Part shown: one piece after another, positions 1-64,000 of the stretch
How the letters are laid out: each line of letters starts with the position of its first letter
Numbering within the stretch: position 1 is the first letter of the stretch
From: a phage
Length of the DNA: 64,000 bases
Sequence record: PX670417.1
Reading direction: 5' to 3' (one strand)
Made by a program: the position numbers and the translations under genes
The notes under the pieces: generated by a model
What the model saw: the letters and a program-made list of their open reading frames with translations, nothing else
Told to the model about the DNA's origin: nothing
Databases searched by the model: none

Positions 1-325
1 TCTTTTGGTAAAGCTCATCCCAATTTTGAGCAACCTCTTTACGGTAATTTCTATATGTTGAGTAAGACTCATAAATCTCGTGATTTACTTCTGCCAAAGC
101 ACCCTCAACAATGCTGTGAATATCGTTTACTGAGATGAGCAAATTATTCTGCTTAGTGGACTTTACCAGAATCCTCATAAATGCTGATTCAAGAGCTTGG
201 GTAACATCTGGTGGCAGTTCTTTATATCCAACCCTGTTAGCTGACTTAGTTACTGCTGCTAAAACTTTTTTGATATCCGGTTCTTCAAGTGAGCCATTCT
301 TTTTAATAATTTGTACTTTGTTCAT
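1..325 (-). CDS. ATP-cone domain protein, N-terminal part only (gene runs off the window start); possibly anaerobic ribonucleotide reductase NrdD-like
   Basis: Minus-strand frame opens at ATG 323-325 with AAGGGG RBS upstream and stays open to position 1; N-terminus MNKVQIIKKNGSLEEPDIKK...IYESYSTYRNYRKE has an ATP-cone-like pattern; not in ORF track because truncated. Confidence 0.45.
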   Translation of the reverse strand, partial: MNKVQIIKKNGSLEEPDIKKVLAAVTKSANRVGYKELPPDVTQALESAFMRILVKSTKQNNLLISVNDIHSIVEGALAEVNHEIYESYSTYRNYRKEVAQNWDELYQK

Positions 326-345
326 TATTGCCCCTTTACATGCTA

Positions 346-375
346 AAAAGGTCTCCGAGGAGACCCTTTCATTTT
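346..375. terminator. Hairpin GGTCTC-cgag-GAGACC flanked by A-run and T-run; candidate bidirectional rho-independent terminator
   Basis: Inverted repeat 350-365 with AAAAA upstream and CTTTCATTTT downstream. Confidence 0.45.
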
Positions 376-580
376 AAATCTTTTTAGAAAACTTCGAAAA
401 GAGTTCTCTTAGTTTTTCAGTGATGCCTAACTGTATCTCTAATATTTCAAAGATAACCCATAGTAACATGGCTCCGAACAACGAACCTTGTTCAAAATCA
501 GTAAATAGGTTAACAACAAGCATACCAATCACAATAGCTGGTGCATCAACAACCAAACCTTCCCAAAGGCGTTTAAGCAT
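374..580 (-). CDS. small hydrophobic (membrane) protein
   Basis: ORF track 68 aa; long hydrophobic stretch AIVIGMLVVNLF...LLWVIFEIL. Confidence 0.4.
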   Translation of the reverse strand: MLKRLWEGLVVDAPAIVIGMLVVNLFTDFEQGSLFGAMLLWVIFEILEIQLGITEKLRELFSKFSKKI

Positions 581-815
581 TGTTCACCTCTGCCATGAAA
601 TTCTGTAGCGTTCCAACAGGTTTTAGGTTTTGACCGTCAGTTTTCATGATGAATGGCATCTGACGAACTGGCATCTGTGCAATATCCATCAGGTCTGACA
701 GTTCATAATCCTGCCCTAACATTCTCACAACATGGTCAATACCACGAGCTTTCGCAAAATTCTTTGCAGTCTCACACTGAGGGCATCCAGTTTTGGAGTA
801 AATTACATAAGTCAT
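573..815 (-). CDS. glutaredoxin/NrdH-like redoxin
   Basis: 80 aa with CPQC redox motif near N-terminus; immediately downstream of nrdB. Confidence 0.7.
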   Translation of the reverse strand: MTYVIYSKTGCPQCETAKNFAKARGIDHVVRMLGQDYELSDLMDIAQMPVRQMPFIMKTDGQNLKPVGTLQNFMAEVNNA

Positions 816-1888
816 TAAGGAACCTCTAAAAATCCACTATTCAAATCATCTACAACAGTATTCAATAAGTACGCACCGTTCTGTTGCTCCTGATTAGCAT
901 TCTGCTCTTTATCAATTTCCATCTTCTTAATCATATACTTCAAAGGTGGTTCTTTAGGAGCTACAAAATCTCTGGGAATGCCAAACATATCATACAGTGG
1001 GGCAGCATTATAGTAAACCCACTCATGAAGAAGCTTTGTATTTAATCCAACTACAGCGCGTCCTTCGGAGAAGATATAATACGACCATTTCTCTTCGCTT
1101 TCAACTACTTCATCTAAGATTACTTTAATCTCTGGAAGAATTTGTTGGAAAGCTTTTTGCCACTCATCATCTCTTAAAGTTTCTTTTAAAACTTCAATAT
1201 CAATTTTAGTGTGAAGGATTTCGTCAAGCATAATTTTCTGGACAGCTTGAGCAATACCTTGAAATTTATCTTGAGCATCAAGTGCAAAAGTACATGCAAA
1301 GGATGCCATAAAAGAAATACCTTCAAGTGCAGTCACTGCAAATAGACCTTTTAGAATCACTTTATGGAAGTGTAAAGGGTCTTTGTCTAGAAGCGAGTCA
1401 CGGACATAACTCAGACGATAGTTTATGCCTTCATCTAGTAATTCTTCAAGAACACGATTCACAGTTTTTAATCGGTCTTGTACAGCAATGTTCTGGTTAA
1501 TCTCATCTAAGATTGTTTCAGGATTTTTAATACATTGCCTTACAATCTCTGAGTAAGTAAGAGCATGTAGGTTTTCAATCTCAGACTGCTTCATAATTGC
1601 AGTTGCATAAATGTCATCAGAGATAAATGGTGCAAAGGCGAATGCTAAACTCTTAGCAACTTGGGTATCTGCTTCCCATTGCCACTTAAGAATCTCAAGC
1701 ATTACACCTGACATTGATGCTGGTACACTCTCAAAATCAAGACGTGATTGTTCAAAAGGGAACTCATCTTCTGACCAGTCTTGTGCTTTTTGTTGTTTAT
1801 ATAGCTCAAAGATTTTTGGGTAGTGCTTATTAAGTGAGTCAAATGTTTTTCTCTCACCACCTAAAAAGATTGGGTGTTGGTTAATCAT
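815..1888 (-). CDS. nrdB: ribonucleotide reductase class Ia beta subunit (R2)
   Basis: ORF track frame; start set to ATG at 1888 (MINQHPIF) preceded by GGAGA RBS; adjacent to nrdA; ATGA overlap with upstream gene. Confidence 0.85.
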   Translation of the reverse strand: MINQHPIFLGGERKTFDSLNKHYPKIFELYKQQKAQDWSEDEFPFEQSRLDFESVPASMSGVMLEILKWQWEADTQVAKSLAFAFAPFISDDIYATAIMKQSEIENLHALTYSEIVRQCIKNPETILDEINQNIAVQDRLKTVNRVLEELLDEGINYRLSYVRDSLLDKDPLHFHKVILKGLFAVTALEGISFMASFACTFALDAQDKFQGIAQAVQKIMLDEILHTKIDIEVLKETLRDDEWQKAFQQILPEIKVILDEVVESEEKWSYYIFSEGRAVVGLNTKLLHEWVYYNAAPLYDMFGIPRDFVAPKEPPLKYMIKKMEIDKEQNANQEQQNGAYLLNTVVDDLNSGFLEVP

Positions 1889-2142
1889 AGTGTGATTTCT
1901 CCTTTCTTTATCATCTCTAAGGCTTGTTTTCTGTCTAAAACTTCCCAATTTTCTTTGTTAAACATGTCATAAGGTCTTGCATAGATTTTACCATCTGCTG
2001 TAGAGATGTAAGAGACACCAGCGACCCATGAGTCATCATTTTGTTTTATCATCATATCTGTGCTACTCACATAGTACAGCGTTTTCCGAGGTTTATGGAG
2101 CAAATATATGGGCCACTCATGATTTGCTATTAAATCTTTCAT
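1885..2142 (-). CDS. hypothetical protein (85 aa) between nrdA and nrdB
   Basis: ORF track frame; start chosen at ATG 2142 (MKDLIANHEW) with GGAGA RBS; stop overlaps nrdB start. Confidence 0.45.
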   Translation of the reverse strand: MKDLIANHEWPIYLLHKPRKTLYYVSSTDMMIKQNDDSWVAGVSYISTADGKIYARPYDMFNKENWEVLDRKQALEMIKKGEITL

Positions 2143-2197
2143 AGTTTCTCCAAAGTTAATTTTAGAGGGTCTTTTACGACCCTCGTAGTTATTAAAA

Positions 2198-4432
2198 CTA
2201 AACACCACAACCCTCGCAATAAGCATCTTGCAGTGCAGATTTACCTACACCAATGCGACTGTTAAGGTAGTACATGGTTTTCATACCTACTGAGTTAGCA
2301 TAAATCATGTACTTCAAAGCTTGAGCCAATGATACCTTCTTAGACTTTGCATAGTCAACATAGAAATCTGAAGAGATAGCTTGACCAGTGAACTTTTGAA
2401 CAATTGCATAACAATCAATCAGGTCAAAGGTGTCAATATCCCAAGCAATTTCATAGACATACTTCAACTCTTCGTAATCTGGAACAATAAACAGTACGTT
2501 ACCAGTTGCAGACTTTTTAGTTAAAATAAAGTCACGAATTGGATACAAGCCGTTTGTCGTATTAGTTGCCAGTGAAGAACTCTCATTAGGCATGTAAGCT
2601 TCTAATACAGAGTTACGGATTCCACCATTTTCTTTAATACGTTGTGCTAAGTCATCCCAATCATAACGAAGTTTTGCATCATGCTTCTCATCAATCTTCC
2701 TGTTAGCTGTCTTCGGAGGAACCCAACCTTCAGGATACTTAGTGAACTGCATATACTCAGGCACACCACGTTCTTTAGCAAGTCTTAAAGAGGCTTCGTG
2801 TAAGTAGTAAGAGTGCATTTCAGCAAGCTCATGGAGCTTTGTCTTACCTGCTCTTGAAGAATAGTTCACGTAGTTTTTCGCAAGGTAATGAGCCACATTT
2901 GTAAGGCCAATACCAACAGAACGACGCTTCTGAACATGGTTGCGCATCGACGGATACGGATAATCCATAAGGTCAATAACGGAGTCAACCATTGCAAGAG
3001 CATAATAAGCAACGTCAGCGTATTCATCTTCTGAAATTCTCCCTGCAACCAAACTAGCTAGGAAGCAAAGAGCTACCTCACCATCCTCTTTCACAGCGTC
3101 ATCTCTGTAAAGGTCTGTCTCTTTCTCAAAGCCGTACACTGGCAACACAATTTCCATACAAAGATTTGACATCTTCAAAGGCTCTTTAAATGGTGTATGT
3201 GTGTTTGCATTATTTGTGAAGAATGGATACACACGGCCTGTTGCATAACGCTGCTGGATAAACAGTTTAGCAATTTCACGAGCCTTTACTCGTCTGTGCT
3301 TAACACCTGAATGCACTGCATGACCAACTGCCATAGCAAACTCATCAGCAGATGCTGTGTAGAACATGTCATAGAGCTTTGGTGCATCCTTGTAAGAGAA
3401 TAACAACCAGTCTGTATCATATTGAACACACTGCCAGAAGTAATCATTTGTACCAAATGAGTAGTCCATCTCGTTAATACGTTTCGAAGGAACCGTTGTA
3501 GGGTGCTTCAAACGCAGTAAATCTTCAATCTGCGGGTCTAGAGCAGTGTAGAAGTTGTTAGCTGAACCACCACGACTCTTCTGTTTGTTTGCCTCTACAG
3601 ATGAGCGTACAAGCTTGTAATAAGGCAGTTTACCCATGTGCTCAATAGTGTTTTGACGGATACCATCACCAATAGTGCGAGTCTCCATCAGCATACCAAT
3701 ACCAGCTTGCTTTGTGGTCATGTCATAGGCAACCTTTGCAGCAATACCTAGAGACTCAGCGGTATCATTTGCCTTAATCAAACAGCATGACGCATAACCT
3801 GATTTAGTAGCTCTTAAACCATTCAGATAAGGCGTAGGAGCATTAATCTTCAGGTCAGATAGGTAAGTGTACAGCTTGATAACATCTTGCAGTCTACGGT
3901 GCTTTGGTTGCTTCTCAAAGGCTTTCATAGCCATACCCATAAACATAAATTGTGGTGACTCAAAAAGTCTTCCCGTTTTAATATCACGGATACCATACTT
4001 GTCTCTGAACTGTTTCAAAACTGCATAACCGTAAGAGATATCTTTTGAGTGCACAATGTACCCTTGCAGATATTCAAGCTCTTCCTGAGAATAGTCCATC
4101 TTCTCCCAAAGTCCTGCTCTCTCCATATTTTTAACGAAGGTAACCAGCGTAGGAACCTTAGTAAAGCCTCCAAAGGCTTCTTTGTAGATAATCCCCAGAA
4201 GTAGCCGTCCAGCCATGTCTGAGTACTCTTGAGTTTGTTTATCAACACAAACATCAATCATGGCTTGGTGCATCTCTTTTGTAGTGCAACCCTCGTAGAC
4301 ACGTTTCATGGCTTCCATAGTGACTTCTGACCAGATAATTCCACGCTTATCTGCCCATGATGCCCACTTATTCAGTCTTTCTGGGTCAAAGTTTACTACT
4401 GTACCGTTTGATTTTTTAATTGTCTTAATCAT
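2198..4432 (-). CDS. nrdA: ribonucleotide reductase class Ia alpha subunit (R1)
   Basis: 744 aa; recognisable NrdA-like sequence including active-site region SNLCMEI and C-terminal CEGCGV tail. Confidence 0.9.
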   Translation of the reverse strand: MIKTIKKSNGTVVNFDPERLNKWASWADKRGIIWSEVTMEAMKRVYEGCTTKEMHQAMIDVCVDKQTQEYSDMAGRLLLGIIYKEAFGGFTKVPTLVTFVKNMERAGLWEKMDYSQEELEYLQGYIVHSKDISYGYAVLKQFRDKYGIRDIKTGRLFESPQFMFMGMAMKAFEKQPKHRRLQDVIKLYTYLSDLKINAPTPYLNGLRATKSGYASCCLIKANDTAESLGIAAKVAYDMTTKQAGIGMLMETRTIGDGIRQNTIEHMGKLPYYKLVRSSVEANKQKSRGGSANNFYTALDPQIEDLLRLKHPTTVPSKRINEMDYSFGTNDYFWQCVQYDTDWLLFSYKDAPKLYDMFYTASADEFAMAVGHAVHSGVKHRRVKAREIAKLFIQQRYATGRVYPFFTNNANTHTPFKEPLKMSNLCMEIVLPVYGFEKETDLYRDDAVKEDGEVALCFLASLVAGRISEDEYADVAYYALAMVDSVIDLMDYPYPSMRNHVQKRRSVGIGLTNVAHYLAKNYVNYSSRAGKTKLHELAEMHSYYLHEASLRLAKERGVPEYMQFTKYPEGWVPPKTANRKIDEKHDAKLRYDWDDLAQRIKENGGIRNSVLEAYMPNESSSLATNTTNGLYPIRDFILTKKSATGNVLFIVPDYEELKYVYEIAWDIDTFDLIDCYAIVQKFTGQAISSDFYVDYAKSKKVSLAQALKYMIYANSVGMKTMYYLNSRIGVGKSALQDAYCEGCGV

Positions 4433-4450
4433 TTTTTAAATCCTACAGAT

Positions 4451-4473
4451 GAAAAGAGCCTCCGAAGAGGCTC
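4451..4473 (-). terminator. rho-independent terminator (GAGCCTC-cgaa-GAGGCTC + U-run on minus sense)
   Basis: Perfect 7-bp stem 4456-4473 with A-run 4451-4455 on plus (U-run in minus transcript); sits after gene 4480-4818. Confidence 0.6.
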
Positions 4474-4479
4474 CCTAGT

Positions 4480-4818
4480 TTAAATCTTGAAAATTTGCTC
4501 ATTCTGCCACATATCGTAAAACTTATCACTTACCTTTGTGACTGAAGATGTGTGCATACAATTCAGGGAGAACCATGATGATGTATTATTATCCATAATT
4601 GTTTCAAGTTTTTGTGTGACATTCACATCCATGTCTGCAACAACGTAATTGCCTCGCATTTTGCAAACAACTCTTCCAAACAAGATTGCACTTCTACCTC
4701 TTCGGTCATCACAGTACATAACTGTGTCTCCGTGCTTAACATCTTGTCCGATACTGTCAACACCTAACTTAGCACCTGAGATAATGTCATCATAAGATAA
4801 CTTTTTTGCTTTAGACAC
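4480..4818 (-). CDS. hypothetical protein
   Basis: ORF track 112 aa; followed by terminator. Confidence 0.5.
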   Translation of the reverse strand: MSKAKKLSYDDIISGAKLGVDSIGQDVKHGDTVMYCDDRRGRSAILFGRVVCKMRGNYVVADMDVNVTQKLETIMDNNTSSWFSLNCMHTSSVTKVSDKFYDMWQNEQIFKI

Positions 4819-5143
4819 GGTATTTCTCCAAGTTTCTTTTTAGATATAACCAACCATAGTCAGTTCTTTCTACACCCATGAAGAGTGGAGCCATTACAAC
4901 TTTACCAAAAGTATTTCTGTGTAGGCAGATTTCAAAGGAATATTCTTTCTCAATATCAATCCCATATTTGTACAGGACTGCTTTTAAAACTTGTTCATTA
5001 TCCAGAAGTGTATCTGGAGTCTCACCATACTTCTCAAGTAACGGGTCATTCATAAACACCGTCATAGAAATATTGTAGTTTGAGAAGTGGCTCTTCTGAG
5101 CCACAACCTCTTTATTAATGTTCTGTGAATCCATTATAACCAA
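4811..5143 (-). CDS. hypothetical protein
   Basis: ORF track 110 aa, co-directional with neighbours. Confidence 0.5.
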   Translation of the reverse strand: MVIMDSQNINKEVVAQKSHFSNYNISMTVFMNDPLLEKYGETPDTLLDNEQVLKAVLYKYGIDIEKEYSFEICLHRNTFGKVVMAPLFMGVERTDYGWLYLKRNLEKYRV

Positions 5144-5870
5144 CCCCTTTTAACCAGCACTTCAGGTTATTAGCATCATAATTCAGTTTCGGGTATGAGG
5201 TTACATGGAACTGCTCACCATCATAGTAGACAATATCTGCAATCCATAGTCCATTCTCTTTACAGAAATCTTTATCTGCTTTAGAGGTAATTGGATTAAC
5301 TTCTACAAAACCATCTACACCCAAATCCTTTAAGCTACCTACAATACCTTTGCAGATAACGCATGTCTCAGATACTACCACAAAAAGTTCTTGGCTTTCA
5401 AGCTCTACAATGTATTCACCAAGCTGTACTTTAGGGAGATTTGATTGCTTCATAATCTTCCCATCGGCTGCACGGACAATCGCATACCACTCTTTACCAT
5501 CAACCACTGACATTCTGATAATACACTCTTGACCAGTACGCTTCTCAATATCTGCAAGACGTTTTAAAGCTTCTTCATAGTCATCTGTGTACTTCAGGTC
5601 ATTATTATGGCAAACAGCTTTCATAGCACCGTTATGGTCATGTTGTGACAGGTAAATCAAACCGTCAAGAACATATTGCAAATCTGCCTGAGCATCAAGT
5701 GTCTCAATGGGGTCTTTCTCTTCAATTGCTTTCACAAGCTCTTTTGCTTCTTCCAGCATACATAAAGATTGAGACTTTAAAGATTCCCAATACTCGTCAC
5801 TGTAAGGTTGCTTTTGAGTGTTCCCACAACGAAGGTTCCAGTTTTTTACTGATTCTCTTGAGTTAAACAT
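5115..5870 (-). CDS. hypothetical protein with possible MazG-like nucleotide pyrophosphohydrolase N-terminal domain
   Basis: 251 aa; segment LEEAKELVKAIEEKDPIETLDAQADLQYVLDGL resembles MazG EExxE...D motif pattern; assignment tentative. Confidence 0.4.
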   Translation of the reverse strand: MFNSRESVKNWNLRCGNTQKQPYSDEYWESLKSQSLCMLEEAKELVKAIEEKDPIETLDAQADLQYVLDGLIYLSQHDHNGAMKAVCHNNDLKYTDDYEEALKRLADIEKRTGQECIIRMSVVDGKEWYAIVRAADGKIMKQSNLPKVQLGEYIVELESQELFVVVSETCVICKGIVGSLKDLGVDGFVEVNPITSKADKDFCKENGLWIADIVYYDGEQFHVTSYPKLNYDANNLKCWLKGVGYNGFTEH

Positions 5871-6109
5871 TCGGACTCCTTAAAATATTTGTTAACCTTT
5901 AGCTCTCGCGTTTCAATATATTCCAGATGCTCACGTAGCTCTTGACGTTTAAGCATTAGGTGCTGCATTTGAGATTCAACAGCTTCAACTTCTTTAATTA
6001 TTGACTCTCTGGCATTTGCAAGAATGCGCTCAAGTTCTTCAATCTTGCTGTCAACTTTTGCTACATGACTCACAGCTTTACTTTTGTTAAACATTTTATT
6101 CTCTCTCAA
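5846..6109 (-). CDS. small coiled-coil protein
   Basis: ORF track 87 aa, charged heptad-like sequence. Confidence 0.4.
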   Translation of the reverse strand: MRENKMFNKSKAVSHVAKVDSKIEELERILANARESIIKEVEAVESQMQHLMLKRQELREHLEYIETRELKVNKYFKESECLTQENQ

Positions 6110-6115
6110 TAGTTA

Positions 6116-6613
6116 TCAAGCACAGTTTGCTTTCATTACCTTATGGATTCTTTTTTCAGCATCTTCATAAGTTTCTTTAGTAATAAACTTAATTGCTGCA
6201 ATATTGGCATTGTAGAAGAGTCTGAGCTTAGAGTCAATCCTTTTTGTCATTACATCGAATTTATGTTGGAGGTTTGCTTCACCATAAACTAGGCCACCTT
6301 TCGTGTAGTAGGTTTGGATAATGTAAAAGTCAAAAAATTCCTTTCCAAAGTTCTCGATATCTTTTTTAATATACTCAGAAGAAGTCTCATAAGTCATCCA
6401 ATCACTCTCCTTAGTGACTACCTTCTTCCGAGTCTTGCCAGCAACTTTTCTTTTGGTCACACTATTAAGCTGTTTCTTTCCGATATAATATTGTCCAGTT
6501 TTCTTACAGTGTACTAAATAGACAAAACCAAAATGTTTAGTGGGGTCAACTTCCCCACATAAAGATACCCAATGTCCATAGGTGGGACAATTGCCAAATC
6601 CTTTAATCTTCAT
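6116..6613 (-). CDS. putative GIY-YIG family endonuclease-like protein
   Basis: 165 aa; FGFVYLVHCKKTGQYYIGKK matches GIY...YIG spacing; tentative. Confidence 0.35.
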   Translation of the reverse strand: MKIKGFGNCPTYGHWVSLCGEVDPTKHFGFVYLVHCKKTGQYYIGKKQLNSVTKRKVAGKTRKKVVTKESDWMTYETSSEYIKKDIENFGKEFFDFYIIQTYYTKGGLVYGEANLQHKFDVMTKRIDSKLRLFYNANIAAIKFITKETYEDAEKRIHKVMKANCA

Positions 6614-7643
6614 TCATACACGGCTCCCAATTATATTTCTTAAAAGAGAAATTATCTTTTGGATTTCTCTCTTGATATGCTATCCAGAAATGCTGTTCCA
6701 TTAACTCTAATGGTGTCTTTGTAACAGTCTGTCCATCCCATGATACATAGGTGTAAGACTCTTTTTTAGCATAGAGTTCATAGATAGCATCAAGACACTC
6801 TTTGTAGGTCTCTTTACCATCTAAAGCATTCATCACAGCTACTTTTCCAGCACCTTTAAGTCCGAAGTAGTTGTCTGCATTATCTCCAGCAACAGCCTGA
6901 TAACACAAGAATTTAAAACCTACACCAACTGTTTTTGCAGCTTTTGGTTTTGATTTGATAGGGCAATCCCAGATATCACCAACATTATTGTCAGCAATAA
7001 AAATTAGTGGTGACTTTTCATAAGTCATATCAATACAGTAAGTACCTTCAGCTTGTCGAAGGTCTTTATCAATACTCATAAGAGCAGCTTTCTTACCCAT
7101 CTTTTCAGCTTTAGCAATTACGATTGAATCGGCTTCGAAGCCACCCCTTAAGAGCTTGAACTCTGGTCTGGATAAAAGATATTCACGACAAGCGACTAAG
7201 TGTGTTGGTGTGACAGCATCTTTACGGTTACCTTGATATTGGTGCTCAAGACCTTTAATATCTTTATGTTTATGTACACCCTTCTCTGTTAAATAACCTA
7301 CCCAAGTTCTTTCTTTACCAACAACCTTAAGCCATTCCTGAAGAACCTGTTGAGTCGCCATGATAGCTTCTTTTTCACTCTTAGCTTCTTTCCAAGTCTG
7401 TCTTTCCCATTCATCTTCATCAAATGTTAGGCCAAGCTCTTCTACAAGGATTCTCTGGTCTGCTAACCATCTTGCAGCATCTTTTGCATTATCAAATGGT
7501 TCAGATTCTTCTGCTGTGAGTTTATTGACATATTTATATTTTGCTTTCTCAACTACACAAGCACCTTTATAGGCAATACTGTCAGAGTCAATAAAGACAT
7601 GTGTAACTGAATCGGGAAGTTTTGTTAGCGTATACTTCTCCAT
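6603..7643 (-). CDS. 5'-3' exonuclease / flap endonuclease (FEN, RNase H-like)
   Basis: 346 aa; H3TH-like motif AGDNADNYFGLKGAGKVAV; location in replication cluster. Confidence 0.65.
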   Translation of the reverse strand: MEKYTLTKLPDSVTHVFIDSDSIAYKGACVVEKAKYKYVNKLTAEESEPFDNAKDAARWLADQRILVEELGLTFDEDEWERQTWKEAKSEKEAIMATQQVLQEWLKVVGKERTWVGYLTEKGVHKHKDIKGLEHQYQGNRKDAVTPTHLVACREYLLSRPEFKLLRGGFEADSIVIAKAEKMGKKAALMSIDKDLRQAEGTYCIDMTYEKSPLIFIADNNVGDIWDCPIKSKPKAAKTVGVGFKFLCYQAVAGDNADNYFGLKGAGKVAVMNALDGKETYKECLDAIYELYAKKESYTYVSWDGQTVTKTPLELMEQHFWIAYQERNPKDNFSFKKYNWEPCMNED

Positions 7644-7705
7644 TGTGACTCTCCATATGAAAAAGCCCCATACTAAGTACAGGGCTTTAAAGTAACTTTT
7701 AGAGA

Positions 7706-8563
7706 TTAGTCTTCTGTATCGAAGTCTTCATCTTCTTCGTCATCTGGGTCTGGCAAGTCTTCATCGTCACCATCATCAGAGTTATTCGAAGGTTTGTGGT
7801 CTGTTGCGTCTTCTTCAGTGATTTCACCGTTATCTTCAACGCCGTCAAGACCAAGCATAGCCAGTTCGTCTTCATCCAGTTCAGGTTCACCGTTAGCACC
7901 GTTACCACCAGTGTAAGGTACAAGGGTATCAATGATAAACTGTTCCTGAATAGGTTTTGTCAGAACATTGTTCTCAAAAGTGTAGAAGTGAGTAGAAAGA
8001 ATCACACTACCGAAAGAACCGTTACCGACTGCAATATCTGGATGAATTACATCATAGTTCTTGTCATCTTCATGTTTATCAGATGCTTGAGCTTTGATTT
8101 TCTTCATCGGCTGTTTAACAGCTACACGCTTACCATTTACTTCTTCAATCAGCATTACAGGGAATGACTGTTTAGCTGTCCACACAGCACCATCCTTATA
8201 AGCTGCTGCACGACTTACTTTCAGGATGTAGTAAGTGTCTGCTTCAAATGGTGGTTTGCAACCAAACTTCTCTTCGAAGTCATCTGCATCAACTGCTTCA
8301 GTAGTAACTTTATCCCAACCTTCTGGGTTTTTCTTAGACTTAGTGAACTCTTTAAACAGTTTGTTACCATCTTCTGCCAGAATTGAAACACTGTAGTTGC
8401 AGTCTTTGCCTGGGAATTTCTTATCAATGGATTTACCTTTTCCCGGACGTGGTGAAGTGTTCAGGTAATAAAACCAAACATCTTTCAGCAGGTAACGCAG
8501 AGTTTGACGTTCAGTACCGTTGTACTTCTCTACCGGAGCTTTCATTTTAACAACTTTAGACAT
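7706..8563 (-). CDS. single-stranded DNA-binding protein (T7 gp2.5-like, acidic C-terminal tail)
   Basis: 285 aa ending in highly acidic tail DDGDDEDLPDPDDEEDEDFDTED with aromatic residue, as in phage SSBs. Confidence 0.55.
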   Translation of the reverse strand: MSKVVKMKAPVEKYNGTERQTLRYLLKDVWFYYLNTSPRPGKGKSIDKKFPGKDCNYSVSILAEDGNKLFKEFTKSKKNPEGWDKVTTEAVDADDFEEKFGCKPPFEADTYYILKVSRAAAYKDGAVWTAKQSFPVMLIEEVNGKRVAVKQPMKKIKAQASDKHEDDKNYDVIHPDIAVGNGSFGSVILSTHFYTFENNVLTKPIQEQFIIDTLVPYTGGNGANGEPELDEDELAMLGLDGVEDNGEITEEDATDHKPSNNSDDGDDEDLPDPDDEEDEDFDTED

Positions 8564-8599
8564 TATTTAAACCTCTATCTCAATTTATGAAGAGTACCA

Positions 8600-8628
8600 A
8601 TTCTAGTTTGTTGATACTCTATTGTCAA
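8600..8628 (-). promoter_or_regulatory. sigma70-like promoter TTGACA-17-TAGAAT upstream of SSB gene
   Basis: Minus-strand TTGACA (8623-8628) and TAGAAT (8600-8605) with 17-bp spacer, about 40 nt upstream of start at 8563. Confidence 0.5.
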
Positions 8629-8635
8629 ATATTAA

Positions 8636-8785
8636 TTACTGGAAGTTGTGCTTATCTTTAGAAGCTGCTTTACGTGCAGTTTTTCCAGTTCTTACACGTT
8701 TCTCTTCATAGTATTTTGCTGGTTTGCCAGCAGTGGCTTTTAAGGAATCCCCAAAAACTTTTTCAAATGCTTTAGAGTGTTTCAT
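8636..8785 (-). CDS. small basic protein (49 aa)
   Basis: ATG at 8783-8785 preceded by GGAGA RBS; MKHSKAFEKVFGDSLKATAGKPAKYYEEKRVRTGKTARKAASKDKHNFQ; below ORF-track size cutoff. Confidence 0.3.
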   Translation of the reverse strand: MKHSKAFEKVFGDSLKATAGKPAKYYEEKRVRTGKTARKAASKDKHNFQ

Positions 8786-9063
8786 GATATTCTCCGATAT
8801 ACTTGATATTCAAACACATTTTCTTTAATTATAAACAGCCAACTAATATTATGCTTAGGCAGTGCAATGATGACTGTAATCGTGCTTTGGTAGAAATCTT
8901 CTTTTATCTCAACCTCCCCATTGCATTTCATGAGGAGCATTTTATAGAACCTATCAATCTTTGTCAAACACTCTTCCTGAAATTTATTTAAACTTTTTTC
9001 TTCAAAGAAGGGTATAAACCCCTCTCTTTTATAACTATCACTCAGTTTCAAACGGGCAGTCAT
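8782..9063 (-). CDS. hypothetical protein
   Basis: ORF track frame; start set to ATG 9063 (MTARLKL) with GAGG RBS; AT-rich region, low confidence. Confidence 0.3.
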   Translation of the reverse strand: MTARLKLSDSYKREGFIPFFEEKSLNKFQEECLTKIDRFYKMLLMKCNGEVEIKEDFYQSTITVIIALPKHNISWLFIIKENVFEYQVYRRIS

Positions 9064-11029
9064 CTGCATCCTCACTTAATACAGGTGGAATCGTTGAGCT
9101 TTGACGCTGTTCTTCAGTATAGACTTCACCAGTCTCGCGGTCAAACACTTCATCCTCATAATGAGGTAAAGAGTCATCGTAATGGTCTTCAGCTTCACCA
9201 ATACCAAACTGTTGGCGAATATTTTCTGCTGCACCATCAATATCAACACCACATCCAGAAGCTTTGATAAGACGTCCTGTATCTGGATTGTACCAAGTAT
9301 GACCAGCAATACCTGTTGATTTACCATGACGACGACACTTAGTTAACTTGATTTTTGTCAAGTTTTTCTTAACAGGGTCTGGGTCAACCTTGTTACGCAT
9401 TAACAAAATGTTATTCATGGAAATCTGAAAATACGCACCAGAACCCTTGATATCCTCTTCAGAGATATCCCCACCTTCAGAGTTAGCTTTCTGACCACCT
9501 GCACTCTTACGAACGTGACATACGTTTACCTGTGCATACTGGTAGCGTTTGCAACGACGCAATAGCTCAGACAAGACTTCCTCTTCATCCGTATCAGAAC
9601 GTGACAGAGCCAACGTAATAGGGTCAAGAATGATAATCTTACAGTCTAAACTATTAACAAGATAGTCAACAAATTCCAGCAGGTTATCTTGGTCAATTGC
9701 CCCTTGATGGTCAACGATATGGATACGACGACCTTTAGATAGTTCTGCGTGCGCTCCCTTTAGCTCATCCCAATCACGTTCATCATAAGGAATCTCAGAA
9801 ATCTGCTTGCTCAGGTGGATTGCACAGAGCATTTCCATCAACTCTTCATAGGTATCTTCTACAGGAATTACACCGATATTATAATCAGTTTCTTTCCAAG
9901 CTGAATAAATCATCTCACGAGTGTAAGCTGACTTACCTACTGAAGATGGTGCTGCAATAGTTGTAATCTCGCCTAAACCATAACCACCATAAGTCAACCT
10001 GTTCAAATCCCCGAAAGATTCTGGGAAAGGAATCAATGGAATCTGACCACGATTCTTCATTGCCTCAAAACCATCTGCGAAGTTCTTGATACCAGCAGGG
10101 CAGTAACGAGGTGCATTGTAGATACGCTGCTTAAATCCTTCCAGAACTGTATCTTTCTCTTTATAGAACTTTGTCCACCATTCATTAAGGTCTTTTACGC
10201 CTTCTGGATACTGGAATAAACGAACCTTCTCAATAGGAAGGATACCAGCAGCCTCTTTGGTAGCTTTAGCACCTGCTTCATCGTTATCAAAGCACAAGTA
10301 AATCTCATCAAAGGATGTGATGTACTGATAGTTGTCTTTGATAGACTTAATGTTTGCACCTGATGGAACAGATACGTGACAGTAATTCTTACGACGAGAC
10401 TTATCTTTAATTGCCAGAGAAGTCATGTAGATTGCCGTGGCACACTCCATCTCACCTTCCCAGATGAATAGGCGGTTACCACCTTCTGGAGCAATCCATG
10501 AACCGAACATTGCCAGTTCACCTTTAATGTCTCCAACACCACCTGAAAAGTCTTTTAACTTTCCACGTAGATGTTCTTTTGGGTGGTCTTCTGGGTAACG
10601 GTGACGAACACGGTAGCCAACATGTTCTAGCTTGCCATCTTCATTGCGTTTGTACGTTGGGTAGAAATGTGCGTCAATTTCACCGTCACTGTCAATGTCA
10701 ACCTTGATACCTAAACGTTCAAGGACTTTTGCAGGAATCTTCCTGTCTTTCAAGTCCATTGCTTCTAGGTTTTCTTTTACATCATCTAAATCCATTCCAC
10801 GGAAAGTACGATTTTTATTATCTGAACCGGTAGAATAAGTGCTCACGATTTGTCCTTTATCAAAATCCCACTCTGGGAAACCTTTATTACAACTAAAGCA
10901 AGTCATCGAATAAGAATCATCGTCATGATGGTAGATTGAACCAGCATCTGATGAACCACAACGTGGACATGCACAATGACCAATAAACTGACCAGCCTCT
11001 TTCAATTTACGACCTTTAGACATTAGCAC
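9038..11029 (-). CDS. bifunctional DNA primase-helicase (T7 gp4-like)
   Basis: 663 aa; N-terminal Cys4 zinc-binding region (CxxC...CxxC), TOPRIM-like DxD region (CFDNDEAG), Walker A APSSVGKS in C-terminal helicase half. Confidence 0.85.
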   Translation of the reverse strand: MLMSKGRKLKEAGQFIGHCACPRCGSSDAGSIYHHDDDSYSMTCFSCNKGFPEWDFDKGQIVSTYSTGSDNKNRTFRGMDLDDVKENLEAMDLKDRKIPAKVLERLGIKVDIDSDGEIDAHFYPTYKRNEDGKLEHVGYRVRHRYPEDHPKEHLRGKLKDFSGGVGDIKGELAMFGSWIAPEGGNRLFIWEGEMECATAIYMTSLAIKDKSRRKNYCHVSVPSGANIKSIKDNYQYITSFDEIYLCFDNDEAGAKATKEAAGILPIEKVRLFQYPEGVKDLNEWWTKFYKEKDTVLEGFKQRIYNAPRYCPAGIKNFADGFEAMKNRGQIPLIPFPESFGDLNRLTYGGYGLGEITTIAAPSSVGKSAYTREMIYSAWKETDYNIGVIPVEDTYEELMEMLCAIHLSKQISEIPYDERDWDELKGAHAELSKGRRIHIVDHQGAIDQDNLLEFVDYLVNSLDCKIIILDPITLALSRSDTDEEEVLSELLRRCKRYQYAQVNVCHVRKSAGGQKANSEGGDISEEDIKGSGAYFQISMNNILLMRNKVDPDPVKKNLTKIKLTKCRRHGKSTGIAGHTWYNPDTGRLIKASGCGVDIDGAAENIRQQFGIGEAEDHYDDSLPHYEDEVFDRETGEVYTEEQRQSSTIPPVLSEDADDCPFETE

Positions 11030-11216
11030 CTCTTCGTTGTAGTTCTGCCTTCAATCCGTTTTCAATCTTGTCCAGTTCATGAATTTCGTCTGCAATCTCT
11101 TTCCTTCGTGATTCAACTCTCTTAAGACGTTCAACCATTACCTCATCGGAAAGAGATGAGAGTTCCACTAAACGATGGTCAATAACTTTAAAATTATCTT
11201 TTACTCTCATCTTCAT
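11016..11216 (-). CDS. small coiled-coil protein
   Basis: ORF track 66 aa. Confidence 0.4.
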   Translation of the reverse strand: MKMRVKDNFKVIDHRLVELSSLSDEVMVERLKRVESRRKEIADEIHELDKIENGLKAELQRRGANV

Positions 11217-11224
11217 TCTCTCTT

Positions 11225-11968
11225 TTAAATTTTCAGGATAGCTCTTAGCTTGCTTTCAAGGTCTTCAAGAGTACCATTATTATGGATAATGTCACGCGCA
11301 TATTTGGTAGAAATTCCATTTTCTGAAACATGTGATGAAACTTTATCCACATTGTCTCTTTTTACTTCAATAGTTTGGTGTGCAAATCTGCTCAACCACT
11401 CAGCTTCAGAGTCAAACCTTAAGTCACTGATTAAAACAACACCTTCTTGATTTCTAAGTGAACAAGATTCAAAGAATCGAACCATCCGTTTTTCGAGGTC
11501 TTTAGACCAGAACTTGTCACCCATAACTTTACGGATAACTTCAGTGCCCCAAATCTGTTGAATTTGCCTTGATGAGAATTTATACTTTTTACTAAACCCC
11601 AGACGTGTCAATATGGTCGGTTTAGCGACCTTCTTAAGCTCCATGATTAATCGTCCTGTTAGCTCCGACATAAGCTTAAAGTCCATATGGTAACGTTCAT
11701 CTCTGAAGGTGAACTCAATAGCTTCCGTAACTTTAGGCATAAGTTCAGAGTATGCTAAATCAAAAACCTGTGGAGTCTCTTTAGTTTCGCCGTAAAGGTC
11801 ATTCCATGTCAAGTCAAATATCTTTGATGCAGATAGTTTAAGATTGTCTGCATAGGCCATTACTGCAACATTGTAGCCATACTCATCTTCTAAGATATTC
11901 TTGACAATAGAACATGAGGTATCCTTTCCAGAACGTGCTTTTCCAGTAAATGCGATAATATTACTCAT
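11225..11968 (-). CDS. deoxynucleoside monophosphate kinase (T4 gp1-like)
   Basis: 247 aa; N-terminal P-loop FTGKARSGKDT closely resembles T4 dNMP kinase GVKRSGKDT. Confidence 0.7.
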   Translation of the reverse strand: MSNIIAFTGKARSGKDTSCSIVKNILEDEYGYNVAVMAYADNLKLSASKIFDLTWNDLYGETKETPQVFDLAYSELMPKVTEAIEFTFRDERYHMDFKLMSELTGRLIMELKKVAKPTILTRLGFSKKYKFSSRQIQQIWGTEVIRKVMGDKFWSKDLEKRMVRFFESCSLRNQEGVVLISDLRFDSEAEWLSRFAHQTIEVKRDNVDKVSSHVSENGISTKYARDIIHNNGTLEDLESKLRAILKI

Positions 11969-12028
11969 TTTATCCCCTTAATTACTAAAAAGCCCCCAAT
12001 TAAGGAGGCTTGTAAGATTTATAAATGC

Positions 12029-12841
12029 TTAGTGAAGTTGTTCACTAGTAATTTGTGAGTGCTCTTTTTCAGCCATAGCTGAGACTTGCTTCACAAAATC
12101 GTCACCAAAGTGAATGCGAAGCTTCTCTTCAATGATTGAAGCACCAATGTTTACCAAAACATCATTGATTGCTTGCATACTGACACCACCAGTCATCTCC
12201 TCAACGAACTCAATGGTTACACCCAACATCTGAGCAAGTTGGATTAGTGCAACGATATTCATCATTGTAGAAATAGCTGGAATCATCAGAGCGACCTTCA
12301 CCTGTAGTGGTTCTACATCAGCTACAGAATCATCTTTCACAGCTTCTGCTAAAGACTCTTTAGTTTGCTGGATAATCTCTCTGATTCGTGGGGTTAACTC
12401 TTCTACACCCCAATCAAACTTTTCATATCGTGAAAGCTTCTCTTCCATGCGCTTCTCAAGAGCAGCCATAACAGCACTTGTTGATGCAACGATTGTATCA
12501 ATAAGGGAATCATTATCCTGAGTCAGCAACAGTTCTTTATTTTCGTCTGACATCCTGATATAGTCATTCTTTTGCATTTCATAAAAAATGAACTCAGCAA
12601 GTGCGTCAACACCAACAGCGATAGATGCCAGAGCTAGTGAAGTGTCTGTCAACATCATGTTAACCTGTTCTGCAAAAGCACCGTTATCAGACTTGTCTTT
12701 AGGCAAGTTATAGCTTGCAGGCATAAACCGTTCTGTGTAGTTGTTTCCACGAAGAATCATAGCCATGCTTTCTACGGCATTGATTAAGAATGCTTCGTCA
12801 ATACCTTTTTCTTTAAGCATTTGGTCTACAGTAGTGTTCAT
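12029..12841 (-). CDS. hypothetical protein
   Basis: ORF track 270 aa. Confidence 0.5.
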   Translation of the reverse strand: MNTTVDQMLKEKGIDEAFLINAVESMAMILRGNNYTERFMPASYNLPKDKSDNGAFAEQVNMMLTDTSLALASIAVGVDALAEFIFYEMQKNDYIRMSDENKELLLTQDNDSLIDTIVASTSAVMAALEKRMEEKLSRYEKFDWGVEELTPRIREIIQQTKESLAEAVKDDSVADVEPLQVKVALMIPAISTMMNIVALIQLAQMLGVTIEFVEEMTGGVSMQAINDVLVNIGASIIEEKLRIHFGDDFVKQVSAMAEKEHSQITSEQLH

Positions 12842-12842
12842 A

Positions 12843-13265
12843 TTATTTCTCTCTCAGTTGGTTAAGTTTCTTTCTAGAACATTTTAAGTTTTCTGATGAA
12901 GAAAAGTCAAGTGTCTTTTCAGAACGTGGATAGTAATGTCTATCCCAAGAAGTTTCAACATCGTTAATCAGTGACGCTAGATTACACAGGTCTGTACCAC
13001 TTTGCAACCTCTTTTTAAGAGAATCTAGTAAAGCAACTGTGTCTTTAGCTTTACGTCTCGCTGTAGCAACATCTTTCATATGCTCAAATACAGAGCATTT
13101 TAAGTCATCTTCATAGTTTTCAGACAACTCTATCTCATGTTGTATATCAACCATTCTCCTGTGATGGTGAGCATATTCCCGTTGAGCAGCAATGTCAAGT
13201 TCTTCCAACTTCTGCAAAGCTCTAACAAAGTCAGCTATGTCTGGGTGAACAAACATTTTCTGCAT
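12843..13265 (-). CDS. hypothetical protein
   Basis: ORF track 140 aa; first gene of the minus-strand early block. Confidence 0.5.
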   Translation of the reverse strand: MQKMFVHPDIADFVRALQKLEELDIAAQREYAHHHRRMVDIQHEIELSENYEDDLKCSVFEHMKDVATARRKAKDTVALLDSLKKRLQSGTDLCNLASLINDVETSWDRHYYPRSEKTLDFSSSENLKCSRKKLNQLREK

Positions 13266-13439
13266 GTAAGCCTCTTTTAAGTAACTATTAAGTTTTAATC
13301 TTTTATCTTAACGTATTCTATACGTTATACTTTAAAGCTTTTTAAAAGCTATTAAATAATCTTTTAAGAGTTTTAAAGTATCTGTATAGTTAAACTGTTA
13401 AGTAACCTTTTAAGTAAAAACCCACTTCGCAAAGATTAA

Positions 13440-13464
13440 CACCTTGTCAAGTGCATTGTCAACT
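13440..13464 (-). promoter_or_regulatory. tandem TTGACAA elements including 11-mer TTGACAAGGTG (minus strand) in divergent intergenic region
   Basis: Revcomp of 13440-13450 is TTGACAAGGTG; second GTTGACAA at revcomp 13456-13464; same 11-mer recurs at 16230 and 55714. Confidence 0.45.
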
Positions 13465-13523
13465 TGCTTTTTATAATTTTTTGCAGTAATGTATGAGGTT
13501 AATGGTTTTAGAGGGAGTAAAAA

Positions 13524-16223
13524 ATGGAAAACATAGATTTTAAAAACTTACATTTGGTTGGTGATACAGAGACTGATGGTTTACTCCTTGAGTTCACTAA
13601 AGTTCACGTAATGGCTTTTGCAGACTATAAATCTGACGATGAAGAGCCACCTGTATGGGTCTTTACAGATGAACCTATCCTCGGTCACAAGTATACCAAG
13701 TACATCAAGGGTGGCTTGCGTGAAGGTGTTGAGTTTGCGTTAAAGGCAAAACGTCTTTGCATCCACAATGGTCTGGGGTATGACTGGTGGGTTTTCAATC
13801 ACATTGCACCTGATTTGTGGAACTTTGATAATCCAAAGTGTAAGCCGTGGAGTAATTTCTTTCAGGATTCTCTTATCCAGTCTCGTGTTCAGTGGATGGA
13901 TAGACCAACTCCAAAGGGCTACAAAGGTGCTCATGGCTTGGCAGCATGGGGTGCTCGTGTTGGTGTCCGTAAACCAGAGATTGAACATTGGGGTGTGTGG
14001 AATGCAGAAATCTTCACTCGTGTTGTGGAAGATATCCGTATTAACGCCAAAACTAAACGTGCACTGGATAATGAATATCTGAAGTTAAAGAAGTGTGGCG
14101 TAGACACCTATGAAACTTACATGCGAGCTAAAGAAACATCTTTCTGGATGAGTCAACAAGCTATCAATGGTTGGAAAGCTGATAAAGAGCTTATGGAGTT
14201 CCATGTAAAGGAACTTGACAAGTTGACTAATGAGCTTGCTTCAGAAGTTGAACCACATCTTCCTCCAACTATTAAGACTAAAGGTAAAGTCACTGGAGAA
14301 GAATTTGCAAAAGCTTGGAATGAGTATGTTGAAACATTTGGTCATGCAGATGGACTGAAGAGAATTACCAAGTACCCTAAGACAAAGTATCGTCAACAGG
14401 TACGTAACGGTGAGATGCAGACATATGAAATTAAACCATTTGGTAAGCCAACTACAAAGATTTTTAACATTGAAAAGCGGAATTGCTATACACCAACAAA
14501 CTCTGTAACTGGTGAAGAGTACAAGGAAGGCTTTGTAGCAATGAAGGATGCTCGTGCAATTTGCAATGAGTTGAATGCAAAGATTGGTAAGAAATGCAAA
14601 GACTGGAAGCCAGTAAAAACAGTTAAGACTGTGAAGTACTATAACAGTCATGTTGTTAACCACTTTGAACTTGAGTCAAGTCGCTACACAGGTTTGATTG
14701 ATGCGCCATATACACCAATTGAGTTCGAAGTTTCTCGTATGACTCAGGTAGCAGTTGTTAAAGACTACCTGAAATCAGTTGGTTGGATTCCAGATGACTG
14801 GAACTACAAGAAAGACTCGGATGGTCGTCCTGTCAAAGTTTGTCGTTTCAAAGACAACAAAAAGATGATTACAAAACATCCTAAGTGGCAGGAGATGGTG
14901 GAACGGTGTGGCTTGAGTTATGTTGAACACGAAGGTGTCCAGTACATTGAGCATAACTGGTCTGTGAAGAAGTACACAGATTTGCTTGAACCTTGCTTAA
15001 TCCGTACTTCACCAAAACTTACTGAATCATCTTATGATACGATTGAAGGTGAGCTTGGACAGAAGATTGCTAAGTACTATACTTTGATGCACAGACGCAG
15101 AACTATTGAGAACTCAAAGGATGATGAAAAAGGTTGGTTGAACCAGATTCGTCCTGATGGTCGCCTTAGTGCTGGTGCAATGGTGTTTGGTACTTCAACT
15201 GGACGTATGACACAATATGGTATTGTAAACGTACCGTCTGGTGCTGCTGTCTATGGGGAACCAATGAGGGCAGTGTGGATTTGTGAAGAAGGCACTAATG
15301 TTGTCTCTGTGGATATGAACTCAGCCCAGCTAGTTCTTCTTTGTAACTTTATGGGTGACAAAGACTTCACCAAAGCGGTAACACAAGGTAAAGAAGAGAT
15401 TGAGTTTATTCGTCAAGAAGATGGACGCTATTACTGCAAACACTTTGATGAGTACCTCAACCCAGAGATTGATAAGTACCTTCGCTATGACTCTGAGAAT
15501 GACCTTTACGTTGTCTATTCAGGGACTGATGCACACACACTGAACAGTATTTACTTTAGCTTGAATGATGAGCAGGACATCTTGACTTGTCGAGCTACTC
15601 AGGATGAGAACCTTCTACACGAGATTAGTAAGGGTCGTAAGAAAGCTAAGAATGGTATCTATGCACTGCTGTTCGGTGCAGGTGATGAGAAGTTTGCTAA
15701 GACGATTAAAGCTGCAACTACTCAGGAAGGCGCACTGACTAAACAGACTTACTTTATTCGTTTGCCTAAAATTAAGAAACTGCTAGATGACTTGGAAGCT
15801 GACTACAAAGCGATTAAAAAGGCACTTGAAGAGGTGTTTGGTAAGACTGCTGCAATCTCTAAAGGGGGTTTTGTAAAGGTTGCTGGAGCTTGGTTGTGGT
15901 GTAAATCTCCACACAAACTGTTGAACTATCTTTTGATGGGTTCAGAGGCGCAGATTCAAAATGAGGCAATTAACCTTGCTTGTCGTCGTATGATTGACGA
16001 AGGTTTGATGAAGTTGAATGGTCGTCAACCAGCTATTGGTGCTCGTTTGCTCTGCGCATATCACGATGAGACGAGTTGGGAATGTCCAGAAAGTATGACG
16101 GCAGAGGTGAAAGCTGTTACTGACTGGTATTATGGACAAGCTTCTAAGAACTTAGGTCTTAAGAAAGAAACGCTTGTTACAGGTACTGGTAAGGTTGGTA
16201 AAAGCTGGTATGAGGTACACTAA
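13524..16223 (+). CDS. DNA polymerase, family A (with 3'-5' exonuclease domain)
   Basis: 899 aa; Exo I-like DTETDGL near N-terminus; motif B-like KKAKNGIYALLFGAG; motif C-like YHDE. Confidence 0.9.
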   Translation: MENIDFKNLHLVGDTETDGLLLEFTKVHVMAFADYKSDDEEPPVWVFTDEPILGHKYTKYIKGGLREGVEFALKAKRLCIHNGLGYDWWVFNHIAPDLWNFDNPKCKPWSNFFQDSLIQSRVQWMDRPTPKGYKGAHGLAAWGARVGVRKPEIEHWGVWNAEIFTRVVEDIRINAKTKRALDNEYLKLKKCGVDTYETYMRAKETSFWMSQQAINGWKADKELMEFHVKELDKLTNELASEVEPHLPPTIKTKGKVTGEEFAKAWNEYVETFGHADGLKRITKYPKTKYRQQVRNGEMQTYEIKPFGKPTTKIFNIEKRNCYTPTNSVTGEEYKEGFVAMKDARAICNELNAKIGKKCKDWKPVKTVKTVKYYNSHVVNHFELESSRYTGLIDAPYTPIEFEVSRMTQVAVVKDYLKSVGWIPDDWNYKKDSDGRPVKVCRFKDNKKMITKHPKWQEMVERCGLSYVEHEGVQYIEHNWSVKKYTDLLEPCLIRTSPKLTESSYDTIEGELGQKIAKYYTLMHRRRTIENSKDDEKGWLNQIRPDGRLSAGAMVFGTSTGRMTQYGIVNVPSGAAVYGEPMRAVWICEEGTNVVSVDMNSAQLVLLCNFMGDKDFTKAVTQGKEEIEFIRQEDGRYYCKHFDEYLNPEIDKYLRYDSENDLYVVYSGTDAHTLNSIYFSLNDEQDILTCRATQDENLLHEISKGRKKAKNGIYALLFGAGDEKFAKTIKAATTQEGALTKQTYFIRLPKIKKLLDDLEADYKAIKKALEEVFGKTAAISKGGFVKVAGAWLWCKSPHKLLNYLLMGSEAQIQNEAINLACRRMIDEGLMKLNGRQPAIGARLLCAYHDETSWECPESMTAEVKAVTDWYYGQASKNLGLKKETLVTGTGKVGKSWYEVH

Positions 16224-16229
16224 TTAGTA

Positions 16230-16259
16230 TTGACAAGGTGCTCATGGAAGAGTACCTTA
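16230..16259 (+). promoter_or_regulatory. promoter-like element starting with TTGACAAGGTG
   Basis: TTGACA at 16230-16235, 17-bp spacer, TACCTT; directly upstream of gene at 16285. Confidence 0.45.
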
Positions 16260-16284
16260 TACAATATCTTATATAGGAGGGCTT

Positions 16285-16494
16285 ATGAGCCACCGTGGAA
16301 GAACCCATGCAGCGATGATGAAAGGTGCTTCAAAGGAAACTATCAAGAACCGTAAGCAGAAGTTGTTTGAGAGGATGAACAGACTAATTGACAATTCATC
16401 TCTTTCAGGTTCTGAGAAGGTTTTCTTGAAAGGTAACCTGAAAAGCATTGCACAAGAGCTTATTGATATTGAATATTGGAGACACCAAAAATGA
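16285..16494 (+). CDS. hypothetical protein
   Basis: ORF track 69 aa; RBS TAGGAGGG upstream. Confidence 0.45.
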   Translation: MSHRGRTHAAMMKGASKETIKNRKQKLFERMNRLIDNSSLSGSEKVFLKGNLKSIAQELIDIEYWRHQK

Positions 16495-16703
16495 CACTTG
16501 CAGACGTTATCCAGCAACTTCACGACAATTGCTATACTCCAGAGTTGATTCAGGAGATGCTTATTGTGGTGATGCCTAGCAAGTTCGTAAAAGGTTTTAA
16601 TCAGGACACTTTAAGGTCTGCGCATATCATTATCGTTGACGGTAAGATTGCAAGAGACCGCACAGGAGTCCTTAAGGGTGAACGTATCAGTATTGTCCTT
16701 TGA
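16491..16703 (+). CDS. hypothetical protein
   Basis: ORF track frame with start moved to ATG 16491 preceded by GGAGA; ATGA overlap with upstream gene. Confidence 0.4.
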   Translation: MTLADVIQQLHDNCYTPELIQEMLIVVMPSKFVKGFNQDTLRSAHIIIVDGKIARDRTGVLKGERISIVL

Positions 16704-16720
16704 GTATTGGGAACACCAAA

Positions 16721-16876
16721 ATGAAACGCAAAGTAAAATTATTTAGTTTATATGGGAGAGTCGGTAAAGGTTTTGATTGGCAACTGCTACGTTCAGATGT
16801 TAAAAGCAACGAATTAGCACAACTCATCATAAACTACCGGCGTACATACAGAGAAGTAGAACATCGTGAACAATAA
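16721..16876 (+). CDS. small protein (51 aa)
   Basis: ATG at 16721 preceded by the same TATTGGnnACACCAAAA element found before 16491; MKRKVKLFSLYGRVGKGFDWQ... Confidence 0.3.
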   Translation: MKRKVKLFSLYGRVGKGFDWQLLRSDVKSNELAQLIINYRRTYREVEHREQ

Positions 16877-16891
16877 AACAGGAGATGTGTT

Positions 16892-17128
16892 ATGTGGAAA
16901 GCAGTAATTGCACTTGGTGTTATTTTTCTAGCTGGCTGCAACCCTTCTTATGAGGATAAAAATGCTTCTTATAGCCTCCCACCAGAGATGCAAGATTGCA
17001 AAGTCTATAAGTTACATGGTGATGCCATAAGCAGAGATATTGTTGTTGTCAGATGTCCAAACTCTCAAACAACAACATCTTATAGCTATGGCAAAAATGG
17101 TCAATCACATACTACGGTTATTGAGTGA
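16892..17128 (+). CDS. small lipoprotein (signal peptide with LAGC lipobox); candidate superinfection-exclusion protein
   Basis: MWKAVIALGVIFLAGCNPSY... has hydrophobic h-region followed by lipobox L-A-G-C. Confidence 0.5.
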   Translation: MWKAVIALGVIFLAGCNPSYEDKNASYSLPPEMQDCKVYKLHGDAISRDIVVVRCPNSQTTTSYSYGKNGQSHTTVIE

Positions 17129-17138
17129 GGTTTTAACG

Positions 17139-17345
17139 ATGGAAGTCCTAGTAAACTATATCTACTGTTATGATGTTGTTCACTCCACTACAACCGTAGC
17201 TCAACGTAACCCAATCGTTCCACGAGAAGGTGAGTTGGTTCGCATCAAGGGTTGGACTTACACTGTGGAAAGCATCATTCATAAGTTTGATGTTGCTGGT
17301 GATGTTCAAGTGATTGACGTAGAGATTGGTGGTAAGAGAAAATGA
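17139..17345 (+). CDS. hypothetical protein
   Basis: ORF track frame, start at ATG 17139 after GAGG. Confidence 0.4.
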   Translation: MEVLVNYIYCYDVVHSTTTVAQRNPIVPREGELVRIKGWTYTVESIIHKFDVAGDVQVIDVEIGGKRK

Positions 17346-17560
17346 CTGTAGAAGATAAATTTAAGAACGCAGTTCTTACAGAAGATGGTGAGCTTGAAAC
17401 ATTCATTCTTCGTGTTGATGGTAAGCTATTCCGGTGTCGTTGTGGGTCAAACTGTTTCCATAAACCAGATAAAAATGACTTAGAGCTTTACGCATGTAAT
17501 GCTTGTTACACTTGGTATCACTCAGAGGTTAAAAATGACAATTCTGTACAAACAAAATAA
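17342..17560 (+). CDS. small Cys-rich (zinc-ribbon-like) protein
   Basis: 72 aa with CRCGSNC and CNAC pairs. Confidence 0.45.
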   Translation: MTVEDKFKNAVLTEDGELETFILRVDGKLFRCRCGSNCFHKPDKNDLELYACNACYTWYHSEVKNDNSVQTK

Positions 17561-18635
17561 AGACGGCTCTTTTAACGTCTGGTCATGCGTTGCTGTAGGT
17601 GACAAAGTTGTTACAACCTACGGTAAAGAAAATGGCAAGATGATGTTTGAAGAGTATACAGCAGAACCTAAAAACATCGGTAAAAAGAATGAGCGTAACG
17701 CTGAACAGCAAGCTCTCTTTGAAGTTGCTGCTAAGTATAAAAAGCAAGTTGACCGCAAAGGTTATGCTTACACAAAAGAGTCTGCACATAACACTGAAAA
17801 GGTAGGTGTACAGCTTGCTCATGATGCTGCAAAAGTTAGTCATGCAAAGTATTTGATATTCCCTGCTGATGCTCAACCAAAACTTGATGGTGTTCGTTGT
17901 AGAATTTCAAGAGATGCTGATTCAGTTAGCTTCACGGCTTATTCTCGTGAAAATACTGTTTACAACGTCCCAGCAGAACTAATCCCAGATTTGCTTTTGT
18001 TGCTTAAATTGCATCCACAAGTCGAGGACTTTGATGGTGAGATTTATGCTCATGGCTGGGACTTAGAAGATATTGTATCTATGATTAAGAATGCTGACAA
18101 TCCAGACCGTCACCTTCTTAAATTCTACTGGTATGATATCTGTGACAATTCAAGAACTTGGCCTGAGCGTCGTGAAATTATTGATAGCTCACCCATTATT
18201 GAGCTTGGTGATACCTGTAGAGTAGTTCCTGTACAGACTATCCGTGTTAACTCTTGGGAAGAGTTTGATGAAGCTCATGATAAGTGGGTTGAAGCTAAGT
18301 TTGAAGGTGCAATGTACCGTTCAATCTCTGAAGATTCCTTCTACGAGTGTTGTCACCGTTCATACTTCTTGATTAAACATAAGAAGATGCACACTGAAGA
18401 GTTTAAAGTGACTGGTGTCAAGACCGATAAACGTGGTCATGGTAAGTTCGTTGTAGAGACTCTTCCTAACGTCTTTGTAGATGTCTCATGGAAGACTACT
18501 CATGAGAAGAAACAGTATCTTGCTGAACATCCTGAAGAGTTTATCGGGAAGCCTTTAACGGTTCAGTTCCAGAAGATGACTCGTAAGGGTTCTTTGCAGT
18601 TCCCTGTTGGGTTAGTCATACGAGATTATGAATAA
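17535..18635 (+). CDS. ATP-dependent DNA ligase
   Basis: Motif I KLDGVR (adenylation lysine); start set to ATG 17535 with GAGG RBS. Confidence 0.75.
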   Translation: MTILYKQNKDGSFNVWSCVAVGDKVVTTYGKENGKMMFEEYTAEPKNIGKKNERNAEQQALFEVAAKYKKQVDRKGYAYTKESAHNTEKVGVQLAHDAAKVSHAKYLIFPADAQPKLDGVRCRISRDADSVSFTAYSRENTVYNVPAELIPDLLLLLKLHPQVEDFDGEIYAHGWDLEDIVSMIKNADNPDRHLLKFYWYDICDNSRTWPERREIIDSSPIIELGDTCRVVPVQTIRVNSWEEFDEAHDKWVEAKFEGAMYRSISEDSFYECCHRSYFLIKHKKMHTEEFKVTGVKTDKRGHGKFVVETLPNVFVDVSWKTTHEKKQYLAEHPEEFIGKPLTVQFQKMTRKGSLQFPVGLVIRDYE

Positions 18636-18641
18636 AAGTTG

Positions 18642-18669
18642 TTGACATAGAAAATTTGGTGAGTATACT
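18642..18669 (+). promoter_or_regulatory. sigma70-like promoter TTGACA-16-TATACT
   Basis: TTGACA 18642-18647, TATACT 18664-18669; transcript would run through repeat region R1. Confidence 0.55.
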
Positions 18670-18699
18670 GAGCAGCATAAACCAACGGGTACTCACCAG

Positions 18700-18738
18700 C
18701 ATCACTTAAGAGTCTTTGAAAAGGGTTTTTAAGTGATG
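18700..18738 (+). other. long hairpin (10-bp stem CATCACTTAA / TTAAGTGATG), copy 1
   Basis: Perfect 10-bp inverted repeat with 19-nt loop; second copy at 20224-20262. Confidence 0.5.
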
Positions 18739-18749
18739 TGTAGCTCGGT

Positions 18750-18815
18750 CAGGTATGGTGCGGTGGTGTAAGGTGGTGTCAGGTGTAGTATGGTGCGGTG
18801 AGGTTCGGTATGGGT
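18750..18815 (+). repeat. GGT-rich degenerate short tandem repeat tract (R1a)
   Basis: ggtatggtgcggtggtgtaaggtggtgtcaggtgtagtatggtgcggtgaggttcggtatggg; 5-6 nt periodicity. Confidence 0.6.
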
Positions 18816-18819
18816 AGTT

Positions 18820-18852
18820 AGTCTCAGCTACATTAAAATGAGACTTATCTTT
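18820..18852 (+). other. conserved hairpin AGTCTCA-gctacattaaaa-TGAGACT followed by T-run (terminator-like), copy 1
   Basis: 7-bp stem; near-identical copy at 20329-20353; variant copy at 20197-20222 keeps pairing through compensatory changes. Confidence 0.55.
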
Positions 18853-18885
18853 TTAAAAGGTCTTTAAGAGGGTCTTTTAATAAGG

Positions 18886-18950
18886 TGTGGTAGGGTTAGG
18901 TGGAGTTGGGTATGGTGTGGTGTGGCACGGTGTGGGTGGATGGTAGTAGC
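18886..18950 (+). repeat. GGT-rich degenerate short tandem repeat tract (R1b)
   Basis: gtggtagggttaggtggagttgggtatggtgtggtgtggcacggtgtgggtgg. Confidence 0.6.
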
Positions 18951-18951
18951 C

Positions 18952-18967
18952 ACGTTAAAAATCTACC
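18952..18967 (+). other. hairpin GGTAG-N6-CTACC; counterpart at 20457-20482 is GGCAG/CTGCC
   Basis: Stem differs from R2 copy by a compensatory T/A to C/G change. Confidence 0.45.
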
Positions 18968-19025
18968 AAGTTTCTAAAGAGTCTTCTGTTGAGGGTTCTT
19001 TACAAACAACTTAACAATCAACTAA

Positions 19026-19631
<606 letters not shown>

Positions 19632-19633
19632 TT

Positions 19634-20074
19634 ATGAATACAAAAGCATTAGCAGCAAAGTTTAGTTACGGCGACACTGTATCACATTCCGAGATGGACA
19701 CCTTCTTAGGTATTGTGAAGCCAACCTATCAAGGTGACATTGTTAAGTACGAAGATGAAATGAAGGCTTATGCACTTACACGTCTAAACCGACTTGAGAA
19801 GTTTATTGAAAAGCTTCTTAAAGAAGAGAAGATTTATCTGGTTGCTTCAATGGGTGTTGGTTATCGTGTGGTTGAACCTAAGCATCAAGCAACTATTGCA
19901 AAACGCAAAATGTCTGGTAAGATTGGTCGAGCTTTAAAGCAAGCCACTCAAGCAATTGAGAATGTGAACACTATGGCGCTTAGTCATCAAGAACGTTCAC
20001 GACTGATTGAACAGCAAAACCATTTAGCTGCTATGAAAGCTAACATTAACAAGCAACGTAGAAAACCTTTCTAA
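19634..20074 (+). CDS. hypothetical protein
   Basis: ORF track 146 aa; followed by terminator. Confidence 0.55.
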   Translation: MNTKALAAKFSYGDTVSHSEMDTFLGIVKPTYQGDIVKYEDEMKAYALTRLNRLEKFIEKLLKEEKIYLVASMGVGYRVVEPKHQATIAKRKMSGKIGRALKQATQAIENVNTMALSHQERSRLIEQQNHLAAMKANINKQRRKPF

Positions 20075-20085
20075 GTTGACTAGGT

Positions 20086-20110
20086 AGCCTCTTCGGAGGC
20101 TCCTTTTTAA
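20086..20110 (+). terminator. rho-independent terminator (AGCCTC-ttcg-GAGGCT + T-run)
   Basis: Stem 20086-20101 then CCTTTTT; same hairpin sequence as terminator at 4456-4473 in opposite orientation. Confidence 0.65.
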
Positions 20111-20139
20111 AAGGTCTTTTAAGAGGGTCTTTTAATGAG

Positions 20140-20196
20140 GTAAGGTGCGGTCTGGCAAGGCATGGTATGGTTGGGTGAGGTGAGGTATGGGTAGTT
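20140..20196 (+). repeat. GGT-rich degenerate short tandem repeat tract (R2a)
   Basis: taaggtgcggtctggcaaggcatggtatggttgggtgaggtgaggtatggg. Confidence 0.6.
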
Positions 20197-20222
20197 AATC
20201 GGAGCTACATTAAAATTCGATT
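20197..20222 (+). other. variant hairpin AATCGGA-gctacattaaaa-TTCGATT
   Basis: Same loop as 18820 and 20329 hairpins but different stem sequence that still pairs (three compensatory differences incl. one G-T wobble). Confidence 0.55.
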
Positions 20223-20223
20223 A

Positions 20224-20262
20224 CATCACTTAAGAGTCTTCTAAGAGGGTTTTTAAGTGATG
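20224..20262 (+). other. long hairpin (10-bp stem CATCACTTAA / TTAAGTGATG), copy 2
   Basis: Same stem as 18700-18738; loop differs at a few positions. Confidence 0.5.
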
Positions 20263-20264
20263 TT

Positions 20265-20328
20265 CGGTAGGGTCTGGTAGGGTAAGGTCTGGTCTGGTAG
20301 GGTCTGGTAGGGTGAGGTATGGGTAGTT
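20265..20328 (+). repeat. GGT-rich degenerate short tandem repeat tract (R2b)
   Basis: gttcggtagggtctggtagggtaaggtctggtctggtagggtctggtagggtgaggtatggg. Confidence 0.6.
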
Positions 20329-20360
20329 AGTCTCAGCTACATTAAAATGAGACTTACCTT
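20329..20360 (+). other. conserved hairpin AGTCTCA-gctacattaaaa-TGAGACT followed by T-run, copy 2
   Basis: Near-identical to 18820-18852 including flanks (about 80 nt direct repeat 18806-18888 vs 20318-20399). Confidence 0.55.
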
Positions 20361-20394
20361 TTTAAAAGGTCTTTAAACAGGGTGTTTTAATAAG

Positions 20395-20456
20395 GTGCTG
20401 TATGGTGGGGTAAGGTAGGGTTAGGCGAGGTCAGGTGAGGTTTGGTATGGAAGGAT
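20395..20456 (+). repeat. GGT-rich degenerate short tandem repeat tract (R2c)
   Basis: gtgctgtatggtggggtaaggtagggttaggcgaggtcaggtgaggtttggtatgg. Confidence 0.6.
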
Positions 20457-20501
20457 GGCAGTAGCCTTATAAAAAATCTGCCAAATAAGCTATAAAATCT
20501 G

Positions 20502-20530
20502 TTGACAAGTCAGGTGTTATAGCTTATTTT
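20502..20530 (+). promoter_or_regulatory. sigma70-like promoter GTTGACAAGT...TATTTT
   Basis: TTGACA 20502-20507, 17-bp spacer, TATTTT; about 45 nt upstream of gene at 20575. Confidence 0.45.
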
Positions 20531-20574
20531 TATACTCAACGTAATACAAAATTTAATATAACTTTGAGGTCATT

Positions 20575-20958
20575 ATGAAAAAGATTTTATTAGCTGCTGC
20601 AATGGTTATGGCAATGAATTTACCAGTCAATGCAACAGAACTCCCAAATGTGGACTTATCAGGTGTTCCAGAAGACACTTGCCAGATTGTTAAAGGTGTT
20701 TCTCTGGCTAATGGTGAGTTACTTAAACCAATCTCTGAAGAGTCTTTGACAGAGATGACTGATAAGGTAACTGACTATCAATATCGCGTTCTTGCAGAGT
20801 ATTTCCTGCAATCTGCAAATATTAAAGAGAAGCACCATGATGATATTGATGTACAGGCTATGCTCAATCATCGTATTCAGTTTAAAGAAGATTTGATGCA
20901 AAAAGCTATGTATAGTGTTGAGTATTTCTTAGAAAACAGAAGCTGCACAGGTATTTGA
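20575..20958 (+). CDS. secreted/periplasmic protein with N-terminal signal peptide
   Basis: MKKILLAAAMVMAMNLPVNA-TE signal-peptide-like N-terminus; 127 aa. Confidence 0.5.
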   Translation: MKKILLAAAMVMAMNLPVNATELPNVDLSGVPEDTCQIVKGVSLANGELLKPISEESLTEMTDKVTDYQYRVLAEYFLQSANIKEKHHDDIDVQAMLNHRIQFKEDLMQKAMYSVEYFLENRSCTGI

Positions 20959-20959
20959 T

Positions 20960-21172
20960 ATGGCTCTTAAAAAGTTACATCCCAGAAGCGGCTATGGTAA
21001 GATAATTGATGATGCAGATGGCTTTACAGTCTTTACAGTTATCTGTCAAGATGATTCACAGATTGAAAAGGCTCTTGATGATTATCTTAATGATGAACGT
21101 GAAAAGGTTAGGGCTACAAACATAGATTCATTGATTGACACTTCACGTAAACGGAAGAAGAAAGATGAATGA
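20960..21172 (+). CDS. hypothetical protein
   Basis: ORF track 70 aa. Confidence 0.4.
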   Translation: MALKKLHPRSGYGKIIDDADGFTVFTVICQDDSQIEKALDDYLNDEREKVRATNIDSLIDTSRKRKKKDE

Positions 21173-21464
21173 GGTTTTTGACCCTTATGCTCCACAAGAT
21201 GATTGGGAGGCTGATAGAGAGGCTGAAATGGAGAGTTATATTTGTCCAATGGATGTAGACGAAATGAGAGACTTCGTTGCACATCGTTTTAAGAGAGAGA
21301 TTAAATCCAGAGGTCTTTCTCAAGAGCAAGTTGCTAAAATTTGTGGTATCTCTCAGGCTCGTGTATCCAACATAATCCACCTCACTGGTAATGTCTCCCT
21401 TGAGTATATGTTGGAAGTATGCGAAAAATTTGGTGTTAATTTTAATTTAAGGCTGGCAGATTAA
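21165..21464 (+). CDS. helix-turn-helix (XRE-like) DNA-binding protein
   Basis: LSQEQVAKICGISQARVSNII matches HTH pattern; start moved to internal ATG 21165. Confidence 0.5.
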   Translation: MNEVFDPYAPQDDWEADREAEMESYICPMDVDEMRDFVAHRFKREIKSRGLSQEQVAKICGISQARVSNIIHLTGNVSLEYMLEVCEKFGVNFNLRLAD

Positions 21465-21465
21465 T

Positions 21466-21825
21466 ATGAAACGTGAAAACATTATCCACTCTGAAAACTT
21501 CGCATTAGGCTTTTATGGTGTACCCACTCACCTTGAAAAGTATTATGGTGTAAAGATTCTTTCCAATCTCATTATGGCTTACAAAGATGGTAAGATTAAG
21601 CACACTGAGAAGAAACGAGTCATGGGATACATGGCTGTAGGTTCAGCAATCTCAAACATTAAGCTAGAAACCACTAGCAGCCAGATTGTGAAAGACCACT
21701 TCATCAAAGAGCTTTACCACAATCTTGATGGTGTAGATGTTCAGGCTGTTTGGCTGGATGTTGACGGTCACAATTACACAAGTTTCGTTTTCAAAAACGA
21801 CGACATTAAGTGTCTGTTCCCATAA
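21466..21825 (+). CDS. hypothetical protein
   Basis: ORF track 119 aa. Confidence 0.45.
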   Translation: MKRENIIHSENFALGFYGVPTHLEKYYGVKILSNLIMAYKDGKIKHTEKKRVMGYMAVGSAISNIKLETTSSQIVKDHFIKELYHNLDGVDVQAVWLDVDGHNYTSFVFKNDDIKCLFP

Positions 21826-21838
21826 TAGGTGATTAACT

Positions 21839-22354
21839 ATGATTGATATCTTCTTACAAGATGCTCATGCAGACTTCCTTAAAGTGATGCTTAAAAAGTT
21901 TATGGCTTCACAGTATGAGAATGAAGCATCTTTTAAAATAGTTACGTGTGGCGATGAGGCGGGTTTTGTTGAGATTGAACATGAAGGTACTGGAAAGACT
22001 GTTTGCAAGTTACCTGATAGTATGTTCTCTAATACGTTCTTAACAAAGACTAGTATAAATGTGAAGCTTGTTCCTCAGATTGAAACATACTCTGGTACAG
22101 ATTACCCTAAAGGTTTTAAGTCACTGATGAAGTACTTCTTAGATGACTTTGTGAGTAATCTTCTGAGGGAGGTAAAAGAGAGTCGTACAGTATTAACTGT
22201 AGAGAATATGGGAGGTACTATAAGGGTTACTTCTGACTGCTTTGTTATGAGCCTCTTCGACTTCGTTCCTAAGAACTTTGATGGTATTCTGGATGAAGAA
22301 GATGACTGTGTAGACTTTATATTGGTTCTTGAGCCAGTTTTTGAGGTTAAATAG
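21839..22354 (+). CDS. hypothetical protein
   Basis: ORF track 171 aa. Confidence 0.5.
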   Translation: MIDIFLQDAHADFLKVMLKKFMASQYENEASFKIVTCGDEAGFVEIEHEGTGKTVCKLPDSMFSNTFLTKTSINVKLVPQIETYSGTDYPKGFKSLMKYFLDDFVSNLLREVKESRTVLTVENMGGTIRVTSDCFVMSLFDFVPKNFDGILDEEDDCVDFILVLEPVFEVK

Positions 22355-22615
22355 ATGAAAATTGAACACTGCTATGAGTCTGATGGAACACCTATCCGTT
22401 GTCCACATTGTGGGTGTACAGACTTGCAAGGTGAAGTTCATGTGATTGTTAATGGTCATATAGCTGAAGAAAGTACTACATGTGTTGGTTGTGGTGAGCA
22501 TCTATCATTCTGGGCTTATGGTTCATACCAACCTACACCACACTTAATCTACCATAGCAATAAAGCTGTGAAGAATATTATCAACTGGTTTATTAAGAAA
22601 GGATTTATAAAATGA
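22355..22615 (+). CDS. small zinc-ribbon protein
   Basis: CPHCGC...CVGCGE Cys pairs. Confidence 0.45.
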   Translation: MKIEHCYESDGTPIRCPHCGCTDLQGEVHVIVNGHIAEESTTCVGCGEHLSFWAYGSYQPTPHLIYHSNKAVKNIINWFIKKGFIK

Positions 22616-23157
22616 TTAAATTAATCTTTGCAAGTGGTGAAAATGGGGAGTTTGGTACTCCAACTGGTATGCCGTGGCCTCGACATAAACAGGACATGCA
22701 AGAGTTTAAGAGACTCACTAAAAATAACTTAGTAGTAATGGGTAATGAGACTTTTAAGACTCTTGGTAGTAAACCTTTACCAGAACGTGCAAACCTCATC
22801 TTAACAAATTCTGTACCATACTTAGGCATAGACTTTGGCAAAGATGATGTAATGTATGCTAAAGCCAGTAAAGAGTCATTTGGAGCATTTTTGAAATATC
22901 TTGATAGCTCTATTGATGAAGATGTCTTTGTAATTGGTGGTGCAGGTGTCCTTGTCAATGCTTTACCGTATGCTGGTGTAGTGTTCCATACAGTTTTCCA
23001 TAAAGTTACTGAAGAGGTCACTGTGCATTTACCTTTTGAAAACTTCTTTGAGAAGTTGTATGATAACCGTGTATTTACAAAGGTACAGTCAAAACCATCA
23101 GAGGATGGTAAAGCAACTTTTGAAATTTATGTTCCACAAGTAAAAGGACACTTTTGA
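22612..23157 (+). CDS. frd: dihydrofolate reductase
   Basis: 181 aa; DHFR-like N-terminal region (MPWPRHKQDMQEF..VVMG..TF..LP.R.NLILT); ATGA-type overlap with downstream thymidylate synthase. Confidence 0.75.
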   Translation: MIKLIFASGENGEFGTPTGMPWPRHKQDMQEFKRLTKNNLVVMGNETFKTLGSKPLPERANLILTNSVPYLGIDFGKDDVMYAKASKESFGAFLKYLDSSIDEDVFVIGGAGVLVNALPYAGVVFHTVFHKVTEEVTVHLPFENFFEKLYDNRVFTKVQSKPSEDGKATFEIYVPQVKGHF

Positions 23158-23158
23158 T

Positions 23159-24058
23159 ATGTCACAAGCAGATACAAGTTACAAAAATATCCTGAACCAT
23201 GTTTTATCAGTTGGTGAACTGCGCACTACACGAACTGGGGATGTTATTTCTGCATTTGCTCCACCTCAGTTTCGTTTTGATATGCGAACTGGTTTCCCGC
23301 TCTTAACATCTAAACAGGTGTTTACACGGCAAGTTATTGGGGAAGCTTTATGGTTCCTTAACGGAGAGAATAAGCTGGGTGAACTTCGTTACCGTACTTG
23401 GGGTGAAAATGACGGAGAACGCTGGACTATCTGGTCAGATGATTTTAAACGCTGGTTAAGCTCTAATTATTCTTCTGAACAGGATTGGTTAGAAGATGCA
23501 GGTGGAAGAATCTACGGAGTTCAGTGGAGAAACTTTGAAGGTCATAATGGTTGTGTTGTAGACCAGTTAGAGACCTTAGTAACAAAGATGAAGGGTGATA
23601 TCACAGACCGTTACATGCTTGTTAATGCTTGGAATGCAGCAGATATTGCAGCAAACTCAATGGCTTTAGCACCTTGTCATGTTCTGTTTCAGATTTATAT
23701 CACTAATGAAGGTGAAGTTGACTTACAATGGTATCAGCGTTCTGTAGACACCTTTTTAGGACTTCCGTTTAACATTGCATCTTATGGTTTTATTCTAGAA
23801 GTTCTTTGCAAGATGACTGGATACACTCCACGGTACTTGATAGGTGTCTTTGGGGATACTCAGATTTATCAGAACCATATGAAACAGGTTTATGAACTGA
23901 TGAACAATAAAGAGTTCCATGCACCTACTTTTGAGATTGGTGTACCACTTAACACTTTAAGTGACCTTAAACATCTCACTGCAAGTGACTTTATTGGTGG
24001 AATTAGTAACTACCAACATGCAGGAAAGATTGAAGCACCTTTGTCAGTAGGTAAGTAG
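23159..24058 (+). CDS. thyA: thymidylate synthase
   Basis: 299 aa; conserved FPLLTSKQV and active-site LAPCHVLFQ motifs. Confidence 0.85.
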   Translation: MSQADTSYKNILNHVLSVGELRTTRTGDVISAFAPPQFRFDMRTGFPLLTSKQVFTRQVIGEALWFLNGENKLGELRYRTWGENDGERWTIWSDDFKRWLSSNYSSEQDWLEDAGGRIYGVQWRNFEGHNGCVVDQLETLVTKMKGDITDRYMLVNAWNAADIAANSMALAPCHVLFQIYITNEGEVDLQWYQRSVDTFLGLPFNIASYGFILEVLCKMTGYTPRYLIGVFGDTQIYQNHMKQVYELMNNKEFHAPTFEIGVPLNTLSDLKHLTASDFIGGISNYQHAGKIEAPLSVGK

Positions 24059-24062
24059 AAAC

Positions 24063-24100
24063 AAAAAAGGCTCCTTTTTACGGGAGCCTTAAAATTTTAT
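24063..24100. terminator. bidirectional rho-independent terminator (GGCTCC-N8-GGAGCC flanked by A-run and T-run)
   Basis: Between convergent genes thyA (+) and 24097-24468 (-). Confidence 0.6.
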
Positions 24101-24468
24101 TTTTCAGTATTCTTTGTGTTCTTTTCAGTAATAGCTTGGAGGGCTGATACTGATTGAGCCAGATTGTTAACACTATCAGAGAATTTATCAAGAGTCTTAG
24201 TAAGTTTTGCGTTCTCTCCCTTAACATTCTCTAACTGGACTTTCTGGTTCTCCATCCCTAGCTGAAGCAGCCTCATATCAGACTGTAAATCACGAATAGC
24301 TGAATAATTGCTTTTGGAATAATTATCTAGCTGTTGCAACTTTGTTGTGATAGACACTTCTTGTTTACCATCCGAAACTTGCATGGTGGTATACATCCCA
24401 ATAACACTAAAAATACCAACTACAATTGCACCAATATTATTTTTAAAAGCTTCCTCTAGCCACTTCAT
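24097..24468 (-). CDS. membrane-anchored coiled-coil protein (possibly lysis/spanin-like or fiber-associated)
   Basis: 123 aa; N-terminal TM segment IGAIVVGIFSVIGMY then coiled coil. Confidence 0.4.
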   Translation of the reverse strand: MKWLEEAFKNNIGAIVVGIFSVIGMYTTMQVSDGKQEVSITTKLQQLDNYSKSNYSAIRDLQSDMRLLQLGMENQKVQLENVKGENAKLTKTLDKFSDSVNNLAQSVSALQAITEKNTKNTEK

Positions 24469-24662
24469 TTATTCTCCCCCTTAAAAGCTTTTTCTAAGTT
24501 ATCTACGAACTCATCATCAATAGGTGTGTCTGTCTTACTCGCAAGGTATCTTGCAAGCCTAAAGAACACTTTCTCAATCATGTATTCACTTAGAAGGGAT
24601 AAAATGAGTTTCCAGAAGAAGCTACCTAGATTTTTTAGAAGAATTGCTAGGATTGTAGGCAT
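24465..24662 (-). CDS. small membrane protein (holin-like topology)
   Basis: 65 aa; one hydrophobic segment then charged C-terminus. Confidence 0.35.
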   Translation of the reverse strand: MPTILAILLKNLGSFFWKLILSLLSEYMIEKVFFRLARYLASKTDTPIDDEFVDNLEKAFKGENK

Positions 24663-24741
24663 TTAATCACCTCATCAGCCAAGATGGTGAGAATACCCAT
24701 AAAGAATATTAACACCATCTTAACAAGCAGTCAATAATGGA

Positions 24742-24925
24742 TTAAGCAGTTCTTACCCAAGCCATTAACTTATAGAACTGGTTAGTAACACTGAATGCTG
24801 AACCAGAACCTGTACCACCAGTGTTACCACTAACTGTGTGGGTGTGAGCACCAATAGCTATTGCGTGAGCATGCTGCGCACCGTGGTCAGTATAACCACT
24901 TACAGAGTGGGTGTGGTCACCACCC
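24742..24925 (-). other. out-of-frame C-terminal extension of tail fiber gene (HxH-repeat tip) reachable by a 1-nt change in a G6 run
   Basis: Frame shifted relative to 24917-27094 encodes ...GDHTHSVSGYTDHGAQHAHAIAIGAHTHTVSG...AFSVTNQFYKLMAWVRTA, homologous to the C-terminus of fiber 27141-28289. Confidence 0.6.
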
Positions 24926-27094
24926 CCCATCAGTGTAACCCGGACCTGTACCGATTCTACCACCACCACCACCAGAATAGTGTGTAGAGTTCTGACCAAT
25001 CCACGAGATAGCGTGGTTGTGGTGACCAGCAGATGAAGTAGAACCACTTACAGCGTGTGAGTGAGCACCATTGACAACAGTTTCTTTTACACCATAATCA
25101 AAAGATGAAGTGGTAGCAGAGAAACTATGAGTGTGTGATGGTAAGTTACCAACAGCTAACGCCACAGAATCTGAACCACCAGTTGTAGCAACATCTGAAC
25201 CGTTTGCTGCTGCAATTCTGATAGTTCTACCAACACCATTGTTGAGGTACGTCCAAGTTAGACCAGGCAGTGCTGTATTAGGGTCAACATTACTGTTAAA
25301 CCATGTCACAATACCCACTGGATAGATTTTATTAAGGTCTGTAGAGTCACTTACTGCCTGTGCAATCTTCTGGTCAGTCTCTGCTTTAGTGTATGCACCA
25401 ATTTCTGAAGGGGTTGGTTTCTGAGCTTCGTTGTAAACCTTAGACCATCCAGCCTCAAAACCATGTGCGTCTCTGGCTGTTCTGTACCACATCCCACCAT
25501 TTTTATAATCAAACATCAATTGTGCAGCAGGTGTTGATGCTCCCGTATTAACGAACATATGCGAGACTAAACGGCTTGCCCCACCACCCTTAATCATCTC
25601 AATATAAATTCCTGAAGGTTGATTCCAAGCTACGCCACCATCTTCTTCTCTTACTGTGCCTCTGGCTGCTGACCAGATATACTTTGAATCGGTTGCAGAT
25701 TTAACGTAGTATCTAGCATCTAAGTTAGTCCAGTCTTGTGGTTGTACCTGTCCATTAATATACAGGCTCTTATTCACACTAACCAATGCTTGCTCTAGAG
25801 AAATTTGAGTGCCTGAAAAGCTGTTATTCAAGGCTACCACGTTAGAGCTAGCGCCTCCTACACCTAGCCACCACCTAGATACATTCGCAGTATCAACGCC
25901 ACGAATATACAAACCTTGATTTTGTGTCAAATTCTTAACAATCAACCCTTCATTGTTAGCAACAATAGTCTGTGTATTCGTGAAAGTATTAGACACATTA
26001 AGTTTAGCAAGATTACTCAGAGTTCCTGCTGGGATGTATCTAGAGTCAATATTAGTCCAATCTGAAGGCTGAACTTGTCCAGTGATTTTTACAGTCTTGC
26101 TGAATGTAGCACCAGACGAGTCTAAGACCATCGAGGTGTTGCCCTTATAATCGTGTAATGTGGTACTATAGTTTGCACTACCCTTACCAAGATACCACAA
26201 GTTATTATTTTCACTATCTTTTGCTAGGATGAATAAAGATTCATTTGTAGATTTATTTTGCAGCATGATAGCAGCAGAATTAGAGATGATGTTAACAGCA
26301 TTATTGAATGTATTTAAACCACTAAAAGTATTATTAGCAGTTAACTGTGCAAATCTCTGATTAGCTGCTGTCTGAGTAAAGTATCTAGCATCTAAGTTAG
26401 ACCAATCAGAAGGCTGTACTTGACCAGTGATTGCTAAAGACTTATTAACAGAGATATTGCTTGCAACAGTCACTGCTGAGTTGTATTTGTTGTTATACAG
26501 GCTTACTGCATCATCGCCATTGCTACCAATACCAATCCACCATCTAGCTGAACCATCTAGGTTTACACCCTCAATGTATTGTGCATTATTTGCAATCTGG
26601 TTTCTAAGGCGAAGTGCGTTACCATCACTTTGAATACTCTGATTTCTAGAGAATGTGTTTGTAACAGCAAGCCTTGCATATCTTGCATCATTCTCTTCAT
26701 TAGTTCTCATCCCAAGTTCATTAGGGCTTGGCTTATTCAGAGTATGATAAACAGTTGCCGACCTTGAAGCATCTGCAATAGTCAGTTTAAGACCATTTGC
26801 ATTGATTTTAAAAGTCTTTAAAACATCCCCCATAGTAATCTCAGAAGAGTCTGTAGGGTCAAATACGGCCTTACCACCATAAAGTAACTTGACAATTCCT
26901 AAGTCACCCGTCATAGTGCTACCAGCAATCTGGACAAATCTTTCTAGTTTAAAAGATGCTAAGAAGTCTTGATAGGTCATTCGACGGTCTTCATCACCTA
27001 ACATTTCAGGTCTCTTTTTGACCCTGACATGAAGAAGGTCGTCAGAACGGATTGTGTCGATTGAGTTTAATTCACTCAACTTGTAATCTGCCAT
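24917..27094 (-). CDS. tail fiber protein (as sequenced, truncated at homopolymer tract before conserved C-terminal tip)
   Basis: 725 aa; repeated SDWxNxDxRY motifs; ends GPGYTDGGW directly at C6 run 24923-24928. Confidence 0.65.
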   Translation of the reverse strand: MADYKLSELNSIDTIRSDDLLHVRVKKRPEMLGDEDRRMTYQDFLASFKLERFVQIAGSTMTGDLGIVKLLYGGKAVFDPTDSSEITMGDVLKTFKINANGLKLTIADASRSATVYHTLNKPSPNELGMRTNEENDARYARLAVTNTFSRNQSIQSDGNALRLRNQIANNAQYIEGVNLDGSARWWIGIGSNGDDAVSLYNNKYNSAVTVASNISVNKSLAITGQVQPSDWSNLDARYFTQTAANQRFAQLTANNTFSGLNTFNNAVNIISNSAAIMLQNKSTNESLFILAKDSENNNLWYLGKGSANYSTTLHDYKGNTSMVLDSSGATFSKTVKITGQVQPSDWTNIDSRYIPAGTLSNLAKLNVSNTFTNTQTIVANNEGLIVKNLTQNQGLYIRGVDTANVSRWWLGVGGASSNVVALNNSFSGTQISLEQALVSVNKSLYINGQVQPQDWTNLDARYYVKSATDSKYIWSAARGTVREEDGGVAWNQPSGIYIEMIKGGGASRLVSHMFVNTGASTPAAQLMFDYKNGGMWYRTARDAHGFEAGWSKVYNEAQKPTPSEIGAYTKAETDQKIAQAVSDSTDLNKIYPVGIVTWFNSNVDPNTALPGLTWTYLNNGVGRTIRIAAANGSDVATTGGSDSVALAVGNLPSHTHSFSATTSSFDYGVKETVVNGAHSHAVSGSTSSAGHHNHAISWIGQNSTHYSGGGGGRIGTGPGYTDGGW

Positions 27095-27107
27095 TATAAA
27101 TTTTCCT

Positions 27108-27130
27108 CTTAAAAGGGGCTATAAAGCCCC
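27108..27130 (-). terminator. hairpin GGGGCT-ataa-AGCCCC with U-run between the two fiber genes (terminator/attenuator)
   Basis: Minus-sense hairpin followed by UUUUAAGAGG then ATG of downstream fiber gene. Confidence 0.45.
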
Positions 27131-27140
27131 TGTAAAGAAA

Positions 27141-28289
27141 TTAAGCTGTTCTCTGCCATACATACAATACGAAGGATGGCTGTTCAACGCTAAATGCTTG
27201 ACCAGAACCAGTTGTGCCAGTTGTGCCAGAGTGAGAATGCTCACCTGCTCCGGTTACTGTTACTGTTGCTGAGTGGTTGTGAGAACCAATTGCAACAGTG
27301 TGGCTGTGAGCACCAATCCCAACCGTGTGATTATGCGCACCAATTGCTACAGAGTGAGTGTGGTTGTTAGCTGTTGTCAACGTAGCTCTTGGGTCATAGC
27401 TTGCCCCCTCAACCGATAAACCTCTCCAGCCACCATCAGCATAGCCACGGTTAATGAATGTTGTTTGTGTTAAGCCAGCAGCACTGGTTGTTCTGTTGCC
27501 ATAGTCGTAAGTAGATACGGTCTTGGTTCCGTAGTCAAACGTTGTAGTCCCTTTAGTGCCATAATCAAAAGCACTGATAGAGGCCGTTGCACCATGAGTG
27601 TGACCACCACCAGTGACGTACACTGAGTGGGTATGTGCAGGGATGTTATTAACCGTCAGTGCAGCAGTCTGTGAACCAAACGTTGAACCAACTGGCCTAG
27701 AATCACTATCATAACCTACAAGTGCTCTCCCTTTTGAGACTAACTCCCAAGTACCCCCACAAATTAAATATGTAGAGGGGTTTGCAGGATTCATAGAGAG
27801 ATGGATAGTACCTACTGGATAAGAAGCCTGAACAGCCTTGTACAAGTTATTTACTGCTCTTGCTGTAGCATACTTATCTGCATCTTCATTATAAAGGTTA
27901 GATGTTGTCCAGTTCTGGACATTACTTAAACCAACCTGCGCCTTAGTTGTATTGTGTGGGTTACTCTTGTCATTAATATGCTGTTGAATAAGACTATTAA
28001 CCTCTACTGAAGACATAATCTGTAGATTTTTTCTTGCCTCAGCTACATTAACAATATCTGATAAGTTATTTGCAGCAACTAACTGAAGAGCATTAATAAC
28101 ATTATCTAAACCAATTTGTGTTTTAGTAACACCATGAGGGTTATTTCTTAGGCTTGAGTGTGGAGCAAGTAATTGCTCAAGAGTACATCTCTTATCCTCA
28201 ATACCCTGCTTAAGATGGAAGATATCACTAAGGTCAATTGGTAAGGCTGCTTGAGGCAAGGCACTAATTTGAATTTCACCTACTGCCAT
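27141..28289 (-). CDS. tail fiber protein with His-rich (HxH repeat) C-terminal tip
   Basis: 382 aa; repeated NPHxxTKxQxGLxNV motifs; C-terminal HTHSVAIGAHNHTVGIGAHSHTVAIGSHNHS. Confidence 0.65.
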   Translation of the reverse strand: MAVGEIQISALPQAALPIDLSDIFHLKQGIEDKRCTLEQLLAPHSSLRNNPHGVTKTQIGLDNVINALQLVAANNLSDIVNVAEARKNLQIMSSVEVNSLIQQHINDKSNPHNTTKAQVGLSNVQNWTTSNLYNEDADKYATARAVNNLYKAVQASYPVGTIHLSMNPANPSTYLICGGTWELVSKGRALVGYDSDSRPVGSTFGSQTAALTVNNIPAHTHSVYVTGGGHTHGATASISAFDYGTKGTTTFDYGTKTVSTYDYGNRTTSAAGLTQTTFINRGYADGGWRGLSVEGASYDPRATLTTANNHTHSVAIGAHNHTVGIGAHSHTVAIGSHNHSATVTVTGAGEHSHSGTTGTTGSGQAFSVEQPSFVLYVWQRTA

Positions 28290-28291
28290 TA

Positions 28292-36289
<7,998 letters not shown>

Positions 36290-36290
<1 letters not shown>

Positions 36291-36529
36291 TACATTTTTC
36301 CTGCTCTTCTAAGTTCGTTGTAAGCAATTTCCTCTTTATACGACCTCTGAATTTCAAGAAATTGTCTCAATGATAATAAATCAGAGAATGTCATAGCAAA
36401 GAGTTGGTCAAGTGTTTCTTTACACCCTTCCATACCATAAATAGCAAGCACAAATTTCATCTCGTCTGCTTCTTCATAGGTTGCCTCTACAGCAGCATCA
36501 GTCAGTGGTGTCTGTAGAGTGTTACCCAT
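36290..36529 (-). CDS. tail assembly chaperone, -1 frame partner (possible frameshift product segment)
   Basis: 79 aa ORF in -1 frame relative to 36532-36930, ATG 2 nt after its stop, no RBS, frame open upstream. Confidence 0.35.
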
Positions 36530-36531
36530 GT

Positions 36532-36930
36532 TTACTGAGAAGTTAGGCTTTTGAAAATGCTTGCTTCGAAAAAACTTCCGAAGTTTGCCTCCAGCGCAAA
36601 TGCTAAGTAGTCAATAAATTCACCATAGTTTGCTTGGAAGTATGTATCAATATTAAGTGGGAAGTCATCAACAGTCGCCCCTTGAAATAGTAATGTAGCC
36701 ATTTCTTCAAGGTTAATTTCTTCAATTCTGTCAAAACAAGCTTCAACAAGTTCTTTAAATGGAACCATTGGAGCTTCTTTCTTATCTTTATCCGTAAGAC
36801 TTGATAGCATCTGTGCAAATGTTGGCACAACAATTTTACCCAACTTCATAGACATCTTAATACCGTCTCTTGCCCCAAGCAGAATGATATTTACTTTCTT
36901 ACCATTAATTACTCTAGATTCTGTTTTCAT
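36532..36930 (-). CDS. tail assembly chaperone
   Basis: 132 aa; position between tube and tape measure. Confidence 0.45.
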   Translation of the reverse strand: MKTESRVINGKKVNIILLGARDGIKMSMKLGKIVVPTFAQMLSSLTDKDKKEAPMVPFKELVEACFDRIEEINLEEMATLLFQGATVDDFPLNIDTYFQANYGEFIDYLAFALEANFGSFFEASIFKSLTSQ

Positions 36931-37003
36931 TGTGATTCCTTAATACTTTTAAAAGAAACAAAAAAGGGGAAGACCTTTTAAAGTCTCCCCCTTATAGGAT
37001 TTA

Positions 37004-37450
37004 TTAAACACTTGACGCTGGAATTGTAGAAGTGTAGTCTAGCTTCTCACAACCAAAAATCCAAGTTTTAGAGTTCTGGTCACGACCAAGTTCAATCTGT
37101 GGCAATTCCTGCAACCAAGCATTAATACCAGTTGCCAGAACAGAGCCTGATGGGTCGTAGATTACGAAGTTAGAAGAGATATCTTCTTCAAGTTCCATAT
37201 TGTCTTGTTTAGCTTGAATTGCAGAAAGCATCTGGTTAGAGAGAGAAGTCTGCATTAGCTCAATCTCAATAGTACCTGTCTTGTCTGCATTTCTTGTCAG
37301 AGCAACCTGACCACCTGCACCTACAACTGGTGTAATAAGTGGTGATGTTCTCTGTAGACGTAAGAATGAGTCTGGGGCAAAGCCTTCAATGGCAATACCA
37401 TTCCAGCTACATACAACGTCTTTAGGGGAATATTGCTGATACATAGCCAT
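37004..37450 (-). CDS. tail tube protein
   Basis: 148 aa following sheath gene. Confidence 0.45.
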   Translation of the reverse strand: MAMYQQYSPKDVVCSWNGIAIEGFAPDSFLRLQRTSPLITPVVGAGGQVALTRNADKTGTIEIELMQTSLSNQMLSAIQAKQDNMELEEDISSNFVIYDPSGSVLATGINAWLQELPQIELGRDQNSKTWIFGCEKLDYTSTIPASSV

Positions 37451-37465
37451 TCCAATTTACCTCTA

Positions 37466-38818
37466 TTATTCGTAAGCCACTGTACCTTTCAAGTCAACAT
37501 CCAAGATAGCACCTGCTAAGATACCTGCGAAGGTAACGTCTTTCAGGATACGAGCTTTCTTGTCTGCCAAAGCAACTTGAGAGGCTTTAGGAACATTAAC
37601 TGTGTAAGATGACAGGAAGTTTCTGTTAACTGCTCTTTGTAGAGAGGTTTCAATGACTTGACGAATACGGGTAATACCAGTATCATCATAAGTAATCTTA
37701 CCACCCTTCTGATTAATTAGCAAGTCTCTCAGAGAAGTTTTCAGGTCTGATTCTAACCAGTCAACACCACGGATGATGTCAATCCATTCCCCACCAGAAG
37801 TAATCCCTCTACGAACCACTGGAACACCACCATCAAGGTCAATAAAGTTACAGTGACGTGCATCTAAAGCAGACTTCTGAATGCTTGTCAGAGGTCTCTG
37901 ATTAGATGGCTGTAGAGAAGCAGTTACACCAGTTAACTGTGCATTACCCCAAGCAATTGAACCTGCATCATATGGAGCGCCATAAGCAATGTATGCCATC
38001 TCTGGATAATCTTCTGCTGCTGTGTGATGCCACAAACAAACTGTACGAGTGTACATATTCTTAGCAAGCTGTGCTGGGACATCATTTGCACTAGCCAATT
38101 CTGTACCTTGTAGTGCTGCTACATCAGAGTTAGCCGTGAAGAAGACTTTTTTACGAGCCTGAATCTCGGAAGCCATTGCTAAGACAAACTGTTGAGTTCT
38201 ATCTTCTGCTGCAATGAAATACCAGTCGGTAGAGTAGGTCTCGATGGCTGCCAGAGCAGTTGATGCTGTATCAGCAGTTGTACTTGCAACATATACAGTC
38301 TGTGCTGTAGTTGTTACTTTCACAAAGTCATTATCACCAGCTTTGGTAATAATCATTGTGGCAGAACCATTGCTACCAGTTACGTTCACAGAAACCTTAT
38401 CTTTGATTGTTGGGTCAGCTTCAATCTGTGTTTTAAACTGTTGCAACACGTTTTCAGCAGTGTCTTCAGCTTGCGCTGTATACTGATATGGTTGAGAAAT
38501 TCCACCGCCAGCAGCTACAGTAATTGAGTAGTCTGTGCTTTCAGTAACGGCATTAGGAATTGATACAGTGTACTGCATAGCACGTCTACCAATATAAAGC
38601 TGAGTTACTTTAGGAGTCTGACTCCAAAGTTGTTTAGCAGCCTTATATGCAGCAGTATTCTCATCGAAATCTTCAGCAACTTCAGTTAAGGAAGTGTAAC
38701 CACGAACTCTTTCTTCAAAATTATCTGTTGAAGCTAAGAATAGTGGCAAACCAAAACCTTCTCTTGTAGTTCCTGCGGTGTTCAATGTAATATCTACATT
38801 AACAATTGGATTCCACAT
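37466..38818 (-). CDS. tail sheath protein
   Basis: 450 aa; position sheath-tube-chaperone-TMP. Confidence 0.5.
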   Translation of the reverse strand: MWNPIVNVDITLNTAGTTREGFGLPLFLASTDNFEERVRGYTSLTEVAEDFDENTAAYKAAKQLWSQTPKVTQLYIGRRAMQYTVSIPNAVTESTDYSITVAAGGGISQPYQYTAQAEDTAENVLQQFKTQIEADPTIKDKVSVNVTGSNGSATMIITKAGDNDFVKVTTTAQTVYVASTTADTASTALAAIETYSTDWYFIAAEDRTQQFVLAMASEIQARKKVFFTANSDVAALQGTELASANDVPAQLAKNMYTRTVCLWHHTAAEDYPEMAYIAYGAPYDAGSIAWGNAQLTGVTASLQPSNQRPLTSIQKSALDARHCNFIDLDGGVPVVRRGITSGGEWIDIIRGVDWLESDLKTSLRDLLINQKGGKITYDDTGITRIRQVIETSLQRAVNRNFLSSYTVNVPKASQVALADKKARILKDVTFAGILAGAILDVDLKGTVAYE

Positions 38819-39418
38819 TTATTTTACCCCTTTGGAGTCTACATCTAGATGGATAGTATATTCTGGTGGCTCTTGTCCTTCTTCATAAACTAACTCACCA
38901 TCAACAATGACACGCTCAATAATACTTCCACGTTCATCTTTCAGGACTGAGTTTTTTACAAGAGTTACAACAAGAGGTGCAGAATTTTCGAAATCTGTAT
39001 TGAGATAAGTATAATCATTTGGAATTGCTCCAGTGTCTAGTACTGTAGCTCCTGTTTCTTCAAGGATTAAATCTCTTACTGAACTCATCTCTAATCGTTG
39101 TTTAAGCTCAAGCATAATACTATGAGCACCTTTACCATTTACCGTAATTAATACAGGAATCTGAAAAGCAATTCTGTAACAAACTACATCATCCTCAACA
39201 AACTTATCAAGAACCCAACCATAAGGTGTTGCAGCATCTTGACAGTATACGGTGATAAATGGTTGGTCAGGTTTTAAACCTTTGTCATTCGAGTTATCAG
39301 AAGGGTAAGCTCTAATTACGTTTGGCCTATTATTTTTATCACGAGCTAGTCTGTGACCAATAACATCCACTAAGGTTCTAACTAGACCTTTTTCAAGTTC
39401 TGCTGTTTCTAACTGCAT
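38819..39418 (-). CDS. head-tail joining / tail completion protein
   Basis: 199 aa; position. Confidence 0.35.
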   Translation of the reverse strand: MQLETAELEKGLVRTLVDVIGHRLARDKNNRPNVIRAYPSDNSNDKGLKPDQPFITVYCQDAATPYGWVLDKFVEDDVVCYRIAFQIPVLITVNGKGAHSIMLELKQRLEMSSVRDLILEETGATVLDTGAIPNDYTYLNTDFENSAPLVVTLVKNSVLKDERGSIIERVIVDGELVYEEGQEPPEYTIHLDVDSKGVK

Positions 39419-39794
39419 TCATTTTATCCCTTCTAATAATGATATATTCATAATGGGACGTATGGGCTAATTGTTGTGACCAATCCATAGTCATAAATAC
39501 TTCATACTCATGACCATCAATCATAACAATGTCAGACTCATTCCACTCCACATCATCTGAAGTTCTAAGTTTATATGTAGTATACAGGATTCTTGTATCG
39601 GTGAGTCTAATACCTTCCGGTAAAGCAATCTGTGTACCGTTCTTTACAGAACCTTTGATGTATGGCTGAATATTACCTTTGCAGTTAACCTCAACAATAT
39701 CTTGTGAAGATACCCAATCACCATCATCATTATAATAACCGTCTTCAGAGACTTTACGCTTTACTACAAAGCTGTGTCTGTTTAAGAGTCTCAT
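39393..39794 (-). CDS. head-tail joining protein
   Basis: 133 aa; position. Confidence 0.35.
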   Translation of the reverse strand: MRLLNRHSFVVKRKVSEDGYYNDDGDWVSSQDIVEVNCKGNIQPYIKGSVKNGTQIALPEGIRLTDTRILYTTYKLRTSDDVEWNESDIVMIDGHEYEVFMTMDWSQQLAHTSHYEYIIIRRDKMNAVRNSRT

Positions 39795-40273
39795 TTTTTA
39801 ATACCCTTCTTAGTAGAAATTTTATAAGCAAGGTTATCCCTTAAGTCACCTGTCTCAACAAGAGGTGCGTTAAAACCTTTTTTCTTGACTGTGGAAGGTG
39901 CGTTAGGAGGGAGGATAGCAGAATTACCAAAGCCTCTTTTAATTGCCTTTTGAGCATTCTTTGCAAATACTTCTAAGGTATCTGAAGGGTCTGTGTTGAG
40001 ACTGCTAAGTTGCTTATATAGATTCTTCTTAGTCTGCTCTAACAAGGTCTGTCTGTTTAGCATCATAGTGATTTCAAACAACCTACGATATACTTTACCA
40101 GAAGCTGAAGGAACTCCAATGACTTCTTGTAAATACATTAAAGCAGGATAAGAAAAACCAGAGCTATGTTGACCTTGTTCTTGAAAATACCCAACTTGAG
40201 CATTAGCCGTTTGCAAGTTCTTCATAGCCCCGACTAATTTTGCTCTAGCGGGGTGAATAACCCTTTTAACCAT
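39791..40273 (-). CDS. head-tail connector/adaptor protein
   Basis: 160 aa; position. Confidence 0.35.
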   Translation of the reverse strand: MVKRVIHPARAKLVGAMKNLQTANAQVGYFQEQGQHSSGFSYPALMYLQEVIGVPSASGKVYRRLFEITMMLNRQTLLEQTKKNLYKQLSSLNTDPSDTLEVFAKNAQKAIKRGFGNSAILPPNAPSTVKKKGFNAPLVETGDLRDNLAYKISTKKGIKK

Positions 40274-40722
40274 TATTCATCTCGCTCGATAATAAATACG
40301 CCATTAACACGGTTGCAGTAATCTCTGCCTTCGTATCTGGCAGCATCACCATATTCTGTGTATTTCTTGACAGAGCAAGGATTCTGACGACGCATGTCAA
40401 TATCACACTGGTTAATACCACCTGCATAGGGTAGTCCTGAAACAGAGCTTTTAACAAGGTCGTCATAAACAGCTTTCAGAGATTTGAATCTGGAAGAGTT
40501 ACGTAAGTAAACACCACCAACTTTCTCATCTCCCATCTTGGCTACTTGAAAGAGTAAATATTTAAGAGCTTTGATGGCTGCTTTCTTTTCATCCTTTCCA
40601 GATTCTAGATAGAACCACTCTAGCACAGACTGCTCAATAAGAATCTCATCATTATTGGTGTCTGTGCAGAGGATTCTTACTCTATCAAGAGGGTTATTGG
40701 CTGGGTCGCCTGTATAACACAT
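40273..40722 (-). CDS. head completion protein
   Basis: 149 aa; position. Confidence 0.35.
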   Translation of the reverse strand: MCYTGDPANNPLDRVRILCTDTNNDEILIEQSVLEWFYLESGKDEKKAAIKALKYLLFQVAKMGDEKVGGVYLRNSSRFKSLKAVYDDLVKSSVSGLPYAGGINQCDIDMRRQNPCSVKKYTEYGDAARYEGRDYCNRVNGVFIIERDE

Positions 40723-40742
40723 TCATAACCCTCCTAAGTTTA

Positions 40743-41849
40743 TCAGCCACCTTGAGCGTCAGCGCGAACATCTACCAGCAACTGAGGACGAGTACAGTAT
40801 GGCAGCATGTAAGAGTGAGCTTCGAAGTCAATACCTTCGTCACGGTCTTTTTCGTATTCGAATACGTACAGTTCCTGACCAAGTGTATTTGCATAACCCA
40901 TCTTAGGACATGGACCGTATGCAACTTCGAAGATGTTGTTTGCTTCACCCAGCATAGAAACGTTAGGGAAAGCATGACCAACACCAACAGTGTCTGCTAC
41001 GCTATCAATGCTCACCAGAGTGTGAACCTTACCACGCTTGTCTTTGAACTTACCGTTGTACTGGACAAACTTAACACCACCGTAGTAGAAAGTGTTCATG
41101 TGAGCCTGAACGCCGTCAGTACCACCAGTTCTCAGAGAACCAGTAATCTGTTGCCAAGCCAGCGGAGTCTGCTGTGCAAGATAAGCGTCACGAATCTTAG
41201 GATGCTTAACCAGCTTGCTGAAGAATACACGGTCAACAACTACGTGAATTTCTTCACCGTTGATTACAGTGCCAGTCTTAGCTTCGTCTTCCATGTGCAT
41301 ACGCAGTTCTTCAATAGAAGCGTCGATATCAGCATTAGGGTTGTCAAGGTCGAAGTAAATAGTCTTCTTCTCAACATCGAACTGCTTGTACAGGTCAGCG
41401 TACAGAGTACCACGAGCATCAACAACTTTACCCTTCAGAGCTTGCATAAACAGGAACTCACGAGTAATATCGAACTTGGTACGAATCTTCATCAGCTTCT
41501 TAGCACGTACTACAGCTTCAGTGGTCAGTTCGTTTGCAGTGCCTGGCTGACGTACACCCTGAATTTCATCAGGAGTGATGCTTTCAACTTCTTTGAAGTA
41601 CATCATTGGGAAGCTGATTTGACGAACACGCTCAGGTGCGCTAGTCTCTGCTTTGCGGCTATCACGGTCTACCGCATCAAGCAAGCTAACATCCCAATCA
41701 GTCAAGTCCATAAGGAAAGTAGTTTGGGTGATTGGTGCTGAACGGAACAGACCTAAGTTGGAAATATACCCATAAGTGTTTGGGATAGACTGGACTTCAC
41801 CAGTCAGGTCAGCAAGGAAAAATCTGCTTTTTTCAGAATTAGTCAACAT
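40743..41849 (-). CDS. major capsid protein (lambda gpE-like)
   Basis: 368 aa; GGAGA RBS; C-terminal similarity to lambda E; follows decoration and protease genes. Confidence 0.7.
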   Translation of the reverse strand: MLTNSEKSRFFLADLTGEVQSIPNTYGYISNLGLFRSAPITQTTFLMDLTDWDVSLLDAVDRDSRKAETSAPERVRQISFPMMYFKEVESITPDEIQGVRQPGTANELTTEAVVRAKKLMKIRTKFDITREFLFMQALKGKVVDARGTLYADLYKQFDVEKKTIYFDLDNPNADIDASIEELRMHMEDEAKTGTVINGEEIHVVVDRVFFSKLVKHPKIRDAYLAQQTPLAWQQITGSLRTGGTDGVQAHMNTFYYGGVKFVQYNGKFKDKRGKVHTLVSIDSVADTVGVGHAFPNVSMLGEANNIFEVAYGPCPKMGYANTLGQELYVFEYEKDRDEGIDFEAHSYMLPYCTRPQLLVDVRADAQGG

Positions 41850-41882
41850 TGTAAAATTCTCCAGAATGTCTTATTATTGTTA

Positions 41883-42260
41883 TTACAGGCCAGTTGGTAC
41901 GAAATCAATACCTTTAGCAGCCAGAGCTTTCTTGACTGCATCAGCATCAACGCTTGACTCAAGAGTTAGCATGTCTTTTAATTCTGCATCACGGTAAATA
42001 CCAACAACTTTCAACTGACCGTGGTAAGACAGTTGCAGGTCTGCATAAAAGTTAACGATACATACAGAATCAGCCTGAGTTTCTTCCCCAGCTTGTACCT
42101 TAGTACCATCTGCTTTCAGAACTTCGCCTACACGGTATTCTGTTGAAGCAACCGGAGTGTACTCTTTACGAGAGTGGCCTGTTGGGGTAACCTGTTCCCA
42201 AAGAATGATATCATTCAGAGGTTCTCTTTCACCTAACTTAGTAAAACCTTGATATGCCAT
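41883..42260 (-). CDS. head decoration protein (lambda gpD-like by position)
   Basis: 125 aa immediately upstream of capsid gene. Confidence 0.45.
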   Translation of the reverse strand: MAYQGFTKLGEREPLNDIILWEQVTPTGHSRKEYTPVASTEYRVGEVLKADGTKVQAGEETQADSVCIVNFYADLQLSYHGQLKVVGIYRDAELKDMLTLESSVDADAVKKALAAKGIDFVPTGL

Positions 42261-42271
42261 TATTGTGTTCC

Positions 42272-43618
42272 TTATTTGATAAGAGATTTTAGAGCATTCT
42301 GGAGAGCCAGTTTGCGTTGTTCAGCGGTGTCTTCGGAAGCATTCTTAGCTGGTTCTTTTTCTTCTTCAACCAAATCAGCTTCGCCGTCATTACCCATTTC
42401 TTCCATAGCATTGGAATGTTCAAGAACAGCACCAGCAGTTTCTTTCAGCTTGGTAATTTCTGATTCTTTTTCTTCCATTGCAGAAGCGTGGGATGCGATA
42501 GTTTCATTAAGTTTCTGGTTAGCACCTTCCATAGCATTCATAAACAGAACACTCAGAGGGTTATCAAGACCAGCACCTAAAATAGTCGTTGCAGCTTCTT
42601 TTGCATCAAATCCAAAAGCTTCAGCAGAAGCAGAAATCTTATTAGTCAAATCTGACAAAGCAGCTTCCTGTTCTTTAGCTTTCATTTGAGCAACCTGAAG
42701 ACGCAAAGCTTCTAGTTCTTGCTTTTCTTGTTCAGTCATTTCTTCACCTGAATTGTTAACGTTTAAACTTACAGGAGCCTCTTCAGAACCTTGTAAGTAA
42801 TTTAAGAAATCATCTTGAGACATGATTGAGTTAATTAAACCAAGTTCAAGAGCTTCCTGAGCAGAATAAACATTCGCCTCAGTATTCTTTACAGCTTCTT
42901 CAGAGAGATTACGTGATTCAGCTACAAAACCTGTGAAGGTTGCGTAGGTATCATTAATTCTCTTTTGAAGTCTTTCTTTGCTTTCTTCTGAAAGTGCTTG
43001 GAATGGTGAACCCATACCTTTAAACTCACCAGCTTTGATGACGTTAATTGTTACGCCATTCTTTTCAAATGCCTTAGTTAATTCCTGATGAACCATGATT
43101 ACACCAATAGAACCAACATCTGCATCTGGTGATGCAATAATTTCTTCAGCAGAAGATGCAAGAGCATATGCAGCGGAACAAGCGAACTCATCTACATAAG
43201 CAATAATTTTCTTTTGGCCTCTTGAAGCCATAATGTGACGTGCTAATTCAAAGCAACCTGAAGCTTCACCACCACCAGAATCAATATGCAGAACAATAGT
43301 CTTAATTGACTCATCTGCTAAAGCTTCGTCAAAGCCTCTGCGTAAACCTTCATAAGAGCTTAAACCACCTGTACACATTGCATCAATGAATGTCATACGA
43401 TGAGTTAAACCACCCATAATAGGAATAATAGCAATGTCATCTTTTACTTTTAAAAGACTTCTTGCTTCACCTTTGGGTTTATCAAAGTTTACTGCTGCTT
43501 GGACATCACCCAGCAATCTGTTATTCACATAGGTTGCTGCTGAGTGAGCTAATGATTCAGTGGCTAGTAAAGGTTGGTTGAACAATCTATCAGCAAGTCT
43601 GAAGATATTCGAACTCAT
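42272..43618 (-). CDS. prohead protease / minor capsid protein C (S49 SppA-like peptidase)
   Basis: 448 aa; S49-like core TIVLHIDSGGGEASG...; charged helical C-terminal scaffold-like half. Confidence 0.65.
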   Translation of the reverse strand: MSSNIFRLADRLFNQPLLATESLAHSAATYVNNRLLGDVQAAVNFDKPKGEARSLLKVKDDIAIIPIMGGLTHRMTFIDAMCTGGLSSYEGLRRGFDEALADESIKTIVLHIDSGGGEASGCFELARHIMASRGQKKIIAYVDEFACSAAYALASSAEEIIASPDADVGSIGVIMVHQELTKAFEKNGVTINVIKAGEFKGMGSPFQALSEESKERLQKRINDTYATFTGFVAESRNLSEEAVKNTEANVYSAQEALELGLINSIMSQDDFLNYLQGSEEAPVSLNVNNSGEEMTEQEKQELEALRLQVAQMKAKEQEAALSDLTNKISASAEAFGFDAKEAATTILGAGLDNPLSVLFMNAMEGANQKLNETIASHASAMEEKESEITKLKETAGAVLEHSNAMEEMGNDGEADLVEEEKEPAKNASEDTAEQRKLALQNALKSLIK

Positions 43619-43629
43619 TTTTACTCACC

Positions 43630-43962
43630 CTATTTGTTTAAATCTACAGAGACTGAAGAGATAACATAGATACCTTCTTCAGCAAAGAATTGAGGTTTGC
43701 TAAGAGCACCAGTTGCCACGCATTTATCGTTAGCATCCCACAAGCTATAGTGTGAGACCGTTGCAGAAGCTGGGACAGTAATATTAACTGTGTCTTCTGA
43801 GGCAATCAAGCCATTATCCGGTTCAGAAAAATAAATAGCCACTGGCTGAGTAACCTTATTTGCTGTAGGGTCTGCCGTTGGGTCTACATTGTGTAAAATA
43901 ATAGTCGTTGGGGTTAGCGTGGCGAGGATTTTATTCTTACCATCAATAGTTAATGTTCCCAT
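43630..43962 (-). CDS. hypothetical virion-module protein
   Basis: ORF track 110 aa. Confidence 0.4.
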   Translation of the reverse strand: MGTLTIDGKNKILATLTPTTIILHNVDPTADPTANKVTQPVAIYFSEPDNGLIASEDTVNITVPASATVSHYSLWDANDKCVATGALSKPQFFAEEGIYVISSVSVDLNK

Positions 43963-44462
43963 TAATTAAACCTTACTTTTTGTTTAAGGACTGTTGAATG
44001 GTTACCAGATTCATCTACCACATTTACAATCATATCATATACTTTACCTTTGACAAGTACTTTGTAATCATTTTGTGAAAAAATGTATTCAAGTCTATTT
44101 GTTTCTTTGTTAACTGTCATTGGAGATTGAAATGCAGTGTCGAGGGTAATGAAAGCGGCTTCAATGCTATTAACATTGACACGTTTATTCTCGCAGTTAT
44201 ATAACTTTACACCCAAAAGGCATGAACTGTCAAATGGAATTTTAACAATTTCACTACAATTTCCTGAAATAAACGATTTTCCACTCATTGGTGCATCAAG
44301 TAACCTACAAATAGTGAAAACGTCAGAGATTCCACCATCACTAACATAACCTGAAAGGCTGACCCTTGAGACAGCCTCTACAGATAACTTGTCAGTAATG
44401 ATAAGGACACCTCTATACGAATGCACTCGTGTAGCATTTGAAATAGAGATAACTTCAGCCAT
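43962..44462 (-). CDS. hypothetical virion-module protein
   Basis: ORF track 166 aa. Confidence 0.4.
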   Translation of the reverse strand: MAEVISISNATRVHSYRGVLIITDKLSVEAVSRVSLSGYVSDGGISDVFTICRLLDAPMSGKSFISGNCSEIVKIPFDSSCLLGVKLYNCENKRVNVNSIEAAFITLDTAFQSPMTVNKETNRLEYIFSQNDYKVLVKGKVYDMIVNVVDESGNHSTVLKQKVRFN

Positions 44463-60703: not shown

Positions 60704-60937
60704 ATGTGTGGTGAAAGAATGAAAAAGCTAACTACAGTTGAAGATTACTACAGGCTGTCTCTATTAGAACAATACCGTAGAAGTCAGAATATTAGAAAAT
60801 GCTATGGTAAACATGCTGAAGGTGACTTTTACCGTTGCTACGATGCAGATTTAAAAGGTGTAACACCTAGAGGGAAAGTCCTGCAAAGACTTGTTGACCT
60901 TGAGTGGAACAAACGATTGAGAGAGGTTGGAAAATGA
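60704..60937 (+). CDS. hypothetical protein
   Basis: ORF track 77 aa. Confidence 0.4.
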   Translation: MCGERMKKLTTVEDYYRLSLLEQYRRSQNIRKCYGKHAEGDFYRCYDADLKGVTPRGKVLQRLVDLEWNKRLREVGK

Positions 60938-61437
60938 TTTACGAAGAAAGATATAAGATAGATTATCAGGATACTCGTCATCATACTTCTTTGAGAGTAA
61001 CCAAACCAAATGGAGATACCGGTATCATAGCACATTTTGGTGGTGATTATTGGTATGGTACAGGTTGCTTTGAAGGCTACAATAAAGAATATTTGAAAGC
61101 TTTCTACAGAGACTTTACAAATGACTACAACAGGGTTGTTGACGAAAAGAATAAGTGCATTAAGCATGAACACCATGCCAGAGGTTGTTTAAGTACGGTA
61201 ATGGTACTGGCATTTTTCCTAGCAACATTACTGGCAGTATCAGCAATCAGTTCCATAGCTCAAGACTTAACCATTACACAGATTACTGCAAAGGTATATG
61301 ATGTTTGGTACTTGTATGCTGTTCCTTTAGTTGGTATCATCATCTCACTAATGAGATTCAGAGTTCATAAGAAACGACTTAAGGACTCTGAGGTTAAACT
61401 GGAAGAGGTAAGTAAAGAATGCAACCTACAATTATAG
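60934..61437 (+). CDS. membrane protein
   Basis: ORF track frame (GTG 60904); ATG 60934 preferred (ATGA overlap); hydrophobic segment MVLAFFLATLLAVSAISSIA. Confidence 0.45.
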   Translation: MIYEERYKIDYQDTRHHTSLRVTKPNGDTGIIAHFGGDYWYGTGCFEGYNKEYLKAFYRDFTNDYNRVVDEKNKCIKHEHHARGCLSTVMVLAFFLATLLAVSAISSIAQDLTITQITAKVYDVWYLYAVPLVGIIISLMRFRVHKKRLKDSEVKLEEVSKECNLQL

Positions 61438-61513
61438 CTGTATGTGTTCGTTTTGCAATCGCTGAAATGATTAACAAGGCAATCTTAAAAGATGCCTATG
61501 GAGAAACTAAGTA

Positions 61514-61738
61514 ATGATTAAGACACCTGTACCAATTTTTGGATTTCCTTCTATTGAAGAGTTCAAAGTTTATCTTGATAAAAACTTCTACAATGAGCAG
61601 CCTGTTACTCTGCTGAAGAGTGACCTATCAGAGCTTCTTGATATGGTTATCGAGGCAACTTCTGAGAAGGAACCTGAACAGAAAGCTGAGAAGAAGACTA
61701 GTAAGAAATCTGAAAAGAAAACTGAAAAGTCTGAGTAA
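61514..61738 (+). CDS. hypothetical protein (Lys/Glu-rich C-terminus)
   Basis: ORF track 74 aa. Confidence 0.4.
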   Translation: MIKTPVPIFGFPSIEEFKVYLDKNFYNEQPVTLLKSDLSELLDMVIEATSEKEPEQKAEKKTSKKSEKKTEKSE

Positions 61739-61791
61739 TAACTTGAGGGGTTACTTGATAGCCCCTTTGTAGAAACTTAGAAGGTAGCGAA

Positions 61792-62256
61792 ATGAAAATT
61801 AAAGAAGTAGTCCAAAAAGCAATGCTTGACAACTCAACTAAAGATGAAATGTACAAAGAGATTTGTGATAAGTTGAATTGTTCAAGACATGCTGCTAAGG
61901 CTCTTGTACATTGCTTTATCTGGGAATGCTCAGAAGCTTATATGCAATATGTAGCTTTTGAAAGTTCTCACTTACTAGGTGATGTAGAAGTTGGTGAGAA
62001 ACTAAAAGAACCTGAGATGAAAACAGTCCCTAAAGTTGGTAACGTATACCCTCTTAAAGACTTCAAGACTGGAAAGATTGTTGCAAAAGGTGTAGTAGAG
62101 CATGTTTATGATGATGGCGAATACTTACTTAAAGTATTTGAGTATGGTAGCCACTATACACACTTATGTGGGCTTACATTCTTTGTAACAAAAGAAGACC
62201 TCATTAAAAACAAAGACAACAAGTTTGCTGTTCCAGATTACCAAGTTTTACGATAA
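61792..62256 (+). CDS. hypothetical protein
   Basis: ORF track 154 aa. Confidence 0.5.
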   Translation: MKIKEVVQKAMLDNSTKDEMYKEICDKLNCSRHAAKALVHCFIWECSEAYMQYVAFESSHLLGDVEVGEKLKEPEMKTVPKVGNVYPLKDFKTGKIVAKGVVEHVYDDGEYLLKVFEYGSHYTHLCGLTFFVTKEDLIKNKDNKFAVPDYQVLR

Positions 62257-62269
62257 TGGTGTGATAGAT

Positions 62270-62818
62270 ATGAAAAAAGATAACTTAAAAGATGTTGAAG
62301 GCAACTATCTAGTCCTTGACTGGAATGATATTCGGGAAGCACTCTCCGAAGAAAGCCTTGACATACTAGAGCAACTTATCTTCTCAGTACGTCATACCAG
62401 AGGTATTGTAAACGGTAAAGAGCCATTAGAAGGAATCTTTGTAGAGAAGTCTTATCCGTTCTATGAAGACACTTTACAGAAAGTTAAAATGTACTTTAGA
62501 CAGAAGAACCGTAAAGTGGTCACTATGGTGTCTCTTGGTGGTCAGAGTATGTCTGTGATGGAAGATATTAACCCTAAGAGACCAAGTAAAGGTGTTTGTA
62601 TAAAAATCACAGGGCATGAAGAGTATATCTCAGTGGATGACTTTAGTGCATTCTGTAATGGTTCTGCTGTATTTAATGGGTTCCACTATGATATCCGAGT
62701 GTACCCAATCAAGGGAGATGATATCATGATGCAGATATTTGATAACAACAATGGATTTACTCATTTTTATCAGACAACCAAGTCATCACTGAAGACAGTT
62801 CTGGAAACATTGATTTAA
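62270..62818 (+). CDS. hypothetical protein
   Basis: ORF track frame (TTG 62225); ATG 62270 preferred. Confidence 0.45.
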   Translation: MKKDNLKDVEGNYLVLDWNDIREALSEESLDILEQLIFSVRHTRGIVNGKEPLEGIFVEKSYPFYEDTLQKVKMYFRQKNRKVVTMVSLGGQSMSVMEDINPKRPSKGVCIKITGHEEYISVDDFSAFCNGSAVFNGFHYDIRVYPIKGDDIMMQIFDNNNGFTHFYQTTKSSLKTVLETLI

Positions 62819-62827
62819 AATATCTTA

Positions 62828-62860
62828 AGAGCCTCCTTAATTGGGGGCTTTTTAATTTTT
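62828..62860 (+). terminator. rho-independent terminator (AGCCTCC-ttaatt-GGGGGCT + T-rich)
   Basis: 7-bp stem with one G-U pair then TTTTTAATTTTT; last gene before non-coding repeat region. Confidence 0.55.
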
Positions 62861-62948
62861 ATAAAATTTTATCGGTTGTCCCAACCTCTGGGTCACCATC
62901 ATATGTGAATAAAATATCTACCCTTCTTAACAACCTTCTTAAGCTTAC

Positions 62949-63001
62949 TCTCTATATATATAGTTATATAGTACTATATAGTATCTTAGTATCTATCTAG
63001 T
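62949..63001. repeat. AT-rich TATATAG/TATAGTA repeat cluster (DNA-unwinding-element-like)
   Basis: ctctatatatatagttatatagtactatatagtatcttagtatctatctag. Confidence 0.5.
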
Positions 63002-63014
63002 GGTCTTAATAGCC

Positions 63015-64000
63015 CCTCTGTATAACCCTTCTAAACACTCTTCTAACAAGCCTTCTTAACAACCTATACAATCACCTTAACCATCCCTCTACACCCTCTT
63101 AGAAGCCCCTATACACCTCTTAATCTCTATGTCAGCTATGTTACCCTCTATAGGTGTTCACTAGGTATTACTAAGCCTCTATATAGACTGTTTTAACAAA
63201 CTTAACAGGAATATCTTTACAGACCTTATCTCACAAGGTCTAACACGGTACTAACAAGGTATCTTATAAGCCTGTTTATGCCTGTATTTTTAAAAGACTG
63301 TCTAGGTAATTATTCAGAATTTTAAAATTTTTATAAAATAGGATTATCAAGTCATTTTTTAGGGTCTTTGAAGGAACTCAAAAATATCTGTAGAAGATGT
63401 ATATCTGCTTGGTAGCCCTTAACAGCCCTGTAACATCCCCTTTGCAGAATTTTAAAATATCATTAACAATCTCTTAACAGTTATTACATCTTCTTAACAT
63501 CTCTTCAGAGGTCTTAACAGATTTTTAACAGAACTAACAAGGGTTTAACAGTTTTCTAACAAGTGCTGAATAGTCTTTACAGATGATTAACAGATGACTA
63601 ACAAGAGCTAACAAGTTAATTTTTAAGAGTTATTTTGTTAAGATAATTAACAAGTTTCTAACAAGTGTTTAATCTTTTTAACAAGCTATTAACATGGTCA
63701 CTATCTCTTTCTTATCGTTCCCTTTCCCTCTTAGTGATTCTTTAAATAGCCCTCTTAAAAGCTCTCTATAGCTCCTTGTAAGCTCTTTTTAGTCTCTTTC
63801 TAGTAATTACACCCCAACTATGTAGAAAGCTCTTTATAGGGCTTTACAGGGGCTTTAAAGACTATGTCAAAGACTCTTACAAGGCTTTTACATGGTTTTA
63901 ACAGAGATTTAACAAGGGGCTAACAAGTTGCTAACAAGTGTCTTAAAAGCATAACTATGTAGGGTTTGTTAAGAAATTGTTAAGAAAATGTTAAGGGGGC
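63015..64000. repeat. dense array of short TAACA(A/G) / CTAACAAG motifs (iteron-like), with inverted TGTTAAG copies at the end
   Basis: At least 25 copies of TTAACAG / CTAACAAG / TTAACAA over about 1 kb with no ORFs; densest 63460-63700 at roughly 10-12 bp spacing; CTTGTTAAGAAATTGTTAAGAAAATGTTAAG at 63966-63995. Confidence 0.6.

Follow-up and report, generated by a model that had tools for sequence, protein, structure and literature searches.

The three copies of the 11-mer TTGACAAGGTG found in this stretch of 64,000 nucleotides of phage DNA (hereafter, the window) probably mark three promoters read by the host sigma-70 RNA polymerase, and the 11-mer would not itself be a recognition word. 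Letters 1-6 of the 11-mer are the sigma-70 -35 consensus TTGACA, and its proposed role depends on the site, being that of a -35 element at site 2 and of a spacer element at sites 1 and 3. The window belongs to a Felixounavirus, a Felix O1-like myophage, and shows 95-99% identity with many Felixounavirus genomes. The 11-mer occurs in it exactly three times, at the positions given by the earlier note:

13440-13450, minus strand: copy 1 (site 1), proximal TTGACA at 13450-13445 followed by AGGTG
16230-16240, plus strand: copy 2 (site 2), whose TTGACA at 16230-16235 is itself the proposed -35 of an internal promoter
55714-55724, minus strand: copy 3 (site 3), proximal TTGACA at 55724-55719 followed by AGGTG

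Sites 1 and 3 lie within divergent intergenic regions (13266-13523 and 55587-55835, respectively), the -10 regions of the three sites are unlike one another, and all three copies very probably belong to promoters that start transcription units, so that these parts of the earlier description, including the placement of the copies at the heads of operons, were borne out.

Three exact copies had also been described as far above chance. For a word named beforehand this holds (expected count, 0.04; 0 of 100 shuffles reaching three copies), but not for the count alone: in 20 simulations with a first-order Markov model, 38-60 different 11-mers (approximately 50) attained at least three copies per simulated window, and a count of three is therefore not significant by itself. 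The probability that at least 3 of the 13 intergenic TTGACA sites have one common 5-nt extension was ~6e-4, with p = 0.10 once all ~70 TTGACA sites are counted. Matches to the 11-mer with one or two mismatches were barely enriched (39, compared with 27 expected). The presence of exact AGGTG at site 2 as well as at sites 1 and 3, which the same p of ~6e-4 makes an unlikely chance event among intergenic promoters, is accounted for by our preferred explanation through descent only. The signal of the 11-mer comes from its placement in promoter regions, its synteny and its conservation, not from its count.

Synteny, anatomy and conservation can be read directly from the genomes. The complete genome of Bas63 contains exactly three copies of TTGACAAGGTG, all syntenic with those of the window and with no others elsewhere, and promoters at the same three positions are found across the subfamily Ounavirinae, with distant members having one TTGACA at N16-18 from a TAnnnT in the same places. 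Among 14 unique sequences of site 3, TTGACAA is invariant and letters 8-9 are GG, GA, CG or GC; in Mooglevirus and Suspvirus the extension is AAGATG, AACGTG or AAGCTG, and in Felix O1 itself it is AAGGTA (letter 11 = A). One variant of site 2 among the relatives is TTGACAGGGTG, in which letter 7 is changed, and a third promoter with a doubled -35, located outside the window at Bas63 position 69459, has TTGACATTGG in place of the 11-mer, with TTGG after the hexamer. The three sites are unlike one another even within a single Mooglevirus genome. Because site 3 is variable at letters 8, 9 and 11, the 5-nt extension cannot be regarded as a conserved unit. On sequence grounds, the 11-mer is not a recognition unit; it is a consensus -35 TTGACA, with a common A, together with five neighbouring bases, and in itself it is largely ordinary. 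The proposal that the extended motif defines a phage-specific promoter class is therefore not supported, because the core is the host -35, a dozen or so further promoters of the window share that core, and the extension varies.

These other promoters are intergenic, have the form TTGACA-N16-18-TAnnnT and are preceded by AT-rich tracts. With a position weight matrix whose scores are indicative only, the three sites scored 11.4-11.9, compared with 11.6-14.2 for the canonical set, and only 57 of ~128,000 positions scored at least 10. The -35 match is 6/6 at 16230, at 13462/13450 and at 55736/55724. A TAnnnT lies 16-18 bp downstream of the hexamer at site 2 and of the distal copies at sites 1 and 3, and of neither proximal copy; the proposed -10 elements are weak at all three sites, with 3/6 matches. 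The 161 annotated features of Bas63 include no phage RNA polymerase, sigma factor or promoter-specificity factor, and our Pfam scan covered a subset of the window ORFs, which leaves room for small unrecognised promoter-specificity factors. The Felix O1 genome paper states that an RNA polymerase and a sigma factor are absent (PMC3185647). We found no mapped transcription starts or transcriptome data for these sites in the literature.

Site 2 has the simplest arrangement. It begins 7 nt past the stop of the DNA polymerase gene (16223) and 55 nt ahead of the ATG of a small gene (16285), and its hexamer would pair with the following element:

16253-16258, plus strand: proposed -10 TACCTT of the site 2 promoter

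The resulting TTGACA-N17-TACCTT (score 11.4) is kept in Mooglevirus, and distant relatives show TTGACA-N17-TATCTT or TTGACT-N16-TACAAT. Transcription is predicted to start at about 16264-16266.

At site 1, the 11-mer is the promoter-proximal part of a larger arrangement, which shares its upstream bases with a divergent promoter for the DNA polymerase gene:

13457-13462, minus strand: distal TTGACA, the proposed working -35, invariant in relatives
13464-13472, minus strand: A-tract AAAAAGCAA beside the distal -35, UP-element-like and invariant across three genera
13451-13456, minus strand: linker between the hexamers, with four hypervariable bases (13452-13455)
13433-13438, minus strand: putative -10 TAATCT, after TGt; TAGTCT in phage Mordin
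13266-13426, minus strand: predicted long leader of the site 1 operon, with an array of 8-mers of the CTTAAAAG/CTTAACAG/CTTTAAAG type
13464-13469, plus strand: proposed -35 TTGCTT of the divergent DNA polymerase promoter, the same bases as the site 1 A-tract
13487-13492, plus strand: proposed -10 TAATGT of the divergent promoter (TTGCTT-N17-TAATGT)

The earlier note had placed a second GTTGACAA after each minus-strand copy of the 11-mer. The second copies are indeed present, 12 bp away (13456-13463 and 55730-55737, both on the minus strand), but on that strand they stand 5' of the 11-mer, upstream rather than after it, with the A-tract before them. AAAAAGCAA may match the consensus of the UP-element proximal subsite, AAAAAARNR. 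The distal TTGACA lies at N18 from TAATCT (N18-TGtTAATCT; score 11.9), and the final TG of copy 1 (13441-13440) makes the TGn of an extended -10. Copy 1 would thus likely sit in the spacer, at about -24 to -14 of a leftward promoter that is predicted to head the operon for replication and nucleotide metabolism (first gene ATG at 13265) and to start transcription at about 13427-13425. The leader contains a hairpin at 13310-13326, for which a compensatory change is seen in Mordin. CTTGACAAGGTG is unchanged in 17 unique sequences from three genera, and in distant relatives a single CTTGACA-N17-TACATT or TAGGCT stands at this place. On the opposite strand, the -10 of the DNA polymerase promoter reads TAGGGT in Mordin, TAGTGT in Silverhawkium and TAATGT in PC79-13, all at N17 and all conforming to TAnnGT.

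Site 3 resembles site 1 in its layout:

55731-55736, minus strand: distal TTGACA, the proposed working -35, preceded by AAAAAAGTT (55738-55746)
55708-55713, minus strand: proposed -10 TAGGCT of the site 3 promoter
55587-55700, minus strand: predicted leader of the site 3 operon, with CTTAAAAG-type motifs and a hairpin at 55635-55654

Copy 3 likely fills positions -23 to -13 of the spacer of a predicted leftward promoter, with a predicted transcription start at about 55702-55700; downstream are a DUF5681 gene, a gene for a vWA-like protein, the tRNA cluster and structural genes. The TG of copy 3 is one base away from the canonical extended -10 position. Sites 1 and 3 both have GTTGACAA-N3-ACTTGACAAGGTGT, followed 24-26 nt on by ACTTAAAAGGTT, and have flanking AC...T in common. 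The site 3 locus corresponds to the predicted Felix O1 promoter P41, for which the distal TTGACA was designated as the -35 and paired with TATAGG at N15 (Whichard et al. 2010, PMC3185647). We favour TAGGCT at N17 over TATAGG, because most relatives read TGTAGG there. No further promoter was reported in the 40-41 or 96-97 intergenic regions (PMC3185647), so that sites 1 and 2 and the tandem arrangement are undescribed in that work.

We infer from several features that the distal copy is likely the working -35 at both sites. The distal register outscores the proximal one at site 1 (11.9 compared with 2.8) and at site 3 (11.4 compared with 8.2), and it is also favoured by the hexamer at N17/18 from the distal copy, which keeps T1, A2 and T6 while its middle varies. 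The alleles at these distances are TAATCT and TAGTCT at site 1 and TAGGCT, TAGCCT, TAGTGT and TAAGTT at site 3, where positions 1, 2 and 6 are fixed; TAACTT and TAATGT form a third set. The distal register is also favoured because the A-tract adjoins the distal copy, as does the 13-mer AAAGTTGTTGACA, which the site 3 distal copy has in common with the canonical promoters at 18635 (plus strand) and 51750 (minus strand); because P41 of Felix O1 uses the distal copy; and because the corresponding places in distant Ounavirinae show a lone TTGACA, at N16-18 from TAnnnT. The single -35 of Pectobacterium phage Wc4-1 at site 3, CTTGACAGGTG, hints that the proximal rather than the distal copy may be the ancestral -35 there.

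The pattern of substitution indicates that the tandem pair is real and selected and that the proximal hexamer is under purifying selection. Neither hexamer changes in any of the unique sequences compared at the three tandem promoters (17, 14 and 17), and the linker between them is hypervariable, with seven alleles in 17 sequences at site 1; within Felixounavirus alone, three of the four linker columns vary, compared with 14 of 260 columns in the rest of the region (Fisher p = 9e-4). Spacer length is constant in relatives and the -10 keeps positions 1, 2 and 6, a conservation typical of promoter elements, and the proximal hexamer, which is fixed too, is the exception to the free sequence of the spacer. 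Bas63 contains three tandem pairs, compared with 0.10 expected. At site 1, at site 3 and at Bas63 69459, in Felixounavirus, Mooglevirus and Suspvirus, we find the same cassette: an A-tract, TTGACA(A), a variable linker of 5-7 nt, TTGACA, 4-6 nt, TAnnnT and a long leader with a CTTAAAAG-type array. Site 2, with its single hexamer, short leader and lack of an A-tract, does not belong to it.

In the mechanism that we propose, the hexamer of site 2 would be the working -35 (TTGACA-N17-TACCTT), and at sites 1 and 3 the hexamer of the 11-mer would be the promoter-proximal member of a tandem -35 pair 12 bp apart. The distal member, behind the A-tract, would pair with a weak -10 (TGtTAATCT at N18 or TAGGCT at N17), which would place the 11-mer at about -24 to -13 of the spacer, with its terminal TG abutting or forming an extended -10. 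The identity over 11 letters may have arisen from selection on TTGACAA together with selection on a TG beside the -10, and also by inheritance from a shared ancestor or gene conversion between promoter-leader cassettes that are related. The three tandem promoters have a single sequence in common, the exact consensus for sigma-70 region 4, which makes this region the most likely reader of the proximal hexamer. The hexamer may thus offer sigma-70 region 4 an additional or rival place to dock, tuning polymerase recruitment at promoters with weak -10 elements. A docking role for a conserved -35 consensus within a promoter spacer has, to our knowledge, no precedent. The broader suggestion that the invariant second TTGACA(AG) in the spacers sets the timing of gene expression in Felix O1-like phages is conceivable, if doubtful; it could be an operator for a phage protein, or else sigma-70 region 4 could dock on it or be held there by a decoy, in concert with the CTTAAAAG-type arrays of the leaders.

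Timing bears on a further reading. In Felix O1, crude RT-PCR assigned the gene of site 2, ORF95, to 5 min, and ORFs 41/42 (site 3 operon) and 97/98 (site 1 operon) to 25 min. An early class, as suggested previously for the extended motif, is therefore uncertain. The separation of the tandem-promoter operons from the site 2 gene would also be consistent with the proximal (C)TTGACAAG being an operator, bound in the spacer by a phage protein that blocks or remodels polymerase and so times two large operons; at site 2, the operator would be the -35 itself. A possible binding protein is encoded as follows:

21165-21464, plus strand: gene for a Cro/CI-type DNA-binding protein of 99 amino acids (HTH_3, XRE family; Pfam HTH_3 E = 6e-10)

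Its PHROG family is annotated as a transcriptional regulator, and we found no other candidate in the window for a trans-acting protein that reads the proximal hexamer. Its tblastn matches are confined to Felixounavirus, Mooglevirus and Suspvirus, the three genera with tandem hexamers, and no helix-turn-helix protein was found among the syntenic ORFs of Wc4-1, which has the single hexamer. Such an operator would explain why a hexamer is conserved inside a spacer, where sigma has no need of one, and the motif is located at the heads of the main transcription units and contains a 9-bp dyad, CTTGaCAAG. This dyad, however, is short and largely a consequence of TTGACAA; a dyad of ~14-20 bp with both halves conserved, as for a dimeric helix-turn-helix repressor, was not found at these sites, and the left C is missing from site 2. 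Even members of the same genus differ in the left flank (CA of CACTTG), letters 8, 9 and 11 vary at site 3 without co-variation at sites 1 and 2 of the same genome, and the third tandem promoter has TTGACA alone in common. The co-occurrence of regulator and tandem hexamers is confounded by phylogeny, given that many genes have that distribution, and a resemblance in the regulator's own promoter (20502) is not conserved in Mordin. We consider an operator unlikely.

Quite improbable, in our estimation, is that the proximal hexamer is a functionless relic of a 12-13-bp duplication of the -35 that was spread by recombination, with the 11-mer identity reflecting common descent. Sites 1 and 3 and the third tandem promoter do look like related cassettes: they have the A-tract and both hexamers, they share a leader start of GGGTTT...CTAAAAGG as well as CTTAAAAG-type arrays, and the first leader motif changes from GGTT to GACT between genera at both sites 1 and 3, which suggests gene conversion. 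Neutrality is nevertheless hard to reconcile with a linker saturated with substitutions between hexamers that are unchanged in 48 of 48 unique sequences from three promoters, and a simple duplication would put the proximal, not the distal, copy at N17 from the old -10.

That TTGACAAGGTG is the extended -35 of one promoter class, with the inner hexamer working as the -35 at all sites, is highly improbable. All three exact copies face downstream genes, the hexamer serves as the -35 at site 2, and the single -35 of Wc4-1 at site 3 is TTGACAGGTG. When the proximal TTGACA of site 1 is taken as the -35, however, there is no usable -10 at N15-19, the best partner hexamers, GAAGTG and AAGTGG, scoring 2.8 and being invariant in three genera. 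At site 3 a 1-nt insertion in Mooglevirus and Suspvirus turns the corresponding TACTTA into CACTTA, the third tandem promoter reads GGGGGT at the matching distance, and the extension is not conserved. It is hardly credible that the 11-mer belongs to a family of non-coding motifs (YTAACAAG(G), CTTAAAAG(G)) read by an array-binding factor, for although TTGACAAGGT is one base away from the array units CTAACAAGGT and TTAACAAGGG at 63251 and 63909 and CTTAAAAG-type arrays lie downstream of all three tandem promoters, the changed base is the G that never varies in the -35, the AAGG tail is absent from the third tandem promoter, and the units of the leader arrays are 8-mers in another register.

Returning to the sigma-70 reading, the phage promoters resemble those of E. 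coli (TTGACA-N17-TATAAT) in their perfect -35, spacers of 17-18 bp, TAnnnT -10, A-tract abutting the -35, TGn before the -10 at site 1 and placement ahead of a correctly oriented gene. They differ in their weak -10 elements and in the second invariant -35 in the spacer at two of the three sites and at the third tandem promoter. Early promoters of the T4 type occur as cassettes (PeSL elements), in which promoter sequences are repeated at the heads of gene modules together with a stem-loop. As in those cassettes, the repeats here extend beyond the hexamers in a virulent myovirus and recombination is plausible, whereas the repeat unit here is a tandem -35 with a leader array, and no stem-loop partner was noticed at the three sites. 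Direct repeats read by lambda CII (TTGC-N6-TTGC) straddle the -35, and the pho box of PhoB has TGTCA repeats every 11 bp. The C1 motif of P22 is also TTGC-N6-TTGC (PMC4837284). The tandem hexamers share with these sites the direct repetition of a TTG-bearing unit approximately one helical turn apart in the -35 region, but their period is 12-13 bp rather than 10-11 bp, their unit is the full -35 consensus, their linker is hypervariable and not AT-rich, and the phage is virulent; in addition, the orientation of TGTCA is opposite to that in the pho box. The spacer or -35 operators of Cro/CI-type phage repressors are similar in that a conserved element overlies the promoter core and the phage encodes a small HTH_3 protein, and dissimilar in that the sites here have variable flanks and no extended dyad.

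Felix O1-like phages are widely used for typing and biocontrol of Salmonella and E. coli. The timing of Felix O1 transcription has been stated to be unknown, and the intergenic region at the DNA polymerase gene to be without a findable promoter (PMC3185647). Our analysis assigns candidate host-type promoters, with predicted starts, to the replication operon, to the genes after the polymerase and to the block of tRNA and structural genes, and it revises the published -10 of P41. The doubled -35, with its selected proximal copy, provides a concrete handle on temporal control in Felix O1-like phages. If the regulatory reading is true, it would represent an undescribed way of controlling the host polymerase at promoters with a consensus -35.

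The 11-mer TTGACAAGGTG was found at exactly the three positions for which three exact copies had been claimed, and nowhere else in the window. The window belongs to Felixounavirus and shares 95–99% identity with numerous Felix O1-like phages of Escherichia and Salmonella, and the gene map around the sites was taken from the annotated relative Bas63 (MZ501086.1).

13440–13450 (minus strand), site 1: head of the leftward operon, with two unknown genes, dNMP kinase, primase/helicase, exonuclease and ribonucleotide reductases
13524–16223: DNA polymerase gene, divergent from the site 1 operon, with an intergenic region common to both
16230–16240 (plus strand), site 2: 7 nt beyond the stop codon of the polymerase gene and heading a block with small genes, DNA ligase, a Cro/CI-type helix-turn-helix regulator, DHFR and thymidylate synthase
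55714–55724 (minus strand), site 3: head of the leftward unit, with a DUF5681 gene, a vWA-like protein gene and a tRNA cluster, structural genes lying beyond

The expected count of TTGACAAGGTG in the window is 0.04. The earlier note had placed the three copies far above chance, a judgment that does not hold for count alone: when the window was simulated 20 times under a first-order Markov model, 38 to 60 different 11-mers reached three copies. The recurrence is meaningful because of its placement rather than its count. All three copies are intergenic, contain the –35 consensus and face a downstream gene. The probability that, among 13 intergenic TTGACA sites, three have one 5-nt extension in common was approximately 6e-4, and it was 0.10 when all of the approximately 70 TTGACA sites in the window were counted. 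A motif search over the full genome, as had been proposed, yielded exactly three copies in complete Bas63, at the same three places, and the 24 kb absent from the window therefore adds none. The second motif, GTTGACAA, is located at 13456–13463 (minus) and 55730–55737 (minus), and its distance of 12 bp from the 11-mer was as described, except that it lies upstream of the 11-mer on the motif's own strand and not after it. The original observation was thus confirmed in part, and its interpretation partly supported. A scan of IMG/VR with ACTTGACAAGGTGT gave more than 120 matches, mostly to unrelated contigs, a 14-mer being too short for that collection. A literature search for the 11-mer itself returned nothing relevant, the sequence matches being primers.

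The window contains approximately 12 intergenic promoters of the form TTGACA-N16–18-TAnnnT with an AT-rich tract upstream (for example, at 8628, 8967, 18642, 20502, 51753, 53608, 53699, 55202 and 60632). In a scan with a position-weight matrix whose scores are indicative only, sites 1 to 3 scored 11.4–11.9, the same range as the other window promoters; a simple consensus scan missed all three, because their –10 elements match at only three of six positions. Site 2 reads TTGACA-N17-TACCTT, and the hexamer of the 11-mer would there be the –35 element itself. At sites 1 and 3, TTGACA is doubled, and the 11-mer would supply the proximal copy, situated in the spacer of a promoter that uses the distal copy. 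The registers scored as follows.

Site 1, distal register: N18, TGtTAATCT, score 11.9
Site 1, proximal (11-mer) register: GAAGTG or AAGTGG, score 2.8
Site 3, distal register: N17, TAGGCT, score 11.4
Site 3, proximal (11-mer) register: AATACT, score 8.2, or TACTTA, score 5.8

At sites 1 and 3 a usable –10 partner exists for the distal hexamer alone, and TACTTA is absent in Mooglevirus and Suspvirus. The distal register is also supported by the A-tract adjoining the distal copy, which resembles the UP-element proximal subsite, AAAAAARNR. Further support comes from the 13-mer AAAGTTGTTGACA (A-tract plus –35), which occurs exactly at 18635–18647 (plus), 51738–51750 (minus) and 55731–55743 (minus) and is thus common to site 3 and the canonical promoters at 18635 and 51750. 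Two of these three promoters have a strong –10 element (TATACT, TATAGT), making this a second case in which promoters have more than the hexamer in common. The distal copy was likewise the one chosen in the Felix O1 genome paper for P41, the promoter predicted there at site 3 (Whichard et al. 2010, PMC3185647). The final TG of the 11-mer would contribute an extended –10 at site 1 and would abut the –10 at site 3. Transcription is predicted to start at 13427–13425 (minus) for site 1, 16264–16266 (plus) for site 2 and 55702–55700 (minus) for site 3. The 11-mer is not a recognition unit, its first six letters being the host –35 consensus; the sites are very probably promoters, as had been suggested, but not a phage-specific class that the 11-mer defines.

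The three regions were gathered from IMG/VR and GenBank relatives, anchored on flanking proteins. At site 1, AAAAAGCAAGTTGACAA and CTTGACAAGGTG were unchanged in 17 unique sequences from three genera, with seven alleles for the four bases between these conserved blocks; within Felixounavirus, three of four linker columns were variable versus 14 of 260 elsewhere (p = 9e-4). At site 3 (14 unique sequences), both TTGACA hexamers were fixed and all five linker columns variable, and the two bases following TTGACAA were GG, GA, CG or GC; Felix O1 itself has TTGACAAGGTA. At N17 from the distal copy the hexamer read TAGGCT, TAGCCT, TAGTGT or TAAGTT; its three unchanging positions are precisely the most important ones of a –10 element. 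The site 2 promoter is conserved in Mooglevirus; the same position has TTGACA-N17-TATCTT in Kolesnikvirus and phage PMBT37, and TTGACT-N16-TACAAT in phage Wc4-1. Compared with 16224–16284 of the window, many relatives carry inserted homing-endonuclease genes, located directly upstream of this promoter or separating it from the gene that follows; conservation then begins, on the left, at the TTGACA. In the distant Ounavirinae (Wc4-1, FIfi106, PMBT37 and phiEa21-4), TTGACA is single rather than doubled at sites 1 and 3 and lies at N16–18 from TAGGCT, TACATT, TACCCT or TAGAAT.

A third doubled promoter, TTGACAA-N6-TTGACA-TTGG-TAACTT, lies outside the window at 69459–69487 of Bas63, a genome in which tandem –35 pairs number three versus 0.10 expected. 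Across 17 unique sequences both of its hexamers were invariant, the linker was hypervariable, and the –10 element read TAACTT or TAATGT. Its A-tract is a perfect AAAAAAGTG, and the leader opens like that of site 1 (GGGGGTTTATCTAAAAGG). The A-tract, doubled –35 and weak –10 are common to this promoter and sites 1 and 3, and all three leaders (13266–13426 at site 1 and 55587–55700 at site 3) present first a CTTAAAAGG- or CTAAAAGG-type motif and then an array of CTTAAAAG-like 8-mers; at site 1 and Bas63 69459 the leader begins with GGGTTT. The three look like related cassettes, so descent or gene conversion probably accounts for much of their exact sequence identity. The first leader motif (13405–13416 and 55677–55688, both minus) is ACTTAAAAGGTT at both sites in Felixounavirus and CTTAA(A/T)AGACT at both in Mooglevirus and Suspvirus. 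That an identical pair of substitutions is present at two loci suggests gene conversion between the leaders or co-evolution with a common reader.

The proximal hexamer is clearly under constraint. We favor sigma region 4 as its reader, because the three proximal copies have nothing in common but the sigma-70 region 4 consensus; the hexamer may offer auxiliary or competing docking where the –10 of a promoter is weak. The main rival explanation is that the proximal (C)TTGACAAG is an operator for a phage DNA-binding protein, such as the 99-amino-acid HTH_3 protein encoded at 21165–21464. Matches to this protein by tblastn were confined to the three genera with doubled hexamers, and Wc4-1 lacks any helix-turn-helix protein in the syntenic block. 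However, the dyad spans just 9 bp with variable flanks, changes at one site are not matched at the others within a genome, and the tandem promoter at Bas63 69459 has TTGACA alone in common. An autoregulatory site in the regulator's own operon promoter (20502) was ruled out, given that the look-alike TTGACAAGtcAGGTGT is not kept in Mordin. In crude end-point RT-PCR of Felix O1, ORF95 (site 2) appeared at 5 min and ORFs 41/42 (site 3 operon) and 96–98 (97/98 being the site 1 operon) at 25 min, which fits some delay at the doubled promoters, in data too coarse to weigh.

Other readings did not survive. The plus-strand motif TTGTCAAG as –35 of the divergent genes was dropped because TATAAT at 13472–13477 (plus), a perfect match, lies at 10 and 22 bp from it and is not conserved in other genera, and because other promoters explain these genes better.

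13464–13492 (plus strand): candidate DNA polymerase promoter, TTGCTT-N17-TAATGT, back to back with site 1
55762–55790 (plus strand): candidate promoter of the other plus-strand unit, TTGACT-N17-TACCAT, back to back with site 3

In Mooglevirus the polymerase –10 candidate is TAGGGT or TAGTGT, the spacer being fixed in length and free in sequence; the candidate at 55762–55790 is invariant in relatives. A T4 MotA-box reading of CTTGCTTTT has the wrong spacing to the –10 compared with that of MotA boxes, the T4-type late promoter TATAAATA at site 3 reads TAATAAAA in Mooglevirus and Suspvirus, and the longer palindrome CACyT-N4-ArGTG around the 11-mer has a left half that varies within the genus.

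The CTTAAAAG family (CTTAAAAG, CTTAACAG, CTTTAAAG, CTTTACAG and CTTAATAG) comprises the most enriched non-coding words of the window, CTTAAAAG occurring 11 times in 5.2 kb of intergenic versus nine times in 55.6 kb of coding DNA. Stretches of the family lie at the following positions.

13274–13414 (minus strand): CTTAAAAG-family stretch
55609–55687 (minus strand): CTTAAAAG-family stretch
27108–27137: CTTAAAAG-family stretch
62819–64000 (plus strand): CTTAAAAG-family stretch

The arrays in the site 1 and site 3 leaders are sense-oriented with a period of approximately 10–14 nt, and leaders of the distant Ounavirinae contain the same kind of array. The site 1 leader has a hairpin at 13310–13326 (minus; AACGTAT-aga-ATACGTT), both stem sides of which are changed in Mordin (ATGTAT...ATACAT), and the site 3 leader one at 55635–55654 (minus; AGATATC-tttctg-GATATCT) that is invariant in all relatives. 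An Rfam search matched tRNAs only, with no match in the leaders. The second gene behind site 3 (53718–55133, minus) encodes a DUF2828 plus DUF7788 (vWA-like) protein, labeled "RNA-binding protein" in RefSeq. This gene is immediately followed by the 24-gene tRNA cluster, for which there are separate consensus promoters at 53699, 53608 and 51753.

The last 1.2 kb of the window (62819–64000, plus) is non-coding and, in Bas63, part of a gene-free gap of approximately 1.7 kb between convergent units. It is dense, especially at 63043–63938, in YTAACAAG and TTAACAG units on one strand only; it holds 12 of the 22 window copies of YTAACAAG, spaced roughly 10–20 nt inside clusters, and units such as CTAACAAGGT are one base off the 11-mer core. 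This region looks like a putative iteron-type binding array, such as an origin, packaging or partition-like site. A further non-coding stretch at 20130–20470 is G/T-rich with a 5-nt GGTNN rhythm (GGTAGGGTCTGGTAGGGTAAGGTCTGGTCTGGTAGGG...), flanked by repeated blocks (18807–18887 and 20102–20390) common to the non-coding regions 18636–19043 and 20075–20574. It contains many GGGTC and TGGTC sites, the recognition sequences of T7-type primases; the phage encodes a T7-like primase/helicase, and the stretch may be related to replication.

For Felix O1, no other recognizable promoter was reported in the 40–41 and 96–97 intergenic regions, and temporal regulation was stated to be unknown (PMC3185647). 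The BPROM promoter table of phage UAB_Phi87, mapped by coordinate onto the window, includes none of the three sites; the PhageMaP preprint on Bas63 has no promoter data for that phage; and our search of the literature for Felixounavirus transcriptome or start-site data found no mapped transcription starts. The sites are therefore very probably ordinary host-type promoters, in a variant architecture for which we found no description, and sites 1 and 2 represent new candidate promoters.

What the first reader, a model, noticed from the sequence alone, without database searches (positions are those of the whole stretch)
16892..17128. Small early-region lipoprotein: candidate superinfection-exclusion factor
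A 78-aa protein with a signal peptide and LAGC lipobox is encoded among early genes. Small phage lipoproteins such as T5 Llp block the phage receptor after infection, so this is a candidate receptor-masking protein.
Basis: inference. Interest (0 to 1): 0.4.

Follow-up and report, generated by a model that had tools for sequence, protein, structure and literature searches.

The report
Early phage lipoprotein, DUF4884 family
A Felix O1-like phage encodes a genuine small lipoprotein in its DNA-replication gene block; it belongs to a very large, phage-only family of unknown function (DUF4884 / PHROG 902) and shows no relationship to the T5 receptor-masking protein Llp, so a role in blocking secondary infection remains an untested guess.

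Summary
Window 16892..17128 (+) encodes a 78-aa protein with an AGGAG ribosome-binding site, a signal peptide and an L-A-G-C lipobox (Cys16). It lies between the DNA polymerase and DNA ligase genes of a Felixounavirus. The gene is real: dN/dS is about 0.05-0.07 in the mature region, and it matches PHROG 902 (E 4e-17) and carries the precomputed tag Pfam DUF4884. The family has 1,164 clusters (50% identity) at E<=1e-3. Members occur in Felix O1-like, T5-like (Vibrio), T4-like, jumbo and Acinetobacter phages, always among early genes. The lipid-modified Cys and two further Cys are invariant in the alignments. It is not the o-spanin, which relatives encode elsewhere. The Llp analogy is not supported. 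Mature-region homology to Llp, Cor or Rtp45 is absent, and no fold match was found. The gene is not next to the tail-fibre/RBP genes, and Felix O1-type phages use LPS rather than a protein receptor. Phage Rtp has a probable distant relative (Rtp3) in addition to its validated receptor blocker Rtp45. The gene is dispensable, being absent from HY02 and RPN213. Best guess, at low confidence: an accessory periplasmic effector acting on a conserved envelope target, possibly excluding secondary infection after adsorption. It is an ordinary member of a catalogued but uncharacterised family.

The parts
16880..16884 (+). Ribosome-binding site AGGAG, 7 nt upstream of the ATG
   Evidence: Read directly from the sequence. 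Moogle annotates an RBS at the equivalent place for CPT_Moogle40.
16892..17128 (+). CDS of the 78-aa prolipoprotein, stop codon included; member of DUF4884 / PHROG 902
   Evidence: ORF list. PHROG 902 E 3.7e-17. Precomputed PF16225:DUF4884 on all homologs. dN/dS 0.07-0.125.
16892..16936 (+). Signal peptide, residues 1-15 (MWKAVIALGVIFLAG), ending in the L-A-G of the lipobox
   Evidence: K3, then a hydrophobic uncharged stretch with mean Kyte-Doolittle 2.78 over the last 11 residues. The sequence varies between homologs while hydrophobicity is kept.
16937..16939 (+). Codon of Cys16, the predicted diacylglyceryl-modified first residue of the mature protein. The next residue is Asn, so outer-membrane sorting is predicted.
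   Evidence: Invariant column in A1, A2 and A4. The sorting prediction follows the E. coli '+2 rule' (established knowledge, not tested here).
16937..17125 (+). Mature 63-residue domain, predicted to be a small beta-sheet protein
   Evidence: Two AlphaFold2 models have the same topology at mean pLDDT 67, with strands at mature residues 4-7, 22-27, 35-39, 45-51 and 54-60.
16970..17014 (+). Conserved motif 1: Y27-S-L-P-P-E-M-Q-D-C36-K-V-Y-K-L41, holding invariant Cys36 and near-invariant Pro30
   Evidence: Alignments A2 and A4.
17042..17095 (+). Conserved motif 2: V-V-V-R-C55-P-N-S-Q-T-T-T-S-Y-S-Y-G-K68, holding invariant Cys55 and near-invariant Pro56, Thr60 and Gly67. Cys36 and Cys55 are inferred to form a periplasmic disulfide.
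   Evidence: Alignments A2 and A4. 150 of 176 members have exactly three Cys in the mature part and 169 show the C...C...C[PS] pattern. The disulfide itself is an inference.
16721..16876 (+). Upstream 51-aa ORF (PHROG 2381, function unknown) that is gained or lost together with the lipoprotein gene in Felixounaviruses; a functional link is not shown
   Evidence: PHROG hit. HY02 and RPN213 lack both genes but keep the flanking genes. It does not accompany the lipoprotein in other phage types.

Best explanation
The gene encodes an accessory phage lipoprotein made during the replication phase of infection. SHOWN: it is a conserved coding gene under purifying selection, it has a lipoprotein signal, it belongs to the large phage-restricted family DUF4884 / PHROG 902, it has three invariant Cys, it sits in a replication or early-gene context in every phage type examined, it has no conserved partner gene across phage types, and it is dispensable in nature. 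INFERRED from established lipoprotein biology: the protein is exported by Sec, lipidated at Cys16 by Lgt, cleaved by LspA and acylated by Lnt. [quoted passage not shown] Its 62-residue beta-rich domain, probably stapled by a Cys36-Cys55 disulfide, faces the periplasm. PROPOSED, at low confidence: the domain binds an envelope or periplasmic component that is conserved across gamma-proteobacteria, not a phage-specific surface receptor. In doing so it protects the infected cell from secondary phage attack at a step after adsorption, such as cell-wall penetration, DNA entry or lysis from without, in the manner of T4 Sp/Imm or TP-J34 Ltp. This differs from the T5 Llp mechanism of masking the receptor.
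For: Real gene and lipoprotein signal. Family membership: PHROG 902 E 3.7e-17; PF16225:DUF4884 precomputed on every homolog. Family size: 1,164 clusters (50% identity) at E<=1e-3 and 595 at E<=1e-10. Phage-restricted: no relative in 185,579 species genomes for the VVRCPNS[QNT]T subfamily. Early context in six phage types: near ori-binding protein, helicase and ligase in a Vibrio T5-like phage; near RNA ligase and PNK in an Erwinia jumbo phage; near a sigma factor in Asteriusvirus; near rIIA, rIIB and dam in a Pseudomonas T4-like phage, and in metagenomic contigs. The same domain is conserved across phages of six or more host genera, which points to a conserved target. No conserved neighbour gene. 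Felix O1-type phages use LPS, not a protein receptor (PMC8594841). Rtp has the validated receptor blocker Rtp45 plus a probable family relative, Rtp3, at its early end, which suggests a different job. The residue after the lipid Cys is Asp (inner-membrane retention in E. coli) in 38 of 176 members, including those of E. coli and Erwinia jumbo phages, and Asn, Ser, Thr or Glu in others. That fits a periplasmic target better than a strictly outer-membrane one.
Against: No experiment or homology links the family to any function. The exclusion role rests on analogy, in that the characterised non-spanin early phage lipoproteins are exclusion factors. Strong purifying selection with no sign of diversification is not what an arms-race protein would typically show. 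Rtp3 is only a distant relative: its best PHROG is 6360, PHROG 902 scores E 9e-5, and the mature-only HMM scores 10 bits. The structure models are only moderately confident (pLDDT 67), so the absence of fold matches is weak evidence. Early timing is inferred from position. The bacterial-genome scan used a single exact peptide pattern and could miss divergent bacterial members.
Confidence: 0.3

Rival explanations
1. Llp/Cor/Rtp45-type receptor masking. The lipoprotein would bind the periplasmic face of the phage's outer-membrane receptor and change it so that further phage, or released progeny, cannot adsorb. The receptor could be an unrecognised protein co-receptor, or the LptDE machine that delivers the LPS receptor.
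For: It is a small, disulfide-capable, outer-membrane-sorted lipoprotein made before lysis, like Llp and Rtp45. Rtp45 shows that such proteins can act on LptDE (PMC12685063), a conserved target connected to LPS. It is dispensable, as exclusion genes are.
Against: No mature-region homology to Llp or Rtp45 and a different PHROG. No fold match. Not adjacent to the tail-fibre or RBP genes, unlike known cases. The receptor of Felix O1-type phages is reported to be LPS, not a protein. The domain is conserved across phages with unrelated hosts and receptors. Asp at +2 in many members predicts inner-membrane anchoring. Rtp carries its own blocker in addition to a probable relative.
Confidence: 0.12
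2. A host-takeover or anti-defence effector unrelated to superinfection. The lipoprotein would inhibit or hijack a conserved periplasmic host function, for example a peptidoglycan hydrolase, an envelope-stress sensor such as RcsF/NlpE signalling, vesicle formation, or lysis timing, to optimise the infected cell.
For: Early context among host-takeover-type small genes in all phage types. The domain is conserved across host genera. Strong purifying selection. No linkage to receptor-recognition genes.
Against: No homology or fold similarity to any known inhibitor or regulator. No precedent was found in the literature searches. Nothing distinguishes this from the best explanation except the phenotype, which is untested.
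Confidence: 0.25
3. An o-spanin (Rz1-like) or unimolecular spanin, that is, the outer-membrane lipoprotein component of the lysis machinery.
For: Small phage lipoproteins are most often o-spanins. One family member gives weak PHROG hits to 'Rz-like spanin' (E 6e-4 to 9e-4), over the signal-peptide end only.
Against: Moogle has a separate, overlapping i-spanin/o-spanin pair at 84.4-84.9 kb, while the homolog of this gene (CPT_Moogle40) lies at 28.4 kb. That o-spanin is found in 280 Ounavirinae records, including phages that also carry this gene, such as warpig, REP6, BPS15S6 and HMD-P10. No i-spanin-like neighbour. No C-terminal transmembrane segment, so not a u-spanin (sequence). HY02 and RPN213 are viable without it.
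Confidence: 0.02
4. A chance ORF with a fortuitous lipobox-like string, not a functional gene.
For: A loose PS51257-style rule hits about one ORF per shuffled 64-kb window. Several GenBank records leave the ORF unannotated, for example dune.
Against: An RBS is present. dN/dS is 0.05-0.125. There are 1,164 homologous clusters with invariant Cys positions. The gene occurs in at least six phage lineages.
Confidence: 0.01

Closest known systems
Pfam DUF4884 (PF16225) / PHROG 902: uncharacterised small phage lipoproteins
   Same: Direct family member. PHROG 902 E 3.7e-17. Every homolog carries the precomputed PF16225:DUF4884 tag. It shares the lipobox, the three invariant Cys and the motifs LPxxLxDCxIY and VVRCPNSxT.
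   Different: Nothing distinctive; it is a typical member. The family has no assigned function. The local Pfam-A copy did not return the family in my own scans, so the Pfam assignment rests on the precomputed tags.
T5 Llp, the lytic conversion lipoprotein (PHROG 1119, 'Cor superinfection exclusion protein'; PDB 8a60)
   Same: A small lipoprotein of about 60 mature residues with a signal peptide and lipobox, two further Cys, an outer-membrane-type sorting residue, made before lysis, and non-essential.
   Different: No detectable homology outside the signal peptide. Different PHROG. No fold match. Different Cys spacing: 19 residues between the two non-lipid Cys here, 47 in Llp (sequences). Llp-type blockers lie beside the RBP gene (shown for Rtp45); this gene lies in the polymerase-ligase block. 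T5 uses the protein FhuA as receptor; Felix O1-type phages use LPS.
Rtp45 of phage Rtp, the LptDE-binding superinfection-exclusion lipoprotein (PHROG 4281; PDB 9RPS per PMC12685063)
   Same: A roughly 6 kDa periplasmic outer-membrane lipoprotein with one disulfide. It shows that such proteins can act on a conserved, LPS-related machine.
   Different: No homology: only signal-peptide-level similarity, E 0.043, and a different PHROG. Rtp45 is encoded next to the RBP locus. Rtp additionally has Rtp3, a probable distant relative of the present family, at its early left end.
T4 Spackle (Sp) and Imm; Streptococcus phage TP-J34 Ltp (post-adsorption exclusion proteins)
   Same: Early or prophage-expressed envelope proteins that act after adsorption and do not depend on the identity of the receptor. 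This is the functional model I favour for this protein. What these proteins do is stated from my own knowledge of the literature; it was not tested or looked up here.
   Different: No sequence relationship was detected: the only significant PHROG hit is family 902, and there are no Pfam or NCBIfam hits. Sp is a soluble periplasmic protein, Imm is an inner-membrane protein, and Ltp comes from a Gram-positive system. The resemblance is by analogy only.
o-spanins (Rz1-like outer-membrane lipoproteins)
   Same: Small phage-encoded lipoproteins with outer-membrane sorting.
   Different: Relatives encode a separate spanin pair elsewhere. No i-spanin partner and not in a lysis cassette.

Membership tests
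Bacterial-type lipoprotein (Lgt/LspA substrate) | N-terminal signal peptide with a K/R n-region, an uncharged hydrophobic h-region, and a lipobox [LVI][ASTVI][GAS]C with Cys at position 15-35 | tested here: met
   MWKAVIALGVIFLAG-C16 passes my PS51257-style rule and a stricter filter that leaves it as the only ORF in the window. The Cys is invariant and the lipobox is present in 176 of 178 relatives.
Bacterial-type lipoprotein (Lgt/LspA substrate) | Actual lipid modification and globomycin-sensitive cleavage | not testable with these tools
   Requires labelling and processing experiments.
DUF4884 (PF16225) / PHROG 902 | Significant match to the family profile | tested here: met
   PHROG 902 E 3.7e-17 over residues 1-76. 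Precomputed PF16225:DUF4884, unmarked (E<=1e-5), on homologs. Caveat: the local Pfam-A scans did not list it.
DUF4884 (PF16225) / PHROG 902 | Family hallmarks seen here: three invariant Cys and the motifs LPxxLxDCxIY and VVRCPNSxT...GK | tested here: met
   C16, C36 and C55 are invariant; P30, P56, T60 and G67 are near-invariant.
T5 Llp / Cor superinfection-exclusion lipoproteins (PHROG 1119) | Sequence homology of the mature domain | tested here: not met
   hhalign on the mature regions only: probability 2%, with 14 of 200 shuffles scoring as high. The full-length score came from the signal peptide. Llp falls in PHROG 1119, this protein in PHROG 902. The PDB profile search matches Llp 8a60_B at E 9.5 over residues 1-18 only.
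T5 Llp / Cor superinfection-exclusion lipoproteins (PHROG 1119) | Gene encoded beside the cognate receptor-binding protein gene | tested here: not met
   The gene lies between the DNA polymerase and ligase genes. By synteny with Moogle, the tail-fibre gene is about 7.5 kb away on the opposite strand. In the Vibrio T5-like phage the homolog is also in the replication module. For the arrangement of known cases see PMC8594841 and Rtp.
T5 Llp / Cor superinfection-exclusion lipoproteins (PHROG 1119) | The phage uses an outer-membrane protein receptor that the lipoprotein can bind from the periplasm | tested here: inconclusive
   The literature says Felix O1-type phages target LPS and not protein receptors, and that Bas63 needs an intact LPS core (PMC8594841). 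The receptor of this particular phage is not known.
T5 Llp / Cor superinfection-exclusion lipoproteins (PHROG 1119) | Structural similarity to Llp | tested here: not met
T5 Llp / Cor superinfection-exclusion lipoproteins (PHROG 1119) | Expression blocks adsorption or infection by the cognate phage | not testable with these tools
   Requires adsorption and plating assays.
Rtp45-type LptDE-binding exclusion lipoproteins (PHROG 4281) | Sequence homology | tested here: not met
   The family HMM against Rtp45 gives E 0.043 and 8.4 bits, at signal-peptide level. Rtp45's PHROG hits are 4281, 1119 and 3641, not 902.
o-spanin (Rz1-like) | Encoded within, overlapping or adjacent to an i-spanin gene in the lysis region | tested here: not met
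   The neighbours are PHROGs 2381 and 4427, both of unknown function. Relatives carry a separate overlapping i-/o-spanin pair near PNK and rIIB. tblastn of that pair against the window finds nothing, because the locus lies outside the window.
u-spanin (T1 gp11-like) | N-terminal lipoprotein signal plus a C-terminal transmembrane segment | tested here: not met
   The C-terminus ...GKNGQSHTTVIE is hydrophilic and has no hydrophobic segment.
Known anti-phage defence or exclusion proteins in PADLOC | Profile match | tested here: not met
   No PADLOC family at E<=10.

The most novel reading that the evidence does not exclude
DUF4884 proteins would be a widespread, phage-specific class of lipid-anchored periplasmic effectors, with a fold not represented among solved structures. 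They would bind a component conserved across gamma-proteobacterial envelopes, for example a cell-wall hydrolase or tail lysozyme, or the LptDE or another trans-envelope machine. This would give LPS-binding and other virulent phages a receptor-independent way to shut the door behind themselves, by a mechanism distinct from Llp, Cor and Rtp45.
Probability: 0.2. Interest if true: 0.6.

Novelty: new member of a known kind. Interest (0 to 1): 0.3.

Why it matters
This particular gene is ordinary. About 200 Felix O1-like genomes in GenBank hold near-identical copies, and the family is already catalogued as DUF4884 and PHROG 902. The family is what deserves attention: a small early lipoprotein of unknown function, kept under strong purifying selection in very different virulent phages (Felix O1-like, T5-like, T4-like, jumbo, Acinetobacter myoviruses and perhaps T1-like) and apparently absent from bacterial genomes. 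How LPS-binding phages prevent secondary infection, or protect the envelope of the infected cell, is poorly understood. This family is a cheap, testable candidate: a single 78-codon gene, with natural deletion variants available for comparison. A clear phenotype would assign a function to more than a thousand protein clusters and could be relevant to the design of phage cocktails.

Tried and rejected
1. Sequence libraries. Pfam-A, NCBIfam, PADLOC and PDB sequence searches with the single protein found nothing meaningful. The PDB profile search gave signal-peptide-level hits only.

2. Homology to Llp. A full-length hhalign gave 91.6% probability, but this was a signal-peptide artefact, as shown by mature-only alignment with shuffles.

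3. o-spanin and u-spanin readings. Both were rejected using the Moogle annotation, the distribution of the true spanin pair, and the lack of a C-terminal transmembrane segment.

5. Conserved partner gene. None is shared across six phage types within +-2.5 kb.

6. Bacterial or prophage homologs. The full alignment was too diverse for the locus finder. A motif-based scan of 185,579 species genomes found no relative.

7. Test in T5 (does a phage with Llp also carry a family member?). Uninformative: nothing in the first 45 kb of T5, and no enterobacterial T5-like hits by tblastn. I did not scan the remaining 77 kb of T5.

8. Literature. No functional study of DUF4884, PF16225 or a Felix O1 lipoprotein was found. 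Papers on BME3 and the UAB phages turned out to concern other phage types.

9. Promoter and terminator scan. It did not differ from shuffled expectation, so it gave no independent evidence on timing.

Full report
**1. What is there**

Window 16892..17128 (+) is an ATG-initiated ORF of 78 codons. AGGAG lies at 16880-16884, 7 nt upstream of the ATG. The product is MWKAVIALGVIFLAGCNPSYEDKNASYSLPPEMQDCKVYKLHGDAISRDIVVVRCPNSQTTTSYSYGKNGQSHTTVIE. Residues 1-15 form a typical signal peptide: K3, then an uncharged hydrophobic stretch. L13-A14-G15-C16 is a lipobox.

The window comes from a Felixounavirus, a Felix O1-like myovirus of E. coli and Salmonella. A 4-kb stretch around the gene is 90-95% identical to phages ZX4221, dune, CL1 and many others. 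The gene sits on the same strand as DNA polymerase (13524-16223) and DNA ligase (about 17.5-18.6 kb), tightly packed between them among five other small ORFs. All of those fall in PHROGs of unknown function.

**2. Is it more than chance?**

The lipobox string alone is not. A PROSITE-PS51257-style rule, which I coded from memory, is met by 3 ORFs in the window and by about 1 ORF per shuffled window. A stricter filter leaves only this ORF. Conservation settles the matter:

- The gene has dN/dS of 0.07 against Citrobacter phage Moogle and 0.125 against phage dune, and 0.05-0.07 over the mature part.
- It matches PHROG 902 at E 3.7e-17.
- Every homolog found carries the precomputed Pfam tag PF16225 = DUF4884. 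My own scans of the local Pfam-A copy never returned that family. I could not resolve this discrepancy.
- An exhaustive profile search found 1,164 clusters (50% identity) at E<=1e-3 and 595 at E<=1e-10.
- Among 178 members examined, 176 pass a lipobox pattern and the other two have Y-G-C boxes. 150 of the 176 have exactly three Cys in the mature part.
- In alignments of 38 and 149 sequences the only invariant columns are Cys16 (lipid attachment), Cys36 and Cys55. Pro30, Pro56, Thr60 and Gly67 are nearly invariant. The hydrophobic core of the signal peptide varies freely in sequence.

This is the signature of a real, exported, lipid-modified protein, probably with one periplasmic disulfide. The disulfide is inferred.

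**3. Distribution and context**

tblastn finds the protein in about 200 Ounavirinae genomes at 60% identity or more. At 30-48% identity it occurs in about 295 T5-like Vibrio phages (114 kb), jumbo phages of Erwinia, Yersinia and E. coli (Eneladusvirus, Asteriusvirus), Acinetobacter Saclayvirus, and a Pseudomonas T4-like phage. A structure search of viral models adds Aeromonas T4-like phages Aeh1 and phiAS5, Vibrio JSF10 and Acinetobacter ME3.

In every case the gene lies in a run of small early-type genes:
- next to the ori-binding protein, helicase and ligase in the Vibrio phage;
- near RNA ligase and PNK in the Erwinia jumbo phage;
- near a sigma factor in Asteriusvirus;
- near rIIA, rIIB and dam in the Pseudomonas phage;
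- near ligase, sigma factor, phosphatase and HNH genes in metagenomic contigs.

No neighbouring gene is shared between phage types. A scan of one genome from each of 185,579 bacterial and archaeal species with the motif VVRCPNS[QNT]T found no relative. At least this subfamily therefore looks phage-restricted and is not a prophage gene.

Within Felixounaviruses the polymerase-ligase block is mosaic. HY02 and RPN213 lack the lipoprotein gene together with the 51-codon ORF just upstream (16721-16876) but keep the flanking genes. Frameshifted 64-aa variants also exist. The gene is thus accessory.

**4. Ruling out the spanin reading**

Small phage lipoproteins are most often o-spanins. In Moogle, which carries spanin annotations, the homolog CPT_Moogle40 (28366-28602) is 'hypothetical'. 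A separate overlapping i-spanin/o-spanin pair lies at 84.4-84.9 kb, next to PNK and rIIB. That o-spanin is present in 280 Ounavirinae records. These include phages that also carry the present gene, such as warpig, REP6, BPS15S6 and HMD-P10.

The window corresponds to Moogle 11.0-76.2 kb, so the spanin locus lies outside it. The protein has no C-terminal transmembrane segment, so it is not a unimolecular spanin either.

**5. Testing the Llp analogy**

The T5 Llp sequence I recalled was verified as 100% identical to llp in X75922 and AY543070. The tests gave these results:

- A profile-sequence comparison scored 91.6% probability. The alignment consisted of the signal peptide plus an eight-residue stretch.
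- With signal peptides removed, the probability is 2%, and 14 of 200 shuffled Llp sequences score as well.
- Llp belongs to PHROG 1119 ('Cor superinfection exclusion protein'). Rtp45, the LptDE-binding exclusion lipoprotein of phage Rtp (PMC12685063), belongs to PHROG 4281. The present family is PHROG 902.
- Two AlphaFold2 models (38 and 149 sequences) agree on a small five-stranded beta structure, but only at mean pLDDT 67.
- Known receptor-blocking lipoproteins are encoded beside their RBP (PMC8594841; rtp45 beside rtp44/43). This gene is about 7.5 kb from the tail-fibre gene and on the other strand.
[quoted passage not shown] A lipoprotein on the periplasmic side has no obvious way to mask LPS directly.
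- Phage Rtp has, besides Rtp45, a second small lipoprotein at its early left end, Rtp3 (1120-1383). Rtp3 aligns with the family motifs (…C-x-x-Y-R-F…C-x-x-S-T…Y-K-S-G-R). It scores PHROG 902 E 9e-5 (best PHROG 6360), my family HMM 2e-9 full length and 3e-5 mature only, and gives near full-length BLASTP hits to members. If Rtp3 is a true relative, this kind of protein coexists with a dedicated receptor blocker and presumably does something else.
- A T1-like phage is also reported to carry a 'DUF4884 domain-containing protein' among its early genes (PMC12210894).

**6. Sorting signals**

The residue after the lipid Cys is Asn in Felixounaviruses. By the E. coli +2 rule (established knowledge), this predicts outer-membrane sorting. 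It is Asp, the inner-membrane retention signal, in 38 of 176 members, including those of E. coli and Erwinia jumbo phages. A family that tolerates anchoring to either membrane fits a periplasmic target better than a strictly outer-membrane one. This is inference. The strength of Asp followed by Ala, Gly or Ser as a retention signal, and the sorting rules in non-enteric hosts, are uncertain.

**7. Most likely mechanism**

Shown: a real, conserved, dispensable, phage-restricted lipoprotein gene in the replication module.

Proposed, confidence about 0.3: the domain binds a component conserved among gamma-proteobacterial envelopes. This protects the infected cell from secondary attack after adsorption (wall penetration, DNA entry, lysis from without), in the manner of T4 Sp/Imm or TP-J34 Ltp. 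The comparison with those proteins is by analogy, from my own knowledge, not from homology.

Rivals:
- a host-takeover or anti-defence effector unrelated to superinfection (0.25);
- Llp/Rtp45-type receptor or LptDE masking (0.12);
- spanin (0.02);
- chance ORF (0.01).

The remaining probability is for functions I have not thought of.

**8. Comparison with what is known, and verdict**

The protein is a typical member of DUF4884 / PHROG 902, a catalogued but uncharacterised family. I found no functional study of it. It may work like an exclusion lipoprotein, but it is not a member of the Llp/Cor or Rtp45 families, because the defining features that could be tested were not met.

- Novelty: new member of a known kind.
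- Interest: 0.3. The single gene is ordinary. The family, with more than a thousand clusters in very different virulent phages, is a reasonable target for a simple expression and deletion experiment.

Noticed in passing
window 18700-18935 and 20102-20445 (also 18642-18669 and 20086-20101): Five copies of an intergenic repeat of about 89 nt flank the two genes at 19029-20074. Each copy has a palindromic head (TTTTAAAAGGTCTTTTAAGAGGGTCTTTTAAT-like) followed by a G-rich (GGTNNG)n tail. A near-consensus sigma-70 promoter (TTGACA-16-TATACT) lies at 18642-18669 and a terminator-like hairpin at 20086-20101. Phage dune annotates 'repeat_region' at the same place. These could be iterons or an origin, or repeated promoter/terminator cassettes.
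   Followed up: partly
L002 (Escherichia phage dune, MN850636) 4920-5153: dune encodes the lipoprotein (95% identical), but it is not annotated there. The start of the downstream gene dune_64 is over-extended into it. The gene's presence in GenBank annotations is therefore under-counted.
   Followed up: yes
window 16721-17128; L017 (HY02) and L018 (RPN213): The lipoprotein gene and the upstream 51-aa ORF (PHROG 2381) are absent together from HY02 and RPN213, while the flanking small genes are kept. They behave as a two-gene indel in a mosaic block. Only 161 of 259 records cover at least 80% of window 16230-17600.
   Followed up: partly
L015 (phage Rtp, AM156909) 1120-1383: Rtp3, an unannotated-function 87-aa lipoprotein at the early left end of Rtp, looks like a distant relative of the family (PHROG 902 E 9e-5; the motifs align). 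It coexists with the validated exclusion lipoprotein Rtp45 at 27687-27917.
   Followed up: partly
proteins P0013 and P0014; L003 (Salmonella phage GE_vB_B3, UNVERIFIED) 4968-5228: Frameshifted or truncated versions of the gene exist (64 aa, diverging after about residue 46). They are either decaying copies or sequencing errors.
   Followed up: no
tool results for window 16892-17128 and homologs: The precomputed annotations list PF16225:DUF4884 on every family member. The local Pfam-A hmmscan never returns that family, even at E<=10. The local library may lack or have changed this model.
   Followed up: no
window 17499-17560: The mechanical ligase ORF start at 17499 is probably too far upstream. 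Homologs align from residue 12, and Moogle's ligase is 366 aa. The 72-aa ORF 17342-17560, a Cys-rich zinc-ribbon-like protein in PHROG 5768, would then overlap the ligase start only slightly.
   Followed up: no
family alignments A2 and A4 (position +2 after the lipid Cys): The sorting residue differs systematically between phage groups: Asn or Lys in Felixounaviruses, Asp in enterobacterial jumbo phages, Glu in Vibrio T5-like phages, and Ser or Thr in Acinetobacter and Pseudomonas phages. This suggests that different members are anchored to different membranes.
   Followed up: partly

Follow-up and report, generated by a model that had tools for sequence, protein, structure and literature searches.

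A CRISPR array is composed of identical direct repeats of 28–37 nt separated by unique contiguous spacers, with cas genes located nearby. In the trp leader of Bacillus, 11 (G/U)AG triplets separated by 2–3-nt spacers are wrapped on the 11-mer ring of TRAP. Viral Interference Programmable Repeat (VIPR), described in two 2026 bioRxiv preprints, is a phage-encoded, CRISPR-like system of RNA-guided DNA silencing (10.64898/2026.04.26.720920, 10.64898/2026.04.26.720927). It is a recently reported form of RNA-guided DNA recognition with a noncontiguous guide and has been proposed to be older than CRISPR. The Vipr protein is small (~20-kDa) and has a RAMP fold, and its guide RNAs (vrRNAs) carry 9–16 YNNGG repeats and end in a constant 3' tail that, in the SUSP1 clade, folds as a pseudoknot. 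The published locus has just two genes, vipr and an accessory gene that in type II is vap1. The system works in trans from plasmids, and the natural targets of the SUSP1 clade lie mostly in an E. coli satellite phage; they match at least 80% of NN positions under a 1-nt skip that falls on the codon wobble base, and self-matches at that level are avoided (10.64898/2026.04.26.720920, 10.64898/2026.04.26.720927). For SUSP1 it was shown that the vrRNAs are expressed and purify together with Vipr, and that DNA matching them is silenced (10.64898/2026.04.26.720920). Cryo-EM revealed that each GGY is bound by one Vipr protomer, and the structures account for every conserved base of the tract (10.64898/2026.04.26.720927).

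VIPR and the Class 1 CRISPR-Cas backbone, in which Cas7 is assembled on the crRNA, are alike in that a RAMP-fold protein polymerises on a guide RNA, a thumb flips bases at a fixed period, the variable guide is capped by a constant structured handle and foreign DNA is recognised through the RNA. VIPR differs in lacking both a repeat-spacer array and the cas1/cas2 genes for adaptation. Its guide is interleaved (2 of every 5 nt) and read with a 1-nt skip, whereas the CRISPR guide is contiguous, and it relies on one small protein that is phage-encoded, with a published outcome of silencing and not cleavage. The TRAP-trp leader likewise contains a triplet that recurs at 5-nt intervals in roughly a dozen copies, each bound by one subunit, but TRAP is a closed ring that acts in cis on the leader of its own operon and the spacers are uninformative, whereas VIPR forms an open helical filament on a trans-acting RNA whose spacers are the guide.

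Organization of the locus

The window analysed here is a 64-kb stretch of phage DNA. The best nucleotide match of the 501 bases around the repeat tracts was Escherichia phage ESCO45, at 97%, and the same 501 bases matched 239 phage records, nearly all of them Felix O1-like myoviruses (Felixounavirus and relatives, ~88 kb). Judged by these matches, the source of the window is a Felix O1-like myovirus, a Felixounavirus close to ESCO45 and wV8.

Five tracts of GGYNN pentamers were found in the window, all on the + strand, containing 13, 10, 10, 11 and 11 repeats. The upstream cluster consists of tracts at 18747–18811 (13 pentamers) and 18884–18933 (10 pentamers), the two G/T-rich tracts to which the initial annotation had drawn attention. 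The downstream cluster, where it had noted three similar tracts in a second repeat region, consists of tracts at 20139–20188, 20266–20320 and 20394–20448. The 'GGTNNG' periodicity it described was borne out, the true period being 5 nt, and its description of the tracts as unusual proved correct: 8–11 in-phase GGT per 60 nt were counted in the five tracts compared to at most 4 in 50 shuffles, and no further tract with at least 5 in-phase GGT per 60 nt was present on either strand of the whole 64 kb. These tracts are not among the repeats listed in the genome paper on Felix O1 (PMC3185647).

Each tract is the core of a unit of 122–147 nt, in which an element of 37–45 nt is followed by the pentamer tract and then by a 33-nt pseudoknot tail. 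The units are only 62–76% alike, and the variable information resides in the interleaved dinucleotides. A CRISPR array was rejected as an identity for the repeats on the basis of these interleaved dinucleotides, the 122–147-nt units and the lack of cas families among the neighbouring ORFs (Pfam, PHROGs). The tract region is placed between the DNA ligase gene (17499–18635) and the ORF starting at 19044, and the two tract clusters bracket a two-gene cassette at 19044–20074.

The gene order is that of the published type, vipr followed by vap1 with vrRNA genes on both flanks and on the same strand, and the 10–13 repeats per tract lie inside the published range of 9–16. The region 18642–20482 is almost certainly a type II VIPR locus of the SUSP1 clade that carries vipr, vap1 and five vrRNA genes, and the GGT-rich tracts, as far as their sequence tells, are trans-acting guide-RNA genes (vrRNAs). 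Because VIPR has been published and the structure of a near-identical protein has been deposited, the finding of the tracts is already known: they are real, but already explained by published VIPR. The SUSP1 VIPR (PDB 36pp) is similar to the present system in Vipr (98%), in the position of vap1 directly downstream, in GGY/NN tracts with a 3' pseudoknot, in same-strand flanking arrays, in satellite targets read with a 1-nt skip, in wobble skips (vrRNA1, vrRNA5) and in the lack of self-targeting. The two differ in the number of vrRNAs upstream and downstream, 2/3 in this phage compared to 1/3 in SUSP1, in their guide sets, and in the host phage, which is a Felixounavirus here and a Suspvirus for SUSP1.

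The window is a clear natural example of VIPR in which vrRNA genes can be recognised in the raw sequence by GGYNN periodicity alone. For annotation, the tracts should become vrRNA genes and the two 'hypothetical' ORFs vipr and vap1, and over 100 Felix O1-like phage records, in which these features are currently unannotated, call for the same relabelling.

The vipr and vap1 genes

The first ORF of the cassette begins with ATG at 19044, as had been annotated initially, and extends to 19631 on the + strand. It encodes a RAMP-like protein of 195 aa, which was aligned to PDB 36pp chain D, 'SUSP1 Vipr protein', with 98% identity over 195/195 residues (E 6e-128). A profile search with the Vipr family also returned PDB 36pp (E 3e-81). 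The only differences from the deposited chain are at positions 18, 119, 189 and 190. In the alignment with PDB 36pp the contact residues H17, K33, R39, E71, M72, K82, G87, K88, R138, C173, D177, W178 and R179 are all present; these 13 residues are the published contacts of SUSP1 Vipr with GGY, the target strand and the non-target strand (10.64898/2026.04.26.720920, 10.64898/2026.04.26.720927).

The second ORF, at 19634–20074 on the + strand, is located directly 3' of vipr, with its start 3 nt past the vipr end, and its 146-aa product is predicted to be the Vipr-accessory protein, Vap1, a putative DNA-binding protein. The DNA of vipr and vap together is 95.2% identical to phiSUSP1 over 100% of its length, and both genes are intact and 95–100% identical to their counterparts in many relatives. 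Neither the vipr nor the vap1 ORF gave a match in Pfam. In PHROGs the flanked ORFs fall in families of 'unknown function', with vap1 assigned to phrog_5926.

vrRNA genes and pseudoknot tails

All five vrRNA genes are on the + strand. vrRNA1 (18747–18845) contains 13 GGYNN repeats (18747–18811) and a 3' pseudoknot tail (18813–18845), with the guide CA AT GC GG AA GG CA GT AT GC GA TC AT. vrRNA2 (18884–18967) has 10 repeats (18884–18933), a second-type pseudoknot tail (18935–18967) and the guide GT AG TA GG TG AT GT GT AC GT. The first gene of the downstream cluster, vrRNA3 (20139–20222), also has 10 repeats (20139–20188); its guide is AA GC CT AA AT AT TG GA GA AT, and stem 2 of its pseudoknot tail (20190–20222) is formed by AAUCGGA/UUCGAUU. 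Eleven repeats are found both in vrRNA4 (20266–20354; repeats 20266–20320, pseudoknot tail 20322–20354), with the guide AG CT AG AA CT CT AG CT AG GA AT, and in vrRNA5 (20394–20482; repeats 20394–20448, second-type pseudoknot tail 20450–20482), with the guide GC AT GG AA AG TA GA CA GA TT AT. In the closest of 18 relatives, vrRNA4 shares at most 7/11 and vrRNA5 at most 4/11 dinucleotides.

The pseudoknot was examined in 15 distinct tails, one of them from a satellite, which were aligned gap-free. The structure.((((..[[[[[[[.)))).......]]]]]]] was paired in 90% of cells, compared to only 29–43% in slid-partner controls, and compensatory changes were present in 9/11 pairs. The covariation score was reached by 0/500 shuffles. 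Both the pseudoknot and the hairpins described below use G.U pairs and covary, indicating a strand-specific RNA. When Rfam covariance models were searched, only tRNAs reached the gathering score, and nothing meaningful was returned in 18600–20600 even at E<=10. Twenty-five tRNA genes are clustered on the minus strand at window 47991–53552; ARAGORN reported a tRNA-??? with an odd two-base anticodon at 49928–50002, which is an ordinary tRNA by its Rfam score.

By the published mechanism, one Vipr protomer would be bound per GGY at this locus, with the GGY flipped out and the NN dinucleotides presented. The dinucleotides would pair with dsDNA of the form NNxNNx..., one target base being skipped per repeat, and the Vipr-vrRNA complex would silence transcription of its target. 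For this phage it is inferred from the 98%-identical SUSP1 system that the vrRNAs are expressed, that they assemble with Vipr into a complex and that silencing follows.

The putative promoter region

The sequence TTGACA-16-TATACT, from which the initial annotation would have transcribed a non-coding leader, is present on the + strand at 18642–18669, ahead of the first vrRNA cluster and the vipr-vap1 cassette. It agrees with 11/12 consensus positions, is the top sigma-70 match within 17–22 kb and is kept in BPS17W1 and FO1a, consistent with a putative sigma-70-like promoter. At the other end of the cassette, 3' of vap1, an intrinsic-terminator-like hairpin (AGCCTCTTCGGAGGCT) followed by a T-run is found on the + strand at 20086–20108 (hairpin 20086–20101).

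The strong promoter-like site upstream, together with a conserved triplet every 5 nt in 10–13 copies, which is the geometry of a TRAP site, would be in keeping with a cis-acting 5' leader transcribed from 18642, on which a bound protein attenuates or controls translation of the downstream ORF in a TRAP-like manner. The product of the neighbouring gene does bind the tract, as published for SUSP1 and expected here by analogy. This reading is nevertheless very improbable. Three of the five units are 3' of the cassette and its terminator-like hairpin, units remain where the locus lacks vipr and vap1, and the NN dinucleotides match foreign DNA, which together argue that the tracts are not a cis leader. 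The NN dinucleotides are moreover hypervariable between near-identical phages, for which a cis operator would have no need, published VIPR acts in trans from plasmids, and no TRAP family was matched by Pfam in the 8 ORFs between 17499 and 22354. For the same three reasons (units beyond the cassette, persistence without it and NN matches to foreign DNA) the initial suggestion that the tracts regulate the downstream ORF at the level of translation or transcription did not hold. The accompanying idea of a protein-binding site was broadly upheld: Vipr binds one pentamer per protomer in the published SUSP1 structures, and the tracts would act as RNA. A TRAP-type attenuation leader was likewise rejected as a class for the tracts, the period-5 triplet being present but three of the five tracts lying downstream of the genes. 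A TRAP-like ring, a G-quadruplex and an opposite-strand rut site were dropped given the PDB match, the NN variability and the target data, and a T7-type primase-site cluster or origin, a Chi/RecA hotspot and a type III toxin-antitoxin repeat RNA were dropped on the same grounds.

A 9-nt inverted repeat, TGGTGAGTA / TACTCACCA, is located at window 18658–18666 and 18690–18698, the first arm extending into the -10 hexamer of the predicted promoter at 18642. As it is conserved in BPS17W1 and FO1a, this inverted repeat might act either as an operator or as a 5' structure.

Inter-unit elements and units without vipr

The units are preceded by an inter-unit element with the motif GTCTT-N5-7-GGGTnTTT, enclosed by inverted repeats that come in two alternative sequences. 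Six copies are present, ahead of each of the five vrRNAs and of vipr, and elsewhere in the 64 kb the motif occurs only as one 1-mismatch site at 63351. All copies are on the + strand. The copy before vrRNA1, hairpin H1 (18699–18739; CAUCACUUAAGAGUCUUU...AAGGGUUUUUAAGUGAUG, with G.U pairs), has the motif form GTCTT-N5-GGGTnTTT and a folding energy of -18 kcal/mol (z -4.8), and the copy before vrRNA4, hairpin H5 (20223–20263), forms a 19-bp stem with G.U pairs at -19.3 kcal/mol (z -7.2). Element H2 (18847–18883; UUUUUAAAAGGUCUUUAAGAGGGUCUUUUAAUAA) is a weak hairpin (z -1.1), element H4 is located at 20102–20138 (-8.3 kcal/mol, z -1.35) and element H6 at 20355–20393; the sixth copy (AAAGAGUCUUCUGUUGAGGGUUCUUUAC) lies directly upstream of vipr at 18970–19007. 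The two 'CATCAC' copies (z -4.8 and -7.2) form RNA hairpins of 19–20 bp, while the other copies fold weakly. Since the 'CATCAC' hairpins need G.U pairs they are specific to the + strand. The inter-unit elements could be processing, termination or promoter signals. The annotation of phage ASO1B places terminators at two positions inside the vrRNA clusters, where the correspondence to the element is by cluster only. The main texts of 10.64898/2026.04.26.720920 and 10.64898/2026.04.26.720927 and one supplement contain no mention of the inter-unit elements.

Units were also found at loci from which the cassette is missing. Salmonella phage BPS17W1 (L128 2500–2790) has two intact vrRNA units without vipr or vap1 at the locus, and Felix O1/FO1a (Salmonella phage FO1a, L129 2500–2640) has one degenerate unit, again without either gene. 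Approximately 231 phage records match the unit region compared to 118 Felix O1-like records with vipr, an excess that fits deletion through recombination between units. This suggests, from the sequences compared, that the cassette was deleted by recombination between the repeated units, leaving orphan guides. Units lacking vipr at this locus are likewise not mentioned in these two main texts or in that supplement.

A tentative reading that joins these observations, with perhaps one chance in a few of being right as a whole, takes the ~40-nt hairpins as a dedicated vrRNA-end signal and unit recombination as the source of orphan arrays that borrow or titrate Vipr in trans. The hairpins would set the vrRNA ends by processing or termination, like CRISPR repeat hairpins, and the orphan arrays of BPS17W1 and Felix O1/FO1a would borrow or titrate the Vipr of a co-infecting phage.

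Conservation among relatives

The relatives that had been proposed as a check showed the tracts to be positionally conserved and not absent: they were present in 18/18 Felix O1-like loci examined, and their placement relative to the 195-aa gene was constant, with 0–3 tract copies per side. Conservation within the tracts was measured for 19 genomes containing 66 units, giving 53 unique tracts and 597 pentamers with 8–16 repeats per tract. Among the 53 unique tracts the entropy at G, G and Y was 0.61, 0.12 and 0.49 bits; for the N positions the values were 1.92 and 1.89 bits. GGY motifs were 89–99% intact and GGTAT was the last pentamer in 35/53 tracts. The NN content was hypervariable even between near-identical phages.

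The guide of the vrRNA3 tract (20139–20188) is nearly shared, at 9/10 dinucleotides, with L005 5372–5421 and L008 4937–4986, and near-identical guides of the vrRNA3 type carry different tail types and occupy different array positions in different phages. Relatives of vrRNA1 differ by inserted extra GGTGG-TGTAA repeats. From the guides shared on different tails and the inserted repeats, the guides seem to spread and lengthen by recombination and repeat slippage.

The tracts were also found beside a distant protein. Locus L025 (IMGVR_UViG_3300020049_003234, 3880–5320), a metagenomic viral contig, encodes a Vipr homologue at 37% identity in a comparable cassette of two genes, all of whose intergenic gaps are filled by coding-strand GGTNN tracts of 13–19 pentamers. 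Since tracts bracket Vipr even at 37% identity, the tracts and the protein belong together. The 148-aa second gene of L025 was not significantly similar to vap1 by BLASTP (E 3.3), and the structures flanking its tracts are unlike those in the window.

T7-type primase sites have the sequence GGGTC or TGGTC, and some pentamers of the tracts read GGGTC or TGGTC. Both a T7-like polymerase and a gp4-like primase-helicase are among the phage's proteins (PMC3185647), and GG runs recur every 5 nt in the tracts. These features would be expected of a DNA-level element, either a replication origin or primase-site cluster, a Chi-like or RecA-preferred GT hotspot, or a G-quadruplex of the form (GG-N3)n, yet such an element has practically no probability when set against the conservation data. 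The base after GGY is free (entropy 1.9 bits), so GGTC is not selected, and the conserved Y would be needless for a quadruplex. The G.U-using, covarying pseudoknot and hairpins indicate a strand-specific RNA, the association with Vipr persists at 37% protein identity, and each conserved base is explained by the published cryo-EM structures.

Two records with Felix O1-like sequence are attributed to phages of unrelated hosts. GU169904.1 (Staphylococcus phage SA1) contains a 99.5%-identical vipr, and MG065668.1 (Campylobacter phage A126) has a 92% match to 50 nt of the unit region. Both records are probably mixed or mislabelled.

Predicted targets in an E. coli satellite

A satellite-like element of ~11 kb was located in E. 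coli chromosomes through its baseplate gene, which has ~92% DNA identity to window 33283–34080. It encodes a serine recombinase and tape-measure and baseplate proteins, along with an HNH endonuclease; a Dam-type methylase is frequently present as well. The satellite was present in 474/5,426 complete E. coli genomes at a minimum of three insertion sites, yciI-tonB, the DUF72 gene next to yecD, and ymdF-wrbA. One example is L106 5800–17350, from E. coli strain 20 (NZ_CP064847), where the insertion is at yciI-tonB, and further loci are L107–L120. A BLAST search with the three-unit cluster matched nothing in E. coli genomes.

The five NN codes were scanned with the 1-nt-skip rule against 15 satellite loci out of the 474 satellite-bearing genomes. 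vrRNA1 matched 21–23/26 NN positions in 9 loci, where the best order-shuffled guide gave 20 and skips of 0, 2 or 3 nt gave at best 17–18. For vrRNA5 the match was 19–20/22 in 6 loci (order-shuffled best 17; 0-, 2- and 3-nt skips best 15–17), and for vrRNA3 it was 18/20 in 4 loci (order-shuffled best 17; 0-, 2- and 3-nt skips best 15). These three guides therefore match the satellite at 81–91% NN, solely under a 1-nt skip, and all three predicted sites are within the satellite, with none in the flanking chromosome.

The predicted target of vrRNA1 is the satellite tape-measure gene, with the site CAgATgGCtGGtAAgGGtCAgGTtATgGCtGA in NNx form, and that of vrRNA5 is a satellite gene whose product is a hypothetical protein of 128 aa, with the site GCcAAtGGcAAcAGaTAcGAtAAaGAtTTaAT in NNx form. 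Both sites begin at codon position 1, and in both of these coding-sequence targets the bases skipped are those at the wobble position. The predicted vrRNA3 target is an intergenic palindromic terminator-like hairpin ~110 nt upstream of a satellite gene of ~235 aa. As the vrRNA3 match is one above the best shuffled guide and falls on a palindromic hairpin, it is the weakest of the three. For vrRNA2 no credible target was found in the 15 satellite loci, and an exact-pattern scan of IMG/VR was empty; satellite matches of 80–85% were rejected because they fall on the G/T-rich 3' ends and tails of the satellites' own vrRNAs. For vrRNA4, too, neither the 15 satellite loci nor the IMG/VR exact-pattern scan yielded a credible target, and the 7 matches in the IMG/VR scan were rejected as low-complexity coding repeats of unrelated viruses, in about the number expected by chance.

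The two guides for which no target was identified could point to a decayed remnant, a homologous VIPR locus whose guides are relics without present function, and relatives without vipr do keep decaying units, such as the one degenerate unit of FO1a. Against such decay, vipr and vap1 are intact and 95–100% identical to many relatives, GGY motifs are 89–99% intact, three guides match the satellite at 81–91% and the pseudoknots are intact, which makes a remnant highly improbable. The predicted targets suggest that the phage uses VIPR against an ~11-kb satellite that shares its tail genes. The predicted targeting of this satellite matters for host-range and phage-therapy work on Felix O1-like phages.

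No guide reached 80% NN anywhere in the 64-kb window, the best self-matches being 68–75%, and the homologous counterpart of the vrRNA1 target in the tape-measure gene of the phage itself matched at 18/26. Some of the satellites (e.g. L110 and L113, on the minus strand) contain a vrRNA-like tract and pseudoknot tail of their own, without vipr.

Follow-up and report, generated by a model that had tools for sequence, protein, structure and literature searches.

A one-base frameshift at a six-G run divides the predicted long tail fibre gene of a phage assigned to Felixounavirus

Small changes in short nucleotide runs are a described route to the disruption of phage fibre genes. Hendrix and Duda reportedly noted such a lesion, a frameshift in the stf gene of lambda PaPa, in 1992. 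The side-fibre genes of phage lambda are lost within a few plate passages, mainly through indels in short homonucleotide runs (PMC2762979). In such cases, an accessory fibre gene that is whole in wild relatives is cut into two open reading frames (ORFs) by the gain or loss of one base in a short run, and for the plate-selected 'GP' mutants of lambda the loss of the side fibres was shown to be real, viable and selected (PMC2762979).

Other runs can act as reversible switches. In phages T2 and T4, single-base runs of at least six nucleotides mutate at a rate of about 3e-4 per run and can switch reversibly (preprint 10.1101/2025.10.21.683753). The A-runs of T2 agt (9 A) and T4 rIIA lie within genes, and a change of one base in either direction toggles the product. 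Sorensen et al. are said to have described, in 2021, hypermutable polyG tracts of ~9 or more G in the receptor-binding genes of Campylobacter phages, which behave in the same manner. A frame can also be restored during translation, as in prfB (RF2), in which a G-rich stretch lies upstream of a UGA-C stop and is accompanied by a +1 shift.

The closest known counterparts of the gene considered here are gp27, the long tail fibre (LTF) of phage Bas63 (JohannRWettstein), and the receptor-binding tip of T4 gp37 (PDB 2XGF). In the Bas63 type of fibre, the chain extends to a head domain and then doubles back, with an HHxH motif adjoining the head, while gp25 serves as the LTF platform on the baseplate (PMC12609058). 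In this article, a split LTF gene is described from a 64,000-nt stretch of phage DNA (referred to as the window) and compared with these systems.

The split gene and its genomic setting

Judging from sequence comparison, the window derives from a Felixounavirus (a Felix O1-like phage) that is ~96% identical to Bas63; the phage collection contains no identical record, and its closest ones show ~96% identity. The order of genes is the same as in Bas63, dune and Felix O1. In Bas63, this order runs from the gp25 platform through the gp26 short fibre and the gp27 long fibre to a 65-aa ORF and a holin-like ORF. The LTF gene occupies positions 24742..27094 on the minus strand and was assigned on the basis of Pfam domains, synteny and identity to Bas63, with ~94–96% DNA identity wherever the region aligns; by these comparisons, it is the orthologue of Bas63 gp27 and Felix O1 ORF184. 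Its length of 2353 nt equals 3n+1, in line with a +1 frameshift. The neighbouring short tail fibre gene (27141..28289, minus strand), orthologous to Bas63 gp26, is intact, encodes 382 aa and bears a paralogous HxH tip ending in ...AFSVEQPSFVLYVWQRTA. An intact 100-aa ORF (28292..28594, minus strand) holds the position of Bas63 gp25 by synteny, and therefore the attachment site of the LTF is still encoded.

A continuous frame of ~780–860 codons is expected of a Felixounavirus LTF; it is absent here, as the frame breaks after codon 724. The minus strand around the break reads ...GGT TAC ACT GAT GGG GGG TGG TGA CCA CAC..., with a run of six G (G6; C6 on the plus strand) at 24923..24928. The shift follows Gly724, after which one Trp is added and a premature TGA (24919-24917, minus strand), created by the shifted frame, is met three bases past the run. 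Thus, as the initial annotation had proposed, the gene is broken at the G6 run into a 5' ORF of 725 codons (27094..24917, minus strand), which ends in GYTDGGW before the TGA. The final W725 is non-native because GGT GGT is read one base late. The view that GYTDGGW might be the true ending of the 0 frame, given that the short fibre contains GYADGGWRG, was considered and rejected, as relatives read GYTDGGGDH.

From the tract onward, the +1 frame reads GGGDHTHSVSGYTDHGAQHAHAIAIGAHTHTVSGNTGGTGSGSAFSVTNQFYKLMAWVRTA and then stops. The 3' part (24742..24930, minus strand) comprises 62 codons when counted from an incidental ATG at 24930-24928, and corresponds to the descending strand of the fibre needle together with the C-terminal strand. 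It contains H727xH, H741xH and H750xH, followed by a conserved C-terminal strand, ...AFSVTNQFYKLMAWVRTA. A gene caller might instead report a mechanical 101-codon ORF with a GTG start at 25047 (24742..25047, minus strand), in which the first ~39 codons are meaningless, being head-domain DNA read out of frame. The initial annotation had taken the downstream frame for a genuine HxH fibre C-terminus homologous to that of the neighbouring fibre, and this is borne out: the LTF tip matches the C-terminal tip of the 382-aa short fibre with 30% identity over ~230 residues (E = 6e-14).

It had also been stated that one fewer G would fuse the two frames. Removal of one G does give a single 783-aa ORF without an internal stop, and the restored protein is collinear with the intact fibres (783–784 aa) of dune, Bas63 and Felix O1, with its last 33 residues (codons 751–783) identical to theirs. 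The functional form of the gene is this fused frame of 783 aa. Across the junction, the fused-frame peptide reads ...GYTDGGGDHTHSVSGYTDHGAQ....

Fibre architecture and the consequences of truncation

The 725-aa ORF contains three copies of PF20744 (gp37_trimer; E = 5e-67) and one of PF12604 (gp37_C; E = 1e-14) in Pfam. In the restored frame, six HxH motifs occur, at 654, 678, 691-694, 727, 741 and 750, including an HHxH motif near the head. In gene position, Pfam domains and these motifs, the locus resembles Bas63 gp27. It differs by the extra G after codon 724 and the resulting division into a 725-aa frame and a 62-codon frame. Additionally, the rod (codons 100–500) and a 13-codon patch in the descending strand are alleles different from those of Bas63, reflecting mosaicism.

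An AlphaFold2 monomer model of a 96%-identical intact orthologue (P0002), built from an alignment of 38 sequences, had pLDDT below 50 over residues 583–783. Since the tip model was unusable, the topology was taken from the published description of Bas63 and from an alignment to the tip of T4 gp37 (2XGF), which the restored protein matches across both needle strands (E = 1e-7). According to these sources, the 5' ORF spans the baseplate-binding N-terminus, the beta-helix rod, the collar, the ascending strand (H654xH, H678xH and HHNH at 691-694) and a putative head domain. The latter, placed by the 2XGF alignment at residues 696–725 (24920..25009, minus strand; ISWIGQNSTHYSGGGGGRIGTGPGYTDGGG), lies upstream of the break. 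Ascending and descending HxH strands around the head are present together only when both frames are joined.

The initial annotation had held that the frameshift separates the body of the fibre from its receptor-binding tip. This part is inaccurate, as the break coincides with the end of the head domain according to the 2XGF alignment and the Bas63 topology (PMC12609058). The 725-aa product therefore probably retains the ascending needle strand, with three HxH motifs, and the receptor-contacting head domain. What is lost is probably the descending needle strand, with the other three motifs, and the C-terminal strand of the collar.

Origin of the extra G

The tract was compared across 41 phage records that share its flanks, and in all 41 the region is one base shorter than in the window. 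Among four aligned relatives, there is either a run of five G (G5) or no tract; the three closest read GAT GGG GGT GGT (G5). Over 81 nt, the extra G is the sole difference between the window and both dune and warpig. Felix O1 has no G run at the site and other orthologues read DAGG, DAAG or DANG, so that the tract is not conserved within the genus. At the protein level, 119 of the best 120 homologues are 779–856 aa long, and the one exception (745 aa) lacks only the N-terminus; truncation at ~725 aa occurs in none of them, and the closest two, 97% and 96% identical, are both of 783 aa. The G6 pattern is absent from IMG/VR, in which a pattern tolerant of tract length has one match, with G5; the same tolerant pattern has no match in the JGI metagenomes. 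Nothing was found in complete E. coli genomes, and none of the three proteins queried occurs in a collection of 15 billion proteins. The homologous fibres of related phages compared here, to which the initial annotation had pointed as a check, thus lack the extra base, which is unique to the window among them.

The downstream frame contains no stop, its three HxH motifs are intact, and it shows no decay. The divergent patch at residues 734–746 is shared with the intact fibre genes of SUSP2, phiSUSP1 and PC79-13, and is a normal allele. The idea that this patch lies between two compensating frameshifts was rejected, as it is not a shifted form of the dune sequence and occurs in intact genes. 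The lesion is recent, given the undecayed frame, the identity of the last 33 residues to those of relatives and the normal status of the patch.

Homopolymers were surveyed across the window, which holds 49 runs of six and 185 runs of five. No stretch of G or C other than the C6 at 24923 reaches six, whereas composition-matched shuffles contained 5.6 such runs on average, with one or none in 3 of 200 shuffles; G/C runs are depleted in this genome. When Bas63 and a 97%-identical ENA contig served as references in an indel scan, the extra G of the LTF gene was the only net indel inside a supported gene, relative to both, whose length was not a multiple of three. Genes remain in frame throughout the 48 A/T runs of six and 175 A/T runs of five.

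The expansion from G5 to G6 is unique and very recent, because it is absent from relatives, the tract is unconserved, the RNA downstream shows no structure and no other supported gene is frameshifted. The extra G is most probably a sporadic slip, either a recent mutation or a base-calling error, rather than an evolved switch or a recoding signal. Three mechanisms had been offered initially, namely sequencing error, slipped-strand phase variation and programmed frameshifting. Only sequencing error and plain slippage survive. Programmed frameshifting lacks the conservation that defines it, with no extra base in the 41 relatives, no truncation near 725 aa among the best 120 homologues and no RNA structure behind the site; an evolved form of phase variation has poor support, given the uniform G5 of relatives and the many orthologues without any tract.

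The account tentatively preferred here, to which we give close to an even chance, is that the extra G is truly present in the phage DNA as a non-programmed replication-slippage mutation from G5 to G6. Replication would have slipped at the G:C run that is most prone to it in this genome. As judged from the Bas63 and T4 gp37 structures, the product would keep the rod, collar, ascending strand and head, and would lack the 59 residues that return down the needle, with three of the six HxH motifs, into the collar. With these residues lost, the trimeric six-stranded needle could not close, and therefore the fibre would probably be missing or non-functional. The phage would then depend on its intact short fibre. 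Alternatively, it could make use of rare full-length fibre, supplied either by reversion of G6 to G5 or by tRNA-Gly slipping +1 at a low level on GGG-GGG-U.

As in the lambda cases, a short-run indel splits a fibre gene that relatives carry intact; the lambda losses were studied as viable, selected mutants, whereas the lesion in the window is known from a consensus sequence. Several observations hint that the LTF may be dispensable in this genus. Bas63 virions carry 0–6 LTFs (PMC12609058). According to PhageMaP, the end of the 'uniformly essential' block of Bas63 lies near 21,000, close to the start of gp27 at 20,694; gp27 is not mentioned by name there, and trans-complementation can confound a pooled screen of this kind. 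Moreover, disrupted LTF genes occur elsewhere: that of L014 has an in-frame nonsense codon, that of L013, on a contig of 87 kb, a +2 change within a (CA)n run, and that of L010 a -2 change in CACACAC. As these lie in natural consensus sequences, LTF-defective Felixounaviruses seem to be viable. Some of these lesions stem from metagenomes, whose assemblies may contain errors of their own. On the other hand, the fibre is intact in all compared relatives from phage records, which argues that it is of importance and that isolation does not routinely select for its loss. In addition, the uniqueness of the lesion, the intact homologues, its recency and its position in the run are just what an error in base calling or assembly would produce as well.

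Such an error is the main competitor of replication slippage: the phage would have G5 and an intact 783-aa fibre gene, with the extra G stemming from homopolymer miscalling or consensus polishing. This is a substantial possibility, though one rated below an even chance. The lesion looks like known homopolymer assembly errors: the longest G:C run of the window differs in length by a single base, in one record (0 of 41 flank-sharing relatives, with truncation in none of the best 120 homologues), in a gene that is conserved and intact in the compared relatives and followed by a frame without any decay. Poor Felixounavirus records do exist, for instance the public relative MG969414, which has 160 gaps in 4.8 kb. 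It is unlike such errors in that no second frame-breaking indel was found in supported genes over 64 kb against two references, although a homopolymer-prone chemistry should leave more. Furthermore, errors in nanopore consensus sequences are mostly deletions and Illumina consensus is seldom wrong at 5- to 6-mers, so that an insertion at a run of five is atypical of both.

For annotation, the two ORFs represent one frameshifted LTF gene, and not a short fibre accompanied by a small 'His-rich protein'. Before host range is inferred from the genome, or phages are engineered with it, the site warrants a check of the reads. A real extra G, together with the three disrupted LTF genes elsewhere, would be evidence that the long fibre of Felixounavirus can be lost, in parallel to the laboratory loss of lambda side fibres. 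It would also bear on whether LPS recognition and the triggering of contraction fall to the long or to the short fibre. No new mechanism is revealed by this frameshift.

Switching, recoding and a two-piece fibre

An evolved phase switch or a programmed frameshift is unlikely, with a slim chance at most. The stronger of these accounts, itself improbable, treats the G run as a contingency locus that toggles reversibly between ON and OFF, which would allow the population to keep both rapidly adsorbing (G5) and fibre-less (G6) members as a hedge. G6 reaches the length of at least six used to define such runs (10.1101/2025.10.21.683753) and would readily revert to G5, the loss of accessory fibres can benefit a phage on plates (PMC2762979), and a second G5/G6 difference among relatives is found at 24476-24480. 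Nevertheless, the ON state has only G5, which is under even this loose threshold, and 41 of 41 relatives stand at one shorter length, without polymorphism. The tract is also absent from many orthologues, G/C runs are depleted in the genome, and runs of this kind are under-represented in tail fibre genes (10.1101/2025.10.21.683753). As in T2 agt, T4 rIIA and the Campylobacter tracts, the run lies in a gene and a change of one base alters the product. Those tracts are longer, in the Campylobacter receptor-binding genes reportedly much longer; they vary in length within and between stocks, and their switching has been measured.

If a switch did operate, G6 phages without the fibre would adsorb slowly, escape decoys and diffuse further, while fibre-bearing G5 progeny would be regenerated at ~1e-4 to 1e-3 per replication. 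An enterobacterial myovirus would then carry a contingency locus in one of its receptor-binding genes. Further slip sites might be provided by the (CA)n stretches that the CAC-ACA-CAC codons of HxH motifs form, as the +2 and -2 lesions in such stretches of two other assemblies illustrate.

Programmed recoding, in which a +1 ribosomal frameshift (or transcriptional slippage) on GGG-GGG-U yields the full-length fibre, is very improbable. Its merits are that tRNA-Gly, on G GGG GGU, can move downstream by one base and still pair perfectly, which restores the wild-type DGGGD, that the codon GGG is rare in E. coli, and that a UGA-C stop in weak context follows two codons on, in an arrangement loosely reminiscent of prfB as commonly described. 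However, the frameshift is conserved in no orthologue among the 41 flank-sharing records and the best 120 homologues, and no stimulatory RNA structure is predicted downstream of the tract (MFE z = -0.10). The differences from prfB are extensive: the G-run abuts UGG-UGA and so lacks what is reportedly a 3-nt Shine–Dalgarno spacing, there is no slippery P-site codon of the CUU type at the stop, tRNA-Trp is unable to re-pair at UGG-U, and an autoregulatory logic is missing. Moreover, six G are too few for efficient slippage of RNA polymerase.

The proposal that the 725-aa chain and a 62-aa peptide join non-covalently as a two-piece fibre, the peptide starting at the ATG at 24930 through termination-reinitiation in the overlap ATGGGGGGTGGTGA, has a cut at a domain boundary (from head to descending strand) and an ATG 8 nt upstream of the TGA, reportedly within back-scanning range, in its favour, but it is scarcely credible, as no Shine–Dalgarno sequence precedes the ATG, the same GATGGGGG occurs in relatives, where it is out of frame and the ATG hence incidental, and no relative has a comparable split at the site.

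Seven ORFs elsewhere that contain only the fibre tip were also inspected as a possible recurrent split, and were set aside; two of them trace to (CA)n indels, and the others to a deletion, a nonsense codon, a gap in a scaffold, the end of a contig and a record full of errors, with none of the seven broken at the G-run. The threefold 'tail fiber protein' annotation in pSJ21 is an artefact of the record origin only.

Identity of the gene and nature of the break

The phage is a Felix O1-like myovirus of the genus Felixounavirus. Its best match is Bas63 (Escherichia phage JohannRWettstein; 95.7% identity over 24 kb), and gene order is identical in the window, Bas63, dune and Felix O1. Bas63 gp27, which a 2025 cryo-EM study recognized as the 630-Angstrom long tail fibre (LTF) (PMC12609058), is orthologous to the broken gene. 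In the naming of that study, the short fibre gp26 corresponds to the 382-aa neighbour, and the upstream 100-aa ORF occupies the place of the LTF platform, gp25 (PMC12609058). The 725-aa ORF contains three gp37_trimer repeats and gp37_C (Pfam); the protein is typical of the Felixounavirus LTF / T4 gp37-tip family except that one defining feature, the continuous frame, is broken. The gene (24742-27094) is also a mosaic. Codons 1-100 and 600-733 are near phage dune, codons 100-500 differ strongly from it and are nearly identical to an ENA metagenome protein (P0001; 97% overall), and codons 734-746 match SUSP2, phiSUSP1, PC79-13 and a Logan contig.

Across the tract, the minus strand reads ...GGT TAC ACT GAT GGG GGG TGG TGA CCA CAC CCA... 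The G6 homopolymer (24928-24923, minus strand; C6 on plus) precedes the TGA (24919-24917) closing the 725-codon ORF, whose start is at 27094. The next frame, shifted by one base, has no stop until 24742 and reads GGGDHTHSVSGYTDHGAQHAHAIAIGAHTHTVSGNTGGTGSGSAFSVTNQFYKLMAWVRTA* from the tract onward. Together the two frames occupy 27094..24742 (2353 nt, 3n+1), and removal of one G creates a single 783-codon ORF. The initial annotation had described the ORF end at G6, the open shifted frame and the fusion of both by a one-G deletion, and this description of the sequence was correct in every detail; the homology it claimed between this C-terminus and the neighbouring 382-aa fibre was confirmed (30% identity across the entire tip, E = 6e-14). 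The shifted 0-frame ends in GYTDGGW* (24917-24940), resembling GYADGGWRG of the short fibre (27420-27450, residues around 285). This likeness was rejected as evidence that the 0 frame is genuine; it is a coincidence from GGT GGT read one base late.

The break is not shared with relatives among 41 phage records, the best 120 protein homologues, and the ENA and IMG/VR contigs. Comparison with homologous fibres, as proposed initially, found the extra G absent: each of the 41 records that match the 96 nt surrounding the tract is shorter by exactly one base, and over 81 nt that G is the sole difference of dune and warpig from the window. By direct alignment, EcF-vB, dune and Bas63 read GAT GGG GGT GGT GAC CAC (G5), and Felix O1 has no G run at this position. 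The same one-base difference occurs in a 97%-identical ENA contig and in the IMG/VR contig. The two closest homologues (97% and 96% identity) are 783 aa each, and 119 of the best 120 have 779-856 aa, the remaining one (745 aa) being without its N-terminus only. Many orthologues have DAGG, DAAG or DANG in place of DGGG; therefore, the G run itself is not conserved. Decay of the downstream frame was not seen in its stops, HxH motifs, last 33 residues or divergent patch: it is stop-free and retains its three HxH motifs, its final 33 residues match those of dune, Bas63 and Felix O1 exactly, and the sole divergent patch (codons 734-746) is a normal allele found in intact genes of SUSP2, phiSUSP1 and PC79-13. 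The lesion is therefore either very recent or not real.

Other disruptions of LTF genes were found in four assemblies. L014 (ENA ERZ28622315, near 3650) has an in-frame nonsense codon (AYT*AETDQ), and L012 (ENA ERZ28588945, 3600-4000) an internal deletion. L013 (ENA ERZ27237821, an 87-kb contig, 3885-3905) gains 2 nt in a (CA)n run formed by the CAC-ACA-CAC codons of an HxH motif (SHTHSF), and L010 (Logan SRR28345919, 1042-1076) loses 2 nt in a CACACAC located eleven bases 3' of the tract position. This suggests that fibre-defective Felixounavirus variants occur in nature and that HxH codons make small dinucleotide slip sites. Another Felixounavirus record, L011 (GenBank MG969414.1, GCA_027590645.1), is riddled with indels (160 gaps in 4.8 kb against the window), with fibre genes split into many small ORFs, and is unfit as a reference.

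The truncated product

The Bas63 LTF carries six HxH motifs, HHxH being the one adjoining the head (PMC12609058). In the restored 783-codon protein, H.H occurs at 654, 678 and 691-694 (HHNH), then at 727, 741 and 750. In an alignment with the T4 gp37 tip (2XGF, E = 1e-7), the frameshift lies where the head-domain stretch ends, just ahead of the first HxH of the returning strand. With the break at this place, the 725-aa product probably retains the rod, collar, ascending strand and head, and probably lacks 59 residues, made up of the descending strand with its three HxH and of the C-terminal strand. The proposed separation of body from receptor-binding tip is wrong anatomy, since by the 2XGF alignment the break follows the head-domain stretch. 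Judging from published structures, the truncated product would be unable to form the needle. An AlphaFold2 monomer was useless for the tip (pLDDT below 50 for residues 583-783).

Origin of the extra G

Sequence alone cannot decide between a real mutation and an artefact. A real slippage mutation has nearly an even chance, and a sequencing or assembly artefact a slightly smaller one. The artefact reading agrees with an extra G that is unique to this record and lies at a homopolymer, with the undecayed downstream frame, and with conservation of the LTF gene. Against it, more than 230 runs of five or six have left the rest of the assembly clean, and insertion at a 5-mer is an unusual error for Illumina or nanopore consensus. 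When the whole window was aligned to Bas63 and every net non-3n indel listed, 21 groups were obtained, 18 of them intergenic, inside the tRNA cluster, at or beside a stop codon, or no more than 30 nt from an annotated start. Two more fall in hypothetical ORFs of 36-48 codons among tRNAs, leaving that at 24923 alone in a well-supported gene; a 16.6-kb comparison with the ENA contig had the same outcome. The window holds 48 A/T 6-runs, 175 A/T 5-runs and ten further G/C 5-runs; no run of any base reaches seven, and among G/C runs only the C6 at 24923 has a length of six. G/C runs of at least six are depleted (1 observed, 5.6 expected; one or none in 3 of 200 shuffles). In a sequence that is otherwise clean, the frameshift therefore sits at the one G:C site most prone to slippage.

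A second G-run length difference lies at 24476-24480 (C5 on plus), with G5 in the window and G6 in IMG/VR contig L007. This run is five codons before the stop of a 65-aa minus-strand ORF (24662..24465) and also inside the ribosome-binding site (Shine–Dalgarno) of the next, holin-like gene (ORF 24468..24097); the change affects last residues only (KGENK* versus KGGE*).

Other observations speak for a real mutation. LTF lesions in the independent assemblies L014, L013 and L010 are not homopolymer miscalls. In phage lambda, a few passages on plates sufficed for the side fibres to be lost; of 19 stf mutants, 15 were frameshifts, nearly all of them in short homonucleotide runs (PMC2762979). Bas63 particles bear zero to six LTFs each (PMC12609058). 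Additionally, a description of the Bas63 knockout map puts the end of its 'uniformly essential' block near 21,000, roughly at the gp27 start, without naming gp27; trans-complementation can confound pooled screens of this type. If real, the lesion operates as the lambda PaPa stf frameshift does; if not, it resembles a routine homopolymer miscall. It is nothing novel. Its value is for annotation: the two ORFs should be treated as one frameshifted gene, at a site to be checked against reads. It also suggests, if only modestly, that these phages may be able to do without the long fibre.

Phase variation of the fibre tip through an evolved contingency switch is improbable: the working allele is no longer than G5, 41 relatives show no variation in tract length, and many orthologues lack the tract. 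A preprint on phage contingency loci, concerned with runs of at least six and reporting about 3e-4 mutant reads per run, found such runs under-represented in tail fibre genes (10.1101/2025.10.21.683753). A G6 would readily revert, so the lesion would be reversible in practice, which does not make an evolved switch; all that the tract shares with phage contingency loci and Campylobacter-phage polyG tracts is that it is a mononucleotide run in a phage gene. Programmed frameshifting as the source of full-length fibre is highly improbable. Its defining feature, a shift conserved in orthologues, failed across the 41 records and the best 120 homologues, and the 141 nt around the site contain no stimulatory RNA fold better than shuffles (z = -0.10). 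In the tract region, neither the spacing nor a slippery codon resembles that of prfB. Should tRNA-Gly slip by +1 on G GGG GGU, wild-type DGGGD would be restored exactly, and UGA-C is a weak stop, so low-level +1 leakiness is conceivable. A fibre working in two pieces is just as improbable as programmed frameshifting.

Other differences from Bas63

The putative homing endonuclease beside the Bas63 DNA polymerase gene (bas63_0046, 30207-30734) is absent from the window at 16224-16230, where the alignment skips from Bas63 30744 to 30210 across six window bases. GGT-rich short tandem repeats at 18740-18930 and 20266-20460, such as GGTAGGGTCT (20266-20322), flank about 1.3 kb (18925-20224) without a Bas63 counterpart, in which a 146-aa ORF (19634-20074) has no Pfam match. 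Bas63 carries longer versions of these repeats, with 25-nt and 5-nt indels there in the alignment to the window.

Follow-up and report, generated by a model that had tools for sequence, protein, structure and literature searches.

The concatemer junction of T7 contains a 160-bp direct terminal repeat (DTR) that lies in non-coding DNA and is filled and flanked by arrays of a short motif, all on one strand and spaced by about a helical turn. In the T7 sequence, we observed YTAAAG units 13 bp apart at positions 176–340 and three more within the 160-bp DTR. To our knowledge, the function of these arrays is not settled. T7 also encodes gp18 as its small terminase subunit and employs an RNA polymerase of its own at the junction; neither is recognisable in Felix O1-type phages. 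Short protein-binding boxes are repeated around the terminase cleavage sites of other phages as well, as the R sites of lambda cosB and as pacL and pacR of SPP1, where a handful of boxes is bound by a known small terminase. Directional repeats beside an AT-rich, easily melted block are also typical of iteron origins of replication (lambda ori, plasmid oriV), which have 3–7 iterons of 17–22 bp.

Terminal repeats are on record for the genus Felixounavirus (Felix O1-like myoviruses). In four Felixounavirus studies, PhageTerm called non-permuted DTRs, which were either sized at 581 and 613 bp or simply described as 'short'; Pr103Blw was assigned DTR packaging with two 581-bp repeats (PMC8303462) and Ro111lw a 613-bp DTR (PMC6454146), and DTRs have likewise been published for UAB_69 and for Philippine isolates. 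In the genome paper on Felix O1, the size of the genome was the sole basis for inferring 'short terminal repeats'. The PhageTerm calls published for the genus contradict packaging of the headful (pac) or cohesive-end (cos) kind. The locus described below is in the main a short direct terminal repeat and the junction around it, a feature that earlier work has established for the genus. The published accounts give the length of the repeat and the packaging class only, and do not mention phased arrays, boundary elements or a gene-free junction.

Results

The window ends in a gene-free region

The window is a 64-kb stretch of phage DNA (record PX670417.1) and probably represents the last 64 kb of its record. 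Its last plus-strand gene (ORF 62225–62818) stops at 62818. A terminator-like hairpin comes next, at 62827–62852, which the terminator scan called as a plus-strand Rho-independent terminator with a 10-pair stem and a T run. This terminator ends transcription ahead of the gene-free region. The first-pass annotation had proposed this order of last gene and terminator, followed by more than 1.1 kb without ORFs, and we confirmed both: in the six frames of 62819–64000 (1,182 bp, hereafter the region) the longest ORF is 31 aa and none reaches 32 codons. In the same small-ORF check, the repeated motif itself was found to provide stop codons on either strand. An Rfam scan of 62000–64000 gave two sub-threshold chance matches and no known RNA. 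Chi sites, which might have pointed to RecBCD protection of the ends, are absent from the window (0 found).

By ORF and periodicity analysis, the region is made of a unique non-coding spacer (62819–63410), running from the last gene to the terminal repeat, and of the repeat itself (63411–64000). The spacer consists of degenerate same-strand units of ∼11–12 bp (CCTTCTTAACAA, CCCTCTATAGG, CTAACAAGG), has seven TAACA copies on the plus strand, and gives base identities of 0.35–0.37 at lags of 10–12 against a baseline of 0.29.

TAACA units are phased at 11 bp

An earlier description of the region as densely packed with TAACA(A/G) at roughly helical-turn spacing held when the motif was counted. TAACA[AG] occurs 24 times on the plus strand of the region and three times on the minus strand; the plus-strand density is 20.3 per kb, compared with 0.92 per kb on each strand of the remaining 62.8 kb. 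The longer form CTAACAAG is present in nine copies in the region and in three in the other 62.8 kb, both strands counted. The commonest spacing is 11 bp: it separates successive TAACA copies exactly in 12 of 27 cases. Base identity at lag 11 is 0.41 over the whole region and 0.47 for 63411–64000, with ∼0.28 in shuffles, and in 300-bp windows it rises up to 0.50 (0.268 ± 0.034 window-wide). An expectation-maximisation (EM) motif search returned an 11-bp unit with the core YTWWNNAG, whose sharpest variants are CTTAACAG and CTAACAAG.

From the register listings, we observed that these units are arranged in successive blocks. The main TAACA array (63464–63694, plus strand) has 15 same-strand copies of the CTTAACAG and CTAACAAG types, mostly spaced by 11 bp with occasional steps of 9, 10 or 20 bp. 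It is followed at 63730–63894 (plus strand) by a run of 11-bp CT...AG units without TAACA (CTCTTAAAAG, CTCTCTATAG, CTCTTTTTAG, GCTTTACAGG, GCTTTAAAGA, CTCTTACAAG), and then at 63899–63937 (plus strand; repeat family D1) by four TAACA(A/G) units at exact 11-bp spacing (TTTAACAG, TTTAACAAG, GCTAACAAG and again GCTAACAAG). The last block (63967–64000) has the opposite orientation. Three inverted TGTTAAG units, which the first-pass annotation had noticed near 63966–63995, lie at 63967–63995 with 11 bp between them (period 11, 94% matches) and are followed by the terminal GGGGGC; read on the minus strand, the block is GCCCCCTTAACA-N5-TTAACA-N5-TTAACA. We regard it as a candidate right-terminal recognition site.

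Two easily melted blocks stand in the spacer

A TATAG-rich, AT-rich cluster had been noted at 62949–63001. It is indeed there, built of 8- and 18-bp tandem units, and by nearest-neighbour free energies no 50-mer in the window is less stable than 62950–62999 (ΔG −48.0, z +4.6). The second least stable 50-mer coincides with another AT-rich block, AATTTTAAAATTTTTATAAAAT, at 63307–63356 (ΔG −50.9, z +3.8), which is partly palindromic (I18). Both blocks have a conservation of 0.98 in the 14-sequence alignment described below (Shy 141–160 and Shy 501–520, respectively).

The terminal repeat and its boundaries

The region is 93–96% identical to more than 230 Felixounavirus records. In the Felixounavirus Pr103Blw (GenBank MW481326), 1–581 and 87841–88421 are annotated as 'short direct terminal repeat region'. 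We observed that the Pr103Blw repeat 1–581 is the reverse complement of 63411–64000, with 88% identity and with identical first and last bases. The two end copies are identical within each record in Pr103Blw (581 bp), I14.1 (581 bp) and SeKF_63 (613 bp), and the end repeats of I14.1 and SeKF_63, which run from GCCCCCTTAACATTTTC to GTTAAGGGCTACC, are likewise the reverse complement of window positions 63411–64000. The termini of these relatives are defined by PhageTerm calls and by record ends. Six records start exactly on the last base of the window, and the start of a further one is a single base inward of the repeat's left boundary. As a query, the repeat matched 285 places in 255 records, so that ∼30 records are matched twice and could hold the repeat at each end. 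The relative PC79-13 also carries a 'repeat_region', which we set aside as evidence on termini; its 127-bp end overlap is typical of an assembler and uninformative.

Judged by these comparisons, 63411–64000 is the right-end copy of a 590-bp DTR with the first bases GGTAGCCCTTAACA and the last bases GTTAAGGGGGC; the duplication is seen in the relatives, and the other end lies outside this window. Of the several readings that had been offered for the region, that of terminal repeats is right for 63411–64000, which is collinear with the DTR of Pr103Blw and matches the ends of I14.1 and SeKF_63. The earlier statement that the region is cut by the window end does not stand, as the repeat has its conserved right boundary at base 64000. 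We take this base as the genome end rather than an arbitrary cut because six records start there, and it is most likely the physical right terminus of the genome. Compared with the published Felixounavirus DTRs (Pr103Blw, 581 bp; Ro111lw, 613 bp; UAB_69), the present one is homologous, has the same end bases and a similar length, and lies between the same flanking genes in the same convergent arrangement; we found no essential difference.

Both boundaries carry conserved elements. The left cut site is abutted by a 15-mer, GATGTATATCTGCTT (63396–63410, plus strand), which the cross-relative comparison found to be identical in Shy, Moogle, SUSP2, Felix O1, finno and mio, and which has a recognisable counterpart, TTGTATATCTGCTT, in the Erwinia phage phiEa104. 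The repeat then opens with the left-terminal motif GGTAGCCC-TTAACA-GCCCTG-TAACA (63411–63435, plus strand; inverted-repeat pairs I1, I2 and I12). This motif and the right-terminal block 63967–64000 form an imperfect inverted pair, and thus both genome ends read inward as GCCC(CC)TTAACA-N5-TAACA. The right-terminal inverted block is kept in Moogle, SUSP2 and Felix O1 and is recognisable in phiEa104.

The junction is conserved beyond the genus

We aligned 14 sequences from Felixounavirus, Mooglevirus and Suspvirus, with blocks numbered in Shy coordinates. In the relatives, a gene-free gap of 1.6–1.8 kb lies between convergent gene clusters, with the repeat inside it, and in Moogle the homologous gap has annotated inward-facing terminators on each side. 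A junction bracketed in this way by convergent clusters and inward terminators is probably not transcribed. Between genera, the gap is 75–76% identical, whereas the flanking genes are 62–67% identical. The left boundary block (Shy 581–600), made of the last 8 bases of the 15-mer and the first 12 of the repeat (ATCTGCTT before the boundary and GGTAGCCCTTAA after it), has a conservation of 1.00 across the 14 sequences and three genera, and the right boundary block (Shy 1161–1180; AAGAAAATGTTAAGGGGGC, then T) one of 0.97; no other blocks of the alignment are conserved as strongly as these two.

Within the gap, TAACA positions are more conserved across genera than the remaining positions (0.905 versus 0.804; circular-shift p = 0.006). 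No such excess over the spacers is seen for the broader YTWWNNAG unit (p = 0.22). Indels of at least 8 bp between relatives are mostly of 11, 22 or 33 bp; being whole multiples of 11 bp, they indicate that whole units are gained or lost with the phase kept. In phiEa104, which belongs to another genus, a 1.4-kb gap occupies the same position and only ∼120 bp of it can be aligned by blastn; this gap has CTTAACA arrays, a ATATCTGCTT left-boundary element and inverted TGTTAA units. The extension across genera is uncertain because PhageTerm suggested headful packaging for SunLIRen, an Erwinia relative. These conservation data suggest, at the level of sequence, that the whole junction is functional DNA.

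A possible route of processing

The large terminase subunit is encoded at 45945–47561 on the minus strand (PHROG 979, E = 1e-233; Pfam Terminase_6N and Terminase_6C). Acting in trans, this enzyme presumably cuts at the repeat boundaries. The idea of a packaging site, another of the options raised at first, stands in so far as it follows by inference from the terminal-repeat boundaries: 63411–64000 qualifies because a repeat of this kind has to be cut by terminase where it begins and ends.

We propose the following scheme. In the concatemer, a single copy of the DTR would lie in the middle of the 1.6–1.8-kb gene-free junction, with the phased TTAACA and CTAACAAG units pointing in the same direction through its body and an inverted triplet at its right edge. 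The large terminase would make the left cut after 63410 (...GATGTATATCTGCTT^GGTAGCCCTTAACA...) and the right cut as ...TGTTAAGGGGGC^TAGC..., which on the opposite strand would fall after ...GCTA. The two cut sites would then be a near-invariant, imperfect inverted pair, GCT[T/A]^G...GCCC(CC)TTAACA; the GCTW^G shared by them is short and could be a chance match. If the two strands were nicked at opposite sites and the repeat were then copied by strand displacement, there would be one copy for each packaged genome, as in the general description of the classical T7 scheme of repeat processing (PMC10438801).

We found no recognisable small terminase subunit with PHROG or Pfam, and none is recognisable in the paper on the Felix O1 genome. 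A 66-aa ORF (47568–47768), immediately upstream of the gene for the large subunit, has no match in Pfam or PDB; as a DNA-binding partner it was set aside, since a single-sequence model folds it into a two-helix hairpin (pLDDT 83) with no indication of DNA binding. Its counterpart in Bas63 is bas63_0001, and the PhageMaP study describes the segment containing this gene as uniformly essential. The product of the 66-aa ORF as a packaging partner is only a lead. A 75-aa ORF (47875–48102), also considered as a partner, overlaps two tRNA genes and is probably spurious. The Bas63 junction, at about 70,977–72,154 of MZ501086.1 and in the 540 bp that follow, is 95% identical to the region, and the text of the PhageMaP paper on Bas63 gives no score for the junction intergenic region.

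Most likely, the phased units have an architectural role or bind a protein, and so mark the junction and give it a direction for the packaging machinery or for an end-binding factor. Against this, the arrays reach more than 500 bp to either side of the DTR, and we know of no characterised terminase recognition site as extensive as that. Compared with lambda cosB and the SPP1 pac sites, to which the resemblance is no more than a lead, the region has dozens of units instead of a handful.

Alternative readings of the arrays

An origin of replication was the first reading given to the region. The phased repeats would then be initiator-binding iterons and 62949–63001 or 63307–63356 the DNA-unwinding element, instead of or besides a terminal-repeat role. 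Several observations fit: no other 50-mers of the window are as unstable as the two found here, each 98% conserved; dense directional repeats adjoin the AT-rich blocks; the gap is conserved above the neighbouring genes; there is one perfect match to a DnaA box, at 62904–62912; and in T7 a secondary origin is situated close to the left end, beside the repeat arrays. However, the units are 11 bp long with a core of 5–8 bp and come in dozens of copies (∼28 TAACA over 1.2 kb), whereas typical iterons are 17–22 bp and number 3–7. DnaA boxes are not enriched overall (80 found, 92 expected), no initiator or Rep gene adjoins the region (the only matches of the flanking ORFs are to PHROG families without a known function, with none in Pfam), and GC skew appears to track gene strand, with no origin signal in the window. 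Moreover, the arrays run through and past the proven terminal repeat. We consider the origin reading unlikely. Of the original idea, the AT-rich, meltable block stands and the iteron-type repeats do not; an origin role in the left flank is possible, and would add to the DTR role, not replace it. A partition site, also suggested earlier, found no support in a virulent phage.

The arrays might also be binding sites for transcription factors or nucleoid-associated proteins, or curved DNA, with CT(W)4AG-type units acting as a general intergenic signal of this phage, of which the terminal region would be no more than the longest tract. Low-information motif clusters with 10–12-bp phasing above shuffles are indeed seen at 13266–13523, 55587–55837 and 20075–20574, and TTAACA is one mismatch away from the sigma-70 −35 hexamer. 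We find this reading very unlikely all the same: the region shows no enrichment of promoter-like sites (10 versus 6.7 ± 2.7 expected), it lies between terminators with no genes downstream, and CTAACAAG is, by the counts given above, essentially limited to it. The position weight matrix of the YTWWNNAG unit is weak, with matches on the minus strand also raised. Since AT-rich DNA of any kind scores well with it, we did not rely on this matrix to support sites in other places.

A neutral satellite, in which slippage by a recombinogenic genome end has expanded an 11-bp unit and only the cut sites matter, would agree with the degenerate units, with length differences among relatives that are mostly whole units (11, 22 or 33 bp) and with a broad unit that is conserved no more than its spacer. 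Such a history seems highly improbable to us, as the gap exceeds the flanking coding genes in between-genus conservation, the TAACA cores are preferentially conserved, and the motif and its orientation pattern persist in the Erwinia phage, where the gap is otherwise unalignable. We give almost no credence to the idea that assembly collapsed a repeat, or created a spurious one, at the end of a contig, since, although most circularised assemblies carry only one copy of the DTR and the end overlap of PC79-13 resembles an assembler k-mer artefact of 127 bp, the sequence is found in 255 independently sequenced records at 77–96% identity, internally in most, with boundaries that agree to the base across laboratories in the USA, Canada and the Philippines.

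Discussion

The region at the end of the window is best read, by analogy, as a T7-style concatemer junction. We hold with good confidence that it is the right end of a Felixounavirus genome, composed of the DTR and its non-coding approach (62819–63410), in which the phased units would mark and orient the junction. Its architecture is that of the T7 junction, and the relation between the two is one of analogy and not of family membership. There is no sequence homology between the two; the motif is CCTAAAG in T7 and TTAACA or CTAACAAG here, the period is 13 versus 11 bp, the DTR measures 160 versus 590 bp, and the arrays extend over ∼0.3 kb versus ∼1.7 kb. The large terminase of the window is of the T4-like Terminase_6 type and has no gp18-like small subunit with it.

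Our literature searches on Felix O1-type phages turned up no account of the repeat arrays; both these phased TTAACA arrays and the unusually strong conservation of the 1.6–1.8-kb junction appear to be undescribed in the literature searched.

More tentatively, the junction could serve as a protein-loading platform, where a core phage protein cooperatively binds the TTAACA units, which are shared by the Ounavirinae genera studied here and turned around along one edge, and either replaces the small terminase or caps and shields the ends in a telomere-like manner, with an origin possible in the AT-rich left flank. We put this forward as a speculative extension of the junction reading. If true, it would unite the start of replication, the protection of ends and recognition for packaging in one conserved non-coding module.

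For annotation, a true end at 64000 together with a duplicated 63411–64000 gives the correct length and start of the genome, and the duplication accounts for the doubled read coverage in such assemblies. For phage engineers, the terminal repeat is DNA to be kept intact. The junction also offers a tractable place to study how DNA is recognised for packaging in Felix O1-type phages, which lack a recognisable small terminase.

Spacing of the TAACA units and a palindrome beyond the right end

Within the direct terminal repeat (DTR, 63411-64000), the TAACA copies at 63420-63690 follow one another in series at 11 bp, and steps of 9, 10 or 20 bp break these series. If unseen units are assumed in the gaps, there would be 26 units in 270 bp, a mean spacing of ~10.4 bp. 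As this is close to the helical repeat, the sites would stay on one face of the DNA; this could be due to chance.

An 8-bp palindrome, TTACGTAA, lies 6 nt beyond the right DTR boundary (TAGCWTTTACGTAAC), a position just past the window end that was read in relatives (6180-6200 in phage Shy). The palindrome is kept in Felixounavirus, Mooglevirus and Suspvirus, and is not conserved in Erwinia phage phiEa104.

Three public records were found to be irregular. PP892526.1 (I14.1) carries the GenBank label Tequintavirus on a Felixounavirus sequence, and OR687644.2 (PC79-13) has a 127-bp end duplication typical of assembler overlap. The third, GU169904.1 (147 kb), is named 'Staphylococcus phage SA1' yet includes the Felixounavirus junction with 94% identity; chimerism or contamination is the probable cause.

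ORFs beside the large terminase gene and in the tRNA cluster

On the minus strand, 7 nt separate the end of a 66-aa ORF (47568-47768) from the large terminase gene. This ORF is homologous to bas63_0001, which lies in a segment of the relative Bas63 reported to be uniformly essential. The 66-aa product, for which no match was obtained in Pfam or PDB, is predicted to form a two-helix hairpin (pLDDT 83), and we regard it as a candidate packaging partner.

A cluster of 25 tRNA genes occupies 47991-53552 on the same strand; in one of these (49928-50002), ARAGORN reported an abnormal anticodon loop with the two-base anticodon 'ac'. The 75-aa minus-strand ORF at 47875-48102 matches PHROG 20550 (E 6e-53) and overlaps tRNA-Cys and tRNA-Ser. 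This ORF is probably spurious, as is the protein family that was built on it.

Phased units in other intergenic regions

The 500-bp intergenic region 20075-20574 contains three loosely repeated modules. In each of them, G/T-rich runs (GGTCTGGTAGGG, GGTGAGGTATGGGTAG) come after CTTTTAAG-type units, and CTACATTAAAAT stands at the end. The runs are periodic at 5 and 10 bp (0.39 at lag 5, 0.40 at lag 10).

Another element, CACCTTGTCAAGT(G/C)C(A/T)TTGTCAAC, is common to the intergenic regions 13266-13523 and 55587-55837, both of which are divergent (head-to-head). It is preceded by CTTTTAAG / CTTTAAAG units with a phasing of 11-12 bp. These two regions are probably early promoter regions having phased upstream elements.
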